From positions 1 to 4,888 of the IMG/VR virus record IMGVR_UViG_3300029610_000167: a stretch of DNA of 4,888 nucleotides. One strand, given 5' to 3'. This stretch comes from a virus (taxonomy: Duplodnaviria; Heunggongvirae; Uroviricota; Caudoviricetes). Below are positions 1-4,888 of this stretch, one piece after another; the stretch's first letter is position 1, and each line of letters starts with the position of its first letter. The position numbers were made by a program, and so were the translations under genes. The notes beneath the pieces were generated by a model. It ran no database searches and had not been told where the DNA came from. It saw nothing but the letters and a program-made list of their open reading frames with translations.

Positions 1-261
1 CGCGATAACGTCGTCCGAATCATTAAAAACGCAATGCTGGATATCGGCCTGGCTATGCCTGTGAAAATCCGTATTGAGTGCCACATGCCGGATCGCCGTC
101 GCCGTGACCTGGATAATCTGCAAAAAGCCGCTTTTGACGCACTCACCAAAGCAGGTTTCTGGCTGGATGATGTTCAGGTCGTTGATTACCGTGTTGTGAA
201 GATGCCCGTTACCAAAGGTGGGAAGCTGGAGCTGACCATCACCGAACTGGGGAATGAATGA
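1..261 (+). CDS. rusA: Holliday junction resolvase RusA, C-terminal part (5' end lies upstream of the window)
   Basis: Frame 1 is open from base 1 and ends at TGA 259-261. The translation ([86 protein letters not shown]) matches lambdoid-prophage RusA almost residue for residue from memory. Partial gene. Confidence 0.9.
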
Positions 262-398
262 TGTTTGAGTCTTATATGGCAGAACGTCTTCGCCACCGCT
301 GGATACGCCTGCGCTTATATCGTTTCCCCGGTTCTGTTTTGACCGATTACCGGATACTGAAGAATTACGCCAAAACACTGAAAGGAGCTGCCGCATGA
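258..398 (+). CDS. ylcG: Small 46-aa lambdoid-prophage protein, YlcG-like
   Basis: ORF not in the supplied track (too short). ATG 258 (second ATG at 261) to TGA 396-398, translating [46 protein letters not shown]. Its start overlaps the rusA stop and its stop overlaps the next gene's ATG (ATGA), and a GGGGA lies just upstream. Length, position after rusA and sequence fit my recollection of DLP12 YlcG. Confidence 0.6.
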
Positions 399-1063
399 AT
401 ACCCAATATTTACAGTATGTCCGCGAGCAACTCATTGTGGCTACTGCTGATTTGAGCGGAGCAACGAAAGGCCAGCTTGAAGCCTGGCTGGAGCATGCAC
501 AATTTGATACTGGTACATATAAACGAAAGAAGCCGCGCATTCTGGATGAGGTAACGGGCAAGATGATTACGCTGGATAATCCGCCGATTTCCGGTAAGCA
601 GTCGTACGCAAAAGGTTCATCCATTGCACTGGTCAGCCAGGTTGAGTTCTCAACATCTTCATGGCGCCGCGCGGTTCTGTCTCTCGATGAACATCAGAAA
701 GCGTGGTTGCTGTGGAATTACAGCGAAAGTGTTCGCTGGGAGCATCAGGTTGCCATAACGCAGTGGGCATGGAATGAGTTTAAGGCTCTGTTAGGTACAA
801 GAAAAATTGCCAGTAAGACACAGGAACGCTTAAAGAAGTTGATCTGGCTGGCTGCACAGGATGTGAAGAACGAACTGGTAGGGCGTAAGACCTATGAATA
901 CAAAGAGCTGGCATCACTGGTGGGAGTGACATCAAAAAACTGGTCTGAGACATTCACTGAACGCTGGGTTGCAATGAAGCACATTTTTCTACAGCTTGAT
1001 AGCGAAGCTTTATTGCTTGTAACGAGAACACGTTCAAAACAAAAGGCGACATTTTCACAGTAA
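395..1063 (+). CDS. Putative late-gene antitermination protein Q (non-lambda Q family), 222 aa
   Basis: ATG 395 is preceded by AAAGGAG (381-387) at 7-nt spacing. The gene sits in the canonical slot for Q: after rusA/ylcG and just before a strong sigma70-like promoter and the lysis cassette. No similarity to lambda Q (no Cys-rich zinc-finger region); the call rests on synteny and size, not on recognised motifs. Confidence 0.55.
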   Translation: MNTQYLQYVREQLIVATADLSGATKGQLEAWLEHAQFDTGTYKRKKPRILDEVTGKMITLDNPPISGKQSYAKGSSIALVSQVEFSTSSWRRAVLSLDEHQKAWLLWNYSESVRWEHQVAITQWAWNEFKALLGTRKIASKTQERLKKLIWLAAQDVKNELVGRKTYEYKELASLVGVTSKNWSETFTERWVAMKHIFLQLDSEALLLVTRTRSKQKATFSQ

Positions 1064-1067
1064 AGCA

Positions 1068-1096
1068 TTGCTAAACTGGATTAAAAAGCATATATT
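1068..1096 (+). promoter_or_regulatory. Candidate late promoter (pR'-like): -35 TTGCTA (1068-1073), 17-bp spacer, -10 TATATT (1091-1096)
   Basis: Near-consensus sigma70 hexamers with optimal 17-bp spacing, starting 5 bp after the stop of the Q-like gene, which is where lambdoid phages place pR' and the Q-utilisation site. Predicted transcription start near 1103. Confidence 0.4.
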
Positions 1097-1151
1097 TTAT
1101 GCAAATCTGATATTCTGCCAATGTTGTACGCACTGGCAGTAATCCAAATTC

Positions 1152-1186
1152 AAGCCCGAGGTTTAAAGCCTTGGGCTTATTCTTTG
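1152..1186 (+). terminator. Candidate intrinsic terminator (tR'-like); may also terminate the reverse-strand gene
   Basis: 10-bp stem AAGCCCGAGG (1152-1161) pairing with CCTTGGGCTT (1169-1178), one G-U pair, 7-nt loop, followed by ATTCTTTG. It lies about 50-85 nt downstream of the candidate promoter. On the minus strand the same hairpin is followed by GAATTTGGATT and lies about 65 nt past the stop of the 1250-1561 gene. Confidence 0.4.
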
Positions 1187-1249
1187 AAGATAGTACACAA
1201 TAATTGTGAATTTGAGCACAAATCTAATAATCGTGGTTTTGGTTCTTTC

Positions 1250-1561
1250 TTATCTTGATAAAGCGTTATTAATATTTTGACAGTAACGGGAGGGAACCTT
1301 AATCGTGTGATTTTCGATTTCAGGTTCAAAAACTACAGAGTCAGCTTTGTAATAAGGGAAGTAAAGGATGTACTTTGGACCGGCAAAACCAGTGATATAT
1401 GTGTAGGCTTCTACTTTTGCCACCTCACCAAACCAAGTGTAACTTGAGTCGTTAGCCGTGATGCAGTCACCTTGAACATATTTTCCTTCAGAATCGGAGG
1501 CAAAGCATGCAGTGATTGTGCTGCACAGTAATAATATTAAAGTTATTTGAATTGCTTTCAT
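1250..1561 (-). CDS. Hypothetical exported protein or lipoprotein, ~103 aa, in an AT-rich moron; function unknown
   Basis: The track ORF 1250-1573 begins with TTG; the first ATG is at 1561-1559 with a weak GGAAAA upstream. The N-terminus MKAIQITLILLLCSTITAC-FASD has a basic n-region and hydrophobic core, with both a lipobox-like I-T-A-C and an A-x-A-type signal peptidase I site. The mature part has two Cys (GDC... and ...RYCQ) and is rich in Tyr. The gene is visibly AT-rich relative to its flanks and antisense to the late operon. Confidence 0.6.
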   Translation of the reverse strand: MKAIQITLILLLCSTITACFASDSEGKYVQGDCITANDSSYTWFGEVAKVEAYTYITGFAGPKYILYFPYYKADSVVFEPEIENHTIKVPSRYCQNINNALSR

Positions 1562-1872
1562 TTGTTTTTCCAATGCTTTGGTTCGTTAATTTGATTTTTT
1601 TCTAGCTTTCTTCATGAGCCCTTATAGATTTTTTAATTAATCTAACTAATCATCCTTCTTTGAAATACATCCTGAATTGGTGAGTCAGAACTCAGCTTAG
1701 GATAATCAGGAAATATTGCAACTAACTCTGAAACCAACAGCGTAGACCTTTTTTATCTTTGGTCTTTGAGGGAGTTTTAACCTCGTGCTTTGTCGTTAAA
1801 TTACCTCGTGAACAAACTTTCTGTCATTTAACGTCCCGGCCTTTTGTCGGCGGCGAAACATTGGCTATTCAT

Positions 1873-2178
1873 ATGCACGAAAAAGAGAGCCTTGCCGGAG
1901 CGTTCTGGCTCGTTTTGCTGATCATCGCAGGTTGGGGCGGTCTGGTCCGCTACCTGATAGATGTGAAGCAGAGTAAAGCAACGTGGAGTTGGATAAATGC
2001 TCTGGCTCAAATAGTGGTATCAGGATTCACCGGTGTTATTGGTGGCCTGATCAGCATCGAAAGTGGATTCAGTATTTACATGATTCTCGCGACAGCGGGG
2101 ATTAGTGGTGCGATGGGTTCGGTTGCACTGACGTACTTCTGGGAACGACTGACAGGGGTGAAAAATGCAAAATCTTAA
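1873..2178 (+). CDS. Putative class I holin (three predicted transmembrane segments), 101 aa; not lambda S-like
   Basis: Immediately upstream of and overlapping the endolysin gene by 14 nt. Three hydrophobic stretches (AFWLVLLIIAGWGGLVRYL; INALAQIVVSGFTGVIGGLISI; SIYMILATAGISGAMGSVALTYFW) and a short charged C-terminus ([11 protein letters not shown]). First ATG of the track ORF is at 1873; the 38 codons upstream of it start with TTG and look like read-through, not coding. Shine-Dalgarno is weak, so the start is uncertain. Confidence 0.7.
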   Translation: MHEKESLAGAFWLVLLIIAGWGGLVRYLIDVKQSKATWSWINALAQIVVSGFTGVIGGLISIESGFSIYMILATAGISGAMGSVALTYFWERLTGVKNAKS

Positions 2179-2641
2179 TCCTCAGCGCAAAGCCTTCCTC
2201 GATATGTTGGCGTGGTCAGAAGGAACGGATAATGGGCGACAACCGACACGTAACCACGGCTACGACGTTATTGTAGGTGGTGAGTTATTCACGGATTACT
2301 CCGATCATCCTCGCAAACTTGTCACGCTAAACCCAAAACTCAAATCAACAGCCGCCGGGCGCTACCAGCTTCTTTCCCGTTGGTGGGATGCCTATCGTAA
2401 GCAGCTTGGCCTGAAAGACTTCTCTCCCAAAAGCCAGGACGCTGTGGCATTGCAGCAGATTAAAGAGCGTGGCGCTTTACCGATGATTGATCGCGGTGAT
2501 ATCCGTCAGGCAATCGACCGTTGCAGCAATATCTGGGCTTCACTGCCGGGGGCTGGTTATGGTCAGTTCGAGCATAAGGCTGACAGTTTGATTTCAAAAT
2601 TCAAAGAAGCAGGCGGAACGGTCAGAGAGATTGAGGTATGA
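2165..2641 (+). CDS. R: Endolysin R, lambda-type lytic transglycosylase, 158 aa
   Basis: The translation is near-identical to lambda R as I recall it ([148 protein letters not shown]). Its stop overlaps the Rz start (ATGA at 2638-2641). Confidence 0.95.
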
Positions 2642-3099
2642 GCAGAGTAACCGAGATTATCTCCGCTCTGATTATCTGCATCATCGTCTGCCTGTCATGG
2701 GCTGTTAATCATTACCGTGATAACGCCATTACCTACAAAGCCCAGCGCGACAAAAATGCCAGAGAACTGAAGCTGGCGAACTCGACAATTACTGATATGC
2801 AGCTTCGCCAGCGTGATGTTGCTGACCTCGATGCAAAATACACGAAGGAGTTAGATGATGCGAAATCTGAAAATGATGCTCTGCGTGATGATGTTGCCGC
2901 TGGTCGTCGTCGGTTGCGCATCAAAGCAGTCTGTCCGTCCGTGCGTGAATCCACCACCGCCTCCGGCGTGGATAATGCAGCCTCCCCCCGACTGGCAGAC
3001 ACCGCTGAACGGAATTATTTCACCCTCAGAGATAGACTGATAATAATGCAGAAACAACTGGAAGGGACTCAGCAGTATATTAAGGAACAGTGCAGATAA
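2638..3099 (+). CDS. Rz: Spanin inner-membrane subunit Rz (i-spanin), 153 aa
   Basis: N-terminal transmembrane segment ([17 protein letters not shown]) followed by a charged coiled-coil-like periplasmic domain; the sequence closely matches lambda Rz from memory. Start is coupled to the R stop. Confidence 0.95.
2858..3040 (+). CDS. Rz1: Spanin outer-membrane lipoprotein subunit Rz1 (o-spanin), embedded in the +1 frame of Rz
   Basis: Entirely inside Rz in a different frame. AGGAG (2846-2850) lies 7 nt before ATG 2858; an in-frame ATG at 2855 is an alternative start and gives the 61-aa track ORF. Lipobox VVVGC, proline-rich [18 protein letters not shown]; matches lambda Rz1 from memory. Confidence 0.9.
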
Positions 3100-3123
3100 A
3101 GTTGCCCATATTGATGGGCAACT
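3100..3123. terminator. Perfect hairpin between convergent Rz and bor; candidate bidirectional terminator
   Basis: AGTTGCCCAT (3100-3109), 4-nt loop ATTG, ATGGGCAACT (3114-3123): a perfect 10-bp inverted repeat starting 1 nt after the Rz stop and ending 7 nt before the bor stop. The flanking U-tracts are only moderate on either strand. Confidence 0.5.
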
Positions 3124-3130
3124 CATGCAA

Positions 3131-3424
3131 TTATTGTGAGCAATATACCCGTGCTTCCAGCGGAGTATAAATGCCAAAAGTGATGAAACCGAGCAATCCA
3201 TTTACGAATGTTTGCTGGGTTTCTGTTTTAACAACATTTTCTGCGCCGCCACAAATTTTGGCTGCATCAACAGTTTTCTCCTGTCCAATTCCCGAAACGA
3301 AGAAGTGATGGGTGATGGTTTCCTTTGGTGTTACTGCTGTCGGTTTGTTTCCAACAGTAAATGTCTGTTGAGCACATCCTGTAATAAGCATTGCCAGAGC
3401 GGCAGAAAACAACATTTTTTTCAT
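3131..3424 (-). CDS. bor: Bor lipoprotein (serum-resistance / Iss-family outer-membrane lipoprotein), 97 aa
   Basis: From the ATG at 3424-3422 the product is MKKMLFSAALAMLITGCAQQTFTVGNKPTAVTPKETITHHFFVSGIGQEKTVDAAKICGGAENVVKTETQQTFVNGLLGFITFGIYTPLEARVYCSQ, near-identical to lambda Bor from memory. Lipobox LITGC; AGGA precedes the start. The track ORF 3131-3472 carries 16 extra N-terminal codons that I do not consider coding. Confidence 0.95.
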   Translation of the reverse strand: MKKMLFSAALAMLITGCAQQTFTVGNKPTAVTPKETITHHFFVSGIGQEKTVDAAKICGGAENVVKTETQQTFVNGLLGFITFGIYTPLEARVYCSQ

Positions 3425-3440
3425 CTTATTATCCTGCATT

Positions 3441-3469
3441 GTTAAAAACGGCAGAATCCTATGTGACAA
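3441..3469 (-). promoter_or_regulatory. Candidate bor promoter (minus strand): -35 TTGTCA, 17-bp spacer, -10 TTTAAC
   Basis: Read on the minus strand: TTGTCA (complement of 3464-3469), 17-nt spacer, TTTAAC (complement of 3441-3446), about 20 nt upstream of the bor ATG. Hexamer match only, so a weak call. Confidence 0.3.
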
Positions 3470-3854
3470 CAATTAAACGATAGTTAAATGAATTGATGAA
3501 AATTAAAACTACACAGGTGGACGCTCAGACTATTGGAGGGAGTTGGGGACACTCAGAATCCTGTGGAATGAAATAAACCGCTCTATCTGTCCTTTACCCT
3601 TTTAGCTGCGCTGTATCGTCGCCGTATTCCCGCATTAACAATGACCGTAGCCCGACGGGGAACTCCTCTGCGCGAGTGTGCGGAAATAATCAAAAACGAT
3701 GCACACCGGGTTTTTACCGCGCTAATTATTCGCGGGTTTGTCCCTCATGCTCGCAAGTTCTGTGTGGGGGCGAAGAAACAGGACATGTATTCTAGTCTGT
3801 GCGACCGTGGTCGTTCAGATTTTCATTCGTTTTGCGGAGTAAACCAGAGCGGTT

Positions 3855-3905
3855 GGCGGGTCCTCCTGGCGATTTGAAACACCGGGGGGCTGCGGACACG
3901 CGGAA
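3855..3905. other. Candidate cos region (cosQ/cosN-like) preceding the terminase genes
   Basis: GGCGGGTCCTCCTGGCGATTTGAAACACCG followed by GGGGGCTGCGGACACGCGGAAAACGG resembles, from memory, the lambda right end (ACGGGTCCTTTCCGGTGATCCGACAGGTTACG) followed by cosN (GGGCGGCGACCT) and CGCGGGTTTTCG. It is divergent, and the exact nick positions cannot be set from sequence. Location ~110 bp upstream of the terminase small subunit gene is as expected. Confidence 0.35.
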
Positions 3906-4016
3906 AACGGCTGGTTTTTTGCATTTTATCGGCATCATCATCTTTTATCTAACCTGTTGATATTTCAGTTGTGAAATTATTCACGATGTCGATTCGCTTA
4001 AATATTGTTCATCATC

Positions 4017-4523
4017 ATGGATAACGAACTGAAAAATCTTCGCCTCAATATTAACCAGCTGGCGGCGCTGACTAATCTGCATCGTCAGACCGTCGCAAGT
4101 AGACTGAGCAATGTTGAGCCTGCCCCCGGAAGTAACTCCCGCCTCAAGCTGTATTCGGTTCTGGATATTCTCAGGGAATTACTGGGCAGGACTACGACGC
4201 CGGAGCTGGTTGCTGTTGACAAAATGACACCGCCGGATCGAAAGGCATGGTTTCAGTCTGAGCGGGAGCGCCTCAAGTTTCAGCAGGAGACCGGAGAGCT
4301 TATCCCGGCCTCAGAAGTCAGCCGGGAGTTTGCCTCAATGGCAAAAGTTGTCGTTCAGGTACTGGAAACGCTACCGGATATTCTCGAGCGTGACTGTGCA
4401 ATGACACCGTCAGCCGTCGTCAGGGTGCAAAAAGTCATAGATGACCTGCGGGATCAGATTGCCATGAAGGTTGAGCTGGCAGAGTCGCCGGAACAGGAGG
4501 ACAGTTTGTCACAAGAGGAGTAA
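4017..4523 (+). CDS. Putative terminase small subunit (Nu1-like DNA-recognition subunit), 168 aa
   Basis: Immediately upstream of the GpA-family large terminase, with its stop 3 nt before that gene's ATG. The N-terminus has a helix-turn-helix-like segment (LNINQLAALTNLHRQTVASRL), and the C-terminus is acidic. The track ORF starts at TTG 4005; the first ATG is 4017. No clear Shine-Dalgarno, so the start is uncertain. No clear sequence identity to lambda Nu1. Confidence 0.65.
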   Translation: MDNELKNLRLNINQLAALTNLHRQTVASRLSNVEPAPGSNSRLKLYSVLDILRELLGRTTTPELVAVDKMTPPDRKAWFQSERERLKFQQETGELIPASEVSREFASMAKVVVQVLETLPDILERDCAMTPSAVVRVQKVIDDLRDQIAMKVELAESPEQEDSLSQEE

Positions 4524-4526
4524 GCC

Positions 4527-4888
4527 ATGCGACAGGCCACGGCGGCGGAAGTCAGAAAGAATACCGCCGGGATCATAAAGGCACCGCGTCGGATGCCTGT
4601 TGCCGAGGCCGTTCATAAGTACATGCGGGTTCCCGTGGGCGTCGGAAACTCCGTCGAATGGGATCCGCAACTCGCCCCCTATGTCGTGGAGCCGATGAAC
4701 TGCCTGGCATCACGTGAGTATGATGCTGTTATTTTTGTTGGTCCGGCCCGAACAGGTAAAACAATTGGGCTGATTGACGGCTGGGTGGTGTACAACGTGG
4801 TGTGTGACCCGTCGGATATGCTTATCGTCCAGATGACGGAAGAAAAAGCGCGTGAACACTCCAAAAAACGTCTGGCCAGAACATTTCG
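4527..4888 (+). CDS. Terminase large subunit, GpA family (N-terminal ATPase region; continues past the window end)
   Basis: Frame 3 is open from ATG 4527 to the window end and is absent from the track because there is no stop. AAGAGGAG (4513-4520) lies 6 nt upstream. The translation contains a Walker A P-loop, VIFVGPARTGKTIGLIDG, in the position where lambda gpA has its NVVKSARVGYSKMLLG segment, and the overall layout resembles the gpA N-terminus. Confidence 0.85.
   Translation, partial: MRQATAAEVRKNTAGIIKAPRRMPVAEAVHKYMRVPVGVGNSVEWDPQLAPYVVEPMNCLASREYDAVIFVGPARTGKTIGLIDGWVVYNVVCDPSDMLIVQMTEEKAREHSKKRLARTF

Follow-up and report, generated by a model that had tools for sequence, protein, structure and literature searches.

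In the full definition of Hendrix and Juhala, a moron is an extra transcription unit in a phage genome that has its own promoter and terminator, is expressed from the prophage and is dispensable for lytic growth. Morons that lie between Q and the lysis genes are a site of prophage genes that alter the host, such as stx and gogA, and nmpC/lc is cargo in DLP12 and PA-2. It was previously described that stx sits between Q and the lysis genes, and that morons have a composition and signals of their own (PMC8065619). Of the three families of Q antiterminators, Q82, which corresponds to Pfam family PF06323 with 2,635 NCBI entries, is the least understood, and the solved Q structures include those of Q-lambda and Q21 (PMC9388147).

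We have found that in the window, by which we mean the whole stretch of 4,888 nucleotides analysed here, positions 1184-1769 are a moron of a lambdoid prophage with a Q82-type Q gene, situated within the late leader between the terminator tR' and the holin leader. This accessory cassette, assigned as a segment to neither strand, is AT-rich, has no counterpart in close relatives and carries a sole ORF (1250-1561, minus strand, with its ATG at 1561) for a predicted exported protein of 103 aa. The kind of element is ordinary; what is new is a family of uncharacterised, putatively exported proteins at one fixed place beside Q82-type antiterminators. As a whole, our reading is that the moron would provide the lysogen with an exported envelope protein, that its expression would be silenced by Q-dependent read-through, and that it is an old cassette spread by recombination in its flanks; we favor this complete reading with moderate confidence.

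The Q82-type late control region

The Q gene of the window (395-1063, plus strand) encodes a protein of 222 aa that matched PF06323 with an E value of 5e-96 (321 bits). The protein ends 7-8 codons early when compared to the intact form of 229 aa and had no sequence match to any solved structure, those of other Q proteins included. A promoter scan placed the late promoter pR' at 1068-1096 on the plus strand (TTGCTA, a 17-bp spacer and TATATT), and this promoter is kept in relatives without the ORF. Positions 1067-1113 match phage 434, Gifsy-1 and Enterobacter phages just 3' of their Q genes, and in the phi80 record the -35 of pR', the Q-binding site and the -10 are annotated equivalently, between the Q gene and the first terminator. 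The promoter is followed on the same strand by a short late leader RNA (1100-1186) with two hairpins (fold z -3.83), the second of which, together with its T-tract, is the terminator tR' (1152-1178), 91.7% identical to the annotated terminator of phi80. What marks a Q82 control region, a PF06323 match with a promoter, short leader and intrinsic terminator directly 3' of Q that are homologous to annotated examples, was thus found in the window. When the leader was compared to the Rfam isrJ model (RF01393) it aligned to the full model (1-75) with 27.1 bits (E 0.0025 for a 221-nt stretch), which is below the gathering threshold of 37 bits, so that it is not a member of that family. The likeness suggests that the Salmonella sRNA IsrJ is a late-leader RNA of a Q82-type promoter.

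A terminator-like hairpin at 1152-1186 had been attributed to the moron when only the letters of the DNA were considered. A hairpin does exist, at 1152-1178 and followed by the T-tract, but as the moron's own terminator it was rejected, since it is tR': relatives that lack the ORF have it too, and it folds more stably on the plus strand, the only strand on which a terminator was called. Its energy was -18.6 kcal/mol (z -4.3) on the plus strand and -13.1 kcal/mol (z -2.1) on the minus strand, where it has an A-C mismatch. Its primary role is that of the late terminator, which the minus-strand transcript of the ORF may at most share. It is also positioned to end that transcript, being the sole hairpin 3' of the ORF; a search for terminators inside the cassette (1184-1769) found none, and in an Enterobacter-type contig (L014) the stop codon of the ORF abuts the T-tract of tR'.

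A second-terminator (t2) segment was recognised from alignments at 1691-1783 (plus strand) as a diverged copy, with a counterpart in relatives both with and without the ORF. In the relatives t2 reads GCCAGCTACATGCTGGCTTTTTT, and in the window its hairpin has decayed; the fold of 1700-1800 was not better than that of shuffled sequences (z -0.67), and no terminator was called there on the plus strand. In the phi80 record two terminators are annotated 5' of the holin. The holin leader and the holin gene (1873-2178, PF16083) together occupy 1784-2178 on the plus strand. Further along, bor (3131-3427, minus strand; PF06291, E 3.8e-31), a classical lambda moron, served as an internal comparator.

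Composition, limits and history of the cassette

The AT-richness that had been claimed for the DNA between Q and the holin was borne out on calculation, with a GC content of 35.2% in 1184-1769 versus 49.2% in the rest of the window (z = -6.8). Among 586-bp stretches the minimum of the whole window starts at 1080, and the bor region forms a second AT trough with 40.3% GC. The GC3 of the ORF (0.36) resembled that of bor (0.35) and was unlike that of the phage genes (0.49-0.59). In addition to having a composition unlike that of the surrounding phage genes, the moron lies between genes that are adjacent in relatives, occupying 586 bp where these have 120 bp.

Pairwise blastn against relatives without the ORF, together with alignments, set the breakpoints of the cassette at 1183 and 1770. 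In PhiR47_2 and E. coli prophages, which are 93-95% identical on both sides, the 120 bp replace the 586 bp of the window. The alignment to relatives that had been proposed in the sequence-only reading thus gave the predicted result: there are relatives in which Q abuts the holin, with a gap of only ~320-340 bp, namely PhiR47_2 and, among the 5426 complete E. coli genomes, at least 834. Of the span first proposed for the moron, 1064-1760, the AT-rich core stood but the left end did not, as 1064-1183 is ancestral promoter, leader and tR' sequence that is ~94-95% identical in relatives. The right limit of 1760 was corrected to 1769/1783, since from ~1691 onwards the sequence is a diverged copy of the t2 segment common to all relatives. 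When the sequence of 1184-1769 was searched against the complete E. coli genomes (5426), phage records (50,697) and plasmids (72,556), it had no match in any of them, and a search for tRNAs across the window found none. The proposal that an AT-rich, oppositely oriented foreign cargo gene occupies a Q-to-lysis hotspot agrees with what is seen in other Q82-type phages, which carry different cargo there. In Gifsy-1 the corresponding interval holds a tRNA-Arg, a small ORF and, oppositely oriented, gogA; phage 434 has a membrane protein gene and Enterobacter prophages have a tRNA-Arg.

The position of the gene is fixed across diverged prophages. In the carrying loci the gene for the exact protein is invariably flanked by a Q gene of PF06323 and a holin gene of PF16083, in prophages with at least 3 different packaging/head modules. 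Homologues with 50-68% identity are found convergent to a Q82-family gene at the same place, ~70-110 bp apart, in 19 of 21 IMG/VR viral contigs, and the same arrangement was seen in two of the four Enterobacter-type contigs that reach as far as the Q gene; the holin types differ among the contigs carrying homologues. Carriers range over Escherichia, Enterobacter-type and other enterobacterial prophage contigs. The more distant homologues are found on chromosomes, in non-phage settings without a Q gene, and among the neighbours in about ten such contexts no consistent partner gene was found.

As homologues at the same site stand beside Q82 genes and the distant ones are chromosomal, it seems that an old cassette was moved by recombination at conserved flanks rather than acquired as a one-off. 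A recent one-off insertion was rejected, because the same-site homologues show saturated synonymous divergence. The word "inserted", used in the sequence-only reading, is right in that the cassette is accessory but not in the sense of a simple insertion, as 586 bp replace 120 bp and homologous cassettes occupy the same site in diverged prophages. Relatives lacking the gene could also be ones that lost the cassette. Spread would have taken place by homologous recombination in the flanks, on the left in the pR'/tR' leader and on the right in the holin leader or holin, with no fresh insertion. Across the ORF-carrying Escherichia loci, 1184-2178 is 98.0-100% identical segment by segment, so that cassette and holin form one block; compared to this near-invariant block, the identity of Q is 94-97% in L004-L006 and L010, and that of the endolysin falls to 62-97% in L004-L006, L009 and L010. 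One allele of the ORF occurs together with Q alleles whose identity to the Q protein of L014 is 67-76%.

The 103-aa protein and its family

A word-indexed protein search returned only a 99%-identical cluster, making the protein look like an orphan; it was an exhaustive HMMER scan that revealed the wider family, which comprised 40 representative clusters in the full scan and 111 clusters in a profile search. In the family alignment D32, C33 and Y64 are invariant and C94 is near-invariant. The dN/dS of the family is 0.07-0.28, with synonymous changes far exceeding amino-acid changes. An AlphaFold2 model built with the alignment reached a pLDDT of 87.8 and has the form of a small SH3/Tudor-like beta-barrel, and it was used in place of a single-sequence model that was discarded (pLDDT 40). 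The identical protein is indexed in 119 collection blocks, and 24 of the contigs that carry it were read; E. coli (draft genomes), E. albertii and E. fergusonii (CP079891, for example) are sources of the exact protein or of near-identical members of its cluster. The single opposite-strand gene that had been claimed for this interval is thus confirmed as a minus-strand ORF, whose reality is borne out by the conservation of its family, by the low dN/dS and by the confidence of the structural model. It might be argued that the reading frame arose by chance or is a remnant in decay, in an AT-rich spacer that amounts to no more than a divergent form of the late leader, given that the family is without annotation, that the ORF is preceded by a weak Shine-Dalgarno (GGA) and that no promoter was detected; the size of the family, its conserved motifs, the fold, the dN/dS and the wide occurrence of the identical protein effectively refute this explanation, to which we give almost no weight.

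The 103-aa protein had no match in Pfam (E <= 0.01), NCBIfam, PADLOC or PDB, and a search of PHROGs gave a best E value of 0.075 and no match with a function. Searching 27 family members against Pfam and PADLOC gave zero matches, and comparing the model to a fold library gave generic matches only. Judged from these searches, the family is a conserved and entirely uncharacterised one of small, putatively exported proteins. The possibility of a Bor homologue was rejected, since PF06291, which detects bor in the same window (E 3.8e-31), had no match to the ORF.

The model has a hydrophobic N-terminal helix (residues 3-19 of 103), and a signal peptide is predicted for residues 1-21/22, after which the mature domain, with the conserved Cys33 and Cys94, would begin near KYVQGDC. 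In phage-borne homologues the leader peptides end in (C/G)(L/F)AS followed by D, E, A, S or P, and processing by signal peptidase I is suggested by the leaders of L030, L033 and L048, which end in ASG(L/F)AS. The motif ITAC (residues 16-19) agrees with the lipobox [LVI][ASTVI][GAS]C, and some distant homologues have a clear lipobox; the same cysteine is a glycine in the L030, L033 and L048 homologues. On these motifs the status of the protein as a lipoprotein is ambiguous. Going by the predicted leader and the structural model, the product would be a Sec-exported protein of ~9 kDa, probably disulfide-bonded and most likely residing in the periplasm or envelope of the lysogen.

Cor and Llp are lipoproteins that block FhuA, and Bor gives serum resistance. 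By analogy, a role in superinfection exclusion or surface modification may be considered, as the gene follows the genomic logic of the bor gene of this window, lying on the opposite strand in AT-rich DNA of the late region, and as its leader is compatible with a lipobox, clear examples of which occur in some distant homologues. We consider such a role rather unlikely, since neither PF06291 nor any functional PHROG matched, the lipobox cysteine is replaced by glycine in close phage-borne homologues and chromosomal homologues outside phages would be unexpected for an exclusion protein. It was also considered that the protein is an orphan periplasmic immunity protein or inhibitor, which would protect the lysogen from toxins that degrade peptidoglycan, type VI secretion effectors for example, or from lysis from without. 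A small predicted exported protein with conserved cysteines, encoded by a lone gene that adjoins the lysis cassette and would be off when Q turns on lysis, is consistent with this. Two distant homologues also point in that direction: one belongs to an island that also carries an integrase and an IS element, and is followed there by a Rap1a-family immunity gene (27.8 bits, the cut-off being 27.7); another lies 19 bp 5' of a gene for a protein with a PG_binding_1 domain. These are, however, two of about ten contexts, the others holding unrelated housekeeping or unknown genes. Likeness in sequence or fold to known immunity or lysozyme-inhibitor families is lacking, the window has no effector gene nearby and none of the 27 members matched the Rap1a profile (PF18602), so that we regard this explanation, too, as unlikely.

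Proposed expression of the gene and comparison with known systems

The region upstream of the ORF (1562-1783, minus strand), where its promoter is presumed to lie, has 33% GC. The proposal of promoter-like sequence at 1562-1700 was not confirmed. A strict consensus scan of the minus strand over 1562-1800 detected no promoter, and the total of promoter-like matches was that expected from shuffled sequences. A relaxed scan gave weak candidates only, an extended -10 (TGcAATATT, 1720-1712) and TTCAGA-19-GATTAT, both within 1702-1740 and hence outside the proposed range. Homologues in other phages have a conserved -10-like TAAAAT ~35 nt 5' of the ATG that is not kept in the window, and aligning their upstream regions revealed no conserved element in common with it; MAFFT placed ~80 nt extra in the 5' region of the window, in an alignment judged too weak to interpret.

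Under our preferred reading, a promoter belonging to the cassette, within 1562-1783, would drive transcription of the ORF in the direction of Q, and the transcript would end at the back of the tR' hairpin. Since transcription from pR' stops at tR', the gene could be expressed in the lysogen. Once Q is made, RNA polymerase resistant to termination would cross the ORF in the antisense direction and shut it off.

Because the minus-strand side of tR' has an A-C mismatch and a poor U-tract, read-through of the ORF transcript into pR' and Q is possible. This raises the explanation that the cassette acts mainly as a regulator of the late switch, with convergent transcription running into, and in part past, the weak back of tR' and either colliding with pR' or yielding RNA antisense to the leader as well as to Q at its 3' end. 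The expression of Q and the late genes would then be damped and lysogeny stabilised, as with the antisense promoter paQ of lambda. Tight convergent pairing with Q82 genes in diverged phages, with stop codons ~70-190 bp apart, is in line with such a role, as is the weaker hairpin on the minus strand. At the 3' end of Q, the minus strand of relatives has a perfect TTGC-N6-TTGC, annotated in the phage 434 record as a CII box and paQ; this motif is mutated in the window, and the ORF transcript could substitute for it. However, physical closeness by itself accounts for the co-occurrence, and loci with the ORF occur with both the intact (229-aa) and the mutated (222-aa) form of Q. Moreover, the protein is under purifying selection and is also found in chromosomal settings without a Q gene, which argues that the coding function is primary, and regulation as the main role of the cassette strikes us as quite improbable. 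A related and equally doubtful proposal is that the family, instead of being a passenger, works together with the late switch of the Q82 type, acting as a periplasmic inhibitor of lysis or peptidoglycan hydrolases or through transcription that restrains pR' and Q. As the gene is convergent with pR' and has tR' in common with it, the product would under this proposal be present in the lysogen and early in infection and be removed just when Q read-through sets in.

Should the ORF product alter the envelope of the lysogen, by phage exclusion, toxin immunity or serum resistance to the benefit of the host, it would be a new function in lysogenic conversion, and a functional convergence with pR' and tR' would be relevant to the control of late switches of the Q82 type. 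If the family proves to be a partner of the switch, this would be an unrecognised layer in the control of lysis timing and lysogeny across a whole class of lambdoid phages.

Compared to the annotated Q82 control regions of phi80 and phage 434, with pR', Q-binding and pause elements, a short leader and tR', and to IsrJ of Gifsy-1, positions 1064-1183 of the window are equivalent, and the two-hairpin leader aligns to the whole isrJ model; unlike in those regions, the isrJ score is below threshold, Q is shortened and t2 has decayed. Like lambda paQ, the ORF transcript would be directed from downstream at the region of Q and the late promoter. It differs from paQ in that the antisense unit is protein-coding and under selection of its own, with no CII box upstream, and read-through past tR' is for this unit a proposal. 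The lambda morons bor and lom resemble the cassette gene in lying on the opposite strand of the late region, in their low GC and GC3 and in encoding a small exported envelope protein, which is a prediction for the gene described here. Unlike bor, to which it has no sequence kinship, the cassette gene encodes a product of doubtful lipoprotein status and lies 5' of the lysis genes, in the late leader, not 3' of Rz. The cassette shares the interval from pR'/tR' to the lysis genes with the cargo genes stx (PMC8065619) and gogA. Its product, a predicted barrel of 9 kDa, is not a toxin, effector or porin like the cargo of that hotspot, and whereas stx is on the late strand and Q-dependent, the ORF, a minus-strand gene, runs antisense to late transcription and so departs from the stx-type arrangement of a gene 3' of pR'/tR' on the strand of the late operon. 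In Gifsy-1, which is of the Q82 type, gogA is found on the opposite strand, 3' of an isrJ/pR'-like leader, in the same manner as the gene of the cassette.

An AT-rich cassette between Q and the holin

Gene calls and Pfam place the window in a lambdoid prophage, where it spans the genes for late regulation and lysis. An ENA metagenome contig matches it at 100% identity, and two NCBI genome assemblies (GCA_019841185.1 and GCA_025390395.1) match it at 99.8%. rusA (34-261), ylcG (258-398) and the Q antiterminator gene (395-1063; PF06323, E 5e-96) are separated by 809 bp from the holin gene (1873-2178; PF16083), after which come the genes for an R-like endolysin (2165-2641), Rz (2638-3099) and Rz1 (2855-3040). 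Next, on the minus strand, is bor (3131-3427; PF06291); beyond it a gene for a DUF1441 protein (4017-4523) occupies the small-terminase position, and the large terminase begins after that. Of the three families of Q proteins, PF06323 corresponds to Q82, the third and the least understood (PMC9388147), and a sequence search of the window Q protein against solved structures gave no match, consistent with that family. The endolysin gene is about 91% identical to lambda R in DNA, yet had no Pfam match at E <= 0.01; RefSeq records of the relatives assign its homologues to glycoside hydrolase family 24. The roughly 500 bp that separate bor from the DUF1441 gene (3500-4016) carry no family-supported gene and a sole ORF of 78 aa (3641-3877); homology to phage PhiR47_2 stops at 3744, and this segment may be the site of the packaging (cos) sequence.

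The sequence-only reading had described 1064-1760 as an AT-rich moron, with a single gene opposite to the late operon. GC content does drop to 31-37% over about 1000-1800, and segment 1184-1769 has 35.2% GC against 49.2% in the rest of the window (z -6.8). The lowest-GC stretch of 586 bp in the whole window begins at 1080, and the only other trough is bor (40.3%). The proposed codon comparison pointed the same way, with a GC3 of 0.36 for the minus-strand ORF and 0.35 for bor, against 0.49-0.59 for the phage genes. Relatives with Q next to the holin, anticipated as a means of defining the insertion, were also found: homology to the ORF-less relatives stops at 1183 and restarts at 1770 (1748 in one relative), so that 586 bp in the window stand in place of 120 bp. 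The flanks alone were matched in 834 of 5426 complete E. coli genomes and lie 339-342 bp apart in all of the best 25 of these, while the cassette segment itself had no match in the 5426 genomes (blastn, 11-base word size), nor had the ORF protein any in 50,697 phage records and 72,556 plasmids (tblastn).

The relatives' 120 bp contain a second terminator, GCCAGCTACATGCTGGCTTTTTT, of which about 1691-1783 of the window is a diverged copy with a decayed hairpin; the part wholly without counterpart is therefore about 1184-1690. No hairpin better than shuffles was found on the plus strand at about 1733-1760. This terminator is intact in the ORF-less relatives and in Enterobacter-type contigs L014 and L038.

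The late leader and its terminator

The flagged span held from 1184 onwards, but its first part, 1064-1183, is shared with relatives lacking the ORF (about 94-95% identity in PhiR47_2 and E. coli prophages) and, judged by alignment, is not cargo. It carries a predicted plus-strand late promoter (pR'; TTGCTA-17-TATATT, 1068-1096, promoter scan) and a leader of about 85 nt with two hairpins (folding z -3.83), the second being the terminator. Positions 1067-1113 match phage 434, Gifsy-1 and Enterobacter phages directly downstream of their Q82-like Q genes, and the terminator part shares 91.7% identity with an annotated terminator of the phi80 record, where the pR' -35, a Q-binding site, the -10 and a second terminator ahead of the holin are marked as well.

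A terminator-like hairpin had been read as bracketing the moron. The hairpin exists (1152-1178, then ATTCTTTG) and is the only terminator-like site in 1000-1900, called on the plus strand, where its energy is -18.6 kcal/mol (z -4.3) against -13.1 kcal/mol (z -2.1), with an A-C mismatch, on the minus strand. Since it is kept in relatives without the ORF, matches the phi80 terminator and is stabler on the plus strand, it is the late terminator tR', and it might at most serve as a stop for the minus-strand gene too.

The leader (1100-1179, plus strand) aligned to the whole Rfam isrJ model with 27.1 bits, short of the gathering score of 37. In Gifsy-1 (NC_010392) the matching stretch, 33467-33513, sits after anrP and before tRNA-Arg, the position at which isrJ has been placed (PMC4825925). 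The model alignment and this position suggest that IsrJ may be the late leader of a Q82-type promoter, a short RNA running from pR' to tR'.

The best promoter-like site of the region (1121-1094, minus strand, TTGGCA-16-TAAAAT, 10/12) overlaps the pR' -10, is directed into Q and is kept in relatives; the regional count of promoter-like matches is not above chance. At the Q 3' end the window has TAA (stop 1061-1063; 222 aa) where relatives have CAA and run 7-8 codons longer, and both lengths occur among ORF-carrying loci. Changes at 1060-1073 disrupt a perfect minus-strand TTGC-N6-TTGC (relatives TTGCAATACTTTGC, window TAGCAATGCTTTAC), the equivalent of which is labelled as CII box and paQ -35 in the phage 434 record.

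A probably exported protein family beside Q82-family genes

As had been read, the cassette holds one substantial minus-strand ORF (1250-1573), with a likely ATG start at 1561 giving 103 aa. A word-indexed protein search returned one cluster only, at 99% identity, with members from E. coli, E. albertii, E. fergusonii and another Escherichia species; an exhaustive HMMER scan gave 40 representative clusters, and a profile search 111, nearly all metagenomic proteins of 90-110 aa. Common to them are a predicted signal peptide at the N-terminus and a mature domain whose motif is KYxxGDCITPxDxxYSWYGxYAxVEA...YxLxFPxYxS...F...IE..T.KV....C, in which D32, C33 and Y64 are invariant and C94 nearly so. 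AlphaFold2 with the family alignment predicted a signal helix followed by a small beta-barrel (pLDDT 87.8), and dN/dS is 0.07-0.28 among phage-borne homologues with unsaturated synonymous sites. A chance ORF is excluded by the 111-cluster family with its motif, this model and these ratios. Sequence searches of Pfam, NCBIfam, PHROGs, PADLOC and PDB returned nothing. Although the window's ITAC fits a lipobox, it is probably not one, because leader peptides of close homologues end (C/G)(L/F)AS followed by D/E/A/S/P; the likeliest predicted form is a soluble periplasmic protein with a Cys33-Cys94 disulfide.

In every case the exact protein has a Q gene of PF06323 on one side and a holin of PF16083 on the other; the packaging and head modules of these prophages are of at least three kinds. 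Next in similarity is a cluster at about 52% identity, whose named members are almost all of the Enterobacter cloacae complex. It has the same place and orientation: in contigs L014 and L015 the homologue is flanked by a Q82-family gene, with 64% identity to that of the window, and by unrelated holins (PF16931, PF05449), and in two shorter contigs holins are present and the contig ends before Q. In L014 the Q stop codon is followed by TATATT, ATGTAAATCTGATATT and the terminator, and the ORF stop codon comes directly after these. An IMG/VR scan gave 21 loci, of which 19 have a homologue (50-68% identity) and a Q82-family gene in convergent orientation, with roughly 70-110 bp between the ends of Q and ORF. 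A single ORF allele was paired with Q alleles 67-76% identical to the L014 Q protein, and synonymous sites between the window allele and other phage alleles are saturated (pS ~0.78), so the association between Q82 and the cassette is old.

Across Escherichia loci carrying the ORF, 1184-2178 (cassette and holin) is 98.0-100% identical per segment. Q is only 94-97% identical in L004-L006 and L010, which have a divergent allele, and endolysin identity falls to 62-97% in these and L009. This near-invariance between varying neighbours argues that the cassette moves by recombination, with exchanges that would fall in the conserved leader at its left and in the holin region at its right. In L010 an IS element (rve/HTH_Tnp_1; 3905-5025) interrupts the endolysin region, so that this prophage is probably lysis-defective; the cassette is intact. 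The novelty lies in the protein family and in its constant location beside Q82-family genes.

Proposed role and comparison with known cargo

In the lysogen, pR' would fire and transcription halt at tR', while the ORF would be transcribed towards Q from a putative promoter in 1562-1783, its transcript ending at the back of tR'. Promoter-like sequence had been proposed at 1562-1700, and this did not hold up: no minus-strand site passed the scan of 1562-1800, and three promoter-like matches were counted against a shuffle expectation of 2.5 +/- 1.3. A relaxed scan gave weak candidates only (an extended -10, TGcAATATT, at 1720-1712, and TTCAGA-19-GATTAT), both within 1702-1740 and outside that span. 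After induction, Q-modified polymerase would pass tR', run antisense over the ORF and silence it. Of the roles considered, a primarily regulatory one, in which the cassette's own transcription would act as antisense, is the least probable, the protein being under the constraint described.

Going beyond the anatomy, the product would be exported and act in the envelope, and an unspecified envelope fitness factor is ranked first. Distant homologues (33-50% identity) occur in Serratia, Marinomonas, Alteromonas and metagenomic contigs, in chromosomal surroundings where no phage genes are recognisable and no constant neighbour gene was found. Downstream of one of them is an immunity gene of the Rap1a family, and another precedes by 19 bp a gene whose product has a PG_binding_1 domain; a periplasmic role in immunity or inhibition is nevertheless an unlikely reading, and an exclusion or surface-modification factor quite improbable.

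Morons are compositionally distinct units with their own signals (PMC8065619), and the window element shows two of the features that define them, presence or absence between adjacent genes and deviant composition. The view of its site as a cargo hotspot was well founded: the Q-to-lysis interval is empty in PhiR47_2, the E. coli relatives and phi80, and it holds a membrane protein in phage 434, gogA on the opposite strand in Gifsy-1 and, in Stx phages, at the equivalent place, the stx genes (PMC8065619). A tRNA-Arg with a small gene of about 63 aa, between a Q82-type leader and the lysis genes in L014 (4434-4510 and 4151-4345; anticodon TCT) and in Gifsy-1 (L051, 1843-2196), is a second recurrent cargo of this interval. 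The window element behaves like bor, with no sequence relationship to it, and occupies the same site as the stx and gogA cargo but on the opposite strand.

Follow-up and report, generated by a model that had tools for sequence, protein, structure and literature searches.

Organization of the late-control and lysis region

The window analyzed here is the whole 4,888-base stretch of DNA, and its gene content marks it as the part of a lambdoid prophage that holds late control and lysis, read here from sequence (Table 1). Bases 92 to 4888 are 100% identical to one ENA metagenome contig and 99.8% identical to two NCBI assemblies, and the open reading frames (ORFs) for Q, holin, endolysin, Rz/Rz1, bor, and terminase are intact throughout the window. 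A GpA-type terminase comes next in three identical loci (L005, L006, and L009). Besides an antisense gene carried in an AT-rich cargo segment ahead of the holin gene, bor is the second antisense gene within the late transcription unit.

Table 1. Features of the 4,888-base window, in order of position
Feature	Position	Strand	Evidence or remark
End of rusA, then ylcG-like ORF	5′ of Q gene	+	
Q antiterminator gene, Q82 family, 222 aa	395-1063	+	Pfam PF06323, E = 5e-96
Late promoter pR′ (putative)	1068-1096	+	Promoter scan, 9/12; geometry common to 32 distinct Q82-type loci
Transcription start, +1 (inferred)	1103	+	First A of AAATCTG
Sigma-70-dependent pause element (predicted)	1108-1119	+	Match to the description in PMC5001585; near-invariant across Q82-type loci
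Leader RNA hairpin CTGCCA/TGGCAG	1115-1139	+	Folding
Intrinsic terminator tR′ (predicted)	1152-1186	+	Terminator scan, folding
AT-rich cargo segment (moron)	1179 to ~1745		PhiR47_2 alignment; GC 30-43%
Antisense cargo gene, 103 aa	1250-1561	−	ORF list
Conserved untranslated leader, directly 5′ of holin	1746-1872	+	PhiR47_2 alignment
Holin	1873-2178	+	Pfam PF16083/PF03245 and PHROG 90 support lysis cassette 1873-3099
Endolysin	2165-2641	+	PHROG 90
Rz	2638-3099	+	Embedded Rz1 at 2855-3040 (ORF list)
bor lipoprotein gene	3131-3424	−	Pfam PF06291, E = 3.7e-31
Small terminase subunit	4017-4523	+	PF07278, PHROG 141
Large terminase subunit, start of gene	up to 4888	+	With the small subunit, the next late genes

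The Q82 family (PF06323) is one of three unrelated Q families, and the Q protein of phage 82 has been characterized biochemically; a search for solved structures of the Q protein found none. By BLASTP, the Q protein encoded in the window shares 211 of 222 residues (95%) with that of phage 82, and it ends 7 codons early, at a TAA that is premature relative to phage 82, PhiR47_2, and phage 434. Over the 3′ end of the Q gene and the −35 hexamer of the promoter behind it, the DNA matches the phage 82 record at 94% identity; that record ends at −19. The substitutions cluster in this very stretch, where they truncate Q by 7 residues and turn a −35 of TTGCAA into TTGCTA. In the window, mutations affect both half-sites of a CII-type site, annotated as paQ in phage 434, of which phage 82, 434, and PhiR47_2 carry intact copies.

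A putative late promoter and pause element follow the Q gene

Immediately behind the Q gene, a scan for promoter-like sites returned a candidate for the late promoter pR′, composed of the −35 hexamer TTGCTA (1068 to 1073), a 17-bp spacer (1074 to 1090), and the −10 hexamer TATATT (1091 to 1096), with the −35 beginning 5 bp past the stop codon of the PF06323 gene. The initial annotation had placed a near-consensus promoter directly after a Q-like gene; its position is borne out, while "near-consensus" is slightly generous for a consensus score of 9/12. This score alone is within chance, with 9 such sites in the window compared to 6.9 ± 2.8 in shuffled sequences, and pR′ stands above chance because it lies 5 bp from the Q stop codon and because its geometry is repeated at the same distance from Q in 32 loci. 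The hexamer TTGCTA differs from the TTGCAA of 29 of the 31 other distinct loci, although the two have equal consensus scores.

Downstream of the −10 hexamer lie the parts of a predicted sigma-70-dependent pause element, namely, TG at 1108 and 1109, a single a, TATTCT at 1111 to 1116 (+9 to +14), GCC at 1117 to 1119 (+15 to +17), and a T at 1127 (+25); with +1 at 1103, the extended −10-like element TGaTATTCT covers 1108 to 1116 (+6 to +14). At the phage 82 late promoter, the −10-like pause-inducing sequence is nearer consensus than that of lambda and includes an extended −10, the discriminator GCC is found at +15 to +17, sigma-70 is engaged at a transcript length of 21, and pausing takes place at +25/+26, with U at +25 as the 3′ base (PMC5001585). 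Our match to that promoter is made to features described in the text, since the alignable phage 82 sequence ends at −19. A pause is accordingly predicted at 1127/1128 (+25/+26) in the window. A start near 1103, as initially proposed, would be exactly the position that aligns these features, and we infer that A1103 puts three published phage 82 landmarks in register. A1103 is also the first of three As, and a start of this kind would agree with a cited paper whose title concerns slippage at the late promoter of phage 82. The Rfam model for the isrJ RNA, considered below, starts at 1100, 3 nt upstream of +1.

The spacer itself carries the pattern AAnnnrAyTrAAw and contains 1.19 bits per position across the 32 loci, more conservation than is expected of a promoter spacer. 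Because the Q-binding element (QBE) of phage 82 is located within −31 to +30, such an element would be expected in the spacer, and we regard 1074 to 1090 as a candidate Q-binding region.

The promoter module is conserved across Q82-type loci

When 1060 to 1190 was used as the query in a distant blastn search, Q82-like genes followed by the module turned up in Klebsiella and Enterobacter phages, PPompW/Stx2a phages, phage 434, and Gifsy-1. From a Q-protein scan of one genome per species came 24 further loci, with Q identities of 61 to 77%, in Citrobacter, Raoultella, Klebsiella, Enterobacter, Leclercia, Buttiauxella, Franconibacter, Superficieibacter, Escherichia, and Shigella. Altogether, the module has the same place behind 32 distinct genes of the Q82 family, from about ten genera of enterobacteria, Salmonella Gifsy-1 included. 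Its geometry is fixed in the 32 sequences: the −35 hexamer is at the Q stop codon (TTGCAA in 29 of 32), a 17-bp spacer separates it from a −10 hexamer that is mostly TATATT or CATATT, and past the −10 comes (A)AAT(C/T)TGATATnnT, followed by GCC or CGCC. The information content per position reaches 1.74 bits in the −35, 1.48 in the −10, 1.49 in +1 to +5, and 1.46 in the pause element, compared to 0.58 just downstream and 0.84 in the upstream coding DNA.

In every Q82-family locus examined, a promoter is present at the Q stop codon, and a G+C-rich hairpin with a U-tract lies between +28 and +100 in 33 of 33 loci. One such comparison is with PhiR47_2, for which a complete phage genome has been deposited (host, E. 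coli C); it is 96% identical to the window from the promoter through the terminator stem, and in it the pause element, the −10 hexamer, and the hairpins are unchanged. The practical value of these data is in annotation: a Q82-type late promoter can be recognized by the signature TTGCAA, 17 bp, TATATT, about 11 bp, TGATATnnT, and GCC or CGCC, directly after a PF06323 gene.

The leader RNA is predicted to fold into a 5′ hairpin and a terminator

The terminator scan placed tR′ at a 12-pair, G+C-rich stem (1152 to 1178) followed by TTATTCTTTG, a span of +50 to +84. Its predicted fold has a free energy of −19.2 kcal/mol (z = −4.2), and none of 200 shuffled sequences was as stable. On the minus strand the fold reaches only −13.1 kcal/mol (z = −2.0), with a poor U-tract (score, 2.18) behind it; the plus strand is stabler by 6 kcal/mol because two G-U pairs become A-C mismatches on the minus strand. 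Phage phi80 has the same hairpin, annotated there as a terminator. Termination at tR′ is predicted to yield a short RNA of about 81 to 84 nt.

The U-tract of tR′ is interrupted (TTATTCTT). It is also chimeric, reading UUAUUCUUU in the window and UUUUCUGUUU in PhiR47_2, because the junction with the cargo falls at the terminator stem, and its T-tract score is 3.13, compared to 4.05 in PhiR47_2. Given the interruption and the lower score, termination at tR′ may be somewhat leakier than in phage 82.

Upstream of the terminator, the arms CTGCCA (1115 to 1120) and TGGCAG (1134 to 1139) enclose an inner 3-bp stem and form a hairpin of −10.8 kcal/mol (z = −3.3 compared to shuffled sequences); for the entire leader, 1103 to 1186, z is −4.7. 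The initial annotation had noted both this small inverted repeat and a terminator-like hairpin about 50 to 85 nt downstream of the promoter, and both are present as described, the former as a hairpin at the 5′ end of the leader RNA. The 5′ arm of this hairpin extends over the GCC discriminator and the last two bases of the −10-like hexamer. A hairpin beginning at the same position occurs in most relatives, where it is built from other arms, such as TTGCC/GGCAA, TGCCAA/TTGGCA, or ATGCTGCC/GGCGGCAT, and in some of them the arms include G-U pairs, which are possible in the plus-strand RNA only. In leaders of the GCC type, the hairpin has z values of −1.5 to −3.8, at or below −2 in all but two, whereas the 4-bp stem of the GTCG/CGAC type is no different from chance, and five loci, phage 434 included, have a much shorter leader with no hairpin at all. 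Since most relatives carry the hairpin, the GTCG/CGAC stem is weak, and five loci do without one, the element appears to be recurrent yet dispensable for Q82-type control. RNAalifold, run on a MAFFT alignment of 23 leaders, recovered the terminator only and missed the 5′ hairpin because its arms are out of register between sequence types; we therefore assessed this hairpin by folds of individual sequences and their shuffles and make no formal claim of covariation.

IsrJ appears to be the leader RNA of a Q82-type promoter

The Rfam isrJ model (RF01393) aligned at full length to 1100 to 1179 of the window with 27.1 bits, below its gathering score of 37 (E = 0.055 for the window and 0.0025 for 221 bases). 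Matches above this threshold were found at +1 of the Q82-type promoter in seven loci, Gifsy-1 and six others from Raoultella, Enterobacter, Citrobacter, Klebsiella, and Leclercia, and the relatives with the GTCG/CGAC hairpin gave 44 to 100 bits. Because isrJ matches sit exactly at the promoter +1 in many genera, Salmonella IsrJ appears to be the short terminated leader RNA of a Q82-type late promoter, which is not stated in the literature examined on IsrJ and on short pR′ RNAs. IsrJ of Salmonella Gifsy-1 and the predicted leader of the window have the same promoter, start region, and pause element and the same hairpin-linker-terminator layout; they differ in the terminator stem and in the first hairpin, which is GTCG/CGAC in isrJ and TGCCA/TGGCA in the window. 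Gifsy-1 differs further in that an isrK-orf45-anrP block, recognized by Rfam as a c4/ant-type module, lies between its Q gene and the isrJ promoter. Gifsy-1 antQ is 71% identical to the Q of the window, and it looks as if the isrJ promoter, not isrK, is the cognate late promoter of AntQ.

These matches raise the question of whether the main product of the locus is a trans-acting sRNA of the IsrJ type, with the promoter and terminator kept for this RNA instead of, or besides, late control. The end-to-end alignment and the seven true isrJ loci at the same position after Q82-type genes favor such a reading, as does the architecture of the leader, i.e., a 5′ hairpin, an A/U-rich linker, and a terminator; moreover, IsrJ is reported to affect Salmonella invasion, and in Stx phages the short RNA from pR′ is an sRNA that binds Hfq. 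We nevertheless consider it unlikely, given that the score of the window falls short of the gathering score, that its 5′ hairpin and terminator sequences are unlike those of the isrJ type, and that conservation is highest at the DNA elements (the −35, the −10, and the pause element) and not in the body of the RNA. The five relatives whose much shorter leaders lack the 5′ hairpin also speak against it.

The cargo segment begins at the terminator stem

In PhiR47_2 and the listed E. coli matches, similarity to the window ends exactly after GGGCTT (1178) and returns near 1745, about 125 bp before the holin gene; the cargo site thus begins where the terminator stem ends. Among the E. coli matches listed, none of 878 genomes covers 80% of the query, and searches of complete E. 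coli genomes and of the phage collection came up empty for 1190 to 1700, even with the sensitivity of blastn. The GC content of the segment is 30 to 43%, compared to about 50% in the flanking genes. It combines presence or absence between collinear relatives with deviating base composition, as a moron does, and it contains no tRNAs, though these are common in relatives.

The single gene in the segment encodes a 103-residue protein with a signal peptide, a lipobox-like ITAC, two conserved cysteines, and a model with an SH3-like barrel; it is a predicted small exported protein of an unnamed family. An exhaustive HMMER search gathered 40 representative clusters of about 95 to 100 residues, with two conserved cysteines and the core GDCITP..YSWYG.YA.VEA, and the family had no name in any curated library searched. 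The cargo protein carries a single source name, Escherichia fergusonii. Exact copies of the cargo are present in many assemblies, always between a Q82-type Q gene and the same holin gene. A homologue with 68% identity occupies the same antisense position in a Citrobacter locus, after a different terminator, and this exported-protein family recurs in the Q-to-holin site.

An 841-bp block was found to be 98.3 to 100% identical among prophages with three different head/packaging modules, which suggests a recent spread by recombination among viable phages. This result bears on the possibility that the locus is a decaying relic of a defective prophage, in which the promoter, Q, or the terminator has stopped working and the lysis genes are either silent or switched on by other means. 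The cluster of substitutions at the Q 3′ end and the −35, with the loss of 7 residues from Q and the change from TTGCAA to TTGCTA, would be compatible with decay, and so would the U-tract interrupted at the cargo junction. We judge a relic very improbable, however, as all ORFs in the window are intact, the altered −35 scores the same as the usual one, and the pause element, −10, and hairpins equal those of PhiR47_2, a complete phage genome; the nearly identical 841-bp block across three packaging modules points the same way.

Predicted late transcription across the antisense cargo gene

The distance to the holin start (1873) is about 690 bp from tR′ and about 770 bp from pR′, while in relatives free of cargo the same promoter lies about 300 bp upstream of the same holin gene. 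The promoter scan found no plus-strand promoter-like sites between 1231 and 3019. Because no other plus-strand promoter precedes the holin gene, the late transcript would, on available evidence, have to cross the antisense gene. The initial annotation had proposed that an antiterminated transcript traverses some 700 bp of AT-rich DNA and a reverse-oriented gene before reaching the holin gene, and both the distance and the minus-strand ORF in its path agree with this proposal.

One way to avoid such a crossing would be a true late promoter at 1600 to 1870, which would leave 1068 to 1186 as a separate small transcription unit. The long interval that the cargo puts between the Q-proximal promoter and the holin gene could be taken in its favor, as could conservation of the 127 bp before the holin gene. 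These same 127 bp (1746 to 1872) are also found in PhiR47_2, downstream of the same pR′/tR′ pair, and they hold no significant structure (z = 0.05). We rejected a late promoter in this region, since the scan found no plus-strand site there, and the presence of a promoter at the Q stop codon in every Q82-family locus examined makes it extremely improbable.

The tR′-to-holin gap is a variable cargo site in Q82-type relatives, anywhere from about 250 bp to over 2 kb long and containing tRNAs, co-oriented ORFs, IS elements, or opposite-strand genes. Genes on the opposite strand include gogA in Gifsy-1, a 109-aa ORF in Klebsiella phage ST11-VIM1phi8.1, the porin gene nmpC between quuD and essD in DLP12 of E. 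coli K-12, and, in two other loci, a reverse ORF of 360 aa and a pair of 123 and 68 aa. To find cargo in antisense orientation between Q and the lysis genes is therefore ordinary and common, and the occurrence of cargo in both orientations among relatives argues that the orientation seen here is incidental.

It is plausible that late expression and the cargo gene are mutually antagonistic by convergent transcription, as had been suggested, and one may speculate that cargo transcripts, if made, could run back over pR′ into Q; in the minus direction, the only hairpin past the cargo stop codon is the reverse face of tR′. A stronger version holds that the convergent layout was selected, with read-through silencing the cargo gene in lytic growth and cargo transcription in the lysogen crossing the reversed tR′, pR′, and Q and thereby damping the lytic switch. 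The weaker fold and poor U-tract of tR′ on the minus strand could let such transcripts through, the Citrobacter homologue is equally antisense after its own, different tR′, and, in the window, neither half-site of the CII-type paQ site known from phage 434 has escaped mutation. We regard selection for convergence as quite unlikely, however: no minus-strand promoter-like site in 1562 to 1760 passed the scan, the DNA upstream of the cargo gene is not conserved between the window and the Citrobacter homologue, and, again, cargo genes occur in both orientations among relatives. Still less likely is the idea that the leader is a divergent trans-acting RNA of the IsrJ class and/or that antisense transcription of the cargo acts as a paQ-like brake in place of the mutated CII-type site.

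A probable phage-82-type switch for late gene expression

Altogether, the results make it highly probable that the locus serves a lambdoid prophage of the phage 82 type as its late-gene control module, and the proposal of a pR′/tR′ pair that requires read-through by Q-modified polymerase is supported by the PF06323 Q gene and by the conserved promoter and terminator. This reading is built on gene order, identity to a characterized system, conservation of the cis elements, and predicted RNA structures, and from these we infer the start, pause, and termination sites, the dependence on Q, and whatever interference there may be between the cargo gene and late transcription. In the lysogen, host sigma-70 RNA polymerase would start constitutively at pR′, at about A1103, and would pause at about +25 when sigma-70 rebinds the extended −10-like sequence TGaTATTCT-GCC at 1108 to 1119. 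Without Q, transcription would end at tR′ (1152 to 1178) and an RNA of about 80 nt would be released. After induction, Q would bind DNA of the promoter region and load onto the paused complex, and the Q-loaded polymerase would become resistant to intrinsic and Rho-dependent termination, as an untranslated leader of 690 nt would demand; it would then read through tR′ and about 690 nt of untranslated AT-rich cargo into the genes for holin, endolysin, and Rz/Rz1, across antisense bor, and on into the terminase genes. The module would be a textbook phage-82-type Q-antitermination switch with cargo in the usual site.

Comparison with known systems

The closest system is phage 82. Besides the 95%-identical Q protein and the similarity of the DNA around the end of the Q gene and the −35, the window shares with it the extended −10-like pause element, the GCC at +15 to +17, and the U at +25 (PMC5001585), and a short terminated RNA is expected in the window, as has been reported for phage 82. 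The window differs in its shorter Q, its TTGCTA hexamer, and its cargo, which abuts the terminator stem and alters the U-tract.

DLP12 and Gifsy-1 resemble the window in having an opposite-strand gene, nmpC or gogA, respectively, between the Q-proximal promoter/terminator and the holin gene, and DLP12 also has bor in antisense orientation further downstream. Their cargo is a porin in DLP12 and an effector protease in Gifsy-1, both unrelated to the 103-aa exported protein of the window. StxS, the short pR′ RNA of Shiga toxin phages, is similar in that it is produced by tR′ termination in the lysogen and that the stx cargo of these phages lies in the same Q-to-holin gap; in contrast, stx is co-oriented and dependent on read-through by Q, the Q and promoter types are different, and StxS has shown Hfq binding and targets, while the RNA of the window is a prediction.

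The initial annotation had described the locus as mirroring the pR′-6S RNA-tR′ module of lambda, and the predicted logic is the same: both have a constitutive promoter after Q with the late genes downstream, at the same genome position, both have Q loading at a sigma-70-dependent promoter-proximal pause, and in both a terminator gives rise to a short RNA in the lysogen. Membership in the lambda type was rejected, since the window has a PF06323 Q and a −10-like element at +9 to +14, not at +1 to +6 as in lambda. The lambda Q belongs to PF03589 and is without sequence similarity to that of the window, the lambda pause falls at +16/17 and not at +25/26, with its pause element 8 to 9 bp closer to the start, and 6S RNA is about 194 nt long, compared to about 80 nt predicted here. 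Because the Q family differs and the pause is expected at +25 and not at +16, the module of the window is best described as analogous, not homologous, to that of lambda, its closest homologue being that of phage 82.

IsrJ appears to be the leader RNA of Q82-type late promoters

IsrJ, a Salmonella sRNA family (Rfam RF01393), maps precisely onto the beginning of the Q82-type late promoter in seven loci belonging to six genera, and thus seems to be the short leader RNA (pR' to tR') of these promoters. The accessible papers on IsrJ, IsrK, and StxS contain no description of IsrJ as such a leader. Further Rfam families were matched in the relatives, either in the cargo gap (the tR'-to-holin interval) or further downstream, and are collected with the other features in the table.

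Features of the window and of loci from related prophages and phages (L handles)
Feature	Sequence	Coordinates	Strand	Remark
IsrJ (RF01393)	L011	2534-2608		Gifsy-1
IsrJ (RF01393)	L014	2033-2109
IsrJ (RF01393)	L018	2033-2106
IsrJ (RF01393)	L022	4206-4284
IsrJ (RF01393)	L028	4206-4276
IsrJ (RF01393)	L041	4206-4277
IsrJ (RF01393)	L042	4207-4285
IsrJ-equivalent stretch	window	1100-1179
STnc100 (Rfam)	L014	2191-2385		Cargo gap, Klebsiella phage KO-TP1
isrI (Rfam)	L011	3104-3201		Cargo gap, Gifsy-1
isrI (Rfam)	L022	4714-4810		Cargo gap, Citrobacter youngae prophage
cspA thermoregulator (Rfam)	L028	7032-7457		Further downstream, Raoultella locus
isrK region	L011	1685-1883		Gifsy-1
Altered CII half-sites	window	1060-1073	-	TAGC...TTAC
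Sigma-70-like site	window	1094-1121	-	TTGGCA-16-TAAAAT, 10/12
Shared block	window	1040-1880		Q 3' end, pR', tR', cargo, holin 5' end
Cargo gene	window	1250-1561	-	103-aa predicted exported protein
bor-to-small-terminase interval	window	3425-4016		~590 bp
Terminator-like hairpin	window	3900-3922		Within the preceding interval

The 3' end of Q and minus-strand sites over pR'

The Q open reading frame comprises 229 codons in phage 82, PhiR47_2, 434, and PPompW, running through the pR' -35 to a TAA stop within the spacer. In the window, Q ends 7 codons earlier through a C-to-T change (CAGCAA to CAGTAA) in region 1058-1084, where substitutions are clustered, with four in 19 bp compared to approximately 94% identity elsewhere. 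The phage 434 record carries, on the minus strand over the pR' -35, annotations for a CII-binding site (TTGC-N6-TTGC) and a paQ -35; this CII-binding site is unaltered in phage 82, PhiR47_2, and PPompW, and both of its half-sites are altered in the window. The minus-strand sigma-70-like site outscores pR', overlaps the pR' -10 and pause element, and is directed back into Q. Present only in window/PhiR47_2-type sequences, it may be a chance by-product of the A/T-rich -10 region.

A shared block with a cargo gene

Loci L003-L009 share 98.3-100% identity over the block that stretches between the 3' end of Q and the 5' end of the holin gene. These prophages carry packaging and head modules of three kinds (HK97-type TerL with HNH, lambda Nu1/A type, and DUF1441/GpA type), so the block moves as a mosaic unit. 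The cargo-gene product, possibly a lipoprotein, belongs to an unnamed family of approximately 40 representative clusters, characterised by a pair of conserved cysteines and the core motif GDCITP..YSWYG.YA.VEA, and a confident AlphaFold model predicts a small SH3-like barrel. Further along the window, the bor-to-small-terminase interval, which contains the hairpin, yielded no convincing ORF and no family match; it may contain the packaging site or gene remnants.

An immunity-like module in Gifsy-1

In Gifsy-1, the isrK region between antQ and anrP is also matched by the Rfam families for C4 antisense RNA and its c4-a1b1 target; thus, the isrK-orf45-anrP block resembles the c4/icd/ant immunity module of the P1 type, seemingly inserted so as to separate the Gifsy-1 Q gene from the late promoter cognate to it (isrJ).

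Follow-up and report, generated by a model that had tools for sequence, protein, structure and literature searches.

A putative exported protein with a predicted SH3-like fold, from an undescribed family, carried in the Q-holin slot of a lambdoid prophage

Shiga toxin and the porin gene nmpC are among the morons known from the Q-S slot of lambdoid prophages, where the cargo is often relevant to fitness or virulence. In DLP12, the cryptic prophage of Escherichia coli K-12, the gene order is rusA-ylcG-quuD-nmpC-essD-rrrD-rzpD/rzoD-borD, with nmpC on the minus strand. The DNA analysed here (the window, 4,888 nucleotides of the Caudoviricetes record IMGVR_UViG_3300029610_000167) covers the late-control and lysis region of a lambdoid prophage. 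It has a matching order, rusA-ylcG-Q, then the gene at 1250-1561 on the minus strand, then holin-R-Rz/Rz1-bor, so that this gene lies in the same slot and orientation as nmpC. Both genes encode envelope proteins that are exported, by prediction in our case. However, NmpC is an outer-membrane porin of roughly 365 aa, whereas the product described here is a 103-aa, probably SH3-like, soluble or tethered protein, and the two share no homology. A gene of this kind, a Q-S-slot moron for an envelope protein, is already well known; the protein family is described in none of the sources searched. The features of the window are as follows.

34-261: RusA
258-398: YlcG
395-1063, plus strand: antiterminator Q, left flank of the slot (PF06323, Pfam E = 5e-96)
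1068-1096, plus strand: PR'-like late promoter directly after Q (promoter scan, TTGCTA-17-TATATT; kept in phage PhiR47_2)
1152-1178, plus strand: tR'-like hairpin terminator of the late leader RNA (terminator scan)
1184-1783: AT-rich cassette of 600 bp (BLAST boundaries against E. coli L9 and phage PhiR47_2)
1250-1561, minus strand: gene for the small exported protein, 103 codons and a TAA stop (list of open reading frames and translation)
1277-1483, minus strand: residues 27-95, core domain, predicted five-stranded SH3-like beta-barrel with a short helix
1280-1282, minus strand: codon of Cys94, proposed disulfide partner (conserved in at least 90% of sequences)
1463-1465, minus strand: codon of Cys33 in the GDC motif, proposed disulfide partner (alignments A1 and A2)
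1499-1561, minus strand: predicted signal peptide, residues 1-21 (MKAIQITLILLLCSTITACFA; PROSITE-rule script and clade comparison)
1873-2178, plus strand: holin, right flank of the slot (Phage_holin_3_3, Pfam E = 7.5e-22)
2165-2641: lambda R-type endolysin
2638-3099: Rz, with the embedded Rz1 at 2855-3040
3131-3424, minus strand: Bor
4017-4523: DUF1441 small-terminase-like gene, followed by the start of the large terminase gene

The cassette and its place in the late region

The gene begins with an ATG at 1561 and ends with a TAA at 1252-1250, and its translation is exactly the protein described in an earlier note on this DNA, made from the letters alone. An alternative TTG start at 1573 was ruled out, since the N-termini of the family align with the ATG at 1561. 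Tyrosine accounts for nine of the 103 residues, and the four cysteines are at positions 13, 19, 33 and 94.

The cassette that carries the gene replaces 134 bp of the Q-holin spacer, which is "empty" in E. coli L9 and in phage PhiR47_2, where about 320 bp lie between Q and holin. The Q region of E. coli L9 is 97.7% identical to that of the window, and its spacer is of this empty type. The GC content of the cassette is 31-41%, as opposed to about 50% in the flanks. The gene has two marks of a moron: it is an extra gene between otherwise adjacent genes, and its base composition deviates. The cassette is 99.3-100% identical across eight Escherichia loci whose packaging modules differ, being HK97-like, lambda Nu1/A or DUF1441/GpA. 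No copy of it turned up in 5,426 complete RefSeq E. coli genomes, even when the search stringency was lowered.

The gene is antisense to the late operon, and the cassette lies immediately downstream of tR'. The tR' hairpin is 72 nt past the stop codon of the gene, and the minus-strand RNA also folds stably there (z = -3.1). As it folds on both strands, this hairpin may be a bidirectional terminator. The same arrangement of hairpin and gene was seen at one other prophage locus (L069, described below). Scans upstream of the gene, in the window and at L069, gave no convincing sigma-70 promoter; the best candidate matches 8 of 12 positions with a 19-nt spacer, and none was shared with the sister clade.

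The earlier note had proposed to look for homologs at the Q-holin junction of other prophages, and they do recur there. In prophages of Escherichia, Enterobacter and Citrobacter, homologs are flanked by Q and holin and run antisense to both genes, as at the following loci.

L068: PF06323 Q and a Phage_holin_3_1 holin
L069: PF03589 Q with a DnaJ-type zinc finger, a Phage_holin_3_1 holin and a PF00959 lysozyme
Six Citrobacter loci, short prophage remnants among them: PF06323 Q and a Phage_holin_2_3 holin

The cargo of the slot is thus found with two Q families (PF06323 and PF03589), three holin families (3_3, 3_1 and 2_3) and different endolysins, which indicates that it is tied to the slot and not to a particular lysis system. 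This bears directly on the idea that the product is a lysis regulator, either an antiholin or an RI-like periplasmic factor acting on the neighbouring holin or endolysin. The gene always adjoins the holin gene in prophages and its product would be periplasmic. However, it runs antisense to the late operon, its holin neighbours belong to three unrelated families, it is missing from otherwise near-identical lysis cassettes, and it has relatives in non-phage contexts. Regulation of lysis was rejected on these grounds as very improbable.

Family, export and predicted fold

Searches of Pfam, NCBIfam, PHROGs and PADLOC gave no match to the protein, a tblastn search against 50,697 phage genomes returned nothing, and nothing on this protein was found in the literature by accession or by topic. 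A paper on svsR, a prophage small RNA, turned out to have no bearing on it. A word-indexed search of 5.8 billion proteins gave one cluster, confined to Escherichia (E. coli, E. albertii, E. fergusonii and Escherichia sp.), whose members are all named "hypothetical protein". With an exhaustive HMMER search of 1.84 billion representatives, 40 clusters (50% identity) were recovered at E<1e-3, nearly all of 90-110 aa, and the top match had E = 1e-25 at 52% identity. A profile search yielded 112 family clusters, all of them unnamed and free of Pfam domains. PADLOC and PHROG scans of family members (103 in the case of PHROG) pointed to no annotated family, and the family profile gave only noise against PDB sequences (E of 0.36 or higher).

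Alignment of the members defined the motif KYxxGDCITPtDxSYSWYGxYAxVEA...YiLxFPxYxSNSxIF..IExxTxKV....C. Cys33 and Tyr64 are invariant in alignment A1, where at least 90% of the sequences have Cys94; in alignment A2 the invariant residues are Asp32, Ile34, Thr35 and Tyr64, and both Cys33 and Cys94 reach at least 90%. The sequences devoid of Cys94 are mainly truncated or hybrid. The DNA pattern back-translated from KYxxGDCITP matched 12 genome sites, of which five are true family members and two (L025 and L026) have weak scores with the family HMM (E about 1e-4); the other five, Clostridia-type ones included, had no family-HMM match. Three relatives are two-domain proteins, with C-terminal extensions that have no Pfam match.

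One might suppose that this is a spurious or decaying open reading frame without function, given that it has no annotation and no clear promoter and lies in an AT-rich region. Its family extends to E = 1e-25, with invariant motifs and a confident fold. The identical protein (P0002) is found in 119 collection blocks, and the frame is uninterrupted in all full-length Escherichia alleles (103 aa). Moreover, dN/dS is 0.136 between two Enterobacter-type alleles, which differ in amino acids almost exclusively within the signal peptide. The chance that the frame is spurious is practically nil, and comparison of its alleles and relatives indicates that this is a real gene under purifying selection, belonging to an undescribed family.

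The N-terminus has a basic n-region (K2) followed by a hydrophobic stretch of 16-19 residues, and an N-terminal signal is present in all 140 full-length family members. The earlier note's description of a small exported two-cysteine protein of no recognisable family was borne out by this signal, by the conservation of Cys33 and Cys94 and by the lack of a match in the curated libraries. It had also suggested a lipoprotein, a suggestion that is weakened by comparison within the family. In the window allele, ITA-C at Cys19 satisfies the PROSITE PS51257 lipobox rule (K2, h-region 3-18, I-T-A-C19), but a lipobox is found in only 44 of the 140 members. A pattern match of this kind is in itself no proof of lipidation, and the overlapping C-F-A|S, a good signal peptidase I site with cleavage after Ala21, is the conserved feature. 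In the sister clade from Enterobacter and Citrobacter prophages (64-65% identity to the window protein), the signal peptide has a conserved end, (C/G)-x-A|S/A-D/E-E-x-G-K-Y. The residue preceding the Cys is either N, Y or T, none of which fits a lipobox, or G, A or S, all of which do, and in P0152 and L069 Gly takes the place of the signal-peptide Cys.

Because this site is conserved in the sister clade and the lipobox is not, cleavage by signal peptidase I after Ala21 is the conserved reading. It would release a soluble periplasmic protein of 82 residues with exactly two cysteines, since a protein cleaved there keeps only Cys33 (GDC) and Cys94 (RYC) in its mature part. Lipidation of Cys19 in the Escherichia allele is a real possibility that falls short of an even chance, and the family as a whole does not require it.

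The structure was predicted with AlphaFold on a family alignment of 103 sequences. The resulting model has a mean pLDDT of 84, rising to about 96 over residues 30-95, as opposed to a pLDDT of 40 when the single sequence was used. Its five strands (33-36, 47-55, 62-67, 77-78 and 86-89), with a short helix at 80-85, form a strongly bent antiparallel SH3-like barrel of about 60-70 residues. The aromatic, beta-strand-like core that had been anticipated from the sequence coincides with strands 47-55 and 62-67, but residues 56-61 between them form a loop in the model.

Fold searches returned only SH3-like small barrels (PsaE, NdhS, CarD/Tudor, KOW and CAP-Gly). Foldseek against the PDB gave PsaE, NdhS, PWWP, chromo and KOW domains with a best E of 0.05, which is not significant, and among the viral models of BFVD nothing significant was found (best E = 0.02, all uncharacterised). 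The fold class of the core is therefore clear in the model, with matches at the level of the fold and no specific structural relative. The known SH3-like barrels among the matches share 5-20% identity with it and come from the cytoplasm or from photosynthetic complexes, whereas the protein studied here is predicted to be exported and has a conserved cysteine pair; we saw no sign of common descent or common function with them. Of the two conserved cysteines, one is on strand 1 and the other at the C-terminus of the model. From their co-conservation and the expected periplasmic location, we infer that Cys33 and Cys94 form a disulfide in the periplasm.

The predicted fold also weighs on a likeness that the earlier note had put forward at low confidence, to the fold of the MliC/PliC lysozyme inhibitors, and on homology with these inhibitors, which have an eight-stranded barrel. 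The size is similar, both have a signal peptide, and in both a cysteine lies near each terminus. However, none of the 103 family members matched PF09864 (MliC/PliC) at E<=1, and hhalign of alignment A2 with E. coli MliC aligned the signal-peptide residues 1-21 and nothing else. Structures of MliC/PliC, present in the PDB, were not among the fold matches listed, and the antiparallel barrel of these inhibitors has eight strands against the five of the SH3-like model. The C-terminal C-Q motif named as a shared feature also fails, as the residue after Cys94 varies within the family. True homology is extremely improbable, and on membership it is effectively refuted.

Relatives outside prophages

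More distant members of the family are found in marine Gammaproteobacteria, as integron cassettes or as cargo of islands, and other relatives are at plain chromosomal sites in Serratia fonticola, Marinomonas, Halioglobus and SAR86. One integron relative (P0058, at locus L034) is the first cassette of its array and adjoins a divergent IntI-type integrase of 318 aa. The cassette is bounded by attC-like cores, GTTAGGC on one side and GCCTAAC...GTTAGGT on the other, the bottom strands of which form imperfect hairpins (z = -3.3 and -4.8), and it is followed by two more cassettes for small exported proteins. Unlike this one, the cassette of the window is prophage-borne, and it has no attC, that is, no hairpin bounded by GTTRRRY and RYYYAAC. 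In Gammaproteobacteria the family is a stand-alone, horizontally mobile gene.

Several of these relatives have suggestive neighbours. On an island with an integrase and IS elements, the gene is directly upstream of a Rap1a-family immunity gene, the assignment of which just passes the cutoff (27.8 bits vs 27.7). In Colwellia it belongs to a YagK/YfjJ-type element with an LRAT/NlpC-P60 gene nearby. Further relatives lie in variable regions beside restriction or T5orf172 genes. The Rap1a immunity, PG_binding_1 (see below) and NlpC/P60 neighbours are three independent weak hints, all in the direction of the conserved ligand proposed below. Each of these neighbours was seen in one lineage, most contexts are uninformative, and no conserved partner gene was found across the contexts of the family.

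One of these contexts bears on the possibility that the protein is a peptidoglycan-binding or envelope-polymer-binding SH3b-like module that alters the envelope, for instance in stress or serum resistance as with Bor. On an integrase-umuDC island the gene lies 19 bp upstream of, and co-oriented with, a gene for a membrane protein with a PG_binding_1 domain. The SH3-like fold of the model, the periplasmic location and an aromatic and polar motif conserved across distant hosts also agree with such a role. We consider this explanation rather improbable, although well ahead of regulation of lysis.

The occurrence of relatives in distant hosts is also relevant to superinfection exclusion of the Cor or Llp type, in which a lipoprotein anchored through Cys19 would bind the periplasmic face of a receptor such as FhuA, LamB or OmpC. 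The gene is prophage-borne and antisense to late genes, in a classic slot for lysogenic conversion, and the window allele follows the lipobox rule. The protein is small and could form a disulfide like Llp, itself a small protein that needs its disulfide. However, no sequence or fold link to Cor or Llp emerged from PHROG, Pfam or the viral structures of BFVD, and the lipobox is not conserved in the closest clade, one allele of which has no signal-peptide cysteine at all. Moreover, the same motif is found in marine bacteria, in integrons and at non-phage loci, which makes an enterobacterial receptor an unlikely partner. Receptor blocking is, in our judgement, about as improbable as the binding of an envelope polymer.

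Proposed function and comparison with known systems

It is very likely that the window carries a real gene for an exported protein with an SH3-like fold and two conserved cysteines, and that this gene is mobile cargo brought as a foreign cassette into a lysogenic-conversion slot. Its recurrence in three enterobacterial genera, the selection acting on it, the confident fold and the spread through integrons and islands suggest a self-sufficient, selectable envelope function. Accepting this, the explanation that we find probable overall is that of an exported SH3-like moron protein acting as a non-enzymatic binder in the periplasm and protecting the envelope of the lysogen. The gene would be expressed on its own from the prophage, the product would be stapled by the Cys33-Cys94 disulfide once in the periplasm, and it would then bind a periplasmic or periplasm-facing target. 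Binding is preferred to catalysis because the domain, of some 70 residues, has no catalytic signature and has a conserved aromatic and polar surface motif. As this motif, KYxxGDCITPtDxSYSWYG, is kept from SAR86 to Escherichia, a conserved ligand is favoured over a host-specific receptor. Such a ligand would be either peptidoglycan or an incoming factor of a conserved class, be it an enzyme that targets the envelope or a phage entry factor.

Our favoured guess within this proposal is that the protein inhibits, or confers immunity to, an incoming enzyme that targets the cell wall or a phage entry factor. That it is a protective inhibitor or immunity protein is put forward only tentatively. A broader proposal is more doubtful still, namely that the family represents a new class of periplasmic protection, in which an SH3-like, disulfide-stapled single-gene factor would act against wall-degrading enzymes or phage entry machinery and would travel in at least three vehicles. 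Those vehicles are the Q-S moron slot of prophages, integron cassettes and integrative islands.

The interest of the family depends on which of these functions it has. Should the protein act as an inhibitor, as an immunity factor or in exclusion, the few known periplasmic protection proteins would gain a new fold, and there would be a concrete case of one module moving between prophages and integrons. If the broader protection class were true, prophage lysogenic conversion and the cassette pools of integrons would be linked by one shared defence or immunity module. A gene without phenotype would be merely another hypothetical moron. The circulation of the family among prophages, integrons and islands is concrete and modestly surprising.

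Another known system with a similar setting is lambda Bor/Iss (PF06291), also a small exported product of a lysogenic-conversion moron that is antisense in the late region, and the window has a bor gene of its own. However, Bor has a conserved lipobox (LITGC), which most of the new family does not have. There was no match to PF06291, and hhalign of alignment A2 with the Bor of the window gave a probability of 1.5% over 11 signal-peptide residues. As far as these comparisons go, Bor is unrelated to the protein described here.

Cor of phi80, N15 and HK022 and Llp of T5 are likewise small, phage-encoded, exported proteins that protect the host. They differ from the present family in that its lipobox is not conserved and in that it is widespread outside phages. 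The MliC/PliC inhibitors resemble it in having about 100 aa, in being exported and sometimes lipidated, and in their cysteine pair. By analogy, the protein encoded at 1250-1561 is possibly a functional analogue, though no homologue, of periplasmic inhibitors of the MliC/PliC type.

Antisense cargo genes around the lysis cassette

The gene under study, here called the family gene, encodes a 103-aa exported SH3-like protein and lies antisense to the late operon between antiterminator Q and the holin. Two further features of the same region are as follows.

3131-3424, minus strand: Bor homologue; relatives have an annotated Bor gene of 294 nt in this position.
2165-2641, plus strand: endolysin gene; its annotation in relatives is lysozyme R or glycoside hydrolase family 104.

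The Bor gene is a second antisense lysogenic-conversion gene within the late region that holds the family gene. Thus, the prophage carries two exported-protein morons, one on either side of the lysis cassette. The endolysin gene gave no match in the Pfam scan at E<=1e-3. Beyond bor, the stretch of about 530 bp that leads to the DUF1441 small-terminase-like gene (about 3480-4010) contains no convincing ORF, its GC content is up to 55%, and it is possibly the cos/packaging region.

Relatives in decayed prophages, an integron and an island

The family cargo gene survives in decayed prophages of Citrobacter. At two loci (L073 and L075, 190-7569) a short prophage remnant keeps the integrase, RusA, Q, the family gene, the holin and the lysozyme, with an Abi_alpha gene located past the lysis genes. 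Another relative belongs to an integron array (L034, 5660-7388). Three cassettes come after its IntI-type integrase, with attC-like hairpins between them, and the product of each is a small exported protein: one is the family member, and the other two are a YedD-like lipoprotein and a secreted protein of 126 aa. Moreover, at two loci within an integrase/IS4 island (L011, 8001-8727, and L012, 402-1128) the family gene is found 74 nt upstream of a co-oriented gene whose product only just exceeds the Pfam threshold for Rap1a (T6SS amidase immunity).

Variation within the family protein

Among the Escherichia alleles, variation falls on one loop position, residue 60 (1382-1384, minus strand), where A, S, T and V occur as the x of G-F-x-G-P; the remainder of the mature domain shows almost no variation in this small sample. 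Judged from these sequences, residue 60 may make contacts and be subject to diversifying pressure. Three family members (P0016, P0019 and P0022; locus L018, 5316-5912) have an additional C-terminal domain of about 100 residues that has no Pfam match in any of them; the extensions of P0019 and P0022 contain cysteine and, judged by eye, are beta-rich.

The late-leader RNA and IsrJ

A match to the Salmonella sRNA isrJ was detected with Rfam at 1100-1179 (plus strand), with a sub-threshold score of 27.1 bits (gathering score 37). It falls on the short late-leader RNA, which runs from just past the PR'-like promoter at 1068-1096 as far as the terminator tR' at 1152-1178. IsrJ itself may be a lambdoid PR' leader transcript.

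Follow-up and report, generated by a model that had tools for sequence, protein, structure and literature searches.

Mosaic joint in the holin/endolysin overlap of a lambdoid lysis cassette, with signs of later reshuffling in R

We have analysed a stretch of 4888 nt of DNA, called the window throughout, which is a lambdoid late region in which a holin gene of family PF16083 overlaps the gene of a lambda-type endolysin, R. We will show that the two genes meet at a real mosaic joint inside their overlap. The joint is of a known kind: modular exchange at the borders of genes is textbook knowledge for lambdoid phages, and the holin/R joint is an ordinary case of it. The small additions made here are a divergent block in R that is linked to the holin and a decayed dual start of the holin gene. 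For the holin/R cassette as a whole, we consider it highly probable that a hard, non-homologous joint was formed and that the R gene behind it was then reshuffled by homologous recombination.

The cassette is already annotated in more than 1000 public genomes, and in the literature searched we found no paper on this particular holin/R combination. It has little significance beyond annotation. It can serve as a teaching example of an endolysin whose ribosome-binding site and start codon are owned by the upstream holin module, and of one ancient illegitimate joint followed by many homologous crossovers.

Layout of the lysis cassette

The features of the window are as follows, the strand being given where it was recorded:

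34-261: 3' end of rusA
258-398: ylcG-like ORF
395-1063: Q antiterminator, family PF06323
1068-1096: pR'-like promoter
1152-1178: terminator
1250-1561, minus strand: 103-aa ORF
1824-2171, plus strand: holin module, found along with the PF16083 holin in further phages and prophages (from nucleotide homology edges)
1832-1855, plus strand: small predicted hairpin over GGCGG, where the closest relatives have GGAGG (from single-sequence folds)
1861-1872, plus strand: vestige of an upstream (long-form) start, TTG-GCT-ATT-CAT (Leu/fMet-Ala-Ile-His; from alignment with relatives)
1873-2178, plus strand: holin coding sequence, 101 aa, PF16083 (Phage_holin_3_3), with three predicted transmembrane domains (TMDs) and a basic C-terminal tail
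2154-2160, plus strand: Shine-Dalgarno-like AGGGGTG for R, inside the holin 3' coding sequence (read from the sequence)
2165-2178, plus strand: holin/R overlap of 14 nt, with R in the +1 frame relative to the holin
2165-2641, plus strand: endolysin R, a lambda-type lytic transglycosylase of 158 aa without signal or SAR sequence
about 2172-2176: putative non-homologous ('hard') recombination joint, between the last base common with holin relatives (2171) and continuous lambda homology (2177)
2177-2290, plus strand: holin-linked divergent R block, about 75% DNA identity to lambda/HK022, one amino acid differing
2285-2293: putative homologous ('soft') crossover inside R, where identity to lambda/HK022 goes from about 75% to about 95%
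2291-3478: lambda-like block with the remainder of R, Rz, Rz1 and bor, 91.5% nucleotide identity, no gaps up to 3432
2638-3099: Rz (Pfam match)
2855-3040: Rz1, embedded in Rz (Pfam match)
3131-3424, minus strand: bor (Pfam match, Bor)
4005-4523: DUF1441 small terminase, followed by the start of the large terminase

Taken together, Q, pR', the holin, R and Rz/Rz1 very probably constitute a standard lambdoid late-lysis cassette. Rfam and tRNA scans within 1873-2200 gave no match, and a terminator-like site at 1894-1909 inside the holin coding sequence is at chance level (2 found and 1.1 expected). The ORFs at 1828-2010 (minus) and 1983-2105 (plus) were rejected as spurious, both lying inside the conserved holin coding sequence and without independent support. 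As to the 103-aa minus-strand ORF, its ATG-start product is on record and the TTG-start version is without match.

The holin scores 77.7 bits against PF16083 (cut-off 28.4, E 7.5e-22, profile positions 2-78 of 78) and is thus of the LydA/ST64T gp13 type, the same family being carried by all 120 of its listed homologues. RefSeq WP_000544528.1 is 100% identical to it. Neither the holin nor R has a family in NCBIfam, and no relative of the holin is in the PDB. The original prediction described it as a three-TMD protein with no resemblance to lambda S, and both points agree with the calculations. BLASTP between the two proteins gives an E value of 8.6, hhalign a profile-profile probability of 0.4%, and there is no Pfam match of the holin to PF05106, the family of lambda S. 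The hydropathy peaks (residues 7-25, 44-62 and 68-86) and the helices of the AlphaFold (AF2) model (2-32, 40-64 and 68-94; pLDDT 74) agree in number. The charges, with a net -1 at the N-terminus, +1 in loop 1 and +2 in the C-terminal tail, form a pattern compatible with N-out/C-in. However, P1 LydA, the namesake of PF16083, is reported with two predicted TM helices, together with a separate antiholin LydB and a SAR endolysin (PMC9025707), which makes the inference of topology insecure at the level of the family.

The holin is a small membrane protein that has TMDs and ends in a charged tail, and its gene lies immediately before R and overlaps it. The lysis mutation 13-am43 of phage L maps to the homologous gene 13 (PMC8022706), the product of which is 73% identical to the window holin by tblastn; the mutated codon corresponds to Gln46 of the window holin. 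This provides indirect genetic support for a holin function in the PF16083 family.

The overlap of the last 14 nt of the holin with the R start, as first described, is seen in the ORFs 1873-2178 (101 aa) and 2165-2641 (158 aa). The R protein is identical to lambda R at 150 of 158 residues. It begins with MQNLNP and lambda R with MVEINN, so that residues 2, 3, 4 and 6 differ, as had been noticed; half of the eight differences are in overlap codons, the remaining ones being at residues 27, 63, 144 and 157. The match to lambda lysozyme (PDB 1AM7_A) has an E value of 2.1e-101 over residues 2-158, with the WSEGTD motif and its Glu19 identical. The earlier description of R, Rz, Rz1 and bor as almost lambda-identical was right in that they are close homologues, but it was overstated: protein identities are 94.9% for R, 89.5% for Rz, 86.7% for Rz1 and 90.7% for Bor, the DNA identity over 2177-3432 is 91.5%, and in the first ~125 nt of R it is as low as 66-75%. 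The N-terminus of R is hydrophilic and of the same length as in lambda R, with no signal or SAR sequence, and R would depend on a large-hole holin.

In the lysis pathway that we envisage, Q-dependent late transcription from pR' would pass the terminator at 1152-1178. With three TMDs and an N-out/C-in topology, the holin would build up in the inner membrane and then trigger, letting the signal-less transglycosylase R reach the wall. Since R has no signal or SAR sequence, the holes would have to be large and canonical, not pinholes, in order to pass the folded 18-kDa enzyme. Rz/Rz1 would disrupt the outer membrane after R. The ribosome-binding site of R lies within the last codons of the holin, which makes it probable that translation of R is coupled to that of the holin.

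The junction between holin and R

The position originally suggested for the recombination joint, in or just before the overlap, is borne out by the homology edges from both sides. The window and lambda were compared gap-free in one register, with the R start codons superposed. Per 30-nt interval, the identity is 8-14/30 left of 2155, rises through the overlap, and is 25-30/30 from 2290 on. It goes from background to 75-96% within less than 10 nt, a break that is not due to chance. BLAST puts the beginning of the homology to lambda and HK022 at 2170 and local alignment puts it at 2177, and left of 2170 BLAST finds nothing in the window homologous to lambda. The lambda-like R-Rz-bor block, 1.3 kb long, has the joint as its left edge and ends at about 3478.

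Seen from the holin side, homology with the relatives stops at 2163 in Klebsiella phage ST11-VIM1phi8.2 and coliphage 716R3, and at 2171 in ST64T, Serratia Eta and Hafnia Meifeng. At the other end of the module the edges are at 1824 (DLL557), 1828 (TUM18781), 1834 (Klebsiella phage) and 1848 (716R3). Four endolysin types are found as partners of the PF16083 holin elsewhere, namely GH108+PG_binding_3, Peptidase_M15_4-like (an assignment under the Pfam cut-off), GH24 phage lysozyme and GH19, and the holin relatives standing before these four unrelated endolysins have 68-80% nucleotide identity. R, for its part, is found behind two PF05106 holins, lambda S and a 24%-identical holin in phage 666R9. 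The transition is thus confined to 2163-2177, and each flank occurs in other combinations elsewhere, as mosaic modules do.

The fine structure of the junction can be read from the 3' end of the holin gene. GGG(G/A)TGAAAAATGCAAA is common to the window, ST64T and Hafnia Meifeng, the latter two having it before unrelated endolysins, and the divergence after it is complete. The three also have GTGAAAAATGCAAA at the holin 3' end in common. This shared sequence indicates that the Shine-Dalgarno sequence, the ATG and the Gln2 codon of R belong to the holin module. We propose that recombination, either non-homologous or by microhomology, linked a PF16083 holin module to a lambda-type R-Rz-Rz1-bor block. 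The holin 3' coding sequence would have supplied the R ribosome-binding site and the ATG with the first two codons (ATG-CAA-A), and the holin's last two codons and stop would be read from R-side sequence. It should be added that an 'MQxLN' N-terminus is also present where this holin is absent, in the R allele that phage 666R9 carries (ATGCAGACACTTAAT, without overlap). Either parent could consequently have contributed 2165-2176.

One can also imagine that there was no recombination at all, that is, that the holin is a lambda S homologue which diverged in place and that the N-terminal differences in R come from dual-coding constraint. Pfam does name both families 'holin superfamily III', both proteins are predicted to have three TMDs and are of similar size, and R codons 2-5 are dual-coded in both phages. 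This reading is nevertheless contradicted, and we give it next to no probability: the holin has no sequence or profile similarity to S, the identity jump described above takes place within less than 10 nt, and the holin relatives precede four unrelated endolysins with homology ending at the same spot.

A joint in the overlap being accepted, its age can be judged from its distribution. Two public assemblies (L012/L013) are 99.8% identical to the window over all 4888 nt. Over 1758-3520, the identity to phage PhiR47_2 (PV340567) and to E. coli SCU-111 is an even 93-94%. Of 5426 complete E. coli genomes, 1006, O157:H7 and ST131 included, were matched at 92-98% identity over at least 80% of its length by a 428-nt probe spanning the joint. 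Exact-pattern scans of species-representative genomes, with a 36-mer of the insert and a 26-mer of the junction, gave no match. Among the IMG/VR loci with a 99-100% identical holin, the junction is invariant through R nt 16 in 80 out of 80. Since holin and R are inherited together in PhiR47_2, in the two assemblies and in the 1006 E. coli genomes, the joint is old and shared and not this prophage's own event. According to the original prediction, holin and R co-inherited from one known phage with uniform identity would refute the joint. PhiR47_2 formally presents that situation, but the joint is still present in it, as an ancestral one.

The opposite scenario, in which a lambda-like phage has freshly swapped its S gene and the joint is a recent event of this prophage, draws on the abruptness of the break, which is seen relative to lambda alone. 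It is refuted by the near-identity of the two assemblies over the whole window, by the even 93-94% match of PhiR47_2 and SCU-111 over holin, R, Rz and bor, and by the frequency of the joint in complete E. coli genomes. Moreover, nothing lambda-like is left of 2170, Q being of a different family (PF06323), and the chance that this scenario holds is negligible. Instead, the joint would have been formed once, long ago, and the E. coli prophages that now have it, without change, make up a large family.

A comparison with known systems places the cassette further. Lambda S-R-Rz-Rz1-bor (NC_001416 45186-46752) has the same gene order and a holin/endolysin overlap in the same +1 frame, of 17 nt compared to 14 nt in the window. 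The R, Rz, Rz1 and Bor proteins are 87-95% identical between the two, with identical lengths of R and Rz. The holins, on the other hand, belong to different families (PF16083 in the window, PF05106 for S), the Q proteins are unrelated, and the 5' block of R has only about 75% DNA identity.

The closest cassettes are those of PhiR47_2 and of the E. coli strains with WP_000544528.1 (SCU-111, O157:H7 ATCC 43889). They have the identical holin protein and junction, the order Q, holin, R, Rz, bor/iss, and 93-95% nucleotide identity. The window differs in having a 586-nt replacement (1184-1769) with the 103-aa minus-strand ORF in the Q-holin interval, and its downstream small terminase is DUF1441-type, whereas theirs is Nu1-type. 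In PhiR47_2 the R gene is frameshifted, unlike in the window.

Gene 13 of the P22-like Salmonella phages ST64T and L is also a PF16083 member, 73-74% identical, with the same 14-nt overlap and the same GTGAAAAATGCAAA 3' end, within which the endolysin start lies, but its partner endolysin is a 132-aa Peptidase_M15_4-like protein and not R. P1 LydA belongs to PF16083 too and is probably a distant relative only of the window holin, P1 being absent among the tblastn matches listed (best 60 of 117 records, E <= 1e-3). P1 is reported to have the soluble antiholin LydB and a SAR endolysin encoded elsewhere (PMC9025707), whereas in the window R, a soluble transglycosylase, follows the holin without an intervening gene. 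In a survey of Stx phages, most cassettes were of a different type, with SAR endolysin and pinholin (PMC8136144).

The divergent block within R

We now consider the first part of R, where a second layer of exchange can be recognized. The identity of R to lambda in 50-nt bins is 74%, 66% and 86%, and then 92-98% up to the end of the gene. A maximum chi-square scan locates the step at R nt 121-129 (window 2285-2293), with values of 43.5 for lambda and 52.9 for HK022 that were reached by none of 500 permutations. Left and right of the step, the mismatches are 30/117 and 16/348 with respect to lambda, and 28/109 and 12/356 with respect to HK022. The divergence of the block is almost entirely silent: codons 7-42 have synonymous changes at 23 of 36 and one non-synonymous change, and codons 43-158 have 14 synonymous and 3 non-synonymous changes among 116.

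The block follows the class of the holin. Comparing eight R alleles that accompany this holin with three that accompany S, we find for R nt 13-126 a between-class identity of 84%/72% and a within-class identity of 98%/87%. From nt 127 on, the between-class and within-class identities are equal, which means that R alleles mix freely there. The region R nt 1-135 occurs in 29 haplotypes in a set of 78 loci with the same holin. R nt 1-16 is invariant in them, and only nt 17 varies before nt 24. The position at which lambda-like tracts begin differs among the prophages, the earliest being at about R nt 43 (L044).

This pattern of variation suggests to us that a single illegitimate joint came first and that R alleles then exchanged sequence in many homologous crossovers, least of all near the non-homologous edge. 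Later homologous recombination would have reshuffled R 3' of the joint and left a holin-linked block of about 115 nt (2177-2290).

A different option is that only the joint at about 2290 is meaningful, the holin having come with its own diverged R-type endolysin onto which a lambda-like 3' part was pasted later, so that the overlap would be no joint. The identity step at 2285-2293 is indeed highly significant, R nt 13-126 is specific to the holin class, and R nt 1-16 is common to all the R-joined holins, only one site being variable as far as nt 23. However, relatives of the holin pair with non-R endolysins, their homology stopping at 2163 or 2171, and given such partners, a joint in the overlap between a PF16083 holin and an R-type gene must have arisen at some stage of the ancestry. 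In addition, the soft breakpoint is not at a constant position among prophages. We regard a single joint at 2290 as quite improbable, and prefer the hard joint in the overlap with reshuffling thereafter. A joint at 2290 is in itself compatible with one in the overlap, as a more recent stage of a common history.

The start of the holin gene

The absence of a lambda-style dual start, which had been pointed out from the beginning, is evident: the holin has no Met-Lys-Met and no second in-frame Met before residue 70. The alignment with relatives adds to this a vestige directly upstream, at 1861-1872. At this position, ST64T and the Klebsiella phage have ATG-GCx-AAx-CGT (Met-Ala-Lys-Arg), and of the 120 homologue clusters, most of those called from the upstream ATG begin with MAKR-M, MKR-M or MAKH-M. 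A GGAGG Shine-Dalgarno sequence precedes the upstream ATG in ST64T, the Klebsiella phage and 716R3. In ST64T and phage L, unlike in the window, the Met-Ala-Lys-Arg-Met dual start is intact and its Shine-Dalgarno sequence is GGAGGTG.

The base-for-base alignment of the Klebsiella phage with the window is TCGGAGGCGGTAACTATGGCTAAGCGTATG versus TCGGCGGCGA-AACATTGGCTATTCATATG. The changes in the window are GGAGG to GGCGG (1849-1853), ATG to TTG, Lys to Ile and Arg to His, and what remains, TTG-Ala-Ile-His-ATG without Lys or Arg, is not a dual start of the S105/S107 type. The clusters with the R-joined tail (VKNAKS or VKNAKP) all have the AIH form or are called from the downstream Met without the extension. 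Among 80 near-identical loci, the upstream codon is TTG in 74, GTG in one, and GCG, which is not a start codon, in five. The start at 1873 itself has no good Shine-Dalgarno sequence at normal spacing.

In the S107/S105 pair of lambda, the long form is an antiholin through its extra N-terminal positive charge. A long form in the present case would add no positive charge, from which we infer that the antiholin isoform has been lost. Judging from the alignment, a lambda-style antiholin isoform is probably no longer made in the branch of the window.

The alternative to be weighed here is that the TTG at 1861 is a working upstream start and that a functional two-product holin/antiholin system of a non-lambda kind has been kept. 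The predominance of TTG in close relatives (74/80, with GTG in one more) would fit with this, as would the choice of TTG as start by the annotators of PhiR47_2 and the G-rich GGCGGCG located 5 nt upstream. Five close relatives have the non-start GCG, however, both basic residues that define the motif are gone, the long form adds no positive charge, and RefSeq calls the 101-aa product. We therefore consider a working TTG unlikely. Loss of the antiholin isoform from the entire R-joined branch, with the Shine-Dalgarno sequence, the ATG and both basic residues gone and some thousand E. coli prophages timing lysis with a single-product holin, is put forward tentatively, the odds being slightly against it.

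If such a loss has occurred, it would represent a natural 'antiholin knock-out' that went to fixation along with the change to the lambda R endolysin, and the divergent R block of about 115 nt would be a measurable 'linkage shadow' of a non-homologous joint on an adjacent shared gene.

A hairpin covering the Shine-Dalgarno sequence, similar to sdi of lambda, was considered as well. It is predicted in all six phages, but its z-scores of -0.76 to +0.74 are not significant, and the alignment fold has 3 pairs only, with essentially no covariation. The MAKRM relatives and the AIH-M branch, whose holin cores are 70-88% identical in protein, form a natural comparison for lysis timing.

Alleles of the endolysin gene R and its downstream joint

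In phage vB_EcoS-666R9 (interval 2157-2978 of L004), the R allele encodes the N-terminus MQTLNS (ATGCAGACACTTAAT), which is similar to the window's sequence in the holin/R overlap. There, however, R follows a PF05106 holin that has an MKM start; 3 nt separate the two genes, and the overlap is absent. Its nt 13-66 are nearer the alleles found behind the PF16083 holin (87.5%), while nt 67-126 are nearer lambda (85%). The 666R9 allele is itself recombinant; given its N-terminus, either parent could have contributed window 2165-2176.

In the deposited phage PhiR47_2 (L001, 3382-3857), a frameshift at about codon 89 splits R into two CDSs, both annotated as 'lysozyme R'. Either the deposited sequence contains an error here, or this isolated phage has a defective endolysin.

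Three of the compared prophages (L010, L014 and L018) have Q, holin and R as in the window, and their homology to it ends at about 2577-2616, near the 3' end of R. Downstream, DUF2570/LysC-type spanins and a P27-type terminase replace Rz/Rz1-bor and the DUF1441 terminase. This loss of homology marks the R/spanin boundary as a further module joint.

As to nomenclature, RefSeq calls the lambda-R-type enzyme (2165-2641) 'glycoside hydrolase family 24 protein'. PF00959, the Pfam model for phage lysozymes, gave no match to it, and the protein matches structure 1AM7, the lambda lytic transglycosylase. The RefSeq name looks imprecise.

The region between Q and the holin

We now turn to the sequence upstream of the holin, which contains the following features.

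1068-1179 (interval containing the promoter): pR'-like promoter, TTGCTA-17-TATATT, upstream of the terminator
1152-1178: strong terminator, 3' of the promoter
1250-1561, minus strand: ORF of 103 aa whose product has a signal peptide and an ITAC resembling a lipobox

At 1184-1769, 586 nt of the window replace the sequence present in E. coli SCU-111, O157 ATCC 43889 and PhiR47_2. The 103-aa ORF lies inside it and has no Pfam or NCBIfam match; all six compared contigs that carry this ORF have it between Q and this holin. In other prophages the slot is taken by a DUF3800 gene or an ORF of 111 aa, and in view of this differing cargo the gap looks like a moron insertion site. In Stx phages, stx occupies the equivalent position.

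The Salmonella sRNA isrJ has an Rfam match at 1100-1179, over the full model length but sub-threshold (27.1 bits, where the gathering score is 37). This match hints at a likeness between isrJ-type sRNAs and lambdoid late-leader (6S-like) RNAs.

The bor/iss gene

The Bor homologue (3131-3424, minus strand) shares 90.7% identity with lambda Bor. In the closest complete E. coli genomes it bears the label iss, 'increased serum survival', and the lysis cassette of the window is therefore among the common carriers of iss/bor alleles.

Follow-up and report, generated by a model that had tools for sequence, protein, structure and literature searches.

A probable lambda-type cos site with a variant cohesive end beside a DUF1441-type packaging module in an enterobacterial lambdoid prophage

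Introduction

In the window (the whole stretch of 4,888 nucleotides that was analysed), only a short interval lies between a bor gene and the genes for terminase. The question that this locus raises is whether the interval ends in the cos site at which the genome is cut for packaging, and whether the departure of this site from the lambda sequence carries a meaning for packaging specificity. Judged by comparison with related sequences, the segment 3858-4017 is probably the cos of a lambdoid prophage whose packaging module pairs a DUF1441 small terminase subunit (TerS) with a gpA-type large subunit (TerL), as in the group of mEp213, LLS, cdtI, Gifsy-2, and yong2. On this assignment, the site is an ordinary lambda-type cos with a previously unremarked variant of the cohesive end and a module joint inside cosQ. 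The analysis thereby gives a gut enterobacterial prophage its likely genome ends and packaging signals.

The prophage and its late region

Gene calls and Pfam matches identify the window as the late region of a lambdoid prophage. Its genes are the following.

Start of the window: end of rusA, the first gene in the late-region order
395-1063: Q
1250-1561, minus strand: ORF with no assigned function, between Q and the holin gene
1873-3099: holin, lysozyme, and Rz/Rz1 genes
3131-3424, minus strand: bor/iss lipoprotein gene (PF06291 Lambda_Bor, E=3.7e-31), the left border of the interval
4017-4523, plus strand: terS, terminase small subunit of the DUF1441 type (PF07278, E=3e-47; PHROG 141 'terminase small subunit', E=4e-65)
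4527-4888, plus strand, running off the window: terL, terminase large subunit of the lambda gpA family (PF05876 GpA_ATPase)

The bor gene is 94% identical to that of phage 21 and 91% identical to that of lambda. A TerS identical to that of the window was found on 12 public contigs, including a 220-kb contig from a bacterial assembly and contigs from human-gut metagenomes. All of these contigs display the order bor, gap, terS, followed by terL (705 aa), a portal gene, and a ClpP-capsid fusion; portal and protease-capsid genes lie downstream in loci L136-L139. The same order on 12 contigs, together with the intact genes downstream, indicates an integrated prophage with a head of the Gifsy-2/mEp213 type. 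The packaging and head genes of this prophage appear to be intact in sequence. The initial annotation had reasoned that an internal cos is expected in an integrated prophage, and the presence of the same locus on the 220-kb bacterial contig agrees with this. A search of complete E. coli RefSeq genomes did not recover the whole bor-cos-terS arrangement; the best match to its right half was 84.7%.

Two features upstream of the interval deserve mention. The minus-strand ORF at 1250-1561 encodes 103 aa with a lipoprotein-like signal (MKAIQITLILLLCSTITAC) and has no match in Pfam or PHROG. The toxin genes of Stx phages sit between Q and the holin gene, which is the position of this ORF here. Just downstream of Q, the segment 1100-1179 has a weak hit to isrJ in Rfam that stays below threshold (27 bits, with a gathering score of 37) and coincides with a GC-rich hairpin and a T run. 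From its position, we think that this segment is a candidate late promoter/terminator region (pR'/tR').

cosQ and the layout of the probable cos site

The left part of the site consists of two elements.

3858-3864, plus strand: cosQ (GGGTCCT), which signals termination of packaging; the same heptamer stands at lambda 48473-48479 and in the annotated cosQ of phage 21
3865-3886, plus strand: spacer of 22 nt between cosQ and the predicted top-strand nick

The window has a single GGGTCCT, and 22 nt separate it from the predicted top-strand nick. The stretch that the initial annotation had likened to the right end of lambda thus holds an exact copy of the 7-bp lambda cosQ, unique in the window. The combination GGGTCCT-N30-38-CGCGG also has a single occurrence in the window and was never seen in 200 shuffles. 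The spacer measures 22 nt in LLS and cdtI too and 23 nt in lambda and Gifsy-1. To the right of cosN, a conserved CGCGGAAAACGGCTGGTTTTTT starts at 3899.

The same layout is widespread. A pattern scan of IMG/VR with GGGTCCT-N30-38-CGCGGRAAANGGCT returned 125 matches (105 unique), and the distance from cosQ to CGCGG was 34 nt in 115 of the 125 under a pattern that allowed 30 to 38. More than 100 related loci share the multi-element layout over about 160 bp. The flank and the left half of cosN (CACG/GGGCGG) are conserved in these loci, the right half is variable, and the GTTTTT that follows is nearly invariant in 106 unique family sequences; the search pattern had itself set the CGCGG, AAA, and GGCT columns. 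Conservation in lambda-like phages covers cosQ, the flanks, and positions 1-6 of cosN, with variation allowed at positions 7-12 (PMC4669245). In other words, cosN of the related loci is conserved in the pattern given by Feiss et al. for lambda-like cosN (PMC4669245). The window itself carries the signature of the DUF1441-TerS group, with an exact CGCGGRAAANGGCTRGTTTTT as right flank and 34 nt from cosQ to CGCGG, and its cos core recurs exactly in two loci (L118 and L039) that are 98.8% identical to it over 2638-4888. The functional cos probably runs past 3960, where the initial annotation had placed its border, up to the terS start at 4017. Annotators can use the signature cosQ-N34-CGCGGRAAANGGCT to orient genomes of the DUF1441-TerS group.

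Two observations concern cosQ and the number of cos sites in other records. In Gifsy-2 (L143, 686-735) and Chris1 (L002, about 3000-3050), a cosQ variant, AGGTACT, replaces GGGTCCT; the literature describes cosQ as having no apparent natural variation. Four single IMG/VR contigs of 11-13 kb (L022, L023, L033, and L065) have two to three cos sites each with different TerS/cosB types, and some of these sites are on opposite strands. Such contigs may have arisen by chimeric assembly of multi-lysogens, or they may contain genuine tandem or satellite elements.

The predicted cohesive end

Where would the two strands be nicked? The core of cosN is placed as follows.

3887-3898, plus strand: predicted 12-nt 5' cohesive end GGGCTGCGGACA (cosN core), from gapless alignment; the alternative is 14 nt, 3885-3898

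A gapless alignment with LLS (GGGCGGCGCGCT), cdtI (GGGCGGGAGCGT), and lambda (GGGCGGCGACCT) gives a 22-nt spacer followed by a 12-nt overhang. The predicted GGGCTGCGGACA is identical to the lambda end at 8 of 12 positions, with mismatches at positions 5, 9, 10, and 12, and this bears out the earlier remark that the cohesive-end core is unlike that of lambda. Its left half matches lambda at five of six positions; the exception is position 5, which is T where the conserved left half has G. Records of relatives open or close at the corresponding places. The LLS record annotates its positions 1-12 (GGGCGGCGCGCT) as the 5' cohesive site, an assignment that was inferred from the TerL type and the putative mEp213 cos and not measured (PMC12315714), and the GenBank record of cdtI opens at GGGCGGGAGCGT. 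The linear record of the Hafnia phage yong2 ends with GGGGCAGCGACA (GACA) and starts with CGCGGGAAACGG (CGCGGG), which corresponds to 3898/3899 of the window.

The bottom-strand nick is the firmer of the two. The distance from cosQ or the cosQ-like sequence to CGCGG is 35 nt in lambda, Gifsy-1, and Cr-LKS3, and a span of 34-35 nt across these and the DUF1441 family places the bottom-strand nick at a constant distance from cosQ. Cue and Feiss reportedly found in 1998 that bottom-strand nicking requires cosQ. The position of the top-strand nick is less secure; from sequence, 3886/3887 is favoured, which would give a 12-nt end starting with GGGC.

An alternative keeps the same cos and moves the top-strand nick. 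The initial annotation had quoted a 14-nt core, GGGGGCTGCGGACA, which is located at 3885-3898; such an end would arise if the top strand were nicked at 3884/3885, after the CG of CACCG, and another length in the range of 11-14 nt belongs to the same alternative. A 14-nt stagger is proposed because conserved CG flanks lie 14 bp apart. High conservation has been reported for the CG dinucleotides next to both nicks (PMC4669245). In the window the right flank of cosN is CG (3899-3900), while the left flank reads CG in the 14-nt register only and GG in the 12-nt register. Two conserved CGs are 14 nt apart in the window, Chris1, SC476, yong2, L121, L034, and Gifsy-2, in all of which the distance from cosQ to CGCGG stays at 34. 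The measured overhang of Cr-LKS3 is 9 nt, with the left nick after CG in CG/GGGC (PMC9303873), which implies that overhang length is not fixed in DUF1441-type phages. However, in the gapless alignment with most members of the family, GGGC falls at overhang positions 1-4, giving 12 nt, and the dyad symmetry, counted by hand, is 8/16 in the 12-nt register against 6/18 in the 14-nt register. Furthermore, the enterobacterial lambda-like phages cited by Feiss all have 12-nt ends (PMC4669245). A nick giving 14 nt, or another length in this range, is therefore unlikely for the window, and it is just as doubtful that its sub-branch (the window, Chris1, SC476, and yong2) and Gifsy-2 as a whole cut cos with a 14-nt stagger. 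Alignment of the site with phages that have close terminases, which the initial annotation had called for, thus upholds a lambda-like cos and favours the 12-nt GGGCTGCGGACA over the quoted GGGGGCTGCGGACA.

If the stagger is 12 nt, the sub-branch and Gifsy-2 can do without CG in the left flank and accept an altered left half, and the catalogue of lambda-like cos sites gains a natural cosN variant with a changed left-half position 5 and a non-CG flank. With either length, a gpA-type terminase would set the bottom-strand nick by its fixed distance from cosQ/I2 (34-35 bp in lambda, Gifsy-1, Cr-LKS3, and this family), and the top-strand nick could drift.

Two further records bear on the ends of relatives. 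Gifsy-2 has 14 nt, GGTGGCTTCGGGCT, between its CG flanks. The mEp460_4F5 record (L008, 1-40) opens 5 nt to the left of the expected nick and has 2 nt fewer than cdtI in the GCGT-CGCGG stretch; this discrepancy may be an assembly artefact at physical ends.

A candidate cosB

The sequence to the right of cosN contains the following elements.

3899-3927, plus strand: I2-like segment CGCGGAAAACGGCTGGTTTTTTGCATTTT, an A-tract/T-tract inverted repeat
3928-3942, plus strand: R3-like candidate TerS-binding element ATCGGCATCATCATC, cos bp 42-56
3950-3962, minus strand: IHF consensus site TATCAACAGGTTA, I1-like, the sole perfect WATCAANNNNTTR match in the window
3979-3993, minus strand: R2-like inverted copy ATCGACATCGTGAAT (minus-strand reading), a 10/15 match to the R3-like element
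4005-4019, plus strand: R1-like direct copy TTGTTCATCATCATG, overlapping the terS start codon

The I2-like segment has the same position as the lambda sequence running from CGCGGGTTTTCGC to GAAAATTTTCC and scores as a hairpin plus a T run. The R3-like element is close in position to R3 of lambda (bp 50-65) and of N15 (bp 48-60; PMC9026076). Across the family, the motif at this position, which is CATCATCATC, CGTCATCACCAC, GGCGGCGGCAGC, or GGCCACCATCATC, tracks the N-terminal type of TerS. Such a pairing is what would be expected of a recognition site; simple linkage could also account for it. The perfect IHF consensus WATCAANNNNTTR occurs once in the window where 0.26 occurrences are expected by chance, and its TTGAT core lies at about the same offset across the family.

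The R2-like copy matches at 9/15 at the same offset in Chris1 and SC476 and is not significant by itself (P of about 0.12). The R1-like copy matches at 9-10/15, at an offset of 103-106 from CGCGG, in the window, yong2, LLS, Chris1, SC476, and mEp460_4F5; in the last of these, a long stretch separates it from the terS start downstream. Within individual sequences, none of the R-like repeats reaches significance (P 0.12-0.6). The ATG of terS (4017) has no Shine-Dalgarno sequence and is surrounded by a conserved TGTTCAYCATCATGGA, which looks like a DNA element (the R1-like repeat) overlapping the start codon. Taken together, the R3-like, IHF, and R2/R1-like elements suggest a candidate cosB at 3928-4019. 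The order of elements in lambda cosB is R3-I1-R2-R1 (PMC9026076), and the candidate mirrors this order.

By analogy with lambda, packaging at this site would proceed as follows. TerS would bind the R3-like, IHF, and R2/R1-like elements of cosB (3928-4019) and position a TerL dimer on cosN. TerL would then nick the top strand at 3886/3887 and the bottom strand at 3898/3899, which would produce 12-nt 5' cohesive ends (GGGCTGCGGACA). Packaging would proceed rightwards through terS until the next cos of the concatemer, where cosQ (3858-3864) would trigger termination.

Terminase and packaging specificity

Between CGCGG and the terS start there are 118 bp, and the distance is the same in yong2, Chris1, and SC476. 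In the DUF1441-TerS cos group, terS lies about 117-185 bp to the right of cosN and is followed by a gpA-type terL, and the window, at 118 bp, fits this arrangement. TerS of the window is 87.5% identical to that of Chris1, 72% to yong2, 65% to LLS/mEp213, 49% to Gifsy-2, and 41% to Cr-LKS3. A BLASTP comparison with lambda Nu1 detected no similarity (E=14), and Pfam assigns the protein to DUF1441 and not to Nu1. The window is thus set apart from the packaging-specificity groups of lambda, 21, and N15, which have a Nu1-homologous TerS. A PDB sequence search with TerS returned nothing meaningful, and its single-sequence AlphaFold2 model was unusable (pLDDT 49.9). The full 705-aa TerL in locus L136 has PF20454 GpA_nuclease in addition. 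The initial annotation had called the downstream terminase non-lambda; this holds for TerS, which is of the DUF1441 type, but not for TerL, which belongs to the lambda gpA family (PF05876/PF20454).

Does the different cosN core imply a different packaging specificity, as had been proposed? The comparison speaks against this, as the same cores occur beside different types of TerS. Among the fetched loci, at least three kinds of TerS N-terminus follow the core GGGCGGGAGCGT, and the core GGGCGGCAGCGT is present in Gifsy-1, which has a Nu1-type TerS, and in L088, whose flank is the I2-like CGCGGAAAACGGCT of the family. In experiments of Feiss et al. 2015, the lambda and N15 terminases used each other's cosN equally well (PMC4669245). 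Mismatched ends are viable, and specificity resides in the contact of TerS with cosB (PMC4669245).

Two other readings of the segment can be weighed against a working cos. Many enterobacterial lambdoid prophages are defective, and the segment could have descended from a cos in a prophage that is now defective, so that the site is no longer cut. Such a relic is quite improbable here: terS, terL (705 aa), the portal gene, and the protease-capsid fusion are intact downstream, the identical cos core is present in L118, L039, and nine more fetched loci, including copies with an identical TerS, and all but two of the conserved family positions are kept. The prophage could also have no cos at all and package by the headful mechanism from a pac site, which would make the similarity to the lambda end fortuitous. 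No point in favour of this reading was found, and it is hardly credible: TerL belongs to the gpA family, which is used by the cos-packaging phages compared here (PMC12315714), and not to the headful type of P22, Sf6, or T4, and the match extends over multiple elements and about 160 bp in more than 100 loci. A cos of the PICI kind, in which cosQ and cosN are followed by rpp (PMC9026076), was considered and rejected; terS, terL, portal, and capsid genes follow here instead.

Origin of the bor-to-cos interval

The interval was described as compact in the initial annotation, with about 450 bp between bor and cos compared to more than 1 kb with ORFs in lambda. This is correct. The bor start codon (3424) lies 462 bp from the predicted top-strand nick (3886/3887), and the gap between bor and cosQ is 433 bp. 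In lambda, 1750 bp separate bor (46752) from the right end (48502) with two predicted ORFs inside, and the equivalent distance in phage 21 is 1570 bp with four small ORFs inside. Gene calls, Pfam, and ORF conservation identified no conserved gene between bor and the DUF1441 terS (4017-4523). However, compactness is not special to this locus, because the gap between the last late gene and cos in relatives ranges from 15 to 450 bp (about 15-45 bp in Gifsy-2, 67 bp in yong2, 111 bp in LLS, and about 450 bp in mEp460_4F5). The short distance is a matter of mosaicism, that is, of which right-arm segment got joined to the terminase module.

Two pieces of DNA make up most of the interval.

3425-3744: non-coding DNA upstream of bor, common to phage 21 and lambda
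3607-3785: conserved non-coding mosaic module of 179 bp, upstream of cos in many lambdoid prophages

Over its initial 290-320 bp, the first piece is 95% identical to phage 21 (41362-41680) and to many lambda-like phages; it presumably contains the promoter and leader of bor. The homology to phage 21 covers Rz, bor, and 320 bp past bor (2638-3744, 94% identical). The 179-bp module has sharp borders and an identity of 92-94% across more than 40 fetched loci; irrespective of TerS type, it is always placed 32-106 bp ahead of cosQ. It is also found in lambda (46865-46974, 83%). Thus, the 433 bp between bor and cosQ would be non-coding mosaic filler, consisting of bor-upstream DNA of the phage 21 type and then this widespread module.

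The homologies on the two sides of cosQ lead to different phages. To the left, 3607-3864 matches the far right end of phage 2B8 at 85% identity; this phage has a Nu1-type terminase and a lambda-type cos. To the right, 3856-4888 is 84% identical to the Citrobacter phage Chris1 and to the E. coli SC476 prophage, both of which have DUF1441 terminases. Because right-arm homology stops and packaging-module homology starts at cosQ, the module joint lies inside cosQ. In other words, a right arm of the kind found with Nu1-type phages meets a DUF1441-type packaging module exactly in cosQ.

Other contents of the interval were also considered. An ORF at 3641-3877 (78 aa) was rejected as a gene: its ATG is present in 9 of 22 homologues, 1-nt indels shift its frame, it lacks codon periodicity, and it has no match in Pfam or PHROG. 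A structured RNA in 3607-3785 was not supported, with an RNAalifold covariation term of just -1.34 and two compensatory pairs. Rfam (E<=1) returned nothing in 3100-4100, and ARAGORN returned no tRNA. The segment 3607-3785 was treated as non-coding DNA. The hairpin at the end of the module (3759-3785) displays one compensatory change, from T-A to G-C.

Comparison with known cos systems

The cos site of the window shares with lambda the cosQ heptamer, a G-rich cohesive end starting with GGGC, CGCGG directly after the bottom-strand nick, an I2-like segment of A/T tracts, an IHF site flanked by candidate R elements, and the order of terS followed by a gpA-type terL. It differs in the distance from cosQ to CGCGG (34 nt, compared to 35 nt in lambda), in its left flank (GG, compared to CG), in its R-like elements, which are unrelated in sequence to the R elements of lambda, and in its TerS (DUF1441, compared to Nu1). 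The terS gene starts 131 bp from the left end in the window and 191 bp from it in lambda. In Gifsy-1 and N15, which have a Nu1-type TerS and cosB, cosN variation is confined to positions 7-12, whereas the window is also changed at position 5 and in the left flank. These two phages illustrate that natural variation in lambda-like phages affects cosN and spares cosQ and the flanks (PMC4669245).

Among phages with a DUF1441 TerS, the cos of mEp213 and LLS (PQ299149) is called putative in the part of PMC12315714 that cites Vahanian et al. 2017. These phages share with the window the TerS family, the 22+12 layout from cosQ to CGCGG, CGCGGRAAACGGCTRGTTTTT, a CATCATCATCAT element at the R3 position, and a terS that starts 117-118 bp after CGCGG. 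The R3-type motif CATCATCAT is common to them and the window. The cohesive end of LLS is GGGCGGCGCGCT, compared to GGCTGCGGACA preceded by G in the window (that is, GGGCTGCGGACA); the left flanks differ (CCACG in LLS, CACCGGG in the window), and the spacer sequences are unrelated.

A more distant case with measured ends is the Cylindrospermopsis phage Cr-LKS3, whose 5' ends were determined experimentally and leave a 9-nt overhang (PMC9303873). It has a DUF1441 TerS, and its record reads CG/GGGCTCGCG/CGCGGAAG about 35 nt after a cosQ-like GGGTCCC. It differs from the window in its cyanobacterial host and in the rest of its genome, which is unrelated.

The nearest sub-branch consists of yong2, Chris1, and SC476. 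They share with the window the layout CACCG-N14-CGCGG, overhangs ending in GACA, and the I2, R3-like, and R1-like elements, and their TerS proteins are 72-88% identical to that of the window. The interior of their overhang is GGGGCAGCGACA or GGGGCGAGGACA, with A in place of the G that follows CACCG in the window, and their lysis and right-arm modules are different ones that lack bor.
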